From Methanomassiliicoccales archaeon (GTDB lineage: Archaea; Thermoplasmatota; Thermoplasmata; Methanomassiliicoccales; UBA472), in assembly GCA_036504055.1 (NCBI GenBank), contig DASXVU010000004.1, positions 28,202-92,201 on the forward strand: a DNA stretch of 64,000 bases. Reading direction: 5' to 3'. Positions 1 to 64,000 of the stretch are shown here, piece after piece; position 1 is the first letter of the stretch; each line of letters opens with the position of its first letter. Position numbers and translations under genes: made by a program. The notes beneath the pieces were generated by a model that worked only from the letters and a program-made list of their open reading frames with translations, searched no databases and had not been told where the DNA came from.

Positions 1-479
1 TGGCGGTGCAGCTTGCCAAGCATTTCGGGGCGGAAGTGACCGGGGTATGCAGTACGACGAACCTAGAATTGGTGAGGTCCATCGGTGCCGATGAGGTCAT
101 CGACTACACCGAGAGTGACTTCACCAAGACCGGTGAGACCTTCGACATCATCTTTGACGTCGTGGCAAACAGCTCTTTTTCGCGATGCAAAGGCTCTCTG
201 AGAGAAGGGGGCATCTACCTGACCACCTTCCCCTCACCGTCCGTCATGCTACGCAGGTTGGTGCCTTCGGGCGCCGATCGCAAGAAAGCGAAATTCATGG
301 CCACCGGTTTGCGGTCCGCCAGCGAGAAGGCCGTCGACCTTCTCTTCCTCAAAGGGCTTTGTGAGGCGGGAAAGATCCGGCCGGTCATCGATAGAACCTA
401 CGGTCTCGACCAGATCGCCGAGGCCCACCGCTACGTGGAAAAGGGCCACAAGAAGGGAAATGTGGTCATTCAACTATGA
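1..479 (+). CDS. Zn-dependent alcohol dehydrogenase / NADPH:quinone oxidoreductase family (MDR superfamily), C-terminal part; the 5' end lies outside the window
   Basis: The frame of ORF 6..479 is open to the window edge. [26 protein letters not shown] (nucleotide-binding half) and C-terminal [34 protein letters not shown] fit the quinone-reductase-like MDR pattern. Confidence 0.75.
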
Positions 480-524
480 GAACGATCGGCAGGACCTCGC
501 CTGATCGCTCATCCCTGTTGGCCG

Positions 525-2012
525 TCATGCGTGCCGGACGTTCGTGTACCCGGAGATCTCCGAGTTGGTCGTCGCCAGGTCCTCTACGCTCAGTTTGTGC
601 ACGTCGTCATTGCCGGTCATCCTGGCGAAGTCCTTCAGTTCCTCGTTCGAGACCCGCAGGAAGTGCTCGACCTTCCGGGCGGATATGTCGACGATCAGCC
701 TGGCGCGCAGGTTCGGGTCCTGGGTGGTCACGCCCACCGGACAGCGACCGGTGTCGCATATCCGGTATTGCTGGCAGCCCACCGCCATGATGGCCGCGGT
801 GCCTATGGCGACGGCGTCTGCCCCCATGGCCAGCGCCTTGGCGAAGTCCGATGAGACCCGCAGGCCGCCGGTTATGACCAGGGAGACATGGTCCGCCCCC
901 TCCTGGTCCAGGAATTTCCTGGCCCGGTACAACGCCAGCGGCGTCGGTACGGACGCGGAGTCCTTGACGAACTTGGGAGCGGCCCCGGTCGAACCCGGCC
1001 TGCCGTCCATCGTGATGAAGTCCGGTTCTGCGTACAGCGCCACCGCCAGGTCATCCTCGATGCGGCCAGCCGCCATCTTTATGCCCACCGGCCGGCCGCC
1101 GGAGACGTCCTTCAGCATGTCCACGACCTTCTTCAGACCGACCCGGTCCCTGATCTCCGGAAAGCTCGACGGACTGATGATGTCCACTCCTTCCGGCTTG
1201 CCCCTGATCTCCGCGATCTCCTTCGTCACCTTTTCCGCCGGCAGGTGCCCGCCCATGCCCGGCTTCACCGACTGGCCGATCTTGATCTCGATGGCGTGCG
1301 AGCGTTTCAGGTTCTCCTCGGTGACGCAGTACTTGTTCGGGACATATTCGAATATGTAACGGTGGGCGTTGTTGAACTCGTCGTCGATCAGCCCGCCCTC
1401 GCCGGAACCGATCGCCGTGCCGACCGCCGCGCTGCCCTTGGCCAATGCGACCTTGCACTCCCGGGACAGCGCACCGAAGGACATGTGGCTGACCATGATC
1501 GGCGTGTCGATGACCATCGGTTGCTTGGCGTTCGGACCGATGACCGTGGTGGTGCTGACCGGGTCGATATGGTTGAAAGGGATCTTTGCCAGCTGTGCTC
1601 CCAGCACCAGGATGTCGTCCCAGGAGATCACCGTTGACTTCGTCCGCATCGGTTCCAGTATGGTTTCGGCGGAGGTGGTGATCCGGTGGATATCCGCCAT
1701 TCGCGGCTCGGTCTCGTCGCTCCTGCGTGCCCAGCGGGCCAGGTAACCGCCGATCTCCTCTTCCTCCAGCATCACCTTGAGCGTGTGCACCTTGCCGCAG
1801 TGCGGACAGGTCACCATCTCCTGCAGCTGGGAAGGGGTCCTTTCCTCGACCAGTTTCAGATGGGACTTGTCGGAATCGCAGATATGGCACCTCCAGGTGT
1901 CGGGGAAGTCCTGGGGGTACGTGCCGGGCTTGATGCCGGTAGGGGAATCGCCCCTGTCCACCTCATACTCGAACACATGACAGACGTTGCAGCGGTATTT
2001 GGGCATGGTCAT
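525..2012 (-). CDS. FMN-dependent glutamate synthase-related protein (GltB domain-2 type) with an N-terminal rubredoxin-like Zn/Fe finger
   Basis: 495-aa ORF. N-terminus YRCNVCHVFEY...WRCHICDS gives two CxxC pairs. The core has GSGEGG, KIGQSVKPGMGGHLP, ITMDGRPGSTGAAP and GGLRVSSDFAKALAMGADAVAIGTAA, typical of the GltB FMN domain. The start may be the second ATG at 2006. Confidence 0.8.
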   Translation of the reverse strand: MTMPKYRCNVCHVFEYEVDRGDSPTGIKPGTYPQDFPDTWRCHICDSDKSHLKLVEERTPSQLQEMVTCPHCGKVHTLKVMLEEEEIGGYLARWARRSDETEPRMADIHRITTSAETILEPMRTKSTVISWDDILVLGAQLAKIPFNHIDPVSTTTVIGPNAKQPMVIDTPIMVSHMSFGALSRECKVALAKGSAAVGTAIGSGEGGLIDDEFNNAHRYIFEYVPNKYCVTEENLKRSHAIEIKIGQSVKPGMGGHLPAEKVTKEIAEIRGKPEGVDIISPSSFPEIRDRVGLKKVVDMLKDVSGGRPVGIKMAAGRIEDDLAVALYAEPDFITMDGRPGSTGAAPKFVKDSASVPTPLALYRARKFLDQEGADHVSLVITGGLRVSSDFAKALAMGADAVAIGTAAIMAVGCQQYRICDTGRCPVGVTTQDPNLRARLIVDISARKVEHFLRVSNEELKDFARMTGNDDVHKLSVEDLATTNSEISGYTNVRHA

Positions 2013-2653
2013 CCTTCCTTACGTCCTGGATGAGGCAGTTATCTTGAACCGCGACCGCTTATATTTTCCGATGTCAGCACAGTTCCTTATTATCATTTTG
2101 ACATTTTCATTTAGACAGATTTATATTCTGAAAATAGGAATGTTCGCCAGCTCGGAACGGATGGGAATAGGCCGTTGTGCAAATACCGTTATAAGGGCGA
2201 CCGCTGCGCCCATGGGAAGATCAATTCTGCCGCATGCGTAGGCGAGGAATCCTGCAGGCATGCCGATGTCACCAACCGCCAAACATACCGCGACGATTGC
2301 TCCAAGGAGCACTGGTATGGGCTCTACTGCGCAAAATACAGACGGTTCTTCTGCGCGGGCAAGGAGAACTGCGCCTCCGCTCAGGATTACTTCGTTTCGA
2401 TGGCAAGGTCCAACACCAGGGCAGAATGAGCTGCTAGAATTTCTGTCGGCGCACAGAGAAAGATGCCTGGACAATTGCCGGATCTCTAATTCGTATCCGA
2501 TGCCAGTGCCTATGGAACGGTCTTGCCGGGGCGACCCTCACCGTTCCAGGGACCTTGTGCGAAAGCACCAGCCTTTATTGACGCGCAGGTCGAAGGATCC
2601 AGGCCCATTCGGCTAACTATAAGAATTCTATCGAACAGGAATTTCATCGCGCT

Positions 2654-3238
2654 TTATTTCTTGAAGACCTTGATAAAGATGCTTCGTTCCGAGATCGTAC
2701 TGATGGTCTTGGCACCGTATTTCTTGAACGTACTTTCAATAAGCATCTCGTGCACCTTGGAGCCGTTAATGCCCAGGCTGTGCGATATCTTCATCGAATA
2801 GTGATCGCCTTCATCTGAGTAAATCGCGGTATCGAACCAGTATGCCATCTTGCCGAAGAATATGACCCCTTCAACGATCTCTTTCAGACTGAAATCCTTC
2901 AATGGTTTCTGGTAGAAGTACTCGAACGTCCATTCCAAAGGGGTCTGTTCATCTATATAGGCCCTGACCTTCTCTAGATTCGCGGTGGTCAATAGGATCT
3001 TCAGAGCTTCCTTGGGTAGCAGGCACATCGAATCGATCTCGGTGCCCACCCGGACAAATGCATCCTCTTCCGGGGACAGCTTGGGCACTGCTTTGGAATG
3101 ATCCTCGAGATTCTCTATCGCGAACTCCAAGGCCTTTTGTTGGGTGCCATATTTATCTGCGAGCTTCAAGAGGATCCCCCAGTGTTTAGCAGATATTGTT
3201 GTGGATATCCGATTGTTCTTCAAAGGCCGCCACCTCAA
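2654..3238 (-). CDS. Hypothetical protein with an N-terminal ribbon-helix-helix-like segment
   Basis: 194-aa ORF with a TTG start. An alternative TTG at 3223 is preceded by GAGGTGG. The N-terminus RISTTISAKHWGILLKLADKYGTQQKALEFAIENL has a strand-helix-helix pattern. The gene is visibly AT-richer than its neighbours. Confidence 0.5.
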   Translation of the reverse strand: MRWRPLKNNRISTTISAKHWGILLKLADKYGTQQKALEFAIENLEDHSKAVPKLSPEEDAFVRVGTEIDSMCLLPKEALKILLTTANLEKVRAYIDEQTPLEWTFEYFYQKPLKDFSLKEIVEGVIFFGKMAYWFDTAIYSDEGDHYSMKISHSLGINGSKVHEMLIESTFKKYGAKTISTISERSIFIKVFKK

Positions 3239-3557
3239 TATTTATAGCATATTTTTATGTATAATAAATATCTCACACGTTTGGATTTTAGACCATACGC
3301 ATGTTAACACATATCATGCATAATGAACGCATACCGTGCAGATAACAAATATGTAATTGCGTATTATATTATTCAAATGTCGGATTTAGTATTCCCATCG
3401 TAAGGGCCGCTGGCCAATTGGGTGTTAAGTCATCATCACCTGAACATCGAGTCTGGGGACCGAACAGAAGGTAAGGGTCCCTGAGGGGAATGCGACCCGA
3501 CCAATGGAATGACAGCACTTCCTAACTCTTTAGTCCGATCTCGGGAGGTAAGGAGCA

Positions 3558-4421
3558 ATGCGAACGAGACCTGAAACACGGCAGGGAGACGTTCCAGGTC
3601 ACCTGTACCCGGTGAGGCCATTACCTGTTCCGGAGAATACGCCTATCGAAGAACCTGAAGTTAACTCCAACTCGCGCATCCTTGTCCTTGCCCCCCACCT
3701 CGAGGACCCGATCATCGGATGTGGTGGCACCATGTGCAAGCTGGGAAAACGCGGAGCCCACGTTAAGGTCCTTTACATGACCGATCCCTCCTACGGGAAC
3801 GGGGACGGCCCCTCATCTGGACCGGGGCCGATGGAGAAGAAGAAGGACGCCGCAGATTCTCTCGCTTTGTTAAGATGTTATGAATCGGAATGCCTGGGAT
3901 TCCCTGGCCTGGAGATCAGTTGCGGAATACAGATCAAGCGCCTCCTGCTCCAGGTCATTGAATGCTATTCGCCGGACATCGCCTTCATCCCGTCCGTCCA
4001 TGACCTGCATCCAGACAACATGATGACCGGATTGTTGGCCGCCAGCGCGCTCATGGAGTATGACAGACGTCTCACTCTCTACTCCTATGACGTGTGGGGC
4101 GGCCTCTTTCCCAATAACCTGATCGATATCTCAGATGTCATGGAGGACAAACTGGCCGCCATCAGTTCATGTGGCTTGAGATGCGAGATGGACAACAGCA
4201 GGAATGGGTCGACGGAGGGGTGTTCCTTCCGCCTGTCATCGGTGCAGGGAGACCGGCATTACGAACCGTTCCTCAGGCAGAACCGGGAGGACTTTGTCAT
4301 CATGGCCTGGCAGTACAGAGCGTACGGTTATGTCGACGGCAAGGTGACCGTCGATACCGATCGATATGACGCACAGCTTTCGGCAAATGACCCATCGAAC
4401 TGCTATGCGAGGGATCTGTGA
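3558..4421 (+). CDS. PIG-L / LmbE family deacetylase
   Basis: GGAGGTAAGGAG lies just upstream of the ATG. Motifs VLAPHLEDPIIGCGGTM and VHDLHPDN correspond to the PHPDD...HPDH metal-site pattern of LmbE-like deacetylases. Confidence 0.7.
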   Translation: MRTRPETRQGDVPGHLYPVRPLPVPENTPIEEPEVNSNSRILVLAPHLEDPIIGCGGTMCKLGKRGAHVKVLYMTDPSYGNGDGPSSGPGPMEKKKDAADSLALLRCYESECLGFPGLEISCGIQIKRLLLQVIECYSPDIAFIPSVHDLHPDNMMTGLLAASALMEYDRRLTLYSYDVWGGLFPNNLIDISDVMEDKLAAISSCGLRCEMDNSRNGSTEGCSFRLSSVQGDRHYEPFLRQNREDFVIMAWQYRAYGYVDGKVTVDTDRYDAQLSANDPSNCYARDL

Positions 4422-5387
4422 TCAGCTCTCGAAGTACAGCTCTTTCTTGATCCGCGGCACCATGGCCGCGAGGACCGCCGACTCGGTCAGTTCCTGACGC
4501 TTCATGACCCCGTTGGTGAGGAATCCGATGGCGCCTCCCTTCCGGCCGATGCTCTCGCCCACGATCTTCTCCGCGAAAACGTCGCCCACGGTCAACCCCT
4601 TCAGAAGTTCAGATTCGATCATGGACGGATAGCGGAAACCCGGACCTGTGCCGAAGGTGTAACGACCCATCTTGTCCAGGATGGCGCAGTATTGGACGTC
4701 GTAGATCCCGTCCTCGCGGCGGAAAAGTCCGGCCTCGATCCCCACGCCGATGTCGGCGTTCTGCATGACCTGCCAGGCGCGTTCCTTCGCCCCCCGCTTG
4801 ACGTCATCCTCCCAAGGCTCGTCCGGAACGGACGTGTGGGTGACGGAGCCTTCGATCTCCAGCTCCGGGAAGAAATGGGAGAAGATGTTCCTGACCGCCT
4901 CCATCTTGACCGGGTTGACCGAGCCGACATGCACCACCAGGGGCCGGTTCAGATGCCCCTCGAGGTCCACCTCGCCGTCCAGCACCCGGGTGGAACTGAT
5001 CGGGCACCAGTCGTCCGCCAGGACATGGCCGATCTGGACGATCATTAGGCGCTTCAGTCCCCGGCGCTCCCTCTCTGCGTTGATGATGGCCACGTTGCCG
5101 ATGGTCTCCGGCGAGACCACTATGGCATCCAGGGTGCCGTCCCGGGCGGCCTCGCCCATCGATGAATCGATGATATGCACGGCATAGGGCTTGCCCTTGG
5201 TCTCGGCATAGTCGATGACCGACGAACGCCTGTCCAGCATCGGGGTCATCCGGATCTTGTGCCTGGCGGCGTACTCGTCGGACATGAGGCCGATGGCCAC
5301 CTCGTCCCCTACCTCGAAGGCCTTGTCGAGCAGGGCCCGGTGCCCCTTGTGCAGCACACTGAACGTTCCGCCGATAGCGACCTTCAT
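4422..5387 (-). CDS. Fusion protein: archaeal phosphopantetheine adenylyltransferase (cytidylyltransferase fold) plus YjjX/DUF84-type inosine/xanthosine triphosphatase
   Basis: The likely start is MKVAIGGTFSVLHKGHRALL (ATG at 5387, overlapping the upstream stop as ATGA); the tracked ORF extends to 5543. The N-terminal half has the GGTF..H.GH nucleotidyltransferase motif. The C-terminal half has VGSVNPVKMEAV...ADIGVGIEAG, as in DUF84 NTPases. Confidence 0.75.
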   Translation of the reverse strand: MKVAIGGTFSVLHKGHRALLDKAFEVGDEVAIGLMSDEYAARHKIRMTPMLDRRSSVIDYAETKGKPYAVHIIDSSMGEAARDGTLDAIVVSPETIGNVAIINAERERRGLKRLMIVQIGHVLADDWCPISSTRVLDGEVDLEGHLNRPLVVHVGSVNPVKMEAVRNIFSHFFPELEIEGSVTHTSVPDEPWEDDVKRGAKERAWQVMQNADIGVGIEAGLFRREDGIYDVQYCAILDKMGRYTFGTGPGFRYPSMIESELLKGLTVGDVFAEKIVGESIGRKGGAIGFLTNGVMKRQELTESAVLAAMVPRIKKELYFES

Positions 5388-5587
5388 TGCAATCCCACAA
5401 CGATCATCGCAATTATCAGGACCACGAAACTGACCACGTAGAGCATCATCAGCTGCTTCTTTTTCTTCTGCATGACGCCCTTGTTGGAGCTGCCACATTC
5501 CTCGGAGCAGAAGCGGTCGTCGCCCACGAATGCCTTGCCGCACTCACGGCAGTGTTTGTGTTGGGCGATCTTGTCCTTGAATTGCAT
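5384..5587 (-). CDS. Small Zn-ribbon membrane protein (DUF2116-like)
   Basis: 67 aa. HCRECGKAF...FCSEECG forms a zinc ribbon, followed by a lysine-rich linker and one hydrophobic helix. Its stop overlaps the next start, suggesting translational coupling. Confidence 0.6.
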   Translation of the reverse strand: MQFKDKIAQHKHCRECGKAFVGDDRFCSEECGSSNKGVMQKKKKQLMMLYVVSFVVLIIAMIVVGLQ

Positions 5588-5637
5588 CGGATTTGTAATG
5601 TCAGGCCCTTAAAAGAACTTTGCCAATCAAATCCCCG

Positions 5638-6255
5638 TTATGGCGATTCGGGCATGTCCCCGATACCGGTCTCGCAGCGCCGGTCCAGCTCGTTGTTCAT
5701 GATGATGATGCAGTGATCGGCGTGGTAGGAGATGGGGCCCAGGCAGATAATGCCCGGCGTATGGCGCAGCAACTGCGACTCCTCATCGCTGGTCAGGTCC
5801 GTATGGTCGCTGAGCACGAAGGTGACGTCGCCTTCGAATCTCTTGTCCCGGACGTCGTTCCCGTCCTCCTTGAGGTAGACGATGCGGGACCGCTCCGACA
5901 GTTCGTCTATGACATCGGTGAAGCCCTTGGCCGACACGTAGATCCCGGGCGAGCTCTTGACCTCCCCCTGGCCGGTCTGAAGCAGCGCGTTCCTCACCAG
6001 CGCCCCGGTGCTCCTCTCGTCCGGGTTCAGGTACTTGAGCTCGTTGCCGACCAGCCGGACGGTCCGAGGCGGGGTCGGCGGCCCCTGCAACACCAGATAC
6101 ACCTCCACGTCCCGGCGCAGCTTGTGCGACAGGAAGAATGCCGAGTTGATGCACCTCAGAAGTATGTCCAGACGACCCGCCCCGCCGGCCATGTCATCCA
6201 GCTTGAAATCACCGTTGCTGACGGCCTTGTGGCCGACGATGACGAACCGCCTCAC
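5638..6255 (-). CDS. trmY: tRNA (pseudouridine54-N1)-methyltransferase TrmY (SPOUT, DUF358)
   Basis: MRRFVIVGHKA...GGAGRLDILLRCINSAFFLSHKLRRDV...NPDERS...SYHADHCIIIMNNELD follows the archaeal TrmY pattern along its whole length. There is a 4-nt overlap with srp54. Confidence 0.8.
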   Translation of the reverse strand: MRRFVIVGHKAVSNGDFKLDDMAGGAGRLDILLRCINSAFFLSHKLRRDVEVYLVLQGPPTPPRTVRLVGNELKYLNPDERSTGALVRNALLQTGQGEVKSSPGIYVSAKGFTDVIDELSERSRIVYLKEDGNDVRDKRFEGDVTFVLSDHTDLTSDEESQLLRHTPGIICLGPISYHADHCIIIMNNELDRRCETGIGDMPESP

Positions 6256-7595
6256 TCGATACCCTCCAGACCGCCGGCGCCCGCCTGCTTCATCAGTTGC
6301 TTGCGCAGCTTGCGGTTGCCCATGAAGCCCTTGACCGCCTTCTTGGAGTTGTTGTACTGGTGGATCAGTTCGCGCACGTCCTTCGGGTCGGTGCCCGAAC
6401 CGCGCGCGATGCGGACGATGCGGTTGCCCTTGATAAGACGGGGCTCCTCCATCTCCTCCTCGGTCATCGAGTCCATGATGATGCGGTACTTCGCGAGCCG
6501 TTCCTGCGACTCCTCCACGTTGATCTTGTCGGTCATGCCGCCGCCCATGCCGGGCAGCATGCCCATGAGCTTCTTCAGCGGGCCCATGTTGGAGAGCATC
6601 TCCATCTGGTCGTACATCTCCCTCAGGGTGAACTTCCCGGACATGATCTTCTTGGTGGTCTCCTCCGCCGCCTCTTCGCTGATGTTCTCCTTAGCGGTCT
6701 CGAGAAGCGACTGCAGGTCGCCCATGCCCAGCAGACGGGAGATGAAACGGGTCGGTATGAACGGGTCCAGGTCCTCCAGGTGCTCGCCCACTCCGATGAA
6801 CACGATGGGCGCCTTCGTCCTCGCCACCGCGCTGAGCGCGCCGCCGCCCTTGGCGGTACCGTCCATCTTGGTGATGATGACCGACGTGATGCCCACCGCC
6901 TCATGGAACGCCTGGGCCTGCGGGCCGGCCTGCTGTCCCACGGATGCGTCCAGGACCAGTATCCTCTCCGTCGGCTTGGCGACGGCGGCGATGTCCTTGA
7001 TCTCCTGGATCAGGTCCGTCTCCAGGGCGTGACGTCCGGAGGTGTCGACGATGATCACATCCTGGTTGGCCAGCGCCTTCATGCCCTCGGCGACGATCTT
7101 GGATGCGTTCGTCTCCCCGGGTATGCCGAAGAAGTTGATGCCCACCTTGTCGGCGATCTGCTTCAGCTGGTCATAGGCTGCCGGACGGTACACGTCGCCG
7201 GCGATCAGCCCGACCTTCATGCCCTTCTTGTGAAAGTAACGTCCGAGCTTCCCGGAGGTGGTGGTCTTCCCCTGACCGTAGAGGCCGACCATCATGATGG
7301 TCTGCTTCTGGATCGGCAGCGTCTTCTGTTCGCCGAGGATCTTGACCAGCTCGTCGTTGATGATCCTGACCACGTGCTCGCGCGAGCTCTTTCCTGCCGG
7401 AGGCTTCTCGGTCAGCGCGCGGCGTTCGACCTCCTTGGTGATCTCCAGGACCAGCTTGACGTTGACGTCCGCCTGTAGCAGCGCCCGCTGTATGTCCTTG
7501 GTGATCTCCTTGACCAGCTTCTCGTCGATGTTGCTGGCGTTGACTATCTTCTTCAGTACGTCGCGCAGCGATTGGCCAAGGTTCTCGAGCACCAT
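6252..7595 (-). CDS. srp54: Signal recognition particle protein SRP54
   Basis: 447 aa with an N domain, a G domain (GLYGQGKTTTSGKL, DTSGRH, TKMDGTAKGGGALS) and a Met-rich M domain (LKKLMGMLPGMGGGM). Confidence 0.95.
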   Translation of the reverse strand: MVLENLGQSLRDVLKKIVNASNIDEKLVKEITKDIQRALLQADVNVKLVLEITKEVERRALTEKPPAGKSSREHVVRIINDELVKILGEQKTLPIQKQTIMMVGLYGQGKTTTSGKLGRYFHKKGMKVGLIAGDVYRPAAYDQLKQIADKVGINFFGIPGETNASKIVAEGMKALANQDVIIVDTSGRHALETDLIQEIKDIAAVAKPTERILVLDASVGQQAGPQAQAFHEAVGITSVIITKMDGTAKGGGALSAVARTKAPIVFIGVGEHLEDLDPFIPTRFISRLLGMGDLQSLLETAKENISEEAAEETTKKIMSGKFTLREMYDQMEMLSNMGPLKKLMGMLPGMGGGMTDKINVEESQERLAKYRIIMDSMTEEEMEEPRLIKGNRIVRIARGSGTDPKDVRELIHQYNNSKKAVKGFMGNRKLRKQLMKQAGAGGLEGIE

Positions 7596-7870
7596 TTCAA
7601 AGTCCTCTGCCAGCGGTAGGGTTCAAACGATAATAACCTTTTTGCGATGGCATAAAATTGTGATAGAAGGAAAAAGGTTTGGGAAGGGCTAGCCTTGTCA
7701 GAAGGGATGGGATGCACTCTGAAAACTAGCCCAGACCTTCCCACTACTACTATCTATTATAGAATATTTATAGCTTTCTTAAATTAAGGTGTATTCCGAT
7801 AATTAGAGGCACCTTATTTTCCCTTAGGTGATAGCTAAAAAATAAAGAATTGTATGAAAAGGGTTTCGGC

Positions 7871-8770
7871 CTACAGGTAGCCGGACTTCTGAAGGGTCAT
7901 CAGATCTTCGGTGCTGAGCTTCTCGCCCTTCTTGAACTTGTCAAAGATCTCTTCCGACTCCTTCATGGCGGAGGATTCGTCCTTCTTCTTCCTCGCCTTG
8001 CGGGCCTTCTGCCTCAGGCCGGTGATGATCTTATCGTAGTCGTGCACCTGACGGATGGCCTCGATGTGCCTCTTGTGCTCATCGTCCGCCTTGACCTTGG
8101 TCTCGATGAACTTCTCCTGCGATCCGTCCGCTTCCTTCCTCAGGGAGTCGGCCTTCTCGTAGAGCTGGATCATCGCATCGTGTTCCGCCTGGGCCTTCTC
8201 CGCCAGCTCCGAGACGAGCTTGTGCTGCGCCTCTGCCTGGTCCTTGGCCTCGCGGAGCTCATGGATCGCGCCCTTTACGTCGGAGTTCATCTCCAGGGAC
8301 TTCTCGCGCTCCTTGATCTGTATCGATAGGGACTTCATCAGGTCGACCAGTTCCTTCTCCTTCTCCTTGGTGAGGGAAGAGGTCATCTGCTTGAACTCGA
8401 GGGCCTTGAGGTCCTTCTTCATGCGCTGGACCGATGGTCCCTCATGAGGAATGGTGTCCTTCTTGAGCTTGGTAACGTTCTCGTTGAGCTCGTTGACCTT
8501 CTTGTTCCATTGGTCGCGGCTTTCCTTTGCAGCCTTGACCTGTTCGTTCAGTGTGTCCCTAGTCTCGCGGTGTTTGGCCGCCTCTTCTACCAGTTCACGG
8601 ACCTTTGCGTTCAGCTCGTCTCTCTTTTGAACCCATTCTTTCGTCTTTTCGTTGAGTTCATCCCGGAGCCGCCTGTGCTTCTCCGCCTCGTTGTTGTTGA
8701 GCTGACGCTTCTGGTCGAGGTCCTCTAACAGTTCGGTCATAAATCTCACTCTCAATTGTGCATTTGACAA
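7871..8770 (-). CDS. Archaeal coiled-coil protein (COG1340-like)
   Basis: 299 aa, almost entirely heptad-like and rich in K/E/L/R. The size and composition match the conserved archaeal coiled-coil family. Confidence 0.65.
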   Translation of the reverse strand: MSNAQLRVRFMTELLEDLDQKRQLNNNEAEKHRRLRDELNEKTKEWVQKRDELNAKVRELVEEAAKHRETRDTLNEQVKAAKESRDQWNKKVNELNENVTKLKKDTIPHEGPSVQRMKKDLKALEFKQMTSSLTKEKEKELVDLMKSLSIQIKEREKSLEMNSDVKGAIHELREAKDQAEAQHKLVSELAEKAQAEHDAMIQLYEKADSLRKEADGSQEKFIETKVKADDEHKRHIEAIRQVHDYDKIITGLRQKARKARKKKDESSAMKESEEIFDKFKKGEKLSTEDLMTLQKSGYL

Positions 8771-8852
8771 TTAAGGCAAGTTCGACATAATGCAGATTAT
8801 TTATAACTCTTTCGATAACCTTCGAGTTTCGTAGCCCGAGCCAGCCAGAGCA

Positions 8853-9266
8853 CTAGCGGCCGTCCCCGGGGTCGTCCTCGAGGCTATCATCCTCGTCGTC
8901 CTTTGGTAGGTCGTCCTCGATATGCTCGACATCGATGTCGTGCCAACCGTCGTTCGGGGAGTCGAGGGTACCGTCCTTCATCTGGAACTTGACCTTGAGC
9001 TTGCCTTCCTCATAGAAGACGGTGGCGCTCTTGACCATCGAAACGTAATAGTTCACCCTTTTCCCGTTCTTGGTCAGCTTGCGCTCGGTGCACACCAGCA
9101 TGCCCGCCGCCTCCAGGTCCCGGATCCTCCGATAACAGGCGGCGATCGGTATGCCGAACTGCGATGATATGTCCTGTGCGCACTTCGATATTCTCACCGT
9201 GGCGACCAGTATCTTGACCGCGTATGGGTCGGTGAGAAGCTGGGAGGCGCTCAGGAGGTCGACCAT
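8853..9266 (-). CDS. Winged-helix transcriptional regulator (ArsR/TrmB-like) with an acidic C-terminal tail
   Basis: The likely start is MVDLLSASQLLTDPYAVKIL; the tracked ORF extends to 9356. The HTH is CAQDISSQFGIPIAACYRRIRDLEAAGML, followed by a wing (KNGKRVNYY) and a D/E-rich tail. Confidence 0.6.
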   Translation of the reverse strand: MVDLLSASQLLTDPYAVKILVATVRISKCAQDISSQFGIPIAACYRRIRDLEAAGMLVCTERKLTKNGKRVNYYVSMVKSATVFYEEGKLKVKFQMKDGTLDSPNDGWHDIDVEHIEDDLPKDDEDDSLEDDPGDGR

Positions 9267-9437
9267 GTACAGCTCCCAATCGCAAGATGAGAATAAAAAG
9301 CCAGAGGGCTCCTTTTCAGGAAATAGAAATCTTGCCTTCCGGGTCGAAGGATACACATGGCCGAGGCGTTGGACCGCCTTCCAGTGCCTTGAATGACCCC
9401 AGACGGGTTCATTGTGCTCCTTCTCCTCAGGTGGCGC

Positions 9438-11048
9438 TCAGACCAGGGGCATCAGCCTGGGGCATTCCTTGTCGCCCACCATCTCGATCTCCAGATGGTA
9501 GTATGGCGTATAAGGCTTCTGGCCGCACATCAGCACGGTCCCGTTGATGCTCTCCAGCTTGAGATGCATCGTGGCCTGGTTGGCAAGATGCGGCAGCGAT
9601 TTGCTGATCGGGGTCGCCTCCGCCACCACCACGTGACCGCCACGCCTCATGGCGTCGATGTGATGGAACGTCTGCGGCAGTACGTCCCCGCCATAGGTCG
9701 CCTCCATGGAGTCGAACCCGAGTATCGAAAGGTATGGCACCGAGGATTTGGAAAGCATGTACTTGAGAGAGTCCCAGCGCAGGTCATGTGACGCGTCGGT
9801 CCCCTCGATGGCCCGCAGGAATGGGTATCCATTGGTCGACTGGTTGCTGGTGTCCAGGATGTTCAGGCCGTCGTGCATCTGGGGTTTCTCCAGCTTGCTC
9901 AGCAACCTCTTCTGGACATCGTCGTAGTCGAGCGAATAGAGCGGGTTCCAGACCAGACCGCGTCCCTTGGACAGGTGGTCTACGATGATGCAGGTCTCCA
10001 GCCACTGGACCGTGCTCTGCGGTACGCCCTGGTCGATCTCGATGAGCGTCATGCCTCCCCGGGGAAGGCCGCCCATGACCTGGTCCAGCGCGGTGCAGCC
10101 GAAAGAGATGGTCCTCGGGTCCGGGTCCGGCACCGTGACATGTTTTCCCTTTGATGACGGCAGGGATTCGCTGTCATGGTCGAAAACGCTGAGACGGCCG
10201 CCCTGCAGGGTGAACATGTACTTCCAGCGGTGTATGCTTCCGCCGCGCAGCTTCTCGATGATGAGCTGCCTTATTCGCCGTCCATTGTGCTCGCCGGAGT
10301 CCATGATGAGCACGCCGTCCCCCAGGTAGTCCATTATGGACTTGGCCGAGGTCTCCAGGACATAGATGATGTTGGTATCGGAATGTTCCACCAGGTCCTT
10401 CTGCAGCACGTTAATGATGCGCTGCGCGCTTATACCGTATATCTCGGACAGCGCCTCGATGGAGTCCAGGATGATCAATGAACGCTTCGGGAGATTGTTC
10501 TCGGTGATGTCATAGGCGAGCTCCAGCTCCGGCAGCATCGTGCCGATGTCCAGGACCAGAGAGCCGTCCGGCCCAATGACGTTGTAATCGTCCTCGTCCT
10601 CATGGTCGATCTCACCAGCCTCGACCTGGCCTTCGAGCTTGTTAAGCTCTGTCCTTACGACAGAGGGGTTGGAATCGGTGATGGTGAGCGCCCGCAGCAG
10701 ATTCTTGGTCGCCTTCAGCGTCGCATCCTGCTTGGGATTGTATTCTTCCTTTTCCAATGTGGTCGTCTTCTTTAGGAACGCCTTACCGGCCTTGAGGATC
10801 TCGTTCCGCTTCGCCTTCTCCCTCAACCAGGGGAACTGGCGGAAAAGTGCCTCGTCGGACACTCGCATGGAAAGGTAGTACTCGGGCTGCTCCTGTGAAA
10901 GCTCCTCTATCAGCTGAAGGGCGAATGTGGTCTTACCAGTTCCCGCGTCTCCCTTGATTATCAGGGAGTGTCCACCGGGTGACCTGAAGAAGTCAAGCAC
11001 CTCTTTAGGTATCCTACCATTGCCAGTATCAGCGCTCAATCGAACCAC
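9438..11048 (-). CDS. Two-domain KaiC/RecA-superfamily ATPase (KaiC/GvpD-like)
   Basis: 536 aa with a GTG start. The first domain has Walker A GDAGTGKTTFALQ and Walker B-like LIILDSIEAL. The second RecA-like domain (FGCTALDQVMGGLPRGGMTLI) lacks a GKT P-loop. Confidence 0.75.
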   Translation of the reverse strand: MVRLSADTGNGRIPKEVLDFFRSPGGHSLIIKGDAGTGKTTFALQLIEELSQEQPEYYLSMRVSDEALFRQFPWLREKAKRNEILKAGKAFLKKTTTLEKEEYNPKQDATLKATKNLLRALTITDSNPSVVRTELNKLEGQVEAGEIDHEDEDDYNVIGPDGSLVLDIGTMLPELELAYDITENNLPKRSLIILDSIEALSEIYGISAQRIINVLQKDLVEHSDTNIIYVLETSAKSIMDYLGDGVLIMDSGEHNGRRIRQLIIEKLRGGSIHRWKYMFTLQGGRLSVFDHDSESLPSSKGKHVTVPDPDPRTISFGCTALDQVMGGLPRGGMTLIEIDQGVPQSTVQWLETCIIVDHLSKGRGLVWNPLYSLDYDDVQKRLLSKLEKPQMHDGLNILDTSNQSTNGYPFLRAIEGTDASHDLRWDSLKYMLSKSSVPYLSILGFDSMEATYGGDVLPQTFHHIDAMRRGGHVVVAEATPISKSLPHLANQATMHLKLESINGTVLMCGQKPYTPYYHLEIEMVGDKECPRLMPLV

Positions 11049-11235
11049 TCGGAGCGAGAACCTACTCGACGCACTTAAAGCTTACCGGCTCATTCTCAGT
11101 CCAGCTAATGAAAACAGTCGCCTCTCGATAGGGGCTATCGCCTCCATGAAAAGTGCACTTTGATATCCGGGCCCGACAAGGTTTTATGCGCAGTCGGGCA
11201 TTGCACCTGTCTATTAGCTATACGGAGCTGAACTA

Positions 11236-12612
11236 ATGCTTCTTTGCCCATTGGACTACCGCTACGGGCGCGACGACATGAAGATGATATTCACCGAGGA
11301 GAACCGTCTCCTCACCCAGCTTAAGGTAGAGGCAGCCCTGGCCAGGGCGCACGCCAAGTTGGGCAACATACCGAAGGCGGCCGCTGCAGAGATAACCAAG
11401 AAGGCGGACCTCAAGTTCGTGAGACCGGAGAGGGTCAAGGAGATCGAGGACGAGACCAAGCACGACGTCATGGCCATGGTCCGTTCATTGTCGGAACAGT
11501 GCTCCGGAGAGGCCGGACGCTATGTGCATCTGGGGGCGACGTCCAACGATATCGTCGACACCGCCTCGGCCATCCAGATCTCCCAGGCACTGGACATAGT
11601 GGAATCGGACGTCGTTCACCTCATCGGCACGCTGGCCGGGCTGGCCAAGCAGCACCGCGACACCATAATGATGGGCCGGACGCATGGGCAGTTCGCCATA
11701 CCGACCACCTTCGGATTCAAGATCGCCGGCTACATCACCGAGATGATGCGCTACCAGGAAAGGATCTCCGAAGCACGGAAACGCCTGTGCGTCGGCAAGA
11801 TGTCCGGAGCGATCGGGACCGGTGCCGCCCTGGGCCCGAAGGTCCTGGAGATCCAGGAACTGGTCATGAAGGACCTGGGACTGGGGATCGAGGAAGCGGC
11901 CACCCAGATCGTCTGCCGTGACCGGTATGCGGAGCTGGTGTCGATCATGGCCATGCTCGACACTTCCTGCGAGCGTTACGCGACCGAGGTCCGAAACCTG
12001 CAGCGGTCGGAGATCATGGAGGTCTCGGAAGCGTTCGACAACGAGAAGCAGGTGGGAAGCTCGACCATGGCCCAGAAACGGAACCCGGTCATCTCCGAGA
12101 ACCTGTGCGGACTGACCCGGATCGCCCGGGCGTTCATCATCCCGGCCATGGAGGACATGGTCCTGTGGCATGAGCGCGACCTCACCAACTCGAGCGCGGA
12201 ACGCTTCATACTGCCCCATGTCATGGTGCTGACCGATGACATCGTGACCAAGATGGACACGGTCTTCTCCGGGCTGGTGGTGCACAAGGACAACATGCAG
12301 AGGAACCTTGATTCCTCCAGGGGACTGATGATGGCCGAACCGGTCATGATATGCCTGGTCGGAAAGGGTCTCGGACGCCAGGACGCCCACGAGATCGTCC
12401 GCCGGGCCAGCATGGCCGCTGAGGACCAGGGAAAGACCTTCAAGGAGATGCTCCTGAAGAACAAGGAGGTCAAGTCCCGGATGACCAAAGCGGAACTGAA
12501 CAAGGTCATGGACCCGTCGAACTACGTCGGAGTGGCGCCCCAGATCGTCGATTCAGTCGTCGCCAAGGCGGAAGCGGTGACAAAGACTAAGAAACCCAAG
12601 AGGACCAAGTGA
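11236..12612 (+). CDS. purB: Adenylosuccinate lyase
   Basis: 458 aa. CPLDYRYG, HLGATSNDIVDTA, MMGRTHGQFAIPTTFG and the signature GSSTMAQKRNP place it in the fumarase/ASL family. Confidence 0.9.
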   Translation: MLLCPLDYRYGRDDMKMIFTEENRLLTQLKVEAALARAHAKLGNIPKAAAAEITKKADLKFVRPERVKEIEDETKHDVMAMVRSLSEQCSGEAGRYVHLGATSNDIVDTASAIQISQALDIVESDVVHLIGTLAGLAKQHRDTIMMGRTHGQFAIPTTFGFKIAGYITEMMRYQERISEARKRLCVGKMSGAIGTGAALGPKVLEIQELVMKDLGLGIEEAATQIVCRDRYAELVSIMAMLDTSCERYATEVRNLQRSEIMEVSEAFDNEKQVGSSTMAQKRNPVISENLCGLTRIARAFIIPAMEDMVLWHERDLTNSSAERFILPHVMVLTDDIVTKMDTVFSGLVVHKDNMQRNLDSSRGLMMAEPVMICLVGKGLGRQDAHEIVRRASMAAEDQGKTFKEMLLKNKEVKSRMTKAELNKVMDPSNYVGVAPQIVDSVVAKAEAVTKTKKPKRTK

Positions 12613-12758
12613 GCCTTGGCTGGCCGTGCCAACGGCCAGGGCCCTACGATCATTTTTGTTCCCCCACGATCTCTCGGACATGTTTTGCCGACCGTTCACA
12701 ATATGGATCCATCGGGCAAAAATAGATAAGTCACGCACTGGCCTATTAGCGCGATAAG

Positions 12759-13601
12759 TTGTTCCAACCAGATGCCTTGTATGATATCCTGATCGTCGAC
12801 GACGAGCCTGGCCTATTGAACCTGGCAAGGATTTACCTGGATATGGAGGGAGGATTCAGGATCACCATCGCTGGCTCTGCGAAACAGGCCTTGGAGCTTA
12901 TCGCAGCCCATCATTTTGACGCCGTCATCTCCGACTATCAGATGCCGGGGATGGACGGCATCGAGCTTCTAAGGCATCTGAGGTCCAGGCAGATCAACGT
13001 GCCATTCGTTCTATTCACCGGTAGAGGAAGGGAGGATGTGGCGATAGCCGCCCTCAATAGCGGGGCTGACTTCTACATCCAAAAGGGCGGGGAACCGAAG
13101 GCGCAGTTCGCCGAGCTCAAGCATGCCATCATTTACTCGATCCACCGGAAAGGGGCGGAGGAACTGGTGCAGAGCATCGTCGACAACGCTCCGCTCATGA
13201 TCATGATCATTGACGAAGAAAGACGTATCCAGACGTTCAACAAGGGGGTGCTGGAGTTCACCGAGTTGTCACCGCAGGAGATAATCGGCCTTCGCTGCGG
13301 CGATGCTTTCGATTGCGGCAACTCCAAGGAGAACGGCAATGGATGCGGCTTTAGTTCGCATTGCGACGAGTGCCGCCTTTGGGAAGCGATCCAGAGGGCG
13401 ATAACCAAGGGGGAGAGATGTCTTCGGGTGGAGGCGGTCCTTCCCACCCCGGATGCGGACGGGAACGGCAAGACCGTGCTCATGGTCTCCACCGCTCCCA
13501 TCAGAGCGTTCGGAAAGAACCTGGCCCTCGTGTTCCTGGAGGACTTCACTGGATTTCGGAGGAAGCAGCCGGCAGAGCATGCGATGTTTGGGCATAATTG
13601 A
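12759..13601 (+). CDS. Response regulator: receiver domain plus a PAS-like domain with a five-Cys cluster
   Basis: TTG start. The receiver has ILIVDDEPG...DAVISDYQMPGMDGIELL...FTGRG...K. The C-terminal half is PAS-like and contains CGDAFDCGNSKENGNGCGFSSHCDEC. Confidence 0.75.
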   Translation: MFQPDALYDILIVDDEPGLLNLARIYLDMEGGFRITIAGSAKQALELIAAHHFDAVISDYQMPGMDGIELLRHLRSRQINVPFVLFTGRGREDVAIAALNSGADFYIQKGGEPKAQFAELKHAIIYSIHRKGAEELVQSIVDNAPLMIMIIDEERRIQTFNKGVLEFTELSPQEIIGLRCGDAFDCGNSKENGNGCGFSSHCDECRLWEAIQRAITKGERCLRVEAVLPTPDADGNGKTVLMVSTAPIRAFGKNLALVFLEDFTGFRRKQPAEHAMFGHN

Positions 13602-13664
13602 CCATATGACCTGAAGGTAATCGTCCTGATCAATGAAAAATAGGAAAAGGTTTATTTTTATCGT

Positions 13665-14261
13665 TCAGAAAAGCACAGCATCGGCGAACTGAGGCAGCTG
13701 GACCTTGACCAGGTCGAACTGACCGTCCGAGAAGCTCAGAATGACATGCATCTTCAGGTCGATACCGTCAGACTCGCTTCCCATATAGAAGACCGAGTTG
13801 GTATGGAAGTTCAGCCACAGGTTGGCCTGGGACAGATCCCCGTTGACCGGTATGTCGGTATGGAGCACCAACTGGACGTTCTTTGAATCGATCGCCATGA
13901 CGACGTTCTTCTCCGTATCAAGCAAGGCTATGGTCCCATGCCAGTTGATATGCAGGTTAACATCGAAGTGGTCATTCTTCTCCTTCGCCATGACGTTCAT
14001 GTGGGCCGTCCCATTGATGAAAATGTATTGGATCCCGCTATCCAGGAACTGTTGAAGCGGAACTATCTCATTAAGCATCGCCAATTGTTCATCGGTCAAT
14101 TGGACTTGGTAAAGGTCGATGGTCAACGAATCGACCTTCACATTGTCGACCATCCGATAGTCCGGGCTCTTGGCTTGAGCAGGCGCTACGGCGAAGGCCA
14201 TTATGAGCATTGGCATCAACACGGCCAGCACTAAAAGTTTCACTAGGTTCTTAGCGTTCAT
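13665..14261 (-). CDS. Exported hypothetical protein
   Basis: 198 aa with an N-terminal signal-like sequence MNAKNLVKLLVLAVLMPMLIMAFAVAPAQA. I recognise no family. Confidence 0.55.
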   Translation of the reverse strand: MNAKNLVKLLVLAVLMPMLIMAFAVAPAQAKSPDYRMVDNVKVDSLTIDLYQVQLTDEQLAMLNEIVPLQQFLDSGIQYIFINGTAHMNVMAKEKNDHFDVNLHINWHGTIALLDTEKNVVMAIDSKNVQLVLHTDIPVNGDLSQANLWLNFHTNSVFYMGSESDGIDLKMHVILSFSDGQFDLVKVQLPQFADAVLF

Positions 14262-14439
14262 GTCTAGTCATCCCCCTTAGGATGCCTTATCATCGGTCTC
14301 AATCGGTATATACTGATGGAGGCCATTTCAAGAAATGAAAATAGCGGAAGAGATCCGCGAAACTAACGGGATTGTGACAAAACCCGCGGAGCTGGAATGG
14401 TCTGAAATCTAGAATCCAGTATCATTGCTGGTCAGAAAC

Positions 14440-14447
14440 AATTATAT
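14440..14447 (+). promoter_or_regulatory. TATA-box-like element upstream of tRNA-Ala
   Basis: AATTATAT lies about 29-36 nt upstream of the first tRNA nucleotide, which is the spacing expected for an archaeal TATA box. Confidence 0.4.
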
Positions 14448-14475
14448 CCCAAGTAGTGTTCCCTGTCAATACATT

Positions 14476-14550
14476 GGGCTGGTAGATCAGCGGAAGATCG
14501 CTGCCTTCGCAAGGCAGAAGCCGGGGGTTCGAATCCCCCCCAGTCCACCA
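14476..14550 (+). tRNA. tRNA-Ala (anticodon CGC) with genomically encoded CCA
   Basis: Manual cloverleaf: acceptor GGGCTGG/CCAGTCC including the Ala identity pair G3:U70; D stem GATC/GATC; anticodon stem CTGCC/GGCAG with loop TTCGCAA (CGC); T arm GGGGG-TTCGAAT-CCCCC; discriminator A plus CCA. Total 75 nt. Confidence 0.9.
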
Positions 14551-15509
14551 TTTTCCTGGCTAACCTCGATTCCTCCCTTTTTCGGGAGAAACACACTGGC
14601 CTGATATGCTGCATAGAGGTCTTCTGCAGCGTTCATATCCTCGAAATCTAGACCGAGGTACTTCATTGTCGTTCTTGTATCGGCGTGACCGAACTTCCTT
14701 GCTATGAGCTCTATCGGCACCTTTGCCCGATACATCATGCGACCGCAGGTCCTTCTTAGATCGTGGTTGGAGAAATGGAATCCTACCCGTTCCCCGATCT
14801 TGTTCAGGATCTTCTCGATGGCGCTCTTCTGATAGGCATGCAGTTGTCCGTTCCGCTGATAGATCAGCAGCTTATCCGGAACGACTACCGCCTTGTTCTT
14901 TTTCCTCGCCTTCGCGATCTCCCGGTCCCTTATCTCAAGGTACTCTTCGAGAACTGCTATCGTCTCCGGATGCCAGTTGATGTCCCTGGGCTTTCCTCCA
15001 TACCTTCCCTTACCTAGAAGGTGAACGGAATTGATCCGTCCGCTGGAGAAATCGCTGGCCTTCAGACGTATGAGCTCGATCCGTCTCATTCCGAGGTCTA
15101 GCTCGCAATGGACTATCATCTTCTCAATCCCCCGAACATTCATCTTTACTGTCATTGCTTGCTCATCCGTCAGCCATCTTACCCTTGACGATCTTAGGTT
15201 CCCGAATCCTATCTTGATCTTTGCTACCTCTTGATTACCAGTCCATTTCAGGAAACCCATCAGCATGGATACCATGTTCGCCTTGTACCGCTCTGATCTC
15301 CCGACTAGGAAATCATTGCGAATGTAATTAATCTCGGGCCTTCCCATCTTTCGAGGGTTCAGCTCGAGCTTGGCATCCTGTAGGGCTTGAAGGATGGTCT
15401 TTAGAGCCCATTTGTAGTCACGGATCGTGACCTCGCTCCTATTCCCATCCCTTAGCTCTTGCAGATAGGCATCTAGCTCCCTGCCGAGGGAATACCATGC
15501 CGTTGGCAT
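14487..15509 (-). CDS. int: Tyrosine recombinase / integrase
   Basis: 340-aa ORF. Catalytic residues lie in GMRRIEL (R), HLLGKGRYGGK (K), NHDLRRT (HxxR) and GHADTRTTMKYL (H...Y). The last ~20 codons are antisense to the tRNA and att core, so they are read-through rather than a domain. Confidence 0.9.
   Translation of the reverse strand: MPTAWYSLGRELDAYLQELRDGNRSEVTIRDYKWALKTILQALQDAKLELNPRKMGRPEINYIRNDFLVGRSERYKANMVSMLMGFLKWTGNQEVAKIKIGFGNLRSSRVRWLTDEQAMTVKMNVRGIEKMIVHCELDLGMRRIELIRLKASDFSSGRINSVHLLGKGRYGGKPRDINWHPETIAVLEEYLEIRDREIAKARKKNKAVVVPDKLLIYQRNGQLHAYQKSAIEKILNKIGERVGFHFSNHDLRRTCGRMMYRAKVPIELIARKFGHADTRTTMKYLGLDFEDMNAAEDLYAAYQASVFLPKKGGIEVSQENGGLGGIRTPGFCLAKAAIFR
14532..14550. repeat. 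attL core: 19-bp direct repeat AATCCCCCCCAGTCCACCA (3' end of the tRNA-Ala)
   Basis: A perfect second copy lies at 27411-27429. The sequences flanking the two copies are unrelated. Confidence 0.85.
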
Positions 15510-15659
15510 TAGTTCCCCTCAAAGACATGATAAACAGTGTGAGATACAAATTCTCTCGCTCCCGACCTACCCCCGTACCCCTTTCTTGTTAACTTGTTAA
15601 CTATTTGGGATACTGGCAAGCGAGTTAGGACGAGGTAAATCACGTTTTTCGCCTTCTAA

Positions 15660-18179
15660 CTATTTTGAACCCTGTTCACTGGACGATTTCGTTCTGTCGC
15701 CGAATTTTTGCAAATTGGACCTATATGCCAGTTCGAATTGCTCAACGTTTTTGAAGAAAGAAAGATTGCCGGTTCCTGGTTCAGCAACAAACCCCATGCC
15801 TTTCAAAAGGTTGGTGACAGTTCGGGTCTTTACCTCTTCGTTGAAATTGTCTCCAGTCTGCTTGAGATCGGTGTTCAATTGGTCGGTTACATTCCTGGTG
15901 CTAATATCCACGATAGCTTTCGCTCTCATTTTATCCTTGGTCAACGGCTCCTTTTCGATGGTTGATTGTTTCTCTACCTTCTTGAATTGTGAATTAAACT
16001 CGGATTGAAGGGCATAAAAGACCCTAGCCGACATAGAATCCTTGAGCTCGGCACCGGAAACTCCTTGAGACCGGGCAATGAAGGAAACAATATCATTTTG
16101 CCCTCCCGCTATCAGGGCAGCCGTTAAAATGCTCCTTGCGTTGTCCTTCGATCTGTCTTCCAGTTTTATTGTCGTGCCGTCCAATTCGATTGGAGCACTG
16201 ATCTCCTTGTTCACCTTCTGGAGGTATGAATCAAAGTCGATCTTCCCCGACAATACCCTGAGCCTTAACGATAATAACCTAGTCCTCAGGTCTTCGCTCC
16301 CATCCAGATCTCCCCGTTCCTTCAGCTCTATTTCCTTGGGTTTCTGGAGCATCGTTATGATAAGCGAGCGGTTCTGGTTGTCATCATCGGGCAGCTTATC
16401 CCGTATGCCAATCAGCATCGGTGAGTACAGGTCGTAAAGGTCAACTCCCCCATTCTCGTTCACTCTCGGGACACTGTAGCCTTTCTGATACCCTCCATTG
16501 AAAACAGCTGCCATCTCCAGCTTTCTTTCCTTTGGTATCTTCTGGTATTCGTCCTGAAAAACCGTTATTCGGTAGGACTGGATAAGACGGAAGAGCGCCG
16601 CAGGGGTAGAATCGATAAGTTTTGCCCCCCGGTAAGTCAACATCTGAAGAGTCTCACCGCAGCAGGATTTTCCTACAGTGGTCGTACCGACGATGATCAC
16701 TCTAGGGGAGATCTCGAATTGGTCGAAAATCCAAGAAAATATCACCCAGGCAGCTAGCGTCGAATAAGCTGACTCATCGCTGAACCAAACCCGTTTTCTA
16801 ATGAATTCGGTAATATCTTCCAATAATTTCGGGTCTGGCTCTCTCATATTAGGGCGAGATGGAAGGGGCCAACACATGCTGGAGAATTTACTTTCCAGTT
16901 GATGAGCCAGTTCCTTATTCTCTTTTTCCCATTCGATAAATGACCTGATTGGGTTATCCTTGAAGGATGGTATGACAAAACCTAATCCGTTATTGGGGTC
17001 TTGAAATGGCTCTGCATCGAAGATTTGTTTTGAGTAGATCGGTTTCTTTCCTTTTTTGCTAGTTGAAGATTTGTCGGTCGGGGTTTCGTCCTGGAACGAT
17101 GGATTATCCTGCTTCAATGGGCATTTCTTCCAGTCGCAGACCTCTTCCCCGAAAGTCTCCTTGATGGGACCGCAGCCGGGATGGTTGGATTTCTCGCCTT
17201 TGTAAGCCGATTTGAGGGTTTCCAGGCAACCCTTTTCGAGCTCGTTATCATACCCCTGGCACTTGTGAGCATAGGTGACCATGTCCTTTTGCGCTTTAGC
17301 CTGAGGGACATCCATCAACAAGTTGAACCGGGCAATCCGATAGGCTCCAGGATTCCTGAGCCCCTCTTTCATCCCTTGCATCAGATGATAGTAACAAGGG
17401 ATTGCATCCAGTTCAGAAACAATGGAGAGAGGTTGAGAATCATCTTTTTCTGCCGATTCTATGAATCTCTGTATCTCCCCGTTGATCAGCTCGGACAATT
17501 CTGTTATATCCCATTGGTGAATTGATCCGGTCCAAGGCATCTGGAACTTTATGGTGTCCTTGGTCGGTCTTTCTTCGGGAATATCATCGATCCATGTTTT
17601 TCTGCTGCCGTTGTCCCTTAATGAACCGAACTCCCTTATCATATGGCCTTTCCCGCTTGGGTATGATCTCCAACTGATCGCTGAAGGGTCTAGCCCTGCC
17701 AGTTTGATATCGATTCCAGAGTCGTTGATAATCAGGTCATAAACAGTTTCCCTCATGATCTTGAGCGGGTCTATCTCGAGCTCCTGGACCTTATCAAGCA
17801 GGACCTTATTGATTTTCAGAGTACCGGCATCAATGAAAACATGGACATGGATACCTTTTCCTCCAGACCATCCGGAGATATACGGAACGGCCTCGCTCTC
17901 TAGGTAAGAGATCAGCTTTCTGGCCTCGACCTTTAGCACATTCCAATCTTTTTGGTCGAAATCGAATACCAGCTCATTTGGCAAGATCGTTCTGGCGATG
18001 ATGAGTTGGGTCTGGTTGCCTATAATGGGCATCCAGCGTCCTCTCAGGTCCGGCGAATATTGGACCATGATGGGGCTCTTGAACTTGGTCGAAAGATGGC
18101 CGAGCTCGTTTAGCCAAATCTGTTGGTCCTTGATCACTTTGGCGTTTAGATTATCATCAATAGGGGGAAGGTCGGTCAT
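15660..18179 (-). CDS. Replication protein: archaeo-eukaryotic primase-polymerase domain fused to a P-loop (SF3/D5-like) helicase domain
   Basis: The likely start is MTDLPP at 18179, preceded by GGAGGTTTAAC; the tracked ORF extends to 18242. AEP motifs are LVFDFD, SGGKGIHVHVF and GLDPS. The central region is Cys-rich. Walker A is GTTTVGKS and Walker B-like is ITVFQDEY. Confidence 0.8.
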   Translation of the reverse strand: MTDLPPIDDNLNAKVIKDQQIWLNELGHLSTKFKSPIMVQYSPDLRGRWMPIIGNQTQLIIARTILPNELVFDFDQKDWNVLKVEARKLISYLESEAVPYISGWSGGKGIHVHVFIDAGTLKINKVLLDKVQELEIDPLKIMRETVYDLIINDSGIDIKLAGLDPSAISWRSYPSGKGHMIREFGSLRDNGSRKTWIDDIPEERPTKDTIKFQMPWTGSIHQWDITELSELINGEIQRFIESAEKDDSQPLSIVSELDAIPCYYHLMQGMKEGLRNPGAYRIARFNLLMDVPQAKAQKDMVTYAHKCQGYDNELEKGCLETLKSAYKGEKSNHPGCGPIKETFGEEVCDWKKCPLKQDNPSFQDETPTDKSSTSKKGKKPIYSKQIFDAEPFQDPNNGLGFVIPSFKDNPIRSFIEWEKENKELAHQLESKFSSMCWPLPSRPNMREPDPKLLEDITEFIRKRVWFSDESAYSTLAAWVIFSWIFDQFEISPRVIIVGTTTVGKSCCGETLQMLTYRGAKLIDSTPAALFRLIQSYRITVFQDEYQKIPKERKLEMAAVFNGGYQKGYSVPRVNENGGVDLYDLYSPMLIGIRDKLPDDDNQNRSLIITMLQKPKEIELKERGDLDGSEDLRTRLLSLRLRVLSGKIDFDSYLQKVNKEISAPIELDGTTIKLEDRSKDNARSILTAALIAGGQNDIVSFIARSQGVSGAELKDSMSARVFYALQSEFNSQFKKVEKQSTIEKEPLTKDKMRAKAIVDISTRNVTDQLNTDLKQTGDNFNEEVKTRTVTNLLKGMGFVAEPGTGNLSFFKNVEQFELAYRSNLQKFGDRTKSSSEQGSK

Positions 18180-18403
18180 GTTAAACCTCCCATTGCGATC
18201 ATGCGACGGGCCTCCGGGCTCCCCCATCGATAATACTTCCAAAAGAATCCGTCAAACTCATTCGACGGTAGATGGGTTATGAACTCAACGAGCTCGTCTT
18301 GGTCTTTAGCCCAACCGTAGGCTACCCAACAGTAGCTATACCCGTTCGGTACGACTTGAAGATTGTTTCTTTTCTTGGTTGTGCATCCTTCCCTTTCTGA
18401 CAT
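18176..18403 (-). CDS. Hypothetical small protein (75 aa)
   Basis: The ATG at 18403 is preceded by AAAGGAGGTTCAATC. Its stop overlaps the primase-helicase start. W/Y-rich, no family recognised. Confidence 0.5.
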   Translation of the reverse strand: MSEREGCTTKKRNNLQVVPNGYSYCWVAYGWAKDQDELVEFITHLPSNEFDGFFWKYYRWGSPEARRMIAMGGLT

Positions 18404-18625
18404 GATTGAACCTCCTTTTTGAAAGAATTTGTTCGCCTTCCTGTTCCGCTTTTTTTCTACCCTCCACAGAGCCGTTTTTATACACAAAACTCCTGGACTT
18501 TTTCTCCATTTTCAGGCGGCTTTCGACGGTCTTTCCATCGCAGTATGGCATTGATCACCGCAATAGCAAAACCAGAGGTCAAAGGCAAGTTGTTTCACCC
18601 CTCGAGCTCGTGTTGTCGATGATCT

Positions 18626-18823
18626 TCATAGGATCACCGCAAAAGCGATCCCAATTCCCAAAACCGCCCCTCCGCAGCCGAACAACAACCGCAATCGTCT
18701 TCCGATTCCGGTGACTCCGAGCAGCAACATCATACCGGCGCTTGTGGTCGCCATCGCTGATAGGATGACAAGAGCGAATCCGGCCGGGCCGGTCGAGCCG
18801 AGGAAGATGTCGGGAAGTGGCAT
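18626..18823 (-). CDS. Small hydrophobic (two-helix) membrane protein
   Basis: 65 aa, almost entirely hydrophobic and Gly/Ala-rich. Its start overlaps the upstream stop by 1 nt (TAATG). Confidence 0.45.
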   Translation of the reverse strand: MPLPDIFLGSTGPAGFALVILSAMATTSAGMMLLLGVTGIGRRLRLLFGCGGAVLGIGIAFAVIL

Positions 18824-19110
18824 TATTGCTCATTCCTCTTCTTTTCCTCTTCCTTTTCCTCATCCCCATCATCTTGGAGTTTGTACAATTTCACTCGGCG
18901 AAAATATGAATGTCGAACGAGGGCCAGATGTGGGTCCGTCTGTTTCGGGATACCCGACAGGGTTAGGTCTGGACCGAGTCCCAATTGTGATTCCAAGTCG
19001 GTTTGGCACTTTGAGGAACAATAAATCGGAATGAAATCCCTCGAATTCACCGTGATTGAAAACTTTTTCAAGCATCCTGGACACTTGCGGGTTAGCTCAA
19101 TCGAGGTCAT
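18823..19110 (-). CDS. Small Zn-ribbon protein with an acidic/basic tail
   Basis: 95 aa. CPGCLKKF...YCSSKC gives four Cys ligands. The C-terminal tail is DDGDEEKEEEKKRNEQ. Its start overlaps the RHH gene stop (ATGA). Confidence 0.55.
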   Translation of the reverse strand: MTSIELTRKCPGCLKKFSITVNSRDFIPIYCSSKCQTDLESQLGLGPDLTLSGIPKQTDPHLALVRHSYFRRVKLYKLQDDGDEEKEEEKKRNEQ

Positions 19111-19280
19111 TGTGCCACCGCCTTTATCTGGTTCTCCGTCGCCTCTGCTCGTATTCCCTGCACCACAAAAACCCGTGCCAGGGTTCTTGGAGGCAGGTCT
19201 TTCCTTTGCGCCACCCGATTAAGCTTTTCAATGTCCTCCGGGTCGAGGCTTATCGTATACGGCACCTTTGCCATAGACAT
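19107..19280 (-). CDS. Ribbon-helix-helix (CopG/Arc-like) protein, 57 aa; below the ORF-track length cut-off
   Basis: My own translation: MSMAKVPYTISLDPEDIEKLNRVAQRKDLPPRTLARVFVVQGIRAEATENQIKAVAQ. It has a beta-strand followed by two helices. It is the first gene of the minus-strand operon, and its stop overlaps the next ATG. Confidence 0.6.
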   Translation of the reverse strand: MSMAKVPYTISLDPEDIEKLNRVAQRKDLPPRTLARVFVVQGIRAEATENQIKAVAQ

Positions 19281-19319
19281 TAGAAACTGTTATAATCTAG
19301 ATAAATTATTAGCAATATC

Positions 19320-19343
19320 TTGATAACAATAAATTGATAACAA
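19320..19343. promoter_or_regulatory. Two perfect direct repeats TTGATAACAA (14-bp period) in the divergent promoter region
   Basis: TTGATAACAAtaaaTTGATAACAA lies in the 78-bp gap between the RHH gene (start 19280, minus) and the 424-aa gene (start 19359, plus). Confidence 0.4.
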
Positions 19344-19358
19344 AGTTGGTGAAAAATC

Positions 19359-20633
19359 ATGTCCAGTATTCTTCTTAGCCCGAAAGAAAAGAAATTTCTT
19401 GAAGAAGCAAAGTATAGATACAATTTACCTGCGACTCCAAGTGAAAGAGTATTCATTTCAAGGCTGGATAAAAAAATAGAAACGAATCTTCCATCCTCCA
19501 TTATTGATTTCTTGGTAGATCTGAGTCTCGTATCCAATTATTATTCCTATAAAAATCCTGAGATCAAGAATGAAATGATAGAAAGTATGGTGCAAATTTT
19601 TTATCCCACTTATGTGGCGAGCATGATACAAAACTGGATGCCAAAAGATGCTAAAATGGAATTATTGAGGATTCTTATGGAGCAGAATGACCCCCGAGAG
19701 ATTATGGGTGTCTTCACAAGATACCTTAATGATTGTGAGTTTCATGACTTTGAAGACCCGGAAAGGGAGATTCTGGTCCTCGAAGATGATAAGAATAAGA
19801 TTGTCTCTGAGATGATGGATTTCATTAACTTAACATCGGACAAGGATTGTATTTACAGAGATGAAAGACCACTCTATACTCATGATCGAGAAAGAATCAA
19901 TGTAATGTATTTTGTGTCAAAAGAAGCTAGAAAAAAACTTGCCCTAATTAACTCAGATTCATATTCAGGCGAGATCAAATATGCTCCAATCGAGATTCGT
20001 AATGCTCTCGGCAAACGATTCGGAGTAACAATAATATTTAGAGTCAATTGGATAAAAGCGGTATTGATATCACTATTCAATGTTGATCTGGATGGCAGCA
20101 GGTGGTGGGATGAATTGGAAAGGGGAAGGTTCGGAATAATAAGACGTGGAAGATTTCTAGAATATCAAACAGTAGTAAGAAGTGAGAAGGACATTATCAG
20201 CAGAATTTTCAGGGTAATCTCTGATTTATGCAACAACGGCATCGAAATAGGGTCACCGAAGTTAATGTTTCAATATACGGTTATTAAACCGGATTTTAAT
20301 ACCGCTCAGTTCTTCGTTGGTAGGGGAAGACCAATTAAGACGATAGGAGGAAAAGAAATAATTCCATATGATGAAAAAAACCCATTCCAAATTAGATTGG
20401 AGAAGGAGATAAAACGGGCAATCGAGGCATTAAATGAACAAGGAATTATAAAACGTAAACGTGGAATCAAACCGAACTATTTCATACCCACAGATTCACT
20501 AAAGGCGATTAGAGATTCGGGTGTTTTTCATAAATCTCCCGATGACGTCACAGAAAAAAATGTTGCATTATTGCCAGGAGAGTTGATGATAACCTTTGAT
20601 CACCTTATTCAGGAAATTGATATCAAAGAATGA
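19359..20633 (+). CDS. Hypothetical protein, 424 aa, orphan
   Basis: A long uninterrupted ORF in a markedly AT-rich stretch. I recognise no motif. Confidence 0.65.
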   Translation: MSSILLSPKEKKFLEEAKYRYNLPATPSERVFISRLDKKIETNLPSSIIDFLVDLSLVSNYYSYKNPEIKNEMIESMVQIFYPTYVASMIQNWMPKDAKMELLRILMEQNDPREIMGVFTRYLNDCEFHDFEDPEREILVLEDDKNKIVSEMMDFINLTSDKDCIYRDERPLYTHDRERINVMYFVSKEARKKLALINSDSYSGEIKYAPIEIRNALGKRFGVTIIFRVNWIKAVLISLFNVDLDGSRWWDELERGRFGIIRRGRFLEYQTVVRSEKDIISRIFRVISDLCNNGIEIGSPKLMFQYTVIKPDFNTAQFFVGRGRPIKTIGGKEIIPYDEKNPFQIRLEKEIKRAIEALNEQGIIKRKRGIKPNYFIPTDSLKAIRDSGVFHKSPDDVTEKNVALLPGELMITFDHLIQEIDIKE

Positions 20634-20635
20634 AA

Positions 20636-20803
20636 TTACCCTTTCTTAATGAATACCTGGCCTTTTTCACCCTCATAGAATAGGATGTGGTCACCGTCAT
20701 TAATGCCCATCAGATCGGCCGCATCTTTTACCAAGCTGATCCGCAACTTGGAACTGACCTTCGATGACCCAAGGAATTTCATTTCTGACTTGGTTTCGGG
20801 CAT
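20636..20803 (-). CDS. AbrB/SpoVT/MazE-type swapped-hairpin DNA-binding protein, 55 aa; not in the ORF track
   Basis: My own translation: MPETKSEMKFLGSSKVSSKLRISLVKDAADLMGINDGDHILFYEGEKGQVFIKKG. LRISLVKDAADLMGINDGDHILF..E.GQVFIKK matches the AbrB-like pattern (basic strand, ..lGi..GD.l...). An in-frame stop lies at 20852-20854. Confidence 0.55.
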   Translation of the reverse strand: MPETKSEMKFLGSSKVSSKLRISLVKDAADLMGINDGDHILFYEGEKGQVFIKKG

Positions 20804-20807
20804 AATA

Positions 20808-20878
20808 CCTATATTGGAGATAATGGAGAAATATACATATATCCTTTCCCCCTATATTGTCGCAATCTCCAATATAGG
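20808..20878. promoter_or_regulatory. 13-bp perfect inverted repeat CCTATATTGGAGA / TCTCCAATATAGG plus a third half-site
   Basis: Copies are at 20808-20820 and 20866-20878, with a partial CCTATATTG at 20851-20859. All lie in the gap between the AbrB-like gene and the 145-aa gene, and the TATA-like cores suggest divergent promoters or an operator. Confidence 0.4.
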
Positions 20879-20898
20879 AGATAACATGAGGTAATGAC

Positions 20899-21336
20899 AT
20901 GGATTGGAAAAACAATGATTGGCCTATCTATTGCGAGACTAGCCTGGTATTGGAGCTCGACGTTGAGCATGATCAAGAGGACCTGGAAAAGCTGAAAGAG
21001 GAATTGAAGCAAGGCATTCTCGCTTGGGCCAGGGAAAAGAAGCGGAACGAGCATGTAATGAGGGTTAGGGATATTGTCATGAAAGAGACGGTCAGGGATG
21101 ACTATGGCGTGATCCAGAGCCATATCGAGACCGTGAACGCTAGAGCGAACAATATTGATAACATAGCAAAACCGAATCGGCAGGAATTCAACCCCTTAGT
21201 CAATATCAAGGTCGAGATTGGCCGAACTGTCCCCGATTCGGTGGCCAATGAGATCATGGAAGAAATGGACCAGGAGCGGGAGATCATCCACAGTATCCTT
21301 GAAACCGTCAAGGTCGAACGGGTCGAAATCAATTAG
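20899..21336 (+). CDS. Hypothetical acidic protein, 145 aa
   Basis: The ATG is preceded by GAGGTAATGAC. E/D/K-rich and probably helical; no family recognised. Confidence 0.55.
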   Translation: MDWKNNDWPIYCETSLVLELDVEHDQEDLEKLKEELKQGILAWAREKKRNEHVMRVRDIVMKETVRDDYGVIQSHIETVNARANNIDNIAKPNRQEFNPLVNIKVEIGRTVPDSVANEIMEEMDQEREIIHSILETVKVERVEIN

Positions 21337-21805
21337 GAAACAATAAAGCTGGTTTGGACGGTTTCTAGAACGTCCGGACCTTTCTTTTCTCTGAAAATGT
21401 CAAAGGTGACCCGGCCGTTTGCACGACCGGCCGGATCGGGGGTTCAATCCCAATAGTATAATATAAATCGTTATTATTAAATGTATCACATTAACACATC
21501 TTCACTCGATTGCTTAGATCGATAATGGACTTTAATCAAGATATGTGCAACGATTTGAGAATTGCTATTCTGGCTGCAATAGATGTTCTGTGGACAAGTC
21601 TTGCATTTGTCCGAAATGCAGGTAAATAGGCCATAACAGCTAGGGACAGTGACGGGGACTGGCCCCCGTCCTGTCCATGGGGTACGAATGGTCTGAACCG
21701 CTGGCATGATTTGGTAATGTGTTTCAGGTTAATAATAATGATGTTAGCTTAACAATGGAAGTGAATAAAAGGAAAAGATTTGGTGTCACCTTCTCAAAGG
21801 ATTGA

Positions 21806-22330
21806 TTAGGTACTGGAAAGATAAACACGGATCATGCCACTTGTGACAGCTGTCCCAAATGGAGTGCTCACCTTAAGACTGTAGGATGTGGTCTCTCCCG
21901 GCGCCAACGAGACATCCTGAGTTTGTCGATATGTGTTCTGACCTTCAGTAATGTCCACATGAATGTTCTTCGATCCGATCGCATCTCCAGTATTGGTCAC
22001 TTTGACTGTTACTGTTGTTGCCCCCAGGACGCTTTGGGAATATGTTGAACTCACTACCTGCAGATTCGGCTTGGGACCGATCAAAGCAGATCCCCCATCG
22101 TTCCCTCCGGGTCGCACTGCGAGAACGACCAACAGAATGACGATAATAATTGCGACTATAGCTATTACGCCGATTATCAGGCCTCTTTTTCTCTTCGGTT
22201 TAGGGGCCGGTTGTTGATAATACTGTGGCGGCATTTGTTGATATCCAGGTGGCGGCTGTTGATATGTAGGTTGTTGCGGTTGCTGCTGATATGGACCTTG
22301 GTTTGGTTGGTTTAATTCCTCGTTCCCCAT
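21806..22330 (-). CDS. Single-pass membrane protein: Q/P-rich N-terminus, TM helix, Ig-like (CARDB-like) ectodomain
   Basis: 174 aa. The N-terminus is QQQPQQPTYQQPPPGYQQMPPQYYQQP, followed by KRKRGLIIGVIAIVAIIIVILLVVLAV. The ectodomain LQVVSS...TVTVKVTNTGDAIG...LAPGETTSYSL resembles the CARDB strand pattern. Confidence 0.6.
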   Translation of the reverse strand: MGNEELNQPNQGPYQQQPQQPTYQQPPPGYQQMPPQYYQQPAPKPKRKRGLIIGVIAIVAIIIVILLVVLAVRPGGNDGGSALIGPKPNLQVVSSTYSQSVLGATTVTVKVTNTGDAIGSKNIHVDITEGQNTYRQTQDVSLAPGETTSYSLKVSTPFGTAVTSGMIRVYLSST

Positions 22331-22418
22331 TTAGATCTCCGACGATTCTAGTCGGTCATATATCCTAAAACTATGTTCAAAATTATCAATTGTGAAACGA
22401 TTCTTCGATGTATCTAAC

Positions 22419-22534
22419 GTTACATAATACTCTATTTTGTAACATTATCTTCATTCCATAAGACCTGGGTTATATACTAACTCAGTTTGTTTGTATCGTT
22501 ATGTTACATTATTAATACTGTTTGTAACAATATC
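22419..22534. repeat. Two ~31-bp direct copies of a palindrome-containing motif (GTTACAT..AATACT..TTTGTAACA.TATCT)
   Basis: Copy 1 is at 22419-22449 and copy 2 at 22503-22534. Each contains GTTACA N13-14 TGTAAC. Both lie in the divergent gap between the CARDB-like gene and the short recombinase, and copy 2 ends 20 nt before its ATG. Confidence 0.5.
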
Positions 22535-22553
22535 TACCTGGGAAGTACAGACA

Positions 22554-23111
22554 ATGAGAGAGGGAATGCGATCAAAGGATGATGCTCTGAACGACCTCGA
22601 GCTCGATACTTTGTTGAAGGCGGCAGACCCGGACGATCCAAGGGAGGCTTTGATTATCCTTCTCGCCGGTGATCTCGGACTCAGGGAGGGGGAGATCTCC
22701 GCTTTGAGGTCCTCTTGGATCAACTTCCAACGTGGACACATCATCATACCCTCGAAAAGCGAACAGGGATGGACTCCTAAGCGTCCTGACAGCGCTAGGA
22801 CCATTCCGGCCTTGAAGATGTCTCCGAGAGCGTGGGAAGCGGTAAGAACGTACTTCACGGCCCATCCCTCGCTCGATATGACCCGCATGACGGTCTATCG
22901 GATAGTGCAGAAGGTCGCATTGAGGTCAGAGCTCAAGAGGAAGATCTATCCCCATTCATTGAGGGCGACAGCAGCGACACGACTTGCTTACAAGATCACT
23001 AACCCGGTCATCCTTTGCGATCTGTTCGGTTGGAAGCAGCTCAAGATGGCCGAGTATTACATCCGGAGAGCAGGGGGAAGGGCCGAGCTCGAACTTGATA
23101 AGATACTTTGA
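22554..23111 (+). CDS. Short tyrosine recombinase (catalytic domain only, ~185 aa)
   Basis: The likely start is MREGMRSKDD at 22554; the tracked ORF begins at a TTG at 22491. Motifs are GLREGEISALR (R), HSLRATAAT (HxxR) and GWKQLKMAEYYIR (W/H...Y). There is no N-terminal core-binding domain. Confidence 0.75.
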   Translation: MREGMRSKDDALNDLELDTLLKAADPDDPREALIILLAGDLGLREGEISALRSSWINFQRGHIIIPSKSEQGWTPKRPDSARTIPALKMSPRAWEAVRTYFTAHPSLDMTRMTVYRIVQKVALRSELKRKIYPHSLRATAATRLAYKITNPVILCDLFGWKQLKMAEYYIRRAGGRAELELDKIL

Positions 23112-23113
23112 AC

Positions 23114-23872
23114 TCACATTGCATTCATAATGGCATTCTCCTGCAATTGAGCCATGGACCTGACCCAATCTGTGTTTAATGCATAGCTACCAGAATAATA
23201 TTCGAGTTGATTCATACAAACTACATTGTTTTCTCTAAAAAGAATCGAGTATACATGAGGCTGGGATGAAGTAGACGACGCTTGATACATGTCATCCCCC
23301 AGTCCGCTATTAGTAATATGGGCCATTGGAACGCTCGAACTGGATGAGACGGTGGTTGAAACGAAGTTTTTAGCATCATCTATACTGTAGAAAACGATGG
23401 CTGCGGATCCAAACATAGCTCCGCTCGAAGATTGTTGAGAGTACCCATTATGATATGTTACGATAGATGAACTTCTTGCCGATACCACACTAGGCATGGA
23501 TGCGGTTGACTCGTAAGTCCACCCAGATGGCATCATACCGGCATTCGCTGTAAAACTGCTTGATGAATTTGTCAACAAAGTCGTGTTATCAGCTGAACCT
23601 TTGTTCGTAGGCGAAAGAACAACCAATGCAACAATGACCAGAACAACGGCAATCGCCACTACCGACACACCAATAACAACTTTTCGACTTCTCTTCTTGA
23701 CCGAGGGTTCTGAAATATAGGGCTGTTTCGGTTGAGTTTGCACCGGTTGGCTGCTCGAATCTACTGTTGATTGGATTTTCTTTCCACACTTGGGACAAAA
23801 CGTAGATTCCATTTCAAAGGAAGATCCGCAATCTGAACAGAATTTTCTAGGAATCTGATCTGTATTCTCCAT
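23114..23872 (-). CDS. Single-pass membrane protein: N-terminal Zn ribbon, TM helix, S/T-rich ectodomain
   Basis: 252 aa. The zinc ribbon is CSDCGSSF...FCPKCGKKI, followed by RKVVIGVSVVAIAVVLVIVALVVL and then an extracytoplasmic domain of unknown family. Confidence 0.6.
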   Translation of the reverse strand: MENTDQIPRKFCSDCGSSFEMESTFCPKCGKKIQSTVDSSSQPVQTQPKQPYISEPSVKKRSRKVVIGVSVVAIAVVLVIVALVVLSPTNKGSADNTTLLTNSSSSFTANAGMMPSGWTYESTASMPSVVSARSSSIVTYHNGYSQQSSSGAMFGSAAIVFYSIDDAKNFVSTTVSSSSSVPMAHITNSGLGDDMYQASSTSSQPHVYSILFRENNVVCMNQLEYYSGSYALNTDWVRSMAQLQENAIMNAM

Positions 23873-24031
23873 ATCTCCACCACGACGCCTGAAAACGGCG
23901 TAATATGTGGGAGTTTGTGCAAGAGCTTAATGGTTGGCCTTGGTCTTGAAATGTGATAATGAAATGGAAATCATACTGTCTCATCGTTCATCATTCATTT
24001 CTTTCCCTTCATCAATTGACTTCAATACACT

Positions 24032-24178
24032 TCAAAGGATTGCGTGAGAGCCGTATACGAAAACTATCTTCTCTCCATTAATCTTCCAACGACCTTTGAT
24101 ATCGCCCTTTGCCTCGACTTTTACGATGTTCTCAGCCCCGCATTCAGGGCAGGGTATCTCTTCCCATTCTCTGCTCAT
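24032..24178 (-). CDS. Possible small protein, 48 aa (CPEC motif); not in the ORF track
   Basis: My own translation: MSREWEEIPCPECGAENIVKVEAKGDIKGRWKINGEKIVFVYGSHAIL. GGGTGATC lies directly upstream of the ATG. It is on the same strand as the downstream Zn-ribbon membrane gene. Confidence 0.3.
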   Translation of the reverse strand: MSREWEEIPCPECGAENIVKVEAKGDIKGRWKINGEKIVFVYGSHAIL

Positions 24179-25062
24179 GATCACCCGGACCAGGCATCAT
24201 ATCTAATCCGTTGCTTTGAGAGATGAGTGAAAGTGCCGTCCCTATACCATATAGGCGGCGCTTTAAAACGTAAAACATTACCGACCCAGTCTGATATCCT
24301 CGTTTTTTCTGGTTAAGTAACTATTGGTTGGAATAGTGTTGTCCTGTTTCCCATATAAAGGCGGCGCAGAATATGGAATAGAATATCAATCCAGACTGGG
24401 ACCTCCATATTCACTTGATAAATACTTACCCTAATATCAAACGGATCGGGTTTCCAATCCTCTATCATATAGGGAGGCTGCCAATTGCCAAAGAACTATA
24501 GCCAGACATCAAGAACGGATGGAAGAAGTATATTAGTTTGAGCTGACCGTTTTAAAAAGGGGTATGGAAACAGGGACCGCCTCGAACGTCATTATCATTG
24601 ACTGGCTAGGGTTAGGTAGTGGATGGTAAAGGGGCCGGAATAGATTGGGATAACCTCGACCGGGGATCGGAGCAGGTCCTTGATATTATTGAATAATACA
24701 TTAATAATCTGGAATAGGTTTTGATTAGTGATTAGGGCCACCATATATAGGGGCAGTTATTCGTTTCGGATCTAAAAGAAAGAATGTGGCCGGGCATGGT
24801 TGGGATGATCGGGAGCCGATGAATTGGTTTGGATCGTTCTTTTATTCTCTAAAATGTAGCCTGTACTATATATTGTGGCGCCTGTGCATTGTAAAATACA
24901 ATTCCAGATTATTATGAATGATACAAAATAGACTATGATGGAACAACCTCGAAAGACAAAGTAAGACGAACATGAGTACTCATCATTATTGAAGTATTCT
25001 GATATAATATCAATAACACAAATATTTACATAACAACACTTATTCAAACCACAGGGGAAAGG

Positions 25063-25746
25063 ATGTTTAGGAGAGCATGTTCAACTAATCGAGAATCAAT
25101 TTATGGTGTTCATGGATTTTCAATTATTGGAGATAACTTACAAGCCAATACCATTGGATCTGGATTTACTATAGCTCCGGGTATCATAGTAACGGCTGGT
25201 CATTTAGTCCATCTTGATAGCGATGCGAAGAAGAGCATCCAAACGAGTTTTGATGTGATTAGGTCTCCTGATATTGGGCAAGGGACTGAAAAGGCAGAAT
25301 TTATTGCCGAAGATTCAGAGTATGATATAGCCTTGCTAAAGATTGTTAATCCAAGATCGGCTAAATTTCTTACTTTGGAACCTAATAAAATACAGACTGG
25401 TACGAATTGCGGCTCTCTAGGATTTCCACTATGTTCTTTTGACAATAATGGATTCCACCTTGTCGAACGTTTTCAAGGATCTTATGTTTCCTGCTATTCT
25501 CAAGGGATTTCACCAAAGGGGAAACCTGTTTATCAATATGAAGTCGATTCGTTGATGTATAAAGGTTCGAGTGGATGCCCTGGTTTTCTAATGAGCGGGG
25601 TTGTTATTGGTATGCAGAGCAGCTACCAGATGAATCGGGAAGGGCAGGATGGCAAAATGTCACAACTAGCAATCTCGAACTGGGTACCATCGATGGAAAT
25701 TATTAGGTGTGCTAAAGCTAATGGAATTAAAATTGGAAAACGGTAA
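25063..25746 (+). CDS. Trypsin-like (chymotrypsin-fold) serine protease, cytoplasmic, paralogue A
   Basis: 227 aa. The triad contexts are GSGFTIAPGIIVTAGHLVH (His), YDIALLKI (Asp) and GSSGCPGF (Ser). No signal peptide, TM helix or PDZ domain. Confidence 0.8.
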   Translation: MFRRACSTNRESIYGVHGFSIIGDNLQANTIGSGFTIAPGIIVTAGHLVHLDSDAKKSIQTSFDVIRSPDIGQGTEKAEFIAEDSEYDIALLKIVNPRSAKFLTLEPNKIQTGTNCGSLGFPLCSFDNNGFHLVERFQGSYVSCYSQGISPKGKPVYQYEVDSLMYKGSSGCPGFLMSGVVIGMQSSYQMNREGQDGKMSQLAISNWVPSMEIIRCAKANGIKIGKR

Positions 25747-25840
25747 TTTATCCAGCATCGAATCAACTCGAATAAGACTCTGAATGATTGTTCGACTTCT
25801 TTTTTAATCCTTGGAGGTACTAAAGAATCACACAAGACCA

Positions 25841-25920
25841 GAACAGTTTCGTGCCGTTCTCCCTACTGTTCCTTGGAGCCAGCATCATTCCCGGAACAGT
25901 AGGAACAGTAAGAACAGTAA
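25841..25920. repeat. GAACAGT repeat cluster: three tandem GAACAGTA units, one upstream direct copy and an 11-bp inverted repeat
   Basis: GAACAGT at 25841-25847. CCTACTGTTCC at 25862-25872 is the reverse complement of GGAACAGTAGG at 25893-25903. GAACAGTA occurs at 25894, 25903 and 25912 (9-bp period). The cluster sits in the 338-bp gap between the convergent protease genes. Confidence 0.6.
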
Positions 25921-26084
25921 CTTACAACTTCTAAAGAGAAAAGAAAAAGACTGCAAAGGGTTTGGCAACCCCAAATTACACGAATTATCGTTATTGATCT
26001 GAAATCACGACTTACTGGATGCCCGTTGTTTCCAGTCCGGGCAGACCCGCCATTATTCCTATTATCTTACGTAAATTACTAGGG

Positions 26085-26768
26085 TTATACCGATATTCCG
26101 TTTTTCCTGGCCAATTTGATTATGTCCATGGAAGGAATCCAAAGAGACATTGTCACTCGATCGTTGTCCACCGGGGCAAAATTATCTTTGCCACCACGAC
26201 TTAACATACCAAATACTCTTGAATTGGAAAGGAAACCTGGACATCCACTTGAGCCCTCAAACATCATTGATTCACATTCATAATAATCAATAATTGATCC
26301 ATTTTGCGATGCTTTTTGATAACATGCCGAGATATATGACCCCTGAAACCTCTCTAGGAAATTTGCCTGATTCCCCTTTTCAGTTTTTACTAAGTGACTT
26401 AATGGAAAGCCTAATGAACCACAACTTGCCCCATTAGGTGCTCGGGAAGGTTCTAAGATAAGAAATTCCCTCGATCTAGGTTCTTCTATCCTCAATAATG
26501 CAATATCGTGATCGAGATCTTGTGCGATAAAACTTACTTTTTCAAATGGTTTTTCCATATCAGGTAATCTGATAGTCAAAAGAACTGGCTTCTCGGAATC
26601 TTTCATTTCTGTATCGTGATGAATTACATGAGCGGCGGTAACTAATATTCCCGGGGCTATTGTAAATCCCGACCCGAAAGCATGTGTGTATAGATCATTT
26701 TCACCTTTTATGGGAACGCAAATTCCGTAAACAGAATCTCTGGTTTCTTTGTACGCATTTCTAAACAT
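26085..26768 (-). CDS. Trypsin-like (chymotrypsin-fold) serine protease, cytoplasmic, paralogue B
   Basis: From its first ATG (26768) it is 227 aa, the same length as paralogue A; the tracked ORF begins at a TTG at 26801. Triad contexts are GSGFTIAPGILVTAAHVIH, HDIALLRI and GSSGCPGF. Its N-terminus MFRNAYKETRDSVYG parallels MFRRACSTNRESIYG of A. Confidence 0.8.
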   Translation of the reverse strand: MFRNAYKETRDSVYGICVPIKGENDLYTHAFGSGFTIAPGILVTAAHVIHHDTEMKDSEKPVLLTIRLPDMEKPFEKVSFIAQDLDHDIALLRIEEPRSREFLILEPSRAPNGASCGSLGFPLSHLVKTEKGNQANFLERFQGSYISACYQKASQNGSIIDYYECESMMFEGSSGCPGFLSNSRVFGMLSRGGKDNFAPVDNDRVTMSLWIPSMDIIKLARKNGISV

Positions 26769-27057
26769 GATAGATAGACTGGATACAATTCGAAGTATCA
26801 AACTTGTACCTCATATTACTGACTTTGTTATTAGGAATTCTTACACGATCTCCGCTCCCGGTTTGGACCGTCTATTCGGATTTACCAATTTTGTTAACTC
26901 CTAACTCCTATCTAACTGGGTTTTTAACTTTGTCATCCAGCATTAACAGAATTAACTGAATAGTTAGATAGTTAGAAGAAAGAGGGAGTAAGATAGATAA
27001 GAAAAATTGGACAAATAATTAAGGCAAGATATCTCGTAGCATTCTTAGGTGTGAGTC

Positions 27058-27288
27058 TTGGGGAAGACATACAAGGACAAGAAAGGCTATATTAGGTGGA
27101 GCGACAGCGGGAAGCTGGTGCATAGGACCGTGGCCGAGAACATGATCGGAGGTCCGATAGGAAAGGGAAGGGTTGTCCACCACAAGGATGGGAACAAGAG
27201 TAATTTCAGAAAAGGCAATTTGTTGGTTATGAGTAGAAGCGAACATTCATCCCTTCACGCTAAGAAAAAGAAACATTGGTTCTGGTAA
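27058..27288 (+). CDS. Small HNH endonuclease
   Basis: 76 aa with a TTG start. VHHKDGNKSNFRKGNLLVMSRSEHSSLH matches the HNH (H-N-H) motif. Confidence 0.75.
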   Translation: MGKTYKDKKGYIRWSDSGKLVHRTVAENMIGGPIGKGRVVHHKDGNKSNFRKGNLLVMSRSEHSSLHAKKKKHWFW

Positions 27289-27410
27289 AATAAAAAAATT
27301 GAAAATGGTTTGCGACGGTTTGTTATTCCGTTTTATCTCTCAAACCCTCGGCGGGGCTTTTCCTGAATTAGGGAGAAATCGGTCGTTAACCAGTCGGTTT
27401 TATGGAGGGT

Positions 27411-27429
27411 AATCCCCCCCAGTCCACCA
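27411..27429. repeat. attR core: second copy of AATCCCCCCCAGTCCACCA
   Basis: Identical to 14532-14550. It is followed by host-type sequence containing an oligo-T tract. Confidence 0.85.
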
Positions 27430-27450
27430 CTACGCATATCCAGAAATATA

Positions 27451-27511
27451 TTTTTGAGATTCAATAACGGGTCTCTGTGTTTTTATTGAATCGGACTCTT
27501 TGTAGGAGTCC
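27451..27511 (+). terminator. Displaced tRNA terminator region: T5 tract followed by two hairpins
   Basis: TTTTT at 27451-27455, 22 nt after the att core. The hairpins are GATTCAATAA...TTATTGAATC (27458-27492) and GGACTC...GAGTCC (27493-27511). This may also serve the convergent cupin gene. Confidence 0.35.
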
Positions 27512-27561
27512 TTGAGCTGTTTGCCCGCGACATTTGTCTTTTGGCTCGATCTCACGTTCGG

Positions 27562-27906
27562 CTAAGGACTGGTTTCTTTTTCGAAAGAGTAGAAGTCCAC
27601 CGCTTCATCCCCTACCACCCATGCATCGTGTCCAGGAGGGATGTCTATCACATCACCAGGGACTACGTCGACTTCCTGTCCATCGTTAGCCCTGATCCGG
27701 AGGCGACCCTTGATCTGGATAGCGAAGTGGTGGAGTTGACAAGTGGCCGTGCCAGCGAAAGGGCTGACATCCTTCGACCATTTCCAGCCGGGTTCGAAGG
27801 TATATTTGATTGCCACGAAGTCCCCTATCTTCACCCTCTCCGCTCTGGTCAATGGTGGTGTCATTACGGAGTCTGGTTTGTTGAAGTTCTTCTTCTCGAT
27901 AGTCAT
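27562..27906 (-). CDS. Cupin domain protein
   Basis: 114 aa. HHFAIQIKGRLRIRANDGQEVDVVPGDVIDIPPGHDAWVVGDE matches the two cupin motifs. Confidence 0.7.
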   Translation of the reverse strand: MTIEKKNFNKPDSVMTPPLTRAERVKIGDFVAIKYTFEPGWKWSKDVSPFAGTATCQLHHFAIQIKGRLRIRANDGQEVDVVPGDVIDIPPGHDAWVVGDEAVDFYSFEKETSP

Positions 27907-28258
27907 GTAAATTCCTTAGTATTCGCTTGACAGTTCTTGGTATTAGAATAATCGTTCGATTGGTGAACCGAGTATGTCATTAAAGGGCGGAAAGAAGAAG
28001 TCAAGAGGAAAACAGAAAGACGAAGGGATTGTTATCCTTCTAACCCTCTTCAAGAGTGAATTTCCCGACCCTGGGCAGAATTGATGGTCGGCCATTCGGA
28101 GTTGTTGGTCGAACACCGACCTTGTCCACTTTTTGTTCTTCTATCTAATGCCTACTTCAAACGTTCTTCATTCCTCTCTTCGCAAGAAAAATGAATGCGC
28201 GATGGCGATCGCCGCCCCAACGGCCCACTACGATGAGGGAAGAGACCTTGTTTAAGCT

Positions 28259-28936
28259 CTATGTCTGACCATCACCTCGGGGTGCCCTGGCAGCGTGTCT
28301 GAATAGAACACCTAGCAAGATCCCGGAGACTATCAGCGTTATCCAATCTATGGTGATAACAAGCACCTCAAATTGGACAGCATCATGGCCTGCTAATGTA
28401 AGACCGATAAAAGATCCGGTCGCCAAGACAAAACCAGCAACAAAAAGAAATCGAATAGAACGTTGCAGCCTTCCTTCATTGAAGAGCGGGGCCAGGGCAA
28501 GGAACGACGTGCTCATCAATATGTAGGCTAGGGACTCAATACTCACGAATAGGCCGTGGGGATTGTACTGGGTAAAGAGAGATAGGCCTTCTGTCTCTCC
28601 TGCTAAAGTACTAGGCAAGACCACGGTCCATTGAATGAAAAAATCAAGCATAAGCATGGCCGCACTGATTGTGGCAAATGATAGTGCGATTTGGCTGAAG
28701 AGCTTCTTTTCATTCGATGCGTTGTGATGGATGAATGCTACCAGCACCACGAATAACGGCATAAGTAAGAATGCTGGGATGAGCCATAAGTAATCGGCTT
28801 GGATGTACGAAGGAGTGTAGGGATAGGGATAAGTGTACGATAGAGTGCCAAGGAGAGCGAGCGAGAAAGTTACGGTCGTTAGTACAGCAGTAAGGGACGC
28901 AAGCCAGAATCCGATTCGGTTCTTTTCCATCATCAT
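28259..28936 (-). CDS. Polytopic membrane protein, unknown family
   Basis: 225 aa with about six hydrophobic helices. Confidence 0.55.
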   Translation of the reverse strand: MMMEKNRIGFWLASLTAVLTTVTFSLALLGTLSYTYPYPYTPSYIQADYLWLIPAFLLMPLFVVLVAFIHHNASNEKKLFSQIALSFATISAAMLMLDFFIQWTVVLPSTLAGETEGLSLFTQYNPHGLFVSIESLAYILMSTSFLALAPLFNEGRLQRSIRFLFVAGFVLATGSFIGLTLAGHDAVQFEVLVITIDWITLIVSGILLGVLFRHAARAPRGDGQT

Positions 28937-29364
28937 GTCTATATCTCCAACTCAGTAGTCCACAAGAAGCACATGATATAATATTTAAATCTACTTCGAT
29001 TTATACGACTTCTTTTCTTCCTGGACATAGATGATAGATCAAACACTGAAGAACATCAAAATGGAATCTCCCCGATTCGGACCGAATGACCGAGGAGGTA
29101 TTTCGACATCCATTTAATAAAAGATAATGTCGTCGGATGGCTGACACCTCAGATCTATTTTACATTTATTTCCTATGCCACCGTCTTCGGGTTCTAGTTA
29201 AAGCAAGGCAGTTCCAAGCGAGACTTTGAACAGAAACAACATCGTTTCACATTACGGAACGATATATTTTCAGATACATCGTGATTGGCGCAGATGAGTA
29301 AGACGTGTTCCTTTTTATATTGCCAGATAATTCTTGAACAGAAACTCCGAAATATTGAAATGCA

Positions 29365-30018
29365 ATGAATGATAGCAGTATCTCGATGGGGTGTCGAACG
29401 TTGTCTATTCATTTACTCATCGAAGATAGGATAATCTCTTTCATCAAATCGAATGACGAGTTGGCCATTATCGCAGACCATTCCAGAATATATTTCAGGA
29501 ATTTAACAAACGTTTTGTGCACCGGAACCAGTTTCCTGTACGGGCATTGGATAAGGTCATCACTGTTCCGACATGTTTTCAGGATAAGGATGCCTCGGAC
29601 CTCGTACATCAACAGACGGTGTAAATTCAGAGGTCCATTCAGGAATCTGACCATAGGCGATCATTCAATAATCGGCAGCAATGCCGCTTTGGATTTTAGA
29701 GATAAGATCAGCATAGGCAATAATGTCAACATCGGCGATTATCTCAAGATCTTCACAATGGAACATGACATCGACGATCCAGAGTTCGGGGCAACGAGGG
29801 GCCCGGTAAATATTGAGGATTGGGTCTACATCGGGGCGGGAGTGACCATTCTTGCCGGAGTCACCGTCCAGGAGGGGGCAGTCGTTGCCACCGGAGCGGT
29901 CGTCACGAAGGATGTTCCCGCATGGACCATGGTCGGCGGTGTCCCGGCCAAATTCATAAAGGACAGGAAGGTCAACAAGTATACGATCAACACTCGTTGG
30001 AAGATGCCGTGGCGGTGA
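29365..30018 (+). CDS. Left-handed beta-helix (hexapeptide-repeat) acetyltransferase, WcaF/maltose O-acetyltransferase-like
   Basis: LTIGDHSIIGSNAALDF..ISIGNNVNIGDYLKIFTMEHD...VNIEDWVYIGAGVTILAGVTVQEGAVVATGAVVTKDVPAWTMVGGVPAK. The true start is uncertain. Confidence 0.7.
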   Translation: MNDSSISMGCRTLSIHLLIEDRIISFIKSNDELAIIADHSRIYFRNLTNVLCTGTSFLYGHWIRSSLFRHVFRIRMPRTSYINRRCKFRGPFRNLTIGDHSIIGSNAALDFRDKISIGNNVNIGDYLKIFTMEHDIDDPEFGATRGPVNIEDWVYIGAGVTILAGVTVQEGAVVATGAVVTKDVPAWTMVGGVPAKFIKDRKVNKYTINTRWKMPWR

Positions 30019-30155
30019 CCATTCTTTATTGATTTATCCTAAGTGATTGGCTGGATCCCCTTGGTCCTTCACTCTTTTTCGTTCAACATTACCAGGCAAG
30101 GGAAATGCCTGCATCGAACGATTTCCATCATCGAGCAGGAAAAGAAAAGGAATGG

Positions 30156-31604
30156 TCAAGGAACGAACCGGAAGTTACTGAACTGCCACATGTCGCTCTC
30201 GTGGTTATTTTCCTGGTTCTCCTTGAAGTAGACCTTCCTGTTCTTAAGCGGGGTCCAATCGGATCGTACGGACACGAACTTCCCCAGGTAGGGCATTGAG
30301 ATCCTGAGCACGAAATCGTGGGGAAGGTCCTCCGGGGTGCACAGGCCCTTCCGGGGGTTCTCCATCATCCACATGACCGCGGATACTATTCCCAAAGCCA
30401 CTTGGACGGTGGTCGCGTTCTGTTCCGGAACGAGCTCTCTCGCCTCTTCGACGGTGAGGATGCTTCCGCACCACCATGAGCCGTACTCATGGCCCATCAG
30501 CAATGCGCCTAGGATGTCCTCTCCGGAGACGATCTCTTCTTCCTGGAGAATTCTCAGTTTGGGCTGCATCTCATAGTTCCGGCACCTGAGCTCGTGGAGC
30601 GAGACCAAAGTGTCGTTACACGGCATGTAGGCATAATGAACGGTCGGCCTGTAAACGGCCTTCCCATTCTCCCAGACGGTGAGCTTGTCCGATAATCCGA
30701 AGGCCTCACCATGCCTGATGGCCATCCCCACGATCTCGCAGTCCGGGACCCATGACCTAACCCAGGTGTTCATGCCCATCTGTGCGAGCATGATCTGATT
30801 CCTCGGCCCCACCGATGGGACGAAGGCCAGTGGCGGCAGGGTCTTCTCATGCGTGCCCCAGCCCAGCTCGGCCGGAGCAACCCCTTCCTCTCTCAATCCC
30901 TCTATGCTCCATGTCCCGACGAACTCGTCCACCTTTTTAGGATTGTTCGTGACCTGAGTGTCCCTTTCCGAGCAGTGGATGACCTTGACATCCAGGAGCC
31001 TCGACAATTCTGCGAAATTGTTTGCCTTCACAAGCTTCCGCAGGTGCTCTGCTTCATTCTGGTCCACTTTCTTATCCGCTATGAGCCTCTCGGAAATGTC
31101 GACCAGGGCTTGCTTCACAAAATGGGAGATAAGTCCCGGATTTGCACCGTGATCGATGACCGCGGTCGGTCCGCCGATCCAACCATCTGTCATCTGCCTC
31201 AGACGCATCTGCCGGTTATAGAGCGACTTTTCAAGGGGGTTCTTTGACTCTATTTCGGCGGCCGAGTCCCAGACCTCCAACGAGGTGTTTACGAACAGGA
31301 CTGCGTGCTCATGGCACCACTTGATCATGGTGGAGGTATCGATGTTCCAAGCCAGATCTATAAGGAGCCCGCCGGGAGGCAGATGCTCTGAAAGGACTGA
31401 TTCGATGTTCTCAGGCGTGATCATCTGTTTACGATATCTCACACCTAGGTTGGTCCATTTTTTCAGGGCGGAGGCCTTGTCCTCAAAGTCAATTATGGTG
31501 ATATTTTCGTACGGAATGTTGATGTGCTTCAGAAGAACAGGAAGCGTGCACCGTGCGACGGAACCGTACCCCACGATCAGAACCTTACTATTGAACTCCA
31601 TCAT
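30156..31604 (-). CDS. hss: Homospermidine synthase (bacterial HSS type, saccharopine-dehydrogenase-like fold)
   Basis: The likely start is MMEFNSKVLIVGYGSV; the tracked ORF extends to 31676. It matches remembered HSS blocks along its length: GANPGLISHFVKQAL, ERDTQ, TWSIEG...PAELGWGT, YRPTVHYAYMPCNDTLVSLHEL, PEQNATTVQV, DWTPL and WQFSNF. Confidence 0.85.
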   Translation of the reverse strand: MMEFNSKVLIVGYGSVARCTLPVLLKHINIPYENITIIDFEDKASALKKWTNLGVRYRKQMITPENIESVLSEHLPPGGLLIDLAWNIDTSTMIKWCHEHAVLFVNTSLEVWDSAAEIESKNPLEKSLYNRQMRLRQMTDGWIGGPTAVIDHGANPGLISHFVKQALVDISERLIADKKVDQNEAEHLRKLVKANNFAELSRLLDVKVIHCSERDTQVTNNPKKVDEFVGTWSIEGLREEGVAPAELGWGTHEKTLPPLAFVPSVGPRNQIMLAQMGMNTWVRSWVPDCEIVGMAIRHGEAFGLSDKLTVWENGKAVYRPTVHYAYMPCNDTLVSLHELRCRNYEMQPKLRILQEEEIVSGEDILGALLMGHEYGSWWCGSILTVEEARELVPEQNATTVQVALGIVSAVMWMMENPRKGLCTPEDLPHDFVLRISMPYLGKFVSVRSDWTPLKNRKVYFKENQENNHESDMWQFSNFRFVP

Positions 31605-31990
31605 CGATGAAAATCCTCTTTGACTTGGATGAGAATAAATCCAAGAATGTAAAGTTTTCTTAGATAGAAGGGTCATTCCAGGACCTGCTTGTTCGAGATC
31701 ACCTGCATTTCAATGAGGTTTCGAGCAGTTCATGTTCAGCACCAGTGTATTCACCGCCAGTAAAATGGGTCAACAATTGGAGAATGGACGGATCGAGGAA
31801 GGAGATGATGGAAAAACGGTCAATATCGGCTGCCCATAGAACCTGCATGCCACCGAACTCGTTCGGTATCGCAACATCACATCATTCGAACCCATCCAGG
31901 TTCATGGATCGGTGTTCATTCGATTTTTGGATATCTCCTTCGACACGAATATAAGTTAGAATACGCCTCCTACTGAAGGAGGACTCGAAG

Positions 31991-32884
31991 ATGATGGATA
32001 ATATTCTTCAGACGATCGGGAACACTCCCATAGTCCGTATCAACAAGTTAAATCCTAACAATAACGTCAACATATATGCCAAACTGGAAGGATTCAATCC
32101 CACTGGCAGCATTAAAGACCGTATCGCCCTTGAGATGATCCAACAGGCCGAAAGGGAAGGGCGACTGAGACCGGGCAAGACCATCATCGAACCGACATCG
32201 GGCAATACCGGCATCGCCTTGGCCATGATCGGAACGGTACTGGGATACGGTGTCGAAATCGTCATGAGCGAGGCCGTTTCCGTCGAGAGAAGACAGATGA
32301 TAAAGGCCCTGGGAGGTGAGGTCACCCTCACCGATGCCAAGTCAGGCACCGATGGCGCCATCAGAAAGGCGAGGGAACTGGTGGAACAATTTCCGGACAA
32401 GTACTTCATGCCGGACCAGTTCTCCAACAAATACAACCAGATCTGCCACTACCGCACCACCGGCGAAGAGATCTGGAGACAGACCTTCGGCAAGATAGAT
32501 TATTTCGTTTCCGCACTGGGAACGTCCGGTACGATAATGGGCGTGGGGAGGGCATTGAAGGAGCATAACCCCGATATCAAACTCGTGTCCGCCCATCCAG
32601 TAAAGGGACATTATATCCAGGGCCTCAAGAACATGGAGGAGGCGATCGTTCCTTCGATATACGATCCATCCAAGATCGATATCACGATCATGGTGGAGAC
32701 CGAGGCCGCCTATGACATGGCTAGGCGGATCGCCCGTGAAGAGGGTATCTTTGTGGGCATGAGCAGCGGCGCTGCCATGTATGCCGCGGCGGAGACCGCG
32801 AAGAAGATAAGCTCCGGCAACATAGTCGTCATCTTCCCTGACCGTGGCGAGAAGTACCTCAGCACCAAGCTGTTCCAGGCATGA
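31991..32884 (+). CDS. cysK: Cysteine synthase (O-acetylserine sulfhydrylase, CysK/CysM family)
   Basis: 297 aa. IGNTPIVRINKL, NPTGSIKDR (PLP lysine) and EPTSGNTGIALA place it in the fold-type II PLP family. Confidence 0.88.
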   Translation: MMDNILQTIGNTPIVRINKLNPNNNVNIYAKLEGFNPTGSIKDRIALEMIQQAEREGRLRPGKTIIEPTSGNTGIALAMIGTVLGYGVEIVMSEAVSVERRQMIKALGGEVTLTDAKSGTDGAIRKARELVEQFPDKYFMPDQFSNKYNQICHYRTTGEEIWRQTFGKIDYFVSALGTSGTIMGVGRALKEHNPDIKLVSAHPVKGHYIQGLKNMEEAIVPSIYDPSKIDITIMVETEAAYDMARRIAREEGIFVGMSSGAAMYAAAETAKKISSGNIVVIFPDRGEKYLSTKLFQA

Positions 32885-33059
32885 TCCCGGTAGTCGTGCG
32901 AACTTGACAAGCCAGGAGAAATCATTTCCCAATATTCCCAATTGGAGCCTGGCCACTTGTTCCCTGGAACTGTCGATCGGTCTGTGGAAGACCTACGGAG
33001 CTTTCGGCCAACATGTACATAAGCATCCAATCATTGTGGCCGGACAAAAAGGTTGATCT

Positions 33060-33614
33060 ATGGATATTCTGACGATGACCCTGATCGCCATCGGGCTAGC
33101 CATGGATGCGTTTGCGGTCTCCATCGCCAAAGGAATGACCGTCAAGAAGGACAGAAGGAGAACGGCGCTCCTGCTGGCCTCACTTTTCGGAGGTTTCCAG
33201 GCCCTGATGCCGTTCCTTGGCTGGCTGGCCGGGCTGGGTCTGAGAGATATCATCATGGGTATCGACCATTGGATCGCCTTTGCGCTGCTCGGGTTCATAG
33301 GTGCGAAGATGATCTATGAATCGACCAAGGCCGAGGAGGGTGATGGCGATGCGGTCACGCTGACGCTGGCCCTGACCCTGGCGGTGGCTACCAGCATCGA
33401 TGCTTTGATGGTGGGATTGAGCTTCGCCCTGCTGGAAACATCCATCCTAGTTCCGATCCTGATCATCGGGGCTGTGACCTTCGTGCTCTCCCTCATCGGA
33501 TTCGTGTTCGGTTCAGGACTGGGAAAGCTATTCAGCAAGAAGATAGAGATCGTGGGAGGCCTTATCCTGATATTGATCGGGATCCAGATCTTGGTCGAGC
33601 ATCTGACCGCATGA
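33060..33614 (+). CDS. mntP: Manganese efflux pump MntP
   Basis: 184 aa. GLAMDAFAVSIAKG and a second SIDALMVG half-repeat, with six hydrophobic helices. Confidence 0.85.
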   Translation: MDILTMTLIAIGLAMDAFAVSIAKGMTVKKDRRRTALLLASLFGGFQALMPFLGWLAGLGLRDIIMGIDHWIAFALLGFIGAKMIYESTKAEEGDGDAVTLTLALTLAVATSIDALMVGLSFALLETSILVPILIIGAVTFVLSLIGFVFGSGLGKLFSKKIEIVGGLILILIGIQILVEHLTA

Positions 33615-33814
33615 TCATGGAACCGGCGCTTGGCGGAGGATGGTCGATCACGTAGGGATCCGAACCATGATCGGATCACATCGTTCCGAATCCTGAAGAC
33701 GGTCGGAAGCCATTTGGTGTTCAAGAAATCATGTCCAAATGTGATGATGATTATTGAAAGATCTTGCGTCGGACATGACAGGCAATCGAAGATGCTAAAC
33801 ACTTCGAGCTCCAC

Positions 33815-34516
33815 TTGCATTTCAGTGAGCTCGTGAAATTGAACGATTTGGAACGAAGGGCCGGGATCGTCCTGCAATCACTGCTGGTTAGGGTCAACCT
33901 AGAGCTCATGAACTTCAATGACCCTGACAGAAAAATGGTCAACGGCAAGATCAATCAGATCAAGAACGAAACTGAACTGTCGATGTCGAACACTGCCGCC
34001 CAGGAGCTATTCGAGGCCGTCAAGGCAACGGGCAAGATCGAGGGAGATATCGCCGAGGTGGGAGTATTCAAGGGCGGTTCGGCCAAAGTCATCTGTGAAG
34101 CAAAGGGTGACCGACGTCTGCACCTGTTCGATACCTTTGACGGTGCACCAGAACCGGATCCTTTTGACAATCTGGAGGTGTCTGAGGAGGACCGGTTCGG
34201 CTCGGACCTGGACGCCGTTAGAAAGTATTTGGCGAACTTCCCCAACGTGAATTTTTACAAGGGACTCTTCCCAGGTACATCTGGGCCGGTCAAAGACTCG
34301 GTGTTCTCCTTGGTCCATCTCGATACCGGCCTCCACCGGTCGACCTACGATGGCCTGGAATTCTTCTATCCCAGAATGAACCGTGGAGGGCTGATCATCT
34401 CACACGATTACAGCTATATGACTGGGGTGAGAAAGGCGATCGATGAATTCTTTCTAGACAAACCTGAGATCGTTCTCGGTCTTTCGAGCTATCAGTGCCT
34501 CATGATCAAAATGTAA
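33815..34516 (+). CDS. Class I SAM-dependent methyltransferase, TylF (macrocin O-methyltransferase)-like
   Basis: GDIAEVGVFKGGSAKVI...LHLFDTFDG...VHLDTGLHRSTYDGLEFFYPRMNRGGLIISHDY. The start is uncertain. Confidence 0.65.
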   Translation: MHFSELVKLNDLERRAGIVLQSLLVRVNLELMNFNDPDRKMVNGKINQIKNETELSMSNTAAQELFEAVKATGKIEGDIAEVGVFKGGSAKVICEAKGDRRLHLFDTFDGAPEPDPFDNLEVSEEDRFGSDLDAVRKYLANFPNVNFYKGLFPGTSGPVKDSVFSLVHLDTGLHRSTYDGLEFFYPRMNRGGLIISHDYSYMTGVRKAIDEFFLDKPEIVLGLSSYQCLMIKM

Positions 34517-34600
34517 AGAAGAATCTGAACCGCGCACTTTCAATCGAATTGGAAAAGAATATCAGCGATGACCTGAACTATTAATCCCGGTGATCATGCC

Positions 34601-34909
34601 ATGTTGGTAATGCAAATAGCATCGCACGCAGCCGAAGTATGTCCATCGCATGAAGAAAAGTATAGGCCGATATCGGTGAACTGGTATGAAAAGGTCGAAT
34701 CGATAGCCGCCAAATACGGTATAAAGTTCCTGGGCAGCTATACCGACCCTTCCATGCATGATATCTACACGATATACGACACCCCCGGGATGGACGTGTT
34801 CATGAAATTGGCCATGGAACCGGATATGATGGCCATGTGGCAGTTCAACAAGGGACGGACATTTCCGGTGCTAGATCACAAGGCGACATTGGCCTTGGTA
34901 AAGAAATAA
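34601..34909 (+). CDS. Hypothetical small protein (possibly DUF3303-like)
   Basis: 102-aa ORF with host-like composition. The family assignment is only a weak recollection. Confidence 0.4.
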   Translation: MLVMQIASHAAEVCPSHEEKYRPISVNWYEKVESIAAKYGIKFLGSYTDPSMHDIYTIYDTPGMDVFMKLAMEPDMMAMWQFNKGRTFPVLDHKATLALVKK

Positions 34910-35094
34910 CCGACAGATGGAGCGATGGCCGCGATAGTGGACCAACTGGGCTATTCAGTCTATGATATGGTCAGTACTATCGAGTGAATCATGAGAAGGG
35001 TATCAATTATGTCCTGGGAACGTTCACCGGGAATTAGATACCACCATTCGGGAGCTCTTCGACTATAGTGTGATCTGTCCAGGAGATCGGCCCA

Positions 35095-35949
35095 TTGTCC
35101 GATCCATTTCCTGAACGACAATGTTCAAATTACATTTCTGACACGAAGAATTTATCTCATCCGATGTTTCTTGCCCGGCAGGGATTGCCGTTGGGTAAAT
35201 ATGTCAGATGTGGGAGAAAGAAGCTGGGCAGCGGCCTCTGCAGCGAATGCAGCAGCAGAGAACTGATGGAACAAAGACAGAACCGTGTCACATCCATTAA
35301 GGCAAACCTCGCCGCTTCCTTTGACGATAAACTGCAGAAGTCGATCGATAACCGGTTCGGCATGACCGAGGCCTCATCTCAGGACCGATTGACCCTAGGA
35401 AAGCTTACCAGGGCGGATCGGGAGAAATTCATGAATCTGGTGGCCGGCATCAGCACCGAGAAGTTCGCCTGCAATGTCCCGTCACAGACCGGGGCCGGCT
35501 ACGAAAGGGGACAGATGGATTGGATCCGGACCATGGAGAAGGGGCATTCCAATGTACGGTTCGCGGACGAAAGGGCCGAGCTTATGAACCAGTGCTATCT
35601 CAAGGCTGCCTATAAGACGGATGTCTACTGCGGTGCCGCCATCGCCCTCCGGGCGGGAAGGAACGAGGACGCTGCCAGAGCGTTAGAGGAGCTCACGATG
35701 TTCGAAGAGGCGGGCCATGTGAGGAAGAAGGCCCTCCACGAACTGAACACCTCCAGAAATGTCTCCGTGAACATGAACCAACTGTTGGACCAAGTTAGAC
35801 AAGGAGGCCTCGCTCTGGCATACAAGTGTCCAAGCTGCGGCGGTTCGATAAGGATCGACAAGGATTACAACCCGGGAATGAAGATATGCGGATATTGCGG
35901 AACGCCATTGGACACCTCGGTCATCGCGTCCCTGATCCAGCACCTTTAG
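35095..35949 (+). CDS. Hypothetical protein with a C-terminal Zn ribbon
   Basis: 284 aa. C-terminal CPSCGGSIRIDKDYNPGMKICGYCGTPL, plus an N-terminal CGRKKLGSGLCSEC pair. Confidence 0.5.
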   Translation: MSDPFPERQCSNYISDTKNLSHPMFLARQGLPLGKYVRCGRKKLGSGLCSECSSRELMEQRQNRVTSIKANLAASFDDKLQKSIDNRFGMTEASSQDRLTLGKLTRADREKFMNLVAGISTEKFACNVPSQTGAGYERGQMDWIRTMEKGHSNVRFADERAELMNQCYLKAAYKTDVYCGAAIALRAGRNEDAARALEELTMFEEAGHVRKKALHELNTSRNVSVNMNQLLDQVRQGGLALAYKCPSCGGSIRIDKDYNPGMKICGYCGTPLDTSVIASLIQHL

Positions 35950-35988
35950 CGGATTCGCCATCATACACCGATCAAACCGAAGACCGGC

Positions 35989-36351
35989 CTAGAACGTCAA
36001 AACCCCTTCCCCTTCCTTTCGCACCAGTTCCACCAGGTCCTCTCCGTCGGATATCTCCACACCTTCAATGAGCATATCCTCATCCATGCCCCTCACCTCC
36101 AGGCACATGCGGTCGGCCAGAACCCTACCGCCACCCTTGAGGACATCCCGGACCAGTTCCTCGACCGAGGGCATGTTCACCTCCTTCATGGGATCCGTCT
36201 GCCCTTTCTTGGCGGCGTACACCCCATCATTGTGAAGCGCCACTATCACCCTGTGACCGGCGGAGACCCATGAACTGGCGATGAAGAGGCCGGCATATGA
36301 GTTCACCCTTCCATAGGGAGCGTGGACTATCTCGATGACCAGGACCTCCAT
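35989..36351 (-). CDS. DsrE/DsrF (TusC/D)-like sulfur-relay family protein
   Basis: 120 aa. VLVIEIVHAPYG...VIVALHNDGVYAA...ADRMCLEVRGM. It is the third gene of a tightly packed three-gene operon. Confidence 0.65.
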   Translation of the reverse strand: MEVLVIEIVHAPYGRVNSYAGLFIASSWVSAGHRVIVALHNDGVYAAKKGQTDPMKEVNMPSVEELVRDVLKGGGRVLADRMCLEVRGMDEDMLIEGVEISDGEDLVELVRKEGEGVLTF

Positions 36352-36756
36352 TCAACCGCCTCCGAAGGAAAGGGCCTTATCCGCCCTGGCGAGCATTTCC
36401 ACAAAACCGTCTATGGAAGTGATATGGATGCCTTCCGCCACCTTTCCGACCGGGTCTTCCCTTTCCTTCGATGGCTCTTTCGGGTCCGTGAAATTGCCCC
36501 TTGCCTCCGAGCATGTTTGGCAGCTGTATACCCGTGCACCCTTCTCGATGAGCTCGACGATCCTGGGCCCGACCGGGAACAGTCCTTCCGGGGATTGATG
36601 GCTCATCTGGACGAGGACGGCGTCTCCGTAAAGGAATATCTCAACCGAGTAACCCTTTTCCAGGGCACGCATCGCCACTCGGCACATATGGTCGGCATAT
36701 TGGTTGCCATAGGGGGCGGAGAGCAGCAGGATCGCCAAGGTTCCTTTGCCTACCAT
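36352..36756 (-). CDS. DsrE (TusD)-like sulfur-relay family protein
   Basis: 134 aa. ILLLSAPYGNQ...EIFLYGDAVLV...VYSCQTCSEARG. Its stop directly abuts the next start. Confidence 0.65.
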   Translation of the reverse strand: MVGKGTLAILLLSAPYGNQYADHMCRVAMRALEKGYSVEIFLYGDAVLVQMSHQSPEGLFPVGPRIVELIEKGARVYSCQTCSEARGNFTDPKEPSKEREDPVGKVAEGIHITSIDGFVEMLARADKALSFGGG

Positions 36757-37076
36757 GCGATCACCCGATCCGCCCGTTCCATCGCCTCTTCGATGAACAT
36801 GCCTTCGATGTCCTCTACCACCTCGACACCCTTGGCAAGCTCGGATGGGTCGATACCTCGCGCCCTAAGGTCCCTTCCGCTGGCCCGGACCTTTGCCCCA
36901 CGGCTGAGCGCACCTTCGATGATGGATGAAGGATGCCCCCGGTATTCCCGACGGCAGTTCATTACCGCGTCACCCAGAAGGAACAGGTTGTCTCCTTTTC
37001 CCCGGATGGCCTCGGCGATCCTCCATGACTCCCCTTCCGTGCAGGGCGTTTTCATCAACAGGATGCAGGTCCTCAT
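36750..37076 (-). CDS. DsrH (TusB)-like protein
   Basis: 108 aa. LFLLGDAVMN...VRASGRDLRARGI...GVEVVEDIEGMFIEEAMERADRVIAW matches the DsrH/TusB pattern, including the terminal W. It overlaps the next gene by 7 nt. Confidence 0.6.
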   Translation of the reverse strand: MRTCILLMKTPCTEGESWRIAEAIRGKGDNLFLLGDAVMNCRREYRGHPSSIIEGALSRGAKVRASGRDLRARGIDPSELAKGVEVVEDIEGMFIEEAMERADRVIAW

Positions 37077-37222
37077 GAGATCAGTATTGGTTCATAGTCA
37101 AGCTCCGGATATTTATCGCTGCGGAGATGAGGGGACAGTCACGTATGGCGCCATAACTAAATCACCGGGCGACGAGAAGTTGATAAGCTATGCGTTCACA
37201 AAGGTGCTTGAGGTGTGATTAT

Positions 37223-37723
37223 ATGGATGTAGAGAAAAACAATGCCCGGACGACCGGACCTGTGGTCTTCATCGTCGAACCGATCGAGGGGGAGACCTAT
37301 TCGCCCGAGACCCATGAGCCGATGACCGATGAAGAAGTGATCAGATCGCTGGCGGGATTCGATAACTACCAGAGAATCGGGCCGGTGGATGAACTGATGC
37401 CCGACCTGGGAGAGCGGGGTTTCGGTGCTTTCAAGTACTATCCGGCGACCGGAAGGCTGACCCAGGAAAAGGCGATAATCGATGTCCGGCTGGGCGACAA
37501 CGGAAGCGATGAGGACCTGCAGAGCCTGCTTCATTGGGTGCAATATCAAGGAACGGGAAAGATCGTGGAGCATCTGGCCATCCTGGGCATCGACCCTGCG
37601 GCAGAGGTACTGACCATCAATGTGAAGGACAAGGTCACGGTCAGGATGCCGTTGATACTCCTCAAGGCGATGATCTCAAAGCATGAGGAACTGGAAACCA
37701 TCCGTCTGGGAAAGGTAGGCTGA
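37223..37723 (+). CDS. Hypothetical protein
   Basis: The likely start is MDVEKNN, preceded by GAGGTG; the tracked ORF begins at 37190. No family recognised. Confidence 0.45.
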   Translation: MDVEKNNARTTGPVVFIVEPIEGETYSPETHEPMTDEEVIRSLAGFDNYQRIGPVDELMPDLGERGFGAFKYYPATGRLTQEKAIIDVRLGDNGSDEDLQSLLHWVQYQGTGKIVEHLAILGIDPAAEVLTINVKDKVTVRMPLILLKAMISKHEELETIRLGKVG

Positions 37724-37742
37724 CCTTTCTCCGGTGACCGGC

Positions 37743-38156
37743 CTACTTCGACCTCATCCGGTTGTTCCGGGGGTTGTGCTCCACCTCTGCCTTTCCTAGA
37801 TTTTCCAGTATGGGAGGGATGTAGGTGGCGAAACGGCCTCTCAGACCCTTCTTCAGACCATACCAGCCCCCAACCGGGTTGTCGGCCGACCGGGCCCAGG
37901 CCTCGACCGTCCCTTCCTTGGCCGGCTTCTGCTCGTCAGCATTGCCAAGCGGCATCCAGTCCCCGTGAGCCCTGAGCATTGACGGGAGATCTTCGAGGCA
38001 GCGCAGGTGGTACCTCAGCTCTGTCTTGCCCACGGTAACGACCACCGCCGGCGGGTCAGCGCCCTCATCCCGATAGGTGGAGAATTCGGATTCGCCTGAC
38101 GGCGTCCTTAGGATCCAGGGATCATCCTTCGTCCCGTTGCCTTTCGCTCCAGACAT
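37743..38156 (-). CDS. Conserved hypothetical protein (a family I recall as widespread in bacteria, function unknown)
   Basis: 137 aa. DDPW.LRTP.G.SEF..YRDE.ADPPA...VG.TELRY..R...DL...L...GDW..LG.ADE.KPA.EGTVEAW.RS.DNPVGGWYGLKKG.RGRF. The recollection is not verifiable here. Confidence 0.55.
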   Translation of the reverse strand: MSGAKGNGTKDDPWILRTPSGESEFSTYRDEGADPPAVVVTVGKTELRYHLRCLEDLPSMLRAHGDWMPLGNADEQKPAKEGTVEAWARSADNPVGGWYGLKKGLRGRFATYIPPILENLGKAEVEHNPRNNRMRSK

Positions 38157-38367
38157 AAGTGGATCTACGGAGCGACCGGGCTATTAGTTGTTTGCCGGAG
38201 ACTGGCAGATCGTCGATCAGCGTTCTTGGAGAAGGAGCGAGGGCAATAGAAAAGGATGAAAGATCACGGAAATCCGGCTTTTTCAGTTATCATTGCCGAA
38301 CCAGGACCCGATAAGGAAGAGAAAGGGTTTCGGCCCGTCGACACTGACGGGCTAAGATCGAGGAGCA

Positions 38368-39321
38368 TCAGGCGAACAGGTACACCCCGGCCTGCAGGTC
38401 CGCGATCGATATGAGGACCTGGTCCCCGATCACCTGGTTTGCCAAAAATACCGGATGGCACATCTTCCCGGAACAACCGGCGGCAGTGATGTTGGCTATC
38501 GGGAATGCCATGTTGCAGCAGTTCTCCACCATCGTTCCTGTTTCACCCTGACGATATCCGAGGTGTTTCTTGTAGCACTTCGCGCAGTCATCGAAAGATG
38601 TGTGGACGACCCCGTTTGCGTCATTTGCCGCAAAGAAGCGCACGGTGGTCCCGCTGACGTCATACTTGTACCAGGTGGCGTTCTCGCCCACCGAGGCTAG
38701 CGGGATAGCGACGTGGGTAGAGTTGTAGGTTACCACATTCACCGCCTCATCCGCAGTCAGGAAAGTGAACCTCTGCTTGGCCAGATCGGACTTGGTGAAC
38801 ACTAGTTGGTCTCCGACCACCGACCCGGAAAGATATATCGGGCAGCATCCCATCCCGGAACAGCCCTCCTTGGTGATCGAATCTATGGGGAACGGCATGT
38901 TGCAGCAGTTCTCCACCATGTCCGTGCCGTTCTGCCTGTATCCCAGGTGAGCTCCGTAACACATCCAGCATTCATCGAAGGCACAATGGATCGTATCGTT
39001 CGCGTCCTTAACCACGAAAAAGCGTACGGTCGAACCGCTTACGTTGTATTCATACCACGTCGCCGTCTGGCTGATGGAACTGAGAGGAACGGAGACGGCT
39101 GTCATGTTGACGTCGGTGACAGTGAGAACGTCCGAAGGCTTCCCTTGGTTTTCGTGCTTTGTGCTGTAATAAACAGCGATCATGCCGGCTACAAGGACTA
39201 TTGCGACAACGCATATCGCGATCGCGATGGTGCGTTTTCTGACCTTCCCGCCCGGCTTGTTGTGCACTACGTTCGCAGTCTGATCCTTCGCTTCATTTTG
39301 ACCTTCATCTGCCATAGTCAA
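38368..39321 (-). CDS. Membrane-anchored protein with two tandem Cys-rich domains (DUF2318-like)
   Basis: 317 aa with an N-terminal TM helix (IAIAICVVAIVLVAGMIAVYY). Two homologous ~115-aa units follow, each with ATWY.Y.VSG.TVRFF...DAN...H..FD.C..CY..HLGYRQ...MVENCCNM.FPI..IT..GCSG..C.P. Confidence 0.6.
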   Translation of the reverse strand: MTMADEGQNEAKDQTANVVHNKPGGKVRKRTIAIAICVVAIVLVAGMIAVYYSTKHENQGKPSDVLTVTDVNMTAVSVPLSSISQTATWYEYNVSGSTVRFFVVKDANDTIHCAFDECWMCYGAHLGYRQNGTDMVENCCNMPFPIDSITKEGCSGMGCCPIYLSGSVVGDQLVFTKSDLAKQRFTFLTADEAVNVVTYNSTHVAIPLASVGENATWYKYDVSGTTVRFFAANDANGVVHTSFDDCAKCYKKHLGYRQGETGTMVENCCNMAFPIANITAAGCSGKMCHPVFLANQVIGDQVLISIADLQAGVYLFA

Positions 39322-39597
39322 CCTCCAAAATCACATATCACGGAACTCGATCCGTCCCAATCGTCCTAGAGCCGTTCGCCTTAAGACCGGAATCCGTAGC
39401 CTTCTTGTCCACCGAACGATGTTTGGATCGGATATCGTAATTGGATAAAAGATCCCTTTCCGATTTCGCATCACCGAAGGCCACGAAATAAATATTCGAG
39501 CGGGCACCTATTAAAACCTGCTCGTTGAACCTGCTTTAAGCAGCCTGCTTGAATTCAAGCATTCTAGGCCCACGGATCTCGCAACAGTGCCGTTTCT

Positions 39598-40332
39598 TCA
39601 CCGGGAACCGACATAGTCGGTCCGGTCTGACGTCCAATCGTACCTTATGTAGTCACTGCCCTTGAAAAGATATCCTTTTCCAGCGAAGCGACCGTAACCT
39701 TCCACGGCGGCGTCCACCCCTGGTTTGAACATGTCAGGCAGCGCATACCAACCATCGGCGATCTTCTTCGAATAACCGGGGTCGGCCCGGTCGGTCTTCC
39801 AATCGAAACTGATGTAGGAATCGCCTTTGAAGAAATAGCACTTTCCCGCGAACCTGCCGCTGCCATTCATGGCTGCGTCAAAATCACCCTCGAATCCGGA
39901 TGAAAGGCCAGGCCAGTTCCCGGCCACCTTCTTAGGACAGTCAGGGAAGGCGCGATCGTTGGTCCAGCTGAACTTGACGTAGGAATCGCCTTTGAAGAAG
40001 TAGCAGTTGCCGGCAAAGGCCCCCTGACCGTTGACGGCTGCATCCAGGTCCGAACAGAAGTCGGATGGCATACCTGGCCAATTGCCAGCAATCTTCTTAG
40101 GGTAACCGGAGAGAGCCTTATCGGCATTCCAATCATACTTGACATACGAGTCGCCCTTGAAGATGTAACAGTTACCGGCAAAGGGGCCGTCTCCGTTTAG
40201 TACCGCATCGAAGTCCCCCTCGAATCCGGCGGGTAGATCGTGCCAATTGTCGGTGGTCCGCAGGATCGAGCCGACCTTTGTCTGCTGTCCAGTCTTTGCC
40301 CCTGACCTTCCGCCGTCCGCTTTCAACGCCAT
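39598..40332 (-). CDS. Hemopexin-like repeat protein (four-bladed beta-propeller)
   Basis: 244 aa with four ~55-aa repeats of the form F..D(F/L)DAA.NG.G.FAG.CYFFKGD.Y..(F/Y)(D/S)W..D....GYPKKIAGNWPG. No signal peptide. Confidence 0.75.
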   Translation of the reverse strand: MALKADGGRSGAKTGQQTKVGSILRTTDNWHDLPAGFEGDFDAVLNGDGPFAGNCYIFKGDSYVKYDWNADKALSGYPKKIAGNWPGMPSDFCSDLDAAVNGQGAFAGNCYFFKGDSYVKFSWTNDRAFPDCPKKVAGNWPGLSSGFEGDFDAAMNGSGRFAGKCYFFKGDSYISFDWKTDRADPGYSKKIADGWYALPDMFKPGVDAAVEGYGRFAGKGYLFKGSDYIRYDWTSDRTDYVGSR

Positions 40333-40513
40333 TTAGCCATTCTCCCACAGAGTTGAAACGGGGAATGCCGCTGTTTTCTATATGGCATTGTCGGATGTCA
40401 TCCCATGCGCAAAGGGTCCACGCTCTTTCCTGCCGGCCCGTCTCTGCGTAACTCACTGTCCATCGATCCCAACTGTTTATTAGGAATCCCTGCCCTTAAC
40501 AGTCGGCACGGCC

Positions 40514-40855
40514 ATGACCGATAGTAACGGAAATCTCGATATCCTGAACCACGGCATTCCCAGGATCGCCAAGGACCTAGCGGTCAGATATGCCAAGGTG
40601 CCAGGGGTCCATATCATTGTAAGGAGGGACCGCTGCAAGGGATGCGGCGTCTGCGTGAGGAATGGGTTCTGCCGTTTTGGGGCCATCTCGGTGACGGATC
40701 GAGCCGTGTCAATAGATGAACGCCGATGCCGGGGCTGTGCCAGATGCACCCATCTTTGTCCCGGCGATGCCTTGGCCATTGAGGTAAGGCCCCATCCGAT
40801 TGTCCGGAGCGCCCTCAACCATATCGACCGTCGGATAACCAGACTTCTAAAATGA
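40514..40855 (+). CDS. 4Fe-4S ferredoxin-type domain protein
   Basis: 113 aa. CKGCGVCVRNGFC and CRGCARCTHLCP cluster motifs. Confidence 0.7.
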   Translation: MTDSNGNLDILNHGIPRIAKDLAVRYAKVPGVHIIVRRDRCKGCGVCVRNGFCRFGAISVTDRAVSIDERRCRGCARCTHLCPGDALAIEVRPHPIVRSALNHIDRRITRLLK

Positions 40856-40881
40856 AAAGACGACCAGGATGAAGCTACACT

Positions 40882-42333
40882 TCAATCGGTCCTTGTCTTC
40901 GAAGGCCATATCATGTCCACGATGCGCACAAGGGTCGTCAGGGTAACGAACAGATCTATGGCCAGCAGAACGGCGAAATAGTTCATTGTGGTGGTAAGCA
41001 CCGGTCTGTCGATCGACATCGCGTACTCGTCGGTCATGACGATCACGCTTCCGTCCGGCCTCAAATGGCCGGCATCTACCGTCGAATCAAGCCGATACTG
41101 CCATCGCTGGACGCCATTCCCGTCGATCAAGGTGATCAAGGATTCGTCTGCCACCAATAAACCACAATTCCCATCGTCGTCGAGTATTCTGTTGAGGGAA
41201 AATAGATTCCAATCACTCGAGTTCCAGAGAACGCTTCCGTCTGATCCGAGCTTCACCATTTTTCCGAATATTGAGAACAGGGAAGCGTTATCGCTCATGG
41301 CAAGCGGTCCGATAGCAAACCCATCGAACGTCTTCTGATAGTTCAGAATCCCCGTGGAAGTATTCTGTGAATTGATGCGGCTTACTGGATAGGAAGGAAG
41401 GCCCCATCGTTGGTCTTGGAAGACCTCAAGAGAGTACGCTGTGTTGTTGGGACCCAGGATGGCAGGGATGACCATAAGGGAGTTTGTTACAGACCATATC
41501 AATGAACCATCTCCGTCCATCCCGACTTGCATCTTGGAGTCATTAAAGAAGAGAGTAAACTGAAGAGTGTCGTTGCCAATGACCGAAGGACCGTCACACA
41601 TGGTAAGATTTTGGGTCATGGGAAGCAGGTCCTTGTCCCACACCACCTTTCCATTGGCGGATATGGAGACCAGATGGTCGTAGGATGGGACCATGCTACC
41701 TTCTGAACGCACTGTGTTGTTCCATTCGCTGACCGTTTCCCGGAACATGACATTCCCGTCTCGCAATGTGACGAAGGGATAATTGTGCAGATTTCTATGG
41801 ACCGGCACATAACCCCAGGCCACCGTGCCATCAGGGGTCAGGCAAAAAAGGGTCGAATTCGTACCAATATCCTCAACGAAATAGATGTTTCCATCCTGTC
41901 CTATCTGGATGTTCTGAAGCAATCTATCGGTCTCGAACCTCCAATTCAAAGACCCGTTGATCAAGAGGCAGACAATGGAATTGTTGCTATCCGGCCTCGC
42001 CTCGATGAGGTAGATATGTCCATCCATTCCTATCTGGAGGTCACGGCCAAGAGGTGTATCATAGGCCCATTTCACCGTACCGTTCCGGTCTATGTCCCGA
42101 ATTAGTCCGCCATCCTCCTTCACGATGATCGATCCATCCGGTGCTGTGAACATCTCGTCGAAGCCCTCGGTCAAAGGAACCTTCCACTCTACATCAAGAC
42201 CGCCAGCCTTTGCGTCCGCGGTGATCAGATAGTCACCAAAGAAAGACGTGAGCATCAGGAAAATGGCGAGAGCCACCACCGTTGCCGCCAAACGACGTTT
42301 ATCCGATCCGTGCCCCATTGGATCCCCGTACAA
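40882..42333 (-). CDS. PQQ-like/BamB-like beta-propeller repeat protein with N- and C-terminal TM helices
   Basis: 483 aa. It has recurring G.V.W....(DG.IY) blades, an N-terminal hydrophobic helix (AATVVALAIFLMLTSFF) and a C-terminal helix (NYFAVLLAIDLFVTLTTLV). Confidence 0.65.
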   Translation of the reverse strand: MYGDPMGHGSDKRRLAATVVALAIFLMLTSFFGDYLITADAKAGGLDVEWKVPLTEGFDEMFTAPDGSIIVKEDGGLIRDIDRNGTVKWAYDTPLGRDLQIGMDGHIYLIEARPDSNNSIVCLLINGSLNWRFETDRLLQNIQIGQDGNIYFVEDIGTNSTLFCLTPDGTVAWGYVPVHRNLHNYPFVTLRDGNVMFRETVSEWNNTVRSEGSMVPSYDHLVSISANGKVVWDKDLLPMTQNLTMCDGPSVIGNDTLQFTLFFNDSKMQVGMDGDGSLIWSVTNSLMVIPAILGPNNTAYSLEVFQDQRWGLPSYPVSRINSQNTSTGILNYQKTFDGFAIGPLAMSDNASLFSIFGKMVKLGSDGSVLWNSSDWNLFSLNRILDDDGNCGLLVADESLITLIDGNGVQRWQYRLDSTVDAGHLRPDGSVIVMTDEYAMSIDRPVLTTTMNYFAVLLAIDLFVTLTTLVRIVDMIWPSKTRTD

Positions 42334-42542
42334 GATGTTGATGTTAGTTATTTAACCGGCCAGCCTATATTATCGATAATAAAACCAAAAAAGCTCCCGA
42401 AAAGGCCCCATCTGGCTCGGGATCTCGGCCCGAATTGGTTTAGACTCCGAGGACGTAATGAACATCATTGGGCGGGAACTAACCCGATTTAGTGATGGAC
42501 ATGAGATTATATATCGATTGAAGAAGCATTTGTCTGTCGGAT

Positions 42543-42839
42543 TTGATCATGATGTCCCCGCATTCTAAAGCCGATGGAATCAATGGAGAACAATGCTGTT
42601 ACATATGTGGTCGGAATGCCAGCCAGATCGGCAAGCTTATGGGAGTGGAATCGGTCGAGGGGTACGAGTTCAGGACCCTTTACATCAAGGAAGGGGGAGG
42701 CCTCACGGATTCAAAGGTCGTCGACCGTAGATCGGTGAACCTATGCGACTACGAGAGAAGAGCGGTCAACCACAAGAAGATCGACGTGGTCGTTTGTCCC
42801 ATATGCAAGGTGCTGATCGGTTCATTATCGCCACGCTGA
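42543..42839 (+). CDS. Hypothetical small protein with CxxC pairs
   Basis: 98 aa. CCYICGR and CPICK suggest a zinc site. Confidence 0.4.
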   Translation: MIMMSPHSKADGINGEQCCYICGRNASQIGKLMGVESVEGYEFRTLYIKEGGGLTDSKVVDRRSVNLCDYERRAVNHKKIDVVVCPICKVLIGSLSPR

Positions 42840-42900
42840 TCGTTCTTGGTGCCTTGACAAACACAATGGATGAGACCGTCAGAGGATGACGATCAACGCC

Positions 42901-43383
42901 TCAGAGCAGGTTCTCGAAGTTCTCTTCCTTGAGGCGGACCATGCTCCATTCGGTATGGACGGTAGCCCCACAGCCCTGGTAGAAACTTATCGCCTTGGAG
43001 TTCCAGTCAAGCACGTTCCAGTCCATCCTGCCGCATCCCCTGCTCTTGGCCTCGGCCGCGCAGAACGTCAGCAACCTACGGCCGATACCATACCTTCGGA
43101 ATCTCTCCACCACATAGATGTCCTCGATGAATAGAGTAGGTTTGGCCAGCAATGTGGAGTACGTGAAGAAGAAGAACACGTACCCGACCTGTTCCTGACC
43201 GCTGTGCGCAATATAGGCGTGGAAATAGGGAGTGTCGGATCCAACATCCTTCCGCAACCGTTCGATCGCCTCCGCGGTCGGCGGTTCCAGATGCTCGAAG
43301 ACCGCCAGCTCGGCGATCATCCTCGCCAGATCGTCGACGTTGCTTGCATCGACCTTGACCATTGATATCTGCATGGATTCCAT
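42901..43383 (-). CDS. GNAT family N-acetyltransferase
   Basis: Acetyl-CoA motif VVERFRRYGIGRRLL and C-terminal ISFYQGCGA. The start was chosen at the ATG at 43383, after AGGTGA; the tracked ORF begins at a GTG at 43395. Confidence 0.8.
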   Translation of the reverse strand: MESMQISMVKVDASNVDDLARMIAELAVFEHLEPPTAEAIERLRKDVGSDTPYFHAYIAHSGQEQVGYVFFFFTYSTLLAKPTLFIEDIYVVERFRRYGIGRRLLTFCAAEAKSRGCGRMDWNVLDWNSKAISFYQGCGATVHTEWSMVRLKEENFENLL

Positions 43384-43555
43384 CCCCTGTGTCACCTGGG
43401 AGTGTGGATGATCTGATGATAATTAACCATGACGCCCTCCGCCTACCGGACGTTTGCGATTTCGCCCACTCCTTATCCGAACGGTCCGATGGATTTGATA
43501 CATGGAGCAACAGTTAAGGGTTGCGTTTCCGTTACCCGGCAAGGGAAGACCTTCT

Positions 43556-43978
43556 ATGGACCTAGAAAAAATAGACCTTCCGGAAGGGATAAGGGAAAGG
43601 CTTCGTGGGATCAACGACGCTCCGTTCATTCGCGATTTCGGGATAGAATTGGTCAACATATCCGAAGAAGGAGAGGTCCGGGTCACCATGGATGTCAGCG
43701 ACAAGCACAACGCCTTGGGAACGGCCCATGGAGGCGCTGTCTTCACAATTGCCGATCAGGCGTTCGCCGTCGCTTCCAATCTCGGACCAGAGGTTCAGGT
43801 GGCCATGTTCGCCAGCATGACATTCATCAAGCCGGCCCGCGGAAAGCTTGAGGCTGTGGCCAAGAAGATCGGCGAGACGAAACAGACCTCTGTCTATGAG
43901 GTCAAGGTGTTCGAGAAGGGCGAGCTGGTCGCGATCTTTCAAGGTAACGGATACAAATTAAAGGACCGGACACGATAG
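43556..43978 (+). CDS. PaaI-family hotdog thioesterase
   Basis: The likely start is MDLEKIDLPEG; the tracked ORF begins at 43502. NALGTAHGGAVFTIADQAFAVASN is the PaaI/4HBT pattern. Confidence 0.75.
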   Translation: MDLEKIDLPEGIRERLRGINDAPFIRDFGIELVNISEEGEVRVTMDVSDKHNALGTAHGGAVFTIADQAFAVASNLGPEVQVAMFASMTFIKPARGKLEAVAKKIGETKQTSVYEVKVFEKGELVAIFQGNGYKLKDRTR

Positions 43979-43988
43979 TCACGAGATA

Positions 43989-44534
43989 ATGATGTCCCGA
44001 TACGCGGTCTTCATCAGGGCGATCAACGTCGGTGGCCGCTCGGTGCGAATGGATGATATCGCCAGCGGCCTGGCCAAGGCAGGGTTCGAAAATGTGTCCA
44101 TTTTCCGGCAGAGCGGGAACCTGGTATTGAGCTCATCGATCCAGGACGAGGGTGAGATCGACCGGATCATAGCCGAGGAAATGGAACGGTTGACCGGTCT
44201 CAATGTGGAGATATTCTTGGTCCCGATGGAGAGACTGGCCCGATTGGTCGATGCAGCTCCTTTCGATGGTCTCCTTTCGGACGGTGACAGGGGTTTCGCG
44301 ACTTTCCTATCCGCTAGACCGACGACCGTTCCCGAGATGCCATTCATTATTTACAAAGGGATCATCATGATAGGCCTGAAAGACGCTGTGGTCCTTTCCA
44401 TCGTCAGGAAGGATGAGGGCTCAGGACCAGCGAACGACCTGATCGAGAGAACGTATGGCGTCAGGGCCACCACAAGGAACTGGTCCACGGTGAAAGGCCT
44501 GGTCGAGAAGGAACGTAATCGAGATCGAAGTTGA
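43989..44534 (+). CDS. DUF1697 family protein
   Basis: YAVFIRAINVGGRSVRMDDIASGLAKAGFENVSIFRQSGNLVL is the characteristic DUF1697 N-terminus. Confidence 0.75.
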   Translation: MMSRYAVFIRAINVGGRSVRMDDIASGLAKAGFENVSIFRQSGNLVLSSSIQDEGEIDRIIAEEMERLTGLNVEIFLVPMERLARLVDAAPFDGLLSDGDRGFATFLSARPTTVPEMPFIIYKGIIMIGLKDAVVLSIVRKDEGSGPANDLIERTYGVRATTRNWSTVKGLVEKERNRDRS

Positions 44535-44676
44535 AACCATACTCGCATTACGGAATGACAGATAATCAGTAATTAGAGAAAATGGGGGCGGAGCCTGCCT
44601 CCGCGAAACCCCTGCCGGCCAGGCCCTATCAAAGGAGGGTACCGCTGGGCCTACCCGGCATCATTCATCCTGATGT

Positions 44677-45051
44677 TTACTTATTTCCCCGTGGCTTGAA
44701 CTTCACGTTGTAGGCCTCATCGAGGGTGACCTCGGTCATCATGTCCTGCATGTCCGCCTCGGTCCAATTCACATCTGGGTGGCTCTGTTCCCGGTGAATG
44801 ATCATGTGCCTCATCAGGTTCTCGTTCTTCGAATCTGGGTCCATGGCGCTCCATCCGCAGATGGTGCATTGGATCTTTGTCCCGAAATAGAAGTCCTTCA
44901 TCATGCTCCTCAGGTCTTCCTCGGTCCACTTCATTTTATCATGATGCTGGTCCCGATGGATCATGAGATGCTGCATCATGTTTTCTTCACCTTTAACGCT
45001 CTGGACTGTCCAGCCGCATTCCGGACACGTGAACCTCTTGGCATAAACCAT
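44677..45051 (-). CDS. Tandem DUF1059-like small metal-binding domain protein
   Basis: Two repeats: FTCPECGWTV...MMQHLMIHRDQHHDKMKWTEEDLRSMM and IQCTICGWSA...LMRHMIIHREQSHPDVNWTEADMQDMM. The ATG at 45051 has GATATATAG about 25-33 nt upstream, suggesting a leaderless transcript. The tracked ORF begins at a TTG at 45117. Confidence 0.6.
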   Translation of the reverse strand: MVYAKRFTCPECGWTVQSVKGEENMMQHLMIHRDQHHDKMKWTEEDLRSMMKDFYFGTKIQCTICGWSAMDPDSKNENLMRHMIIHREQSHPDVNWTEADMQDMMTEVTLDEAYNVKFKPRGNK

Positions 45052-45223
45052 AGTGATCGAAGGGAATTTTGGAGCTTGTACTATATATCGTTTCTTATAT
45101 TGACGAAAATTTTCCAATAATCGAACGAGTCGGGCGGAGAATTTTCAAAATGTGCCCGATTCGACAATTTCGGTACCTATCGAAGGATGGTTGTCCGATT
45201 CCAAACATGCAAAGTCCCGGGCC

Positions 45224-46381
45224 CTACTTCAGCTTGCACAGGTCCCCGCAGGCCCGGTCAAGAACATCATCCTTCTTGGCAAAGCAGAAACGGACCATGT
45301 TCTCTCCGGCATTGTCATGGTAGAATGCCCTCCCTGGCACGCTCGCGATCCCGGTCCTGTTCAGAATATACATCGCCCGATCCTTGCTATCCCCGCCTGG
45401 CACGCCGCTGACATCCGCCAGCACGTAGTAGGCACCTTCCGGGACATGAGGTTCCAGGCCGGCATCATGCAGGGTATCGCAGATCTGCTTCCTTTTCTCC
45501 TGGTATGAGCGGCAAACGCCCTCATAGTAAGATGGGGGCAGGTCCGCTATCCCCTTTGCCACCCCCACCTGCAGCGGGGACGGGGCGCAGACATATACCA
45601 GATCGTTGACATATCCGATCATTCTGGCCCATTCCTCTTGAGCCACGCAATATCCGATACGCCATCCCGTGATGCTGAACGTTTTTGAGTATCCCGAGAT
45701 GGTTATCGTCCGGTCGGCGATCTTCGGAAGGGAACCCGGGGAAACGTGCTTCTTTCCGTCATATACAAAATACTCATAGATCTCGTCCGTGAAAATGAAG
45801 ATGTCCTTCTCCACCGCGAAATCGGCCAGCTGGTCGATCTCTTCCCTTGTGAACACCTTTCCGGAGGGGTTGCCGGGGGTGTTGATGATCACGCCCTTCG
45901 TGCGGTCGGTCACCAGCGGCTCGAGCAGGTCCGTGCTGAAGCGCCAATCCGGCGGGTCTAGACGGGCAAAGACCGGGACCGCCCCGACAGCCAGCAGGGT
46001 ATTTACATGGTATCCATAGTATGGCTCGATGACGATCACCTCGTCACCGGGGTTCAGGAGCGCCATGCAGGTGCAGTAGAAGGCACCGGTCGCCCCGGCA
46101 GAGACGATTACGTTCTCCTCCGGGTCGGTTGCGATACCGTTGTAGCTAGTGATCTTTTTAGCAAGCGCCTCACGGATGACCGGCAGGCCGTCGTATCGGG
46201 TGTAGAGGTTGAACCCCTGCCTCATCCCCTCCGCCGCTCCGTTGATGACCTGGACAGGAACCTCCAGATCGCAGACCCCCTGAGCCAGGTTGATGCCTTT
46301 GATCCTATTGCATTCTATGGTCATGTTCCTGATCTCCGACTGGACAATTAGCTTGGAACGGTCGCTGACTCTCAGGTTCAT
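45224..46381 (-). CDS. Class I/II pyridoxal-phosphate aminotransferase (aspartate/aromatic type)
   Basis: 385 aa. INLAQG, NPGNPSGKV, FTDEIYEY and SGYSKTFSITGWRIGY (PLP lysine). Confidence 0.85.
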   Translation of the reverse strand: MNLRVSDRSKLIVQSEIRNMTIECNRIKGINLAQGVCDLEVPVQVINGAAEGMRQGFNLYTRYDGLPVIREALAKKITSYNGIATDPEENVIVSAGATGAFYCTCMALLNPGDEVIVIEPYYGYHVNTLLAVGAVPVFARLDPPDWRFSTDLLEPLVTDRTKGVIINTPGNPSGKVFTREEIDQLADFAVEKDIFIFTDEIYEYFVYDGKKHVSPGSLPKIADRTITISGYSKTFSITGWRIGYCVAQEEWARMIGYVNDLVYVCAPSPLQVGVAKGIADLPPSYYEGVCRSYQEKRKQICDTLHDAGLEPHVPEGAYYVLADVSGVPGGDSKDRAMYILNRTGIASVPGRAFYHDNAGENMVRFCFAKKDDVLDRACGDLCKLK

Positions 46382-46500
46382 CCTAACACTCGGCCCTCAG
46401 ATTGACTGAATCGATATTAAATGGATTTCGAGGCCTATATGGAGACAAACGATACGGCCTCGAATGGCACATCCTCACAAAAGCCGGGAAAATGGGTGAC

Positions 46501-47127
46501 TCATTTCTTATGATCATAGATCAGCGAGCGCATCTCGGCGGTCGCCCTGGAGATGTCCTTCTGGCCTACCACTGCTGAGATAACGGCCACGCCGTCCGCT
46601 CCCGCCTCCATGACCTGATGGACGTTGGTCTTGCTGATCCCGCCTATCGCGATCACCGGTATCGAGATCGCCGACTTGATCTCCCTGAACCTTTCCAGAC
46701 CTTTTCCGGGACCTGCATCGTGCTTGGTAGGGGTGTCGAAGATGGGGCTGAGAGCGAGGTAGTCCGCCCCTTCAGATTCCGCTATCAGCGCCTCTTGTAC
46801 GCTCTTCACCGACATCCCGATCATGAATCCTTTGGGCGATATCCTTCTGGCAAATGGCAATGGCAGGTCCTCCTGTCCCAGATGAACGCCGTCCGCCCCA
46901 CAGGCCAAGGCGAGGTCCAGGCGGTCGTTGATGATGAAGGAGATGCCGGAAGATCGGGTTATCTCGCCTATCTGCAGCGCGATCGACATCAGGTCCTTCT
47001 CGGTGCGGGCCTTGTCCCTCAGCTGGATGACATCCGCCCCTCCCTCTGCGACCTTTCTCGCTATCTCGACATGGCTGAGGCCGTGGGACACACCCTCGTC
47101 GGTAATGACATAAAGACCCAAGTTCAT
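46501..47127 (-). CDS. thiE: Thiamine-phosphate synthase
   Basis: 208 aa. LYVITD, VIQLRDK, INDRLDLALACGADGVHLGQEDLP and VIAIGGI. Confidence 0.9.
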   Translation of the reverse strand: MNLGLYVITDEGVSHGLSHVEIARKVAEGGADVIQLRDKARTEKDLMSIALQIGEITRSSGISFIINDRLDLALACGADGVHLGQEDLPLPFARRISPKGFMIGMSVKSVQEALIAESEGADYLALSPIFDTPTKHDAGPGKGLERFREIKSAISIPVIAIGGISKTNVHQVMEAGADGVAVISAVVGQKDISRATAEMRSLIYDHKK

Positions 47128-47928
47128 CTAATCGGACCTCACTCTCGACCTTAGGGTGATGGCTTCAGGGGTCAACGACGCGGTCTCGTCGAGCAGCGCC
47201 ACCTTGAACGAGGACGGGGCTGAGGACCTCAGGGCCGCGTTCTCGCCGGCGATGCCGAATGCGGCAAGCGCCGCCACCGAGCCCAGCGTAAGGTCCTGCG
47301 AAACCGCGGCAAAGGCGGCGACGATGGAGGTGGCCATGCATCCGGTCCCGGATATCTTTCCCATGAGCTCATGGCCGTTATCGATCATATAGGTGGATTC
47401 TCCGTTGCTCACTATGTCGGTCTTGCCGCTTATTATGACGATGCTGCCGGAAGACCTTGCCAGCTCCCTCGCTATAACCTGCGGGTCACCGTTGAGACCT
47501 TCGGAATCGACACCGCGGACGGTGCCGCCGGTCCCGGCCAGCACGCCTATCTCCCCGGCGTTGCCTTTTATGATGGTGATGTTCAACCGGTCCATCAGCA
47601 TCCGCACCGCCTCCGTCCTGTACCTGGTGGCCCCGGCCCCGACCGGATCGAGCACGATCGGTATCCCGCGATCGTTGGCCGTCTTTCCGGCCATCAGCAT
47701 CGACTTCACCTGGTTGTTGTTGAGAGTGCCGATGTTGAGAACCAGCGAACCGGCCATCGAGACCATCTCTTCGACCTCCTGCGGGGCATCGGCCATGACC
47801 GGGGCGCCTCCTATGCAGAGCGTGATGTTGGCACAATCGTTTACAGTGACATAGTTGGTGATATGGTGAACTAGGGGACGCTTGTTCCTCAACGAAACGA
47901 ATGCCTCGGAAAGCTGCTGGTTATCCAT
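47128..47928 (-). CDS. thiM: Hydroxyethylthiazole kinase
   Basis: 266 aa. [39 protein letters not shown] and KGNAGEI. It directly abuts thiE. Confidence 0.9.
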
Positions 47929-48105
47929 GATCTTGCCTCAGATACCCTATTTCCGGGGATGGGCTTTAACCTATTATTAACCATTTCAAAAAAGTTAGGG
48001 CTCTCTGTCCTTGTTATGTTCCATGACCGGGTCATTTGCCATATCGATCTCGATCATCCATCACGGAAATGAATGCGCTTCCACCCTGGCATACTATGCT
48101 ATGGA

Positions 48106-49458
48106 TCATTCCGTCGAACTCTCATCATATCCCTTCTCTCCGCTCTCGGTCAGGTCCATGCCGATCTTCTCCTCGGTCTCGGTGACACGGAAACCCACGA
48201 TCAGGTCCACCGCCTTGACTATCGCGTAGGTGACCAACATCGAATAGGCCACGACGACCAAGCCGACGAAAACCTGTATGCCAAGTTGGTTTGCGTTACC
48301 GAAAAGGAGACCGTTGTTGCCCGCAGAGTTGATGGCCACTTCAGCGAACAGTCCGGTAAGGACGATGCCCGTGAGTCCCCCAACCCCGTGGGCCGACCAG
48401 ACCCCCAGGGTATCATCGACGTGGGTGAAATTTGTGATCCAATAGAGCGCCCCATAGGTGATCAGGCCGCCCAGGATCCCGATGGCCAGCGCCGATATCG
48501 GCCCCACAAAGCCGCTGGCGGGCGTTATGGTCGCCAGAGCGCAGATGGCCCCGGTCGCCGCCGCCATGGAACTGGCCTTCCGGTTCTGTACCCGGTTGAG
48601 CACCCACCAGGTCAACGCACCGGCAGCCGCCGCCACGTTGGTCACGAGGAATGCGCTCACCGCCAAAGGTGAAGCGGCCAATGCCGATCCTGCATTGAAT
48701 CCGAACCATCCAAACCAAAGCAAGGCTGCCCCCAACAACACCAATGGTATGTTGTTCGGAGGGGTCGACTGGCGGGGCTTGATGCCGACCCTTCGGCCAA
48801 TGACCAGGACCGCCACCAGCGCCGAGAAGCCGGCGCTCGCATGGACCACGCTTCCACCGGCGAAGTCCAGCACACCGAGTGAGTGGGCCCAGCCACCCGC
48901 CCCCCAGACCCAATGGGCAATGGGGTCGTACACCAGCGTGCTCCAGATGAGCGTGAAGACGATCACCGCCTTCAACCTGACCCTTTCCGCAAAGGCGCCA
49001 ATTATCAATGCTGGTGTGACGATCGCGAACATCCCTTGGAACACCATGTATGCCAGCTGAGGTATGGTAGGGGCATAGAGCGGGTTGGGAGCATACCCCA
49101 CACCGTTCAGGCCGGCGTAGTTGAGGCCTCCGATCAGGCCGCCACCCACATCGGGACCGAAGGCCAGGCTGTATCCGATCAGGATCCACTGCAGGCTCAC
49201 GATCGCCAGGATAACGAAGGATTCGTTGATGAGGGTGACCACGCTCTTGGTGCGGACCATACCTCCGTAGAAGAAGCCGACCGCCGGGGTCATGATCATG
49301 ACCATAGCTGCAGCGACAAGCACCCAGGCGGTGTCCCCCGCGCTTATGGAGGCGCTGTCGAACGCCCCTGATGAGGCCCCTGGAAGAAGAACGGCTGCAC
49401 CACCGACAAATATCCCGACAACGATGATAAGGACGGCGGTCAAGCCAAGTCGGTTCAT
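48106..49458 (-). CDS. amt: Ammonium transporter (Amt family)
   Basis: The likely start is MNRLGLTAVL at 49458; the tracked ORF extends to 49566. DTAWVLVAAAMVMIMTPAVGFFYGGMVR, DFAGGSVVHASAGFSAL and DDTLGVWSAHGVGGLTG are Amt signatures. Confidence 0.9.
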   Translation of the reverse strand: MNRLGLTAVLIIVVGIFVGGAAVLLPGASSGAFDSASISAGDTAWVLVAAAMVMIMTPAVGFFYGGMVRTKSVVTLINESFVILAIVSLQWILIGYSLAFGPDVGGGLIGGLNYAGLNGVGYAPNPLYAPTIPQLAYMVFQGMFAIVTPALIIGAFAERVRLKAVIVFTLIWSTLVYDPIAHWVWGAGGWAHSLGVLDFAGGSVVHASAGFSALVAVLVIGRRVGIKPRQSTPPNNIPLVLLGAALLWFGWFGFNAGSALAASPLAVSAFLVTNVAAAAGALTWWVLNRVQNRKASSMAAATGAICALATITPASGFVGPISALAIGILGGLITYGALYWITNFTHVDDTLGVWSAHGVGGLTGIVLTGLFAEVAINSAGNNGLLFGNANQLGIQVFVGLVVVAYSMLVTYAIVKAVDLIVGFRVTETEEKIGMDLTESGEKGYDESSTE

Positions 49459-49964
49459 GTTCTGCGATTCTTGAGCGCGAAGTATTTGAATGGTGGCCTT
49501 TCCAGCAGCGTATCGGCCATAAGAAAGCAGACCCGGTGCTTGCCAGTCCTGGTCGGTCAATGGCATATCTTATAGGACTGGCTTTTGGCAGGAAGGACAA
49601 CGGTAAGACATGCTTCGGTATGCCGTCGATCATCGCTGGTATGTTGTCCGAAGTGGTCTGGAAAGGGAGGTCGCAGCCGACGACCAGCAAAGCCAACTCT
49701 TGGTGAAACATCTCATGCATAGTGCTGATCAGATGTTCCGATCGGAAGTACTCAAGGGATTTGCCGTTCCTGTTCAACTGGCATCTGCCTATACTATCCC
49801 TTCACCTTGTGATGCGCATGCCCGGACCGATGCTCAACGGGCCAACGTGGATAGACCATCATGATGAACGGTCAAGCTGATGTCAAGTTTCTACTCTGTC
49901 CTGATATGGAAGTCGTCAGGGAGAACGACAGGATTATGAGCATGCAAAGCACAATCTGGGTTGG

Positions 49965-51002
49965 ATGGAGCTTGTCCTTTTCGTGTTTGCCATATCGGCG
50001 ATAGTGCTCGCCCTGGTTTTCTCGTTCACCAACGGGTTCCATGATGCCAGTTCCACGGTGGCGACCTTGATCGCCTGCGGAGCGGCCACGCCGAGAAGGG
50101 CTGTGGTCATGTCGGCCGCCTGGGGATTCGCCGGTGCCATGCTCGGCGGTACTGCCGTAGCGCTCACTATGCTGGGCTTGCTCTCCATACCTTTGGGGAA
50201 CACCCTCGTCTACGTCATGTTCGCGACCCTGATAGGGGCGGTGGCCTGGAACCTAGTCACCTGGGTCGGGGGGATACCGTCCTCATCGACCCATGCGCTG
50301 GTCGGAGGCCTCATCGGTGCCGGGATAGCCTCATCAGGCTTGGACAATGTGAACTGGGGGTTGGACGAGCTGATATCCTCCGGTCACATGGTCGGAATAA
50401 CCAAAGTGGTCATCTTCCTTTTCATATCGGTGGGGATCGGTTTTGTCGGCGGGTTCCTGGTCATGAAGGTCACCAAGGTCCTGCTGCGCAACGCCAAGAG
50501 GCGGATCAACCGTCCGTTAATGATGTCCCAATATCTCACGTCCGGCCTGCTCTCCTTCAGCCATGGCGCCAATGATGCCCAGAAGGCCATGGGAATGATG
50601 ATCCTGGTCATCGCCTCGGCCGGATGGGCGCCGGATACGAACATCCCCCTCTGGGTCATGCTTGCCAGTGCGATCGCCATGACGGCAGGGACGTTGGGCG
50701 GGGGATGGAAGATCATGAGGACGTTGGGGCGCGGCATCTTCCGCATCCGACCGATACACAGCTTCGACTCGCAGGTAGCATCTACATCGGCCATCTTGCT
50801 TTCCACCGCTGTCGGTGCTCCGGTCTCGTCCACCCACGCGGTCGCCTCGAGCATCATCGGGGTGGGGGCGGCGGACAACGCCAGGATGGTGCAGTGGTCG
50901 GTCGGCAAGGATATGGTGGTCTCGTGGCTCCTGACGATGCCACTGACCGCATTCGTTTCCGGACTCATCTATATCATATTGAAAGGCGGTTTGAACATCT
51001 GA
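49965..51002 (+). CDS. Inorganic phosphate transporter, PiT family
   Basis: 345 aa. NGFHDASSTVATLI and a second-half GANDAQKAMG, the internal repeat signature of PiT. Confidence 0.9.
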   Translation: MELVLFVFAISAIVLALVFSFTNGFHDASSTVATLIACGAATPRRAVVMSAAWGFAGAMLGGTAVALTMLGLLSIPLGNTLVYVMFATLIGAVAWNLVTWVGGIPSSSTHALVGGLIGAGIASSGLDNVNWGLDELISSGHMVGITKVVIFLFISVGIGFVGGFLVMKVTKVLLRNAKRRINRPLMMSQYLTSGLLSFSHGANDAQKAMGMMILVIASAGWAPDTNIPLWVMLASAIAMTAGTLGGGWKIMRTLGRGIFRIRPIHSFDSQVASTSAILLSTAVGAPVSSTHAVASSIIGVGAADNARMVQWSVGKDMVVSWLLTMPLTAFVSGLIYIILKGGLNI

Positions 51003-51011
51003 GGGGATGGC

Positions 51012-51665
51012 ATGGACGATCCGACGGAAAGGTTGAACAAGGGCAAAAGGCGGGGGGTTCTGAATTTCATGTTTCCCACCGACCACGATTTCTATGGAAT
51101 GCTCGGCCGGCAAGCGGACCAGACCGCGGTGGGGGTCAAGACCTTGATCGCCTGGCTGGAGTCCGGTGCCAATTCCGATCCGATAGACCTGGTGAAGGAA
51201 GAGGACAAGGGAGACCAATTACGATTGGAAATGGAGCATCAGCTCCAGGAATCCTTCTCCACACCCTTCGACCGGCAGGACATCTACACGATATCAAGGC
51301 AGATGGACCACATCCTGAACTACTCGTTATCGACCGCCTATGAGATGAGGGCCTTCGGGGTCAAGCCGGACGAGGCTACCATGAGCATGGCCCGATCACT
51401 GCTCAACGGGTCGGAGCTGGTCAGCCGATGCGTCTTCCTGCTGAAGGACAATCCGATGGAGGCATCCAACCTCATCCGCCGGCTGCGCGAGTACGAGCAC
51501 GACATCGAAAAGACCTATGTCAGGAACATGGCCCTGGTGTTCGCCAACGACGACGCCATCGTGGCCATGAAGAAGCGGGAGATCTATCATCATCTCAAGG
51601 ACGCCGGGCGTAACATGAGCATAACGGTGGACGTGCTGCACCGCATAATCGTCGGGCTGTCCTAG
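51012..51665 (+). CDS. DUF47 family protein (PhoU-like partner of PiT)
   Basis: 217 aa, helical. It lies immediately downstream of the PiT gene, the conserved pairing. Contains FDRQDIYTISRQMD and IYHHLKDAGRNM. Confidence 0.8.
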   Translation: MDDPTERLNKGKRRGVLNFMFPTDHDFYGMLGRQADQTAVGVKTLIAWLESGANSDPIDLVKEEDKGDQLRLEMEHQLQESFSTPFDRQDIYTISRQMDHILNYSLSTAYEMRAFGVKPDEATMSMARSLLNGSELVSRCVFLLKDNPMEASNLIRRLREYEHDIEKTYVRNMALVFANDDAIVAMKKREIYHHLKDAGRNMSITVDVLHRIIVGLS

Positions 51666-52123
51666 GTCCGGCTGCGGCTTGGCAGGATCACCGTGTTGAA
51701 CCAGAACTCCTCGATGATCTTGATGATCCTGACGAATTCATCCAGGTCCACCGGTTTGGCGATGTAGCAGTTGGCGTGCTCGCCGTATGCCTTGTTCACA
51801 TCCTCCGCCGATGTCGAACTGGTGAGGATGATGACCGGGATGCGCTTCAGCTGTTCGCTGGACTTTATCTCCGCCAGGACCTCTCTGCCGTCCTTCTTGG
51901 GCAGGTTCAGGTCTAGGATGATGAGTTCCGGCTTGGCCATTCTGGGGTCGCTGCATACCTTCTTGAGATAATCCATGGCCTGCACCCCATCCTCCGCCAC
52001 GGTGAGGTTGAGCTTGAGGTTGGCCTCCTTGAACATCTCCTTTGCCAGCCGGATGTCTCCCGGGTTGTCCTCCACCAGGAACAGCTCGATGGGCCGCGCC
52101 GTGTCGACCCGGTTGCTGATCAT
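51662..52123 (-). CDS. Single-domain response regulator (CheY-like receiver)
   Basis: 153 aa. LFLVEDNPGD, PELIILDLNLPKKDG, PVIILTSS and YIAKP. Confidence 0.85.
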   Translation of the reverse strand: MISNRVDTARPIELFLVEDNPGDIRLAKEMFKEANLKLNLTVAEDGVQAMDYLKKVCSDPRMAKPELIILDLNLPKKDGREVLAEIKSSEQLKRIPVIILTSSTSAEDVNKAYGEHANCYIAKPVDLDEFVRIIKIIEEFWFNTVILPSRSRT

Positions 52124-52225
52124 GGGGCGTAGCCCCCATCGCTCCGTCCCCGGTCGCCGCCAGAAGATCTTCGATGGAAGGGAACCGTTCTTGTCCTGAT
52201 CATCGAGCGTACAGACATGACTTGA

Positions 52226-53077
52226 TCACTTGGAAGCCTTTACGGCATCATCGTCGCTTGCCTGGATGCCTTTCAGTTTCCTTTCCAGTTCCATCTTGGC
52301 CCGCCTCAGGTCCTCTTCCATGCGCTTGCGGTCGCTTATGTCGGTGATCATGGCCAGAGTGCCTATGTGATTTCTAGAATTGTCAAGGATGCGGCGGGTC
52401 GAGACCACGCCCCAGAGCGAGGTTCCGTCCTTCCTCCGGAACTTGAAATCATTGACGATGGCAGGATCGGGATTGTATTCCAGACCCTTGTCCTGTTTCA
52501 GCTTCCGCCACTCGGAATCGGTGAAGGATATCATGCCCTTGCCGATCATCTCCTCCGGGGCATACCCAAGCATCTCCGCCATCTTGTTGTTCACAAAGAC
52601 GGTGACGGAGCGTTCGTCCATGAGCCAGATCCCTTCGTAAGCGGTTTCCACCAGATGGCGGTATTTTTCCTCGCTCTTCCTCAGCTCCTCTTCCGCCTTC
52701 TTCCGTTCGATGGCATACCGCATTGTGCGTGCCAGCAGCGCTCCGTCGGTCCTTCCCTTGACCAGATAGTCCTGCGCGCCCACTTGGATGGCGTTGAGGC
52801 CGGTGGTCTCATCGTCCAGTCCGGTAAGCACGATCACCGGGACCGAGTTGTTCTTGGAGAGGAATGTCCGAACCGTGTCCAGCCCGCCGCTGTCCGGCAG
52901 GTTGAGGTCGAGCAGAACGACGTCAAATCGTTCGTTGGAGAGCATGTTCAGACCTTCGGCCAACCTTTCAGCCCGGGCAAATGTCACAGTAGTTATGGTC
53001 TGATCGGCCAGTTGTGCCCTGATCAGCCGCACGTCACCCGGGTTATCCTCTATGATCAGAGCACGAATGGAACCCAT
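52226..53077 (-). CDS. Response regulator: receiver plus PAS domain
   Basis: 283 aa. The receiver has ALIIEDNPGD, DVVLLDLNLPDSGG, VIVLTG and YLVKG. A PAS domain follows (YRHLVETAYEGIWLMDE...). Confidence 0.8.
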   Translation of the reverse strand: MGSIRALIIEDNPGDVRLIRAQLADQTITTVTFARAERLAEGLNMLSNERFDVVLLDLNLPDSGGLDTVRTFLSKNNSVPVIVLTGLDDETTGLNAIQVGAQDYLVKGRTDGALLARTMRYAIERKKAEEELRKSEEKYRHLVETAYEGIWLMDERSVTVFVNNKMAEMLGYAPEEMIGKGMISFTDSEWRKLKQDKGLEYNPDPAIVNDFKFRRKDGTSLWGVVSTRRILDNSRNHIGTLAMITDISDRKRMEEDLRRAKMELERKLKGIQASDDDAVKASK

Positions 53078-53160
53078 GAAGCAATCCCTGGCGTCAAAGG
53101 GGTTTCATGGATTATAACCTTTTCAACCTTTGATCGCATGTCCGGCTGATCGATTCGCGC

Positions 53161-53967
53161 TCAGATCAGCTGTGCCTGCCTCAACCGTTCCATGGATTGT
53201 TCCAAGGAAAGGGCGGTCTTGGTCTCCACCAACACCCGGGCCTTCCTTTCCCGGGCAAATCGGAGCATGGCCGGGATATCGATCTCACCGGTCATCAAGA
53301 CCTGATGGTCGCTCTTGCCATCATAATCATGGAGATGCATATGGGCGATGCGGTCCTTGTGCCTCATCAGCACCGGTCTCTCCGCATAGGCCACCTTGGC
53401 GTCATGACCTGTGTCCCAGGTGATCTTGAAACCATCGAGCTTGGAGAGTTCCTCTAAAGCATCGGTGACGAAAGGCAGCTGGAAATTGCTGGAGTTCTCG
53501 GTGCAGACCATCACGCCCTTCGATCTGCCAAGGTCTATGAGGTTACCCATCGATTCGACCAGCAATTCCTTGAAACGGTCCCGATACTGGTCATAGATCC
53601 AGACCTGGTGGTCAGGAAGGGTGAAATAGACCCCGCGGTTGATATGTATGTTGAGCAGCTTGGCCCCGGATTCGGCGCACCAGTCCAACGCTTCCGCGCA
53701 TCTTTGGACATGACCTTTCCTTACGGTGTCATGGAACGAGGCCAGATCGACCTCGTCATGGGCGTGCATGGTGAACTCGATACCGTAGGTCTCCGCCGCC
53801 TCCCTGACCCTTCCCGGCGGAAGGTTCTCCGGAAAGCTGTAGGGCATGTTCATGTTCAGCTCGATGAAGTCGAATCCCAGGCGCGTGCACAGTGCCACGT
53901 TCTCTTCCAGGCTCGAATACTCTATCAGCGCCGGCATGCCCAGGGGCAGCCCCTTTTTTTCAGACAC
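53161..53967 (-). CDS. Sugar phosphate isomerase/epimerase (xylose isomerase-like TIM barrel)
   Basis: 268 aa. GFDFIELN, LLNIHIN, ENS, WDTGH and HMHLHD metal-site pattern. Confidence 0.7.
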   Translation of the reverse strand: MSEKKGLPLGMPALIEYSSLEENVALCTRLGFDFIELNMNMPYSFPENLPPGRVREAAETYGIEFTMHAHDEVDLASFHDTVRKGHVQRCAEALDWCAESGAKLLNIHINRGVYFTLPDHQVWIYDQYRDRFKELLVESMGNLIDLGRSKGVMVCTENSSNFQLPFVTDALEELSKLDGFKITWDTGHDAKVAYAERPVLMRHKDRIAHMHLHDYDGKSDHQVLMTGEIDIPAMLRFARERKARVLVETKTALSLEQSMERLRQAQLI

Positions 53968-54094
53968 GGGCCTATGATTTGAGAGCTTGTATTAAAAAAT
54001 GGGTGACAAACTGACGCCTTTTAATTCCATTCATACTCAATCGGAATCATGGGACGTCGGGTCTCCTTTCGACCCGGCCCTGGGAAAATAGGGC

Positions 54095-55342
54095 TCATTC
54101 CCTTCGGATCCGGACGGATCTGGCATGCGCATGCAGCCCTTCCGCCGTGGCGAGGCCCTCGACAACGTCCCCCAGACTTTCCAACCCGTTCCGGTCGATG
54201 ATCTGGACGGTGGAGGTCTTGCAGAACATGGCCACGTTCAGCCCGGAATAGAGCTTGGCGTATCCGGCGGTGGGCAGGACGTGGTTGGTGCCAGACGCAT
54301 AGTCGCCGCATGCGACGGCAGTGTAAGGCCCGATGAATATGGACCCGGCATTGCGGATCGCGGAAAGCACGCCCATCTGGTCCCTGACCTGGATGGACAG
54401 GTGTTCCGGGGCGATCTCATTGATGATCGCCACAGCCCTTTCCATGGAATCGGTGACCACATAACCAGCGTTGCCCAGGGACCTTTCTATGATGGACTTT
54501 CTCTCCGCCTTGGGCAGCATCATATCGATCTCTTTGCCTACTGACTGTGCCAATCTTTCGGAGACGGTCACCAGGATGCAGGCGGCGTTGGGGTCGTGCT
54601 CGGCCTGGGCCATGACGTCCGCAGCCACGAACCGCGGATCGGCAGAATCGTCGGCGATGATGGCAACTTCGCTGGGACCGGCGGGAAAGTCCATCTCGGC
54701 CTTGTCGCGCAGAAGCATCTTGGCCGCGGTGACATAGACATTTCCCGGACCCACGATCTTCTGCACCGGCGCGATGCTCTCCGTCCCGATGGCCATCGCA
54801 GCTATGGCCTGAGCCCCGCCGATCTGGTAGATCTCATCCACACCGGCGATGTCCATCGCCACCAGGGTAAGGGGGTTGACCGGCGCGGGTGTGCAGGCAA
54901 TGATGCTTCTCACACCAGCCACCTTTGCCGGTATGGCGCACATGAGGGCCGTGCTCGGATACGACGCCCTTCCTCCCGGAACGTATGCGCCGATCCGGTC
55001 CAAAGGCGTGGTCTTGACACCCAATATGACGCCCGGCTCCACCTCTTTCAGCCACATGTCGTTCGGCTTCTGAAGCTCGTGGAAGCGCCGTATGTTGGCG
55101 GCCGCGCGGCGGACCATTTCGACCAGATTCTCATCGACCTTGGCATAGGCGGCCTTGATCTCGTCCTTGTCCACCGAAACCCGGTCAAGCTTGATCCTAT
55201 CGAACTTTTCGGTATAGGCGATCAGCGCCCGGTCCCCGTTCCTGCTCACCTCTTCGATGATTCCGGTGACCGCCGGACGTACGTCCTCGAGACCTGCCTT
55301 CCGCTTCTCCATCCACTGACCCTGCTCGAGCGCCTGCCACAT
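54095..55342 (-). CDS. hisD: Histidinol dehydrogenase
   Basis: 415 aa. YTEKFD, GAYVPGGRASYPST, IGGAQAIAAMA, VGPGNVYV, DFPAGPSEV, AQAEHDP and GDYASGTNHVLPT. Confidence 0.92.
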   Translation of the reverse strand: MWQALEQGQWMEKRKAGLEDVRPAVTGIIEEVSRNGDRALIAYTEKFDRIKLDRVSVDKDEIKAAYAKVDENLVEMVRRAAANIRRFHELQKPNDMWLKEVEPGVILGVKTTPLDRIGAYVPGGRASYPSTALMCAIPAKVAGVRSIIACTPAPVNPLTLVAMDIAGVDEIYQIGGAQAIAAMAIGTESIAPVQKIVGPGNVYVTAAKMLLRDKAEMDFPAGPSEVAIIADDSADPRFVAADVMAQAEHDPNAACILVTVSERLAQSVGKEIDMMLPKAERKSIIERSLGNAGYVVTDSMERAVAIINEIAPEHLSIQVRDQMGVLSAIRNAGSIFIGPYTAVACGDYASGTNHVLPTAGYAKLYSGLNVAMFCKTSTVQIIDRNGLESLGDVVEGLATAEGLHAHARSVRIRRE

Positions 55343-55407
55343 GAAAGGGAGATATCTGGACTGGTAAATCTAGGTTTTGGAAAGTGGGTTCTGGGCCCAA
55401 TGATGAT

Positions 55408-57705
55408 CTATTTACGCCCCTCGCGCGGGATGGTGAAATGGAATGTGGCCCCCTTCCCTTCCTCTGATTCCACCCAGATGCGCCCTCCGTGCCTTTCCAC
55501 GATCTTCTTGGCGATGGCCAACCCGACCCCGGTGCCCGGATACTTGTCTTTGGTGTGCAGCCTCTGGAACATCTGGAAGATCCGGTCCGAGTACTCGACG
55601 TTCAGTCCGATCCCGTTATCCTTGACCGAGAAGGTCCATTCCCTCTCCCCCTGGTTGGCGGTGATGTGGACCATCGGCCTATCCGGCCCACGGAACTTAA
55701 TGGCGTTCGCGACCAGGTTCTGCATCACCTGTCGCATCTGCGTTCCATCCGCCCTTATGTCCGGCAAAGGACCCACGAAGATGTCCGCCTTGCTCTCGTC
55801 GATGGGCACCTTCAGTACCTTTATGGTGTCTTCCAGCACCTCGCCCATGTCGACCACCGTGAACTCTTTCCCTTTGGTATCGACCCTCGAGTATTCCAAC
55901 AGATCATCGATCAATTGGCGCATTCTTGCCCCGCCCTCCAGGGCATTACCGATGTATTCTTGGGCCTTCGGATCCAATTGGTCCTTGTACTTCCTCTCCA
56001 GCAAAGAAAGGTAGCTGACCACCATGCGCAACGGCTCCTGCAGGTCGTGCGAGGACAGATAGGCGAATTGTTGCAGTTCAGCATTGGAACGGGTCAGGTT
56101 CTCCTCGATGATCTTCTGCTCGGTTATGTTGATGTTCACCCCGACCCAGCCGAGGATCGTCCCATCATCGTCCCGGATAGGGGCACCTCTGGAAAGGACA
56201 TATCGGTATTGACCGTCCTTCCCCCTGATGTGATGCGTATAGTTCCAGAAATCTCCGGACTGAATGGTCTTGGTCCAGGCGGCCGTGGTCTTCTCCACCG
56301 TTTCAGGATCAAGGGTATCGAGCCAGCCTAACTTGAGCAGGGACTCCTCGTTCTTCCCGACCATCTCGCAGAATGATCGACTTATGAATGTCGTTTCGCC
56401 TTGAGCGTTGGCTGTCCAGACACCGTATGGAATCAATTCGCCGATGCTACGGTACATCTTTTCGCTATTCCTGAGCTTTTCCTCCGCTTTCTTGCCTTCG
56501 GTGATGTCCTCGGAAATGGAGACAAAGTACCCTTTTCGAGGGGAGTAGACGGAATAGTGAAACCATTTCTTTTCAGAGATGGAGTAGGTTTCAAAATCTA
56601 CCGGGTCTTCGGTGAGGGCGACATGGCCGAACTTGCCGATGGGGTCGGTTGGATCGTTCTCGATGCCAGGATGCACCATGGTTGCCTTGCTCCCGATAAC
56701 GTCTTCTTTCTGCACACCGTGGTTCTGCTCGAACGCCGGGTTTACATCGAGGTAAGTGAAATCCACTGGTTTACCGATCTTGTCCATGATGATCTCGCAG
56801 TAAGCGAACCCGTTCAGCATTTTGGCGAACAGGGTAGCTATCTGTTCACGATCATTCTTGAATGCGTCGGCCCATCTTTGTGATATCCCGGAGCGGGAGC
56901 CCTCCCCTGGACTCCGGTTAAGGACCGCGAGAATGAAGAAAATACCGGATAGATAAAGGCCCAATCGTCCGCACCAATTGACCGATTCCCCGATCTTTAT
57001 GGTGAAGATTATGCCGATCAACGAGACCCCGAAAGAGACCAAACCAAGGGAATACCAGTACAGCAAGGGTGATCTGGTCCTGATAAAGGTCCAACCGAAC
57101 AGCACGCAGCTTACCGAAAGAAGTCCCGCCGACGTTGCCAATACCGCTTGACGCCATATGGTCGAACCACCACTGGTGAAGAAGACTGGGAAGAGGTTGG
57201 CAATCGATGCCATGATCACAACAATGATCAAGACAAATGCTGCTGAGTATGATCCCAAGAGGATGAACCTTCGAGAGGCGCCGGACCAATTCCTTTCTTT
57301 GGGTATCAATAGCAGAATGGCCCCTATGAACAAAAGGAATGAGGCGAAAAGGATGCCCAGGTTGCCCATGGTGACCGCCTCATTGGGGTCTATGTTTGAA
57401 CCTAAGGAAGGTGTGACGGCCCATTGGGCGAGCATCAGTAAAGAACCGCTGACCATTGGCGCGATGCCGACGAGCAACGTATTGAGCGAGCCGGACATCA
57501 AGTAGGCCCTTGCTGAGACGATGGCAAGTAAAATGCTTACCATGAATACGAAAATGAACTGCAGGATCAATGCCAGATATGGAGGGTCGAATATCGGTCC
57601 TCTGAAACCGACCAATGCCAAGAGCCCGGCCAAGACGGCTATGATTGCGACTGGTACTAAGCCGACGATCTTCAATCGCTCCTGCGATCTAGTAATGGCC
57701 ACCAT
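55408..57705 (-). CDS. Membrane sensor histidine kinase (polytopic N-terminus, PAS domains, HisKA, HATPase_c)
   Basis: 765 aa with about eight N-terminal hydrophobic helices and two PAS-like regions. H-box FAYLSSHDLQEPL, N-box VMQNLVANAIKF, DNGIG and GTGVGLAI. Confidence 0.85.
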   Translation of the reverse strand: MVAITRSQERLKIVGLVPVAIIAVLAGLLALVGFRGPIFDPPYLALILQFIFVFMVSILLAIVSARAYLMSGSLNTLLVGIAPMVSGSLLMLAQWAVTPSLGSNIDPNEAVTMGNLGILFASFLLFIGAILLLIPKERNWSGASRRFILLGSYSAAFVLIIVVIMASIANLFPVFFTSGGSTIWRQAVLATSAGLLSVSCVLFGWTFIRTRSPLLYWYSLGLVSFGVSLIGIIFTIKIGESVNWCGRLGLYLSGIFFILAVLNRSPGEGSRSGISQRWADAFKNDREQIATLFAKMLNGFAYCEIIMDKIGKPVDFTYLDVNPAFEQNHGVQKEDVIGSKATMVHPGIENDPTDPIGKFGHVALTEDPVDFETYSISEKKWFHYSVYSPRKGYFVSISEDITEGKKAEEKLRNSEKMYRSIGELIPYGVWTANAQGETTFISRSFCEMVGKNEESLLKLGWLDTLDPETVEKTTAAWTKTIQSGDFWNYTHHIRGKDGQYRYVLSRGAPIRDDDGTILGWVGVNINITEQKIIEENLTRSNAELQQFAYLSSHDLQEPLRMVVSYLSLLERKYKDQLDPKAQEYIGNALEGGARMRQLIDDLLEYSRVDTKGKEFTVVDMGEVLEDTIKVLKVPIDESKADIFVGPLPDIRADGTQMRQVMQNLVANAIKFRGPDRPMVHITANQGEREWTFSVKDNGIGLNVEYSDRIFQMFQRLHTKDKYPGTGVGLAIAKKIVERHGGRIWVESEEGKGATFHFTIPREGRK

Positions 57706-57961
57706 ATTCCCACCTCGTTCACCGAATGGATTGAGAATAGTTATGGACTATTTATCAATTCAAGAGGGTCCGGCCATGGACTCGGTGTTACGTCGATATT
57801 GACCGGGTCAAAAACAGGGATATGGATGGATACTGCCGTTCTGGACCAATTCAGATATTCCTTGATAGGCCGGTCATTCTATCATCGGCTGTGGAAGAAA
57901 TGAGCATATGAAGCGGACCGATGGGAGCAGATAGCGATCGAGAGCTCAAAAGGAATATAAT

Positions 57962-58297
57962 TCAATGGCAAGAGCACCCATCGCCCACTGGGGAAATAGG
58001 AAGCGCATAGACCCTGGAAAGAATTTCCTCCACCCCGACCCAGTCAGCGCACTCGACCACGTCGTCGGTGACCGGCGTGTCCTTGGCGAGCTCCCAGCAG
58101 TTATCAGGCGGAGAGGACTCGAACCGAAGAACGTACAACCTGAAGTTGCCCATGCCCGCTATCTTTTGTTTCGGTCCGGAAACGACCGACGCGCCGTAGT
58201 TGTTGGGGAATCGGTATATCTTGTGCAATCTGTTGCCCTCCATACAGCCGCAGACGCATTTTGCGTTCAGGTCTATCTCGTAGCTCTCATAACTCAT
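57962..58297 (-). CDS. Hypothetical protein
   Basis: The likely start is MSYESYEID at 58297, after GAAGG; the tracked ORF extends to 58360. Several Cys residues; no family recognised. Confidence 0.4.
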   Translation of the reverse strand: MSYESYEIDLNAKCVCGCMEGNRLHKIYRFPNNYGASVVSGPKQKIAGMGNFRLYVLRFESSPPDNCWELAKDTPVTDDVVECADWVGVEEILSRVYALPISPVGDGCSCH

Positions 58298-58322
58298 AAA
58301 CAAGCCTTCTTTCGTTGCCCCA

Positions 58323-59045
58323 TTACTTCTCGCCCTCGAATAGGATGGGTTCCTTGACATAGTACCGGCGGTCCTTCATCCCGGCATTCGTCTGGGTCGG
58401 TGCCACCAGCTTGAACCTGAAGGCTGGACCAAGCTCTTTGGCCCTGGCCCACTCGCTGAGGAAGTCGGCGGCGCCTCGAGCGTTCATCTCGACCGCCATC
58501 AACAACATGTCCATCAATTCCTCCTCCGGTATCCTGTCCTCGACCCCGGGGTCGTCGATATCGAAGAAAATCATCTCCCTTGCCAGACCGGGGATGTCCT
58601 TTCCACTTCTGGACAGGATGTCCTTGAACCGCGTGAAATCGATGTCGGACGGTTCCCTGCCAAGCATCTTCTTGACCGATTGAAACAAGGTCTCCGATTT
58701 TCCTGCCTCCCGGAGGATCTCGTCCACCGCCTCAGTGCTGGTCATCCCTGTGCTCGAATAGTAATCGACCACTTTGACGATGGGGTCCCTGGCCGTCACC
58801 GCCCGTTCGCATTCCTTGAGAAGTCGCAAGAGCATCCCGAGCTCGTTCACCGCCATCAGAAGGTTGGCGTACCTCAATCTCCGCCTGCCGGCATATTCCG
58901 ATTGCGCGGACAATGCCTTGTAGGCGTTCACATACTCAATCACATGACCGGCCAGTTCGAGCGCCTTCAGGTGGGCGGCATCGACCTTAAGCTCGAGATC
59001 GTCCTTTACACGGGACATTGGCTTTCGCATGGAGCGGCGGGTCAA
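58323..59045 (-). CDS. Hypothetical protein
   Basis: 240-aa ORF with host-like composition, predicted helical. No family recognised. Confidence 0.5.
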   Translation of the reverse strand: MTRRSMRKPMSRVKDDLELKVDAAHLKALELAGHVIEYVNAYKALSAQSEYAGRRRLRYANLLMAVNELGMLLRLLKECERAVTARDPIVKVVDYYSSTGMTSTEAVDEILREAGKSETLFQSVKKMLGREPSDIDFTRFKDILSRSGKDIPGLAREMIFFDIDDPGVEDRIPEEELMDMLLMAVEMNARGAADFLSEWARAKELGPAFRFKLVAPTQTNAGMKDRRYYVKEPILFEGEK

Positions 59046-59420
59046 TAATCTTTTCTAGCCACTGTCTGCGCCTGACACATCGCCTTTTGAATCGTGACAG
59101 GGATATTTTCTGTCAATCGGAAATCGAAATGTGAAAGGCAAGGGGCGTTTAACGATTAACAGGCCGAAAATATCGACATCCGTCATAGTAGCTTATCATT
59201 TGTGATACAGGAAACTTTTATCATTATATACCCCAAAAAGCACAACCACCTTTCGAAGTTCGCAGGGAAACGAACTTTAGGGTCAGAATCAAGGAGAAAT
59301 GGCCCTGGGATAAAGTGTCCAGACAATGGACAGGTTGGAGAAGAACATGAGCGATGGATTAGCGCAAGTTAGAGCCATAGTACTGAAGAACGATTTCCGG
59401 TCTATCGGGAGTGACGCCTG

Positions 59421-61700
59421 ATGGAGTCGAGTGCGGGAATTGAAGTGGGAAGCCCGTTAACCCTCGGCAACGAGAACGCGGAAGACCTGATCCGGAACCT
59501 TCCTGTCCCCGTCATACAACTCGACCCTTCCTTTGCCATCGTCCTCATGAACCCTGCGGCCCTCAAGCTTGTGGGGAAGACCGAAGAACAGGTCATGGGA
59601 CGTAAGTGCAGGGACGTCATGGGACCGTTGTGCAACAAGAAGGACTGCATGGCCGAAAGATCTCTGAGAAAAGGAGAGACGGTGACAGAGGAGATCTCTT
59701 TCAGTTTGTCGGGCCGGGACCACACCTACAAGATCGTGTCCGTTCCTCTGAGGACGCTCGTGGGGAACGTCCAAGGAGTGGTTGAACACTTCACGGATAT
59801 GAACATGGAGATGGAGATCGTCAAGGATGCGATGGCCATCGGGAACGCGGCCGTCCGAGGAGACCTCTCCGTGCGATGCGACCTGAACAAGTACGAGGGC
59901 GCTTGCAAGCTGGTGGCAAAAAGCTTCAACACTTCCATGGAGTCGGTTCTGAAGCCATTGAGGATGGCCAATGAGGGATTTCAGAAGCTTGCCGAAGGCG
60001 CAACCCCGGACATGATTGTTGAGGAATGGGATGCTGACCTTAAGAAACTGAAGGATAGCATCAACATGGTCAGAACGACCATCTCGGCCCGGTCAAGGGA
60101 CATCGAGATGCTCATCAACGCGGCAGACGAAGGCCACCTGAGCGTCAGGGCCGACATCTCCAAGTATGTGGGGTATAACGGCGTTCAGGTGGGCGGTATA
60201 AACCGCATGCTTGACAGAATGGTCCACCAGATGGACTTTGCCATCGACTCGTTCGATGCACTGGCGAAGGGAGAAACCCCCAAACGGATCGAGGAGGTCT
60301 GGAAGGGCGACTATGAAAGGATGAGGCTGGCGGTGAACACGGTCGCCAACAACGTTTCCATGCGCTCCAAGGACATCGATATGCTCATCAACGCGGTGCA
60401 CGAAGGGGATCTGAGCGTCAGGGCCGATGCCAGCAAATACATCGGTTATAACGGGAAACAGATCGAGGGTTTGAACGCCATCCTGGAGAACATGCGCCGC
60501 CCTCTGATGGAATCGATACGATTGGCGGAGGCCTACGGCAGCGGAGACCTTACCGCCAGGACGGAATTGGAAACCAAGGGGGACTTCCATAAGCTGGCCT
60601 TGGCGTTGGACAACGTCGGCCAGAACCTCATGGAACTGGTGGGCGACGTCCGACAGGCGGTAGAGGTCGTCTCCGCCACCTCACAAGAGCTCGCTTCCTC
60701 GGCTGAAGAGATGAACGCCAGCACGGAACAGGTGGCATCGGCCATTCAACACATCAGCAAGGGTGCGCAGAACCAATCGCTGCAGGTCGATGAATCGGCC
60801 CGATCGATGAAGATGATCGCCCAGTCAGTGGAGGATGCACACAAACAGACCAACATGGCCTCTGGACTGGCCAAGGGAGCCACCGACAAGGCCGCCTCCG
60901 GGATGGTCACGGTCGACGGCACGGTCAAGAAGATGGAGATCATCCAGAAGGTCGTCTCCGAAAGTGCCGGGGCGATCGAGAGGCTGGGCAAGAGGTCCGA
61001 GGAGATCGGCGAGATCGTTGACGTGATAACCAACATCTCCGAGCAGACGAATCTGCTCGCGCTCAACGCCGCCATTGAGGCGGCGCGTGCCGGGGACCAG
61101 GGACGAGGATTCGCGGTCGTTGCCGAAGAGGTGAAGAACCTTGCCGAGGACTCCCGCGAGGCCGCTGAGCGCATTGCCAAGATGATCCGTGAGGTTCAGA
61201 ACGACACATCCAAGGCCGTCGAGGCGATGAAACGGGGTACCGCCGAGACCGCCGAGGGCATGAGCCAAGTGGGACTCACCGGTAAGGCGTTCAAGGAGAT
61301 CCTGGAAATAACCAAACAGTTCGTTGGGTCGATGGAGGAGCTCACCAAGCAGATGGTCAGCCAAAGTCAGGACGCCCTCAGCGCCGCAAAGGCTGTGGAC
61401 GGAATCTCCAGCATATCGGAGGAGACCGCATCGGCCAGCGAGGAATCGGCCGCATCCACACAGGAACTGACGGCCAGCATGGAGGATCTCACCGCCCGGG
61501 CGCAATCGTTGTCAGAGATGGCGACGAACATGGAACGGTCCATATCTCAGTTCATCATCGAAGAGAAGACCGTGGCAAGACCGGCCGCCCGACCCAAGGC
61601 GTCAGATCGGCCTAGAGATCAGCCTGCGGTCAAGGTGCCGGAGAATGTCAGGAAGGCACTGGACAGAAAAGGAGTGGGGGCCCAGAAAGGAAGGGCGTGA
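59421..61700 (+). CDS. Soluble methyl-accepting chemotaxis protein (PAS, repeated helical modules, HAMP-like region, MCP signalling domain)
   Basis: 759 aa with no TM helix. N-terminal PAS ([23 protein letters not shown]). Three 91-aa repeats begin at G(D/H)LSVR. The highly conserved MCP hairpin is [36 protein letters not shown]. Confidence 0.85.
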
Positions 61701-61917
61701 AATCGGTCGGGCGATACCGGGATCAAGCTCGTGATCGAGCGCATAAGCGAGGTCTGATGATTTGACCGAGCCTTATCCTATCCGCCCCGTGGGGCCGGTT
61801 GGGATACGATGCTTCGGGTCCTTGTGCCAGGCATTCGCCAGAAACCTCTTTTAAATCAATTTAATAATTGAGTCTGTTTCGTATGATATTAATAATCGAT
61901 GGTCAGATAGTTGCATT

Positions 61918-62331
61918 ATGAGACTATATTGGGCTGCCGGGATTCTGATAGTTCTAGGTGCAATCGTGGCTGCCGCTCCCTGGACCTTCGCTCCTGTCTG
62001 CGAGCTGCAGAACATGTGGGTCCAGACCACCAGCGGCAAGCTGTTACCCATGCCTTGCGGATACACTGCGAGGGGGGAACTCGGAGTTGGATCAATGATC
62101 GTTTTCAGCGGGGCCGCGCTGATGTTCGTAAAGAACGTCAATCCGAGGAGGGCTGTCGGCGCGTTCGCTGGAGCCCTTGGTGCATTGGCCATTGCGTTTC
62201 CGACATATCTGACGGGGATGTGTGCGGTAGCCTCCCACTCTTGCCGGACCACCACCGAGCCTACCCTCATATTGTCTGGCCTGGCCACCATTGCCGTGGG
62301 TGCCGGTCTGGTGCTGATGAGACAAAAATGA
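61918..62331 (+). CDS. Four-helix membrane protein with conserved Cys (DUF4418-like)
   Basis: 137 aa with hydrophobic helices and Cys residues in FAPVCE, MPCGY, GMCAVASHSC. Confidence 0.55.
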   Translation: MRLYWAAGILIVLGAIVAAAPWTFAPVCELQNMWVQTTSGKLLPMPCGYTARGELGVGSMIVFSGAALMFVKNVNPRRAVGAFAGALGALAIAFPTYLTGMCAVASHSCRTTTEPTLILSGLATIAVGAGLVLMRQK

Positions 62332-62345
62332 ACGAGGAATCCAAT

Positions 62346-62612
62346 TCAGATGCGCTTCTTGTACTCGGTCAGGAGCGCTTCTGAATACTCCTTCTCCGCC
62401 ATCGGCGGAACGTAGTCACGTTCCTTCACCCGGTTCAGCAGCTGGTCCTTGATCTCCGCATCGTTATCAATGTTCAACGACAGGACCTCGTTCATCACAT
62501 CGTCCAGGCATGATATCCCCACATCCTTTCCGCCAACGCTCAGCGTTGCGGTCTCGTTGATCGGGAACTCCAGCTGGTCTCCGCAACGATGGCACTCCTT
62601 CTTCTCCGTCAT
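62346..62612 (-). CDS. Hypothetical small protein
   Basis: 88-aa ORF with an N-terminal CHRCG motif. No family recognised. Confidence 0.45.
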   Translation of the reverse strand: MTEKKECHRCGDQLEFPINETATLSVGGKDVGISCLDDVMNEVLSLNIDNDAEIKDQLLNRVKERDYVPPMAEKEYSEALLTEYKKRI

Positions 62613-62774
62613 CAGCTAATCTCCAGTACATGACTTGGTCTCGGGCGAGTTAAAATGATATCGTTTCCCGGTTCGCACGGACGCGAAGAAGGAAAGGCCC
62701 TGCGGCCGTTCCAAATGACGTTTTTGCCGTGATCAGAACGGCCATCCGCACACTTTACGATCGGAGGAGGACAG

Positions 62775-62984
62775 TTAATCCTTCAGGTCCTTGGATTCTA
62801 CCTCTCCACCATACATGAACTTCTTTTCCAAGAGCGGTGTTCTGCATGAAGGGCACACGAACGTGCTCCTCTTGGCCGCCATTATGAATATCGCCGAACC
62901 GAACTTGTCATTGGGCCTCAGCTCCGATGGTTCCTCGACAAGTTCAGATTCCTCCCCTTCCCAACCACACTTTGGACACTTCAT
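62775..62984 (-). CDS. Small Zn-ribbon protein
   Basis: 69 aa. MKCPKCGW...CPSCRTPL gives four Cys ligands. Confidence 0.5.
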   Translation of the reverse strand: MKCPKCGWEGEESELVEEPSELRPNDKFGSAIFIMAAKRSTFVCPSCRTPLLEKKFMYGGEVESKDLKD

Positions 62985-63124
62985 ATTCCCACCTTCGATC
63001 CTAGGGAATGTCGGTTTATAATTTTTTGTGGCCTTGCCACGGATTTCCTATCCGATAAAGTGAAATATCGGGCTAGCAGAACAAGAGTAAGGATATTGCA
63101 TTCATGATCCCGGAAAGTATCAGA

Positions 63125-63733
63125 TCATAGTATCGGAACGATGATCACTGCCGCGTGATGGACATAGTCGATAGCACCCCTCATTATGAACTCCACCGCC
63201 ATGGCAGCCAGAAGCAGGCCGATTATCTTTGAGAATATTTCGATCGCCTGGTTGCCGATTATCTTGATGATCGATGCGGCGTTCCTCAGGAGAACCCAGG
63301 TAATGATCAGGGAGAAGACACCCGCGATCAGAGTGGTCAACAGATCAAATCTCGCGACCAGCAATATCGCCGTTGTGATGACGCCCGGCCCGGTCAGGAT
63401 CGGAGTGGCGATGATGACCCAGGCGACATCGGCGTCCTGGTTCTTTGTGAGGCTGAGACTGAAGATGATCTCGATCGCCATAAGCAGCAGAACGATGCCG
63501 CCTGCGATGCGGAACCCGTCCAAGGTGACACTGAACACGGCCAGTAGGTTGGTGCCAAGGATGGCGAAGATCGCGAACAGAAGTGCAGCCACCAGGACCG
63601 CCCGGTTGGCGGAAGTTGTCTTCTGGTTATCATCCAGGTCCTTGGTCATACAGATAAATATGGGGATGCTCGCGAATGGGTCGAATATGAAGAACAGCAG
63701 CGTGGCCGCGTAGATCAACCCATTTAAGTCCAT
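63125..63733 (-). CDS. MarC family (UPF0056/NAAT) integral membrane protein
   Basis: 202 aa with six helices. N-terminal FFIFDPFASIPIFI and the central ATPILTGPGVITT motif. Confidence 0.8.
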   Translation of the reverse strand: MDLNGLIYAATLLFFIFDPFASIPIFICMTKDLDDNQKTTSANRAVLVAALLFAIFAILGTNLLAVFSVTLDGFRIAGGIVLLLMAIEIIFSLSLTKNQDADVAWVIIATPILTGPGVITTAILLVARFDLLTTLIAGVFSLIITWVLLRNAASIIKIIGNQAIEIFSKIIGLLLAAMAVEFIMRGAIDYVHHAAVIIVPIL

Positions 63734-64000
63734 CAGTCCATAGATTCTGAGGGGCCATATAATGCTTTTTGAGCCCCGTCAAGTAAACAGAAAGTCCATG
63801 GGGTTCCCGGGTGACGAAAGAAAGGCAGGGTATGAGCATGGGAGATGTCTATCAAATGGTCTGGAATACCATAATGCCTGGAGCTATCTCTTAAGCTTAT
63901 TTTGAGGCGTATCCGGTTGCCGGACGCTATTCTGTGCCTGATCGGATCCTGCTTGGCCTTTCGGAGGATTTTCGATGTCAGCCGATCAAGATGCAGGATT

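Follow-up and report, generated by a model that had tools for sequence, protein, structure and literature searches.

Do the two protease genes and the small HNH nuclease gene at one end of an integrated archaeal element form a dedicated system, or are they separate items of cargo? The question arises in a window of 64,000 nucleotides (the whole stretch of DNA that was analysed), in which a tail-to-tail pair of protease genes, A and B, lies next to the nuclease gene. On the analysis described below, A and B are probably accessory cargo rather than a dedicated system: both genes are intact, each would be transcribed on its own, and they belong to an uncharacterised family of HtrA/DegP-type proteases of about 230 aa (S1C, Trypsin_2). 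As part of the same reading, the HNH gene would encode an unrelated small homing-type nuclease that forms no dedicated system with the proteases.

The integrated element and its att-proximal genes

The genes lie in an element of 12.9 kb inserted in the tRNA-Ala gene of a Methanomassiliicoccales-type archaeon. It is recognised as tRNA-integrated because the 3' end of the tRNA gene recurs as a direct repeat and an integrase gene lies at one end. The features discussed below are as follows.

14476..14550, + strand: tRNA-Ala(CGC), of which the last 19 bp (14532-14550) are attL
14487..15509, - strand: tyrosine integrase of the element, the 3' end of which runs via attL into the tRNA gene
25063..25746, + strand: protease A, a 227-aa stand-alone HtrA-like (Trypsin_2) serine endopeptidase with the triad H47/D88/S170
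25841..25920, no strand: cluster of five GAACAGT words, of which four are direct and one is inverted, with a 9-bp unit present three times, inside the spacer 25747-26084
26085..26768, - strand: protease B, a 227-aa diverged paralogue of A with the triad kept and an ATG start at 26768
27058..27288, + strand: 76-aa HNH_3 endonuclease (Pfam), diverging from protease B
27411..27429, no strand: attR, a 19-bp direct repeat that matches the tRNA-Ala 3' end exactly

An Rfam scan of positions 14000-28000 matches only the tRNA. The proteases and the HNH gene do occupy the att-proximal cargo position assigned to them in the preliminary description of this DNA, with the end of the HNH gene 122 bp before attR. 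The same region had been listed among the most AT-rich parts of the element; its GC content (0.39 at 25-27 kb) is far under that of the flanks (0.55-0.62) and is equalled at 19-21 kb (0.385-0.389). The 76-aa protein scores 47.9 bits against the Pfam HNH_3 threshold of 24.8 (E 1e-12) and is also matched by PHROG HNH families (best E 4e-14). Its gene is single-copy in the window's genome.

Proteases A and B converge on a 338-bp spacer, as first described, and a gap of 289 bp separates B from the HNH gene. Given the alternating strands and the size of the two gaps, the three genes are read as three separate transcription units. The spacer had been called full of GAACAGT repeats; 5 of the 9 matches in the window fall within 25841-25918, and the three repeats of the 9-bp unit lie at 25894-25920. 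The window-wide total is ordinary (9 against 5.5 expected, a count reached by 12 of 100 shuffles), such that the clustering, rather than the total, is the notable feature. A structured RNA in the spacer was considered but did not convince, given that its fold is only weakly better than that of shuffled sequences (z -1.93; as good a fold in 5 of 100 shuffles) and that it has no Rfam match.

Two bare HtrA-like protease domains

The open reading frame of protease B can be extended to a TTG start (26085..26801, - strand, 238 aa). Translation is taken to begin at the ATG, because all homologues begin with MF at residue 1. The resulting pair of 227-aa proteins is 45% identical over the full length (BLASTP, E 8e-67), and every sequence block quoted earlier in support of their paralogy is present. 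Both proteins pass the gathering cut-off of Pfam Trypsin_2 (PF13365; 49.3 bits for A and 50.3 bits for B, cut-off 27.6) and cover profile positions 1-144 of 144. The catalytic contexts are intact, as had been proposed: H47, D88 and S170 are invariant across 27 aligned family members (the catalytic Ser is residue 170 in A and 174 in B), and the triad aligns with that of HtrA1 in a profile search of the PDB.

The fold was examined with an AF2 model (mean pLDDT 92), in which a helix at residues 3-12 is followed by strands and a single end helix at 210-219. The best Foldseek matches of the model are Deg2, HtrA1, Rv3671c and DegP (E about 1e-12 to 1e-13), and VIA-align superposes it on DegP with Z 25.9 and an rmsd of 2.2 A over 192 residues, spanning model residues 1-223. 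The proteins thus combine a chymotrypsin fold with a His47-Asp88-Ser170 triad in an HtrA-like sequence context, as expected of the HtrA/DegP-type protease domain (MEROPS S1C). The protease domain fills the 227 residues, with no Pfam match to a PDZ domain in either protein. By eye, the N-terminus shows no hydrophobic stretch, and the helix at 3-12 packs on the domain in the model. The earlier claim is thus upheld for the lack of a PDZ domain; signal and transmembrane segments also appear to be lacking, as read from sequence and model, and A and B are presumably cytoplasmic.

Each protein would then act as an autonomous Ser-His-Asp endopeptidase in the cytoplasm, probably as an HtrA-like oligomer with cleavage after small or aliphatic residues. 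A and B may also form a functional heteromer; the structure prediction for the pair (score 0.02, mark 0.32) counts neither for nor against binding.

A rare and patchily distributed family

Searches with the proteases return a family of 186 proteins at E<=1e-3, with lengths of 191-272 aa among the best 120 of the 186. In a library of all lengths, at least 150 clusters match at E<=1e-3 and 95 at E<=1e-10. Nearly all of the family clusters align residue 1 to residue 1, and longer matches are few and distant. The ESM Atlas gives no hint of function: its nearest clusters, of 214-234 aa, are unnamed and labelled simply "S1 family peptidase". The family is spread patchily over bacterial and archaeal phyla. 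Within the host's order it is found in 2 of 261 genomes, one of which is the window's own genome, where A and B are the only copies. It is absent from 7 further genomes of the same genus (0/7). There are no relatives in IMG/VR and none on 72,556 plasmids, and 50,697 phage records give two weak matches (24-27% identity).

The genes around family members were compared in a census of 125 loci from other genomes and metagenomes (783 kb in total), many of them on short metagenome contigs (median locus length 4,963 bases), such that the census reaches a few kb round each gene. Every locus holds a single family gene (125/125; 44/44 for the loci from genomes), and the four double matches are each one gene interrupted by a stop or frameshift (L039, L044, L046 and L108). 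No neighbour of 70 aa or more is conserved beyond lineage-level synteny, and neither is any flanking open reading frame of 25-130 aa, for which the largest cluster comprises 5 loci, all from Bathyarchaeia. No conserved small partner gene thus stands beside the protease, as a toxin-antitoxin pair would require. Most neighbours elsewhere are ordinary genes (TBP, NucS, AlaRS, LysRS, DnaB, ribosomal S6, RNR, GlnA and ThiC), and the window's own subclade (L003=L051, L050, L052, L053, L056) has ordinary neighbours only. Gene order is stable among Bathyarchaeia and likewise among Bacteroidota, suggestive of vertical inheritance in these two groups. The family does not, however, consist of the ordinary housekeeping proteases that the preliminary description had named as the contrary outcome, given that its members are rare and patchy, with a minority among defence genes.

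A possible role in defence

The rival that survives best is that each protease is by itself a defence or abortive-infection system, in which a cue from an invader would activate cleavage of an essential host or invader protein, with two copies widening the range of cues or targets. A patchy distribution over phyla and a position as cargo beside the att site of a mobile element are consistent with such a role, and the best PADLOC matches are the protease domains of retron-XI RT-protease, LmuA, Avs1b and HamA (E 1e-14 to 4e-7). These scores, at about 50 bits, are no higher than that of the generic Pfam Trypsin_2 profile and so indicate no special kinship to defence proteases. The matches are at the level of the domain only, in line with the earlier statement that no named system has this layout.

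Some family members do reside among defence genes. One clade (7 rows), different from the window's own, lies inside type I restriction-modification (R-M) operons, in the order HsdM, NYN, unknown gene, protease, HsdS, unknown gene, HsdR. At L037, the protease gene directly follows capH-capP, and the island there also holds an E2/E1/JAB-patatin gene and a serine recombinase; at L125, it abuts an AAA_15/AAA_21 ATPase gene; and at L010, it adjoins AbiEi/AbiEii. In all, 19 of the 111 loci with neighbours have an R-M, Abi, TIR, IS or similar gene within two genes, a count that includes near-identical loci (L004=L057 and L091=L092) and stands without a background control. Against defence, the remaining 92 of 111 have no such neighbour, the proteases carry no sensor domain, and both the ordinary genes around the window's own subclade and the apparent vertical inheritance in Bathyarchaeia and Bacteroidota point elsewhere.

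Recent work shows that prokaryotic immunity often uses trypsin-like proteases as switches, always fused to a sensor (PMC12799240; bioRxiv 10.1101/2025.11.14.688446). In those accounts, the proteases of Avs1/2, HamA, LmuA and retron-XI RT-protease activate latent effectors, and the gene for the zymogen effector (MBL, alpha/beta-hydrolase, Pepco or EACC1) adjoins that of the protease (PMC12799240; bioRxiv 10.1101/2025.11.14.688446). No gene for an effector of these four kinds was found among the window neighbours, and none is a family-wide neighbour. MBL genes do occur as neighbours in 7 loci, 5 of them from Bathyarchaeia and two encoding rhodanese-MBL fusions. They were considered as pro-nucleases and rejected, being ordinary Lactamase_B or rhodanese-MBL genes, which in Bathyarchaeia share an operon with NucS, and having no PADLOC match at E<=1e-8. 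A literature search for stand-alone or R-M-embedded trypsin-like proteases in defence returned the sensor-fused systems and no description of this family.

A single-gene defence system at this locus is on these grounds a tentative possibility and a somewhat doubtful one. A conflict role in the broader sense, as a single-gene effector in defence against mobile elements or in competition between them, is given rather less than an even chance, with the larger share left to a non-conflict accessory proteolytic function.

Divergence of the two copies

An old duplication may have given rise to the pair, or the two copies may have been acquired separately. At 45% protein identity, synonymous sites between them are saturated. 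A and B are not sisters in the maximum-likelihood tree, although a tree constrained to make them sisters is not rejected (AU p 0.418). Protease B departs from 11 of 64 family-conserved columns (including C6Y, G72E, D166E and Y170F), compared with 2 of 64 for protease A, and its terminal branch is 1.65 compared with 0.74. Protease B would therefore be evolving about twice as fast as A, via relaxed selection or a change of specificity. The same departures and the longer branch could be taken to mark B as a decaying or regulatory copy, either an inactive or weak paralogue that modulates A or a gene heading for loss, and the four broken family genes of the census are examples of decay elsewhere. 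This is unlikely, given that B retains a full-length open frame, an intact triad and intact GSSGCPGF, CGSLGFPL and ERFQG blocks, and a Pfam score equal to that of A.

The proposed three-gene module

The preliminary description had proposed the two proteases and the HNH gene as a candidate undescribed conflict module. In such a module, a heteromeric protease might, for example, license or partner the nuclease. The three genes are neighbours at the att-proximal end of a mobile element, and in published defence modules a trypsin-like protease does accompany a nuclease proenzyme (PMC12799240). The published nuclease, however, is a zymogen of the MBL fold with its gene upstream, and the published protease is sensor-fused (PMC12799240), whereas here there are a 76-aa HNH_3 protein and bare domains. 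The co-occurrence check that had been suggested for the paralogues and the HNH gene was run over the 125 loci outside this genome and gave no linkage: a second copy of the protease is found in 0/125 and a homologue of the HNH protein in 0/125, and none of 10 element proteins, HNH included, has a phmmer match in these loci. Absence of such linkage was what the preliminary description had set against its own proposal. Together with the layout as three transcription units, this makes a single module very improbable. If A and B are instead independent accessory proteases, a false lead of a three-gene module is removed, and two members are added to an unstudied HtrA-type subfamily.

Least probable of all is the alternative, also raised at first, that the proteases process the element's own proteins in polyprotein or virion maturation: many viruses do use trypsin-fold proteases in this way, BFVD holds viral trypsin-like proteins that the model matches (TM 0.6-0.7, identity 21% or less) and there is a weak match to phrog_9683 "protease" (E 2e-7), but no capsid, portal, terminase or polyprotein was recognised among the element genes, most homologues are chromosomal and away from element genes, and the absence of the family from IMG/VR and plasmids, with only the two weak phage matches, leaves such a role unsupported.

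Comparison with known systems

The closest known relatives are the protease domains of HtrA, DegP, DegQ and DegS, the chymotrypsin-type fold of which A and B share along their entire length (Z about 25-26, rmsd 2.1-2.5 A, about 190-200 residues), as they do the His-Asp-Ser order and an HtrA-like TDxxxxxGxSGxP stretch round the catalytic Ser. Unlike HtrA-type proteases, A and B have no PDZ domain, signal peptide or membrane anchor, as judged from sequence and model. Their family also has motifs of its own (an N-terminal MFxxACxxxRExIYG, CGSLGFPL, ERFQG and GSSGCPGF), and sequence identity between it and the HtrA-type proteases is only 16-24%; the profile match to HtrA1 has an E of 3e-8. The protease domain of MarP (Rv3671c) is similar in size (Z 25.2, rmsd 1.9 A) and the NCBIfam MarP model matches with E 2e-7, but the score of 30 bits is far under the cut-off of 250. 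MarP itself has a membrane anchor and an extracytoplasmic site of action. Phage HtrA-like proteases (phrog_9683 and a Rhizobium phage "HtrA protease/chaperone" in BFVD) are likewise stand-alone, about 230 aa long and on mobile DNA, although their similarity to A and B is weak (E 2e-7 and 8e-5, identity 21% or less). The BFVD fold search otherwise gives generic trypsin-fold viral proteins, none closer than HtrA.

The wider value of the locus lies in the family, a bare, presumably cytoplasmic HtrA-type domain of fixed size with its own motifs, thinly scattered over many phyla and in one clade built into type I R-M operons. In an improbable but more general reading, this PDZ-less, sensor-less family of about 230 aa would be a stand-alone proteolytic immune effector of archaea and bacteria, in which one gene both senses the invader and cuts a vital target, with two copies serving two cues or targets. 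PrrC is a nuclease that sits in type I R-M loci as a back-up, and the proposed effector would be analogous in logic to PrrC-type nucleases. With the sensor-fused defence proteases, A and B share a Trypsin_2-type domain, a presumably cytoplasmic location and a place on mobile or defence DNA; they differ in being a bare domain with no fusion to an infection sensor (STAND, HamA, LmuA, RT and others) of the kind seen in protease-effector defence modules (Tuck 2025; Evans 2025). A sensor-less protease of this kind, if the immune reading were true, would be a simpler variant of the sensor-fused immune proteases.

Genes and integrated element

Two paralogous HtrA-like proteases, A and B, together with a small HNH nuclease gene, form the right-hand end of a 12.9-kb mobile element integrated in a tRNA-Ala gene:

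14476-14550: tRNA-Ala(CGC)
14487..15509, minus strand: tyrosine integrase
14532-14550 and 27411-27429: perfect 19-bp att direct repeats (attL and attR)
25063..25746, plus strand: protease A, 227 aa
26085..26801, minus strand: protease B, 238 aa from TTG or 227 aa from the ATG at 26768
27058..27288, plus strand: HNH_3 endonuclease, 76 aa (Pfam HNH_3, E 1e-12), single-copy in this genome

All aligned homologues begin with MF at residue 1, so the ATG at 26768 is the likely start of B. The GC content is 0.39 at 25-27 kb, compared with 0.55-0.62 in the flanks. The three genes lie on alternating strands, each as a transcription unit of its own, and A and B converge on a 338-bp spacer. Five GAACAGT words fall inside 78 bp of this spacer (25841-25920), including a 9-bp unit present three times. 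The cluster has no Rfam match and a weak fold signal, and could be a protein-binding array.

The integrase reading frame runs through attL into the tRNA-Ala gene, and its repeat-encoded GGLGGI stretch recurs in a 43-aa ORF at attR (27333-27464). The att site therefore falls within the integrase gene, at its 3' end, and integration alters the C-terminal tail of the integrase. A second ORF of the Phage_integrase family (206 aa, 22491-23111, E 8e-16), with the catalytic domain only, lies inside the element; the right-hand 5 kb, proteases included, may have come from another element, as its remnant or as an insertion. The 860-aa ORF adjoining the integrase (15660-18242) has a sub-threshold match to LigD_Prim-Pol (E 0.005) and is probably the replication protein of the element. 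ORFs of 424 and 145 aa at 19359-21336 matched no family in Pfam, PHROGs, NCBIfam or PADLOC.

Fold and active site

Along their full length A and B share 45% identity (BLASTP, E 8e-67). Both pass the Pfam Trypsin_2 cut-off of 27.6 bits, at 49.3 bits for A and 50.3 for B, and both match Pfam Trypsin more weakly. In an alignment of 27 family members, H47, D88 and S170 (A numbering) are invariant, and the N-terminal MFxxACxxxRExIYG, CGSLGFPL, ERFQG and GSSGCPGF motifs are invariant or nearly so. A profile of these members matched HtrA1, HtrA2, DegP and Rv3671c in the PDB with the catalytic residues in register (best E 3.4e-8). An AlphaFold2 model (mean pLDDT 92, pTM 0.89) found Deg2, HtrA1, Rv3671c, DegP and DegS as its best Foldseek matches, at E about 1e-12 to 1e-13, and residues 1-223 of the model align to DegP by VIA-align with a Z of 25.9 and an rmsd of 2.2 Å over 192 residues. 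Taken together, the profile, model, Foldseek matches and DegP alignment establish that A and B each consist of an HtrA-type protease domain alone, with an intact Ser-His-Asp triad and no added parts. No PDZ domain or sensor is present in the protein, and no signal peptide or membrane helix was seen by eye.

A and B would be expected to act as cytoplasmic endopeptidases. They may form HtrA-like oligomers via the conserved N-terminal segment, given that the model aligns from residue 1 onward to the N-terminal region of DegP. HtrA proteases prefer small or aliphatic residues at P1, and by analogy A and B might do the same.

The feature is real, and its enzymology was correctly read in the preliminary description: all of the blocks quoted there from the two 227-aa reading frames are present, and its account of the catalytic contexts, the lack of a PDZ domain, the GAACAGT-bearing spacer, the AT-rich setting and the terminal HNH gene is borne out.

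Family size and spread

The family consists of stand-alone HtrA-type proteases of about 230 aa. In a word-indexed search 186 proteins matched at E<=1e-3, with lengths of 191-272 aa among the 120 matches listed. When B was compared exhaustively with cluster representatives, at least 150 clusters matched at E<=1e-3; 95 reached E<=1e-10 and 29 reached E<=1e-30. Residue 1 aligned to residue 1 in nearly all clusters, and the longer proteins, few in number, matched distantly. Contigs from one genome per species gave 44 loci with a relative, from Thermoplasmatota, Methanomicrobia, Bathyarchaeia, Bacteroidota, Planctomycetota, Chloroflexota, Patescibacteria, Nitrospirota, Clostridia and others.

The gene is stand-alone, rare and patchy. 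It occurs in 2 of 261 genomes of the host's order, Methanomassiliicoccales, this one included, and in none of seven further genomes of the same genus; A and B are the only copies in their own genome. No relative was found among 71 pattern matches in IMG/VR or in 72,556 plasmid records, and 50,697 phage records gave two weak matches (24-27% identity). At four loci (L039, L044, L046 and L108) the gene is broken by a frameshift or in-frame stop, suggesting that it is sometimes being lost. These loci gave double hits, which were rejected as paired copies because each is a single split gene.

Relationship of A to B

A maximum-likelihood tree places A and B within a single 22-row subclade, in which B and three further rows cluster with moderate support (91/83) and A sits in the same polytomy. 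Constraining A and B to group adds a penalty of just 2.45 log-likelihood units (AU p 0.418), which fits an old duplication as well as separate acquisition of each copy. B has the longer branch (1.65 vs 0.74) and departs from 11 of 64 conserved columns, compared with 2 of 64 for A; a column counts as conserved when 88% or more of 25 other members carry the same residue. The triad and main motifs are intact in both.

Conservation of the gene set

The preliminary description had proposed A, B and the HNH gene as a candidate conflict or maturation module. The family HMM was run against all ORFs of at least 50 aa in 125 fetched loci (44 genome, 80 metagenome and one relative duplicating L003). The sequence taken spans at most 6-8 kb on each side of the gene, and the metagenome contigs are often short (median locus length 4,963 bases). 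A single family gene was found in 44/44 genome loci and 125/125 overall, and no locus has an HNH homologue. Nor did phmmer find anything at E<=1e-3 in the 783 kb of these loci with ten element proteins (the integrase, the 860-aa primase-like protein, five ORFs without above-threshold Pfam matches, a CARDB membrane protein, the short second integrase-like protein and HNH). The adjacency of the three genes in this element is thus unsupported as a module, and such a unit is highly improbable.

All-against-all clustering of neighbours of at least 70 aa found no family-wide partner gene, only synteny within lineages, and no conserved small partner was found among flanking ORFs of 25-130 aa. Neighbours are shared among four Bacteroidota loci and between two Methanomicrobiales loci. 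In five Bathyarchaeia loci (L024, L025, L029, L032 and L039) the protease is fixed beside a divergent NucS and MBL-fold pair and an MFS transporter, which points to vertical inheritance in that lineage.

Gene neighbourhoods and possible role

Pfam was applied to 154 neighbours (at most two genes away) of the 44 genome loci and to 145 of 167 neighbours of the 80 metagenome loci, the other 22 being scanned separately or from near-duplicate loci. PADLOC was applied to 134 proteins: 133 of the 154 and one more distant MBL gene. The majority of neighbours are ordinary or without a family (TBP, NucS, AlaRS, LysRS, DnaB, S6, RNR, GlnA, ThiC, transporters). In the subclade of the window's own proteases (L003 with its identical partner L051, and L050, L052, L053 and L056) they are ordinary only: TBP, GNAT, methyltransferase, PGDH and radical SAM. 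Of the 111 loci with neighbours, 19 have a gene of the R-M, Abi, TIR, immunity or IS kind at most two genes away, a raw, uncontrolled count in which the identical pairs L004/L057 and L091/L092 are counted separately.

Table. R-M, Abi, TIR, immunity, IS and related genes near the protease
L004, L057, L070, L075, L091, L092: type I HsdS immediately downstream
L010: AbiEi/AbiEii
L013: MNT-type nucleotidyltransferase
L031: Mrr-type nuclease
L037: capH-capP immediately upstream
L093, L099, L127: DNA methylases
L090: IS110 and TIR
L125: abutting AAA_15/AAA_21 ATPase
L117: HsdR fragment
L114: Imm33 and DMP19
L018, L096: IS200

The six R-M-embedded copies belong to one seven-row clade (SH-like support 97) whose remaining row, L054, lacks identifiable neighbours; this grouping points to one capture event that later diversified. 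This set may be an undescribed R-M-associated accessory module and, at the family level, is the more promising thread. The operon order, as in L057:1403-10488, is HsdM, an NYN-domain protein, a 247-aa unknown, the protease, HsdS, a 235-aa unknown and HsdR, and the HsdS start overlaps the protease stop.

In a Bryobacterales locus (L037:1-9736) the protease follows capH-capP on the same strand, and is flanked by a divergent gene for a 1036-aa Prok-E2/ThiF/JAB/patatin fusion and by a large serine recombinase. At L125:1593-4187 a gene for a 634-aa AAA_15/AAA_21/SMC_N ATPase begins right at the protease stop codon, and the two are possibly a two-gene unit. A conflict role for the single protease gene is a tentative reading, somewhat short of an even chance.

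Comparison with known defence proteases

The best PADLOC matches of A and B are the protease domains of the retron type XI RT-protease (E 1e-13 and 1e-14), protease-type LmuA, Avs1b and HamA. Their scores of about 50 bits equal the generic Pfam score, and so do not demonstrate kinship beyond the common domain. MBL genes beside some homologues were considered as effectors and rejected, as they are ordinary Lactamase_B or rhodanese-MBL genes with no PADLOC match. In the main text of recent descriptions, defence trypsin-like proteases are fused to sensors and paired with a gene for a zymogen effector, which is an MBL nuclease, an alpha/beta-hydrolase, Pepco or EACC1 (PMC12799240; bioRxiv 10.1101/2025.11.14.688446). 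Unlike the modules described there, A and B have neither a sensor fusion nor a paired zymogen effector; they add two members to an enzyme class that is already known, within an unstudied subfamily.
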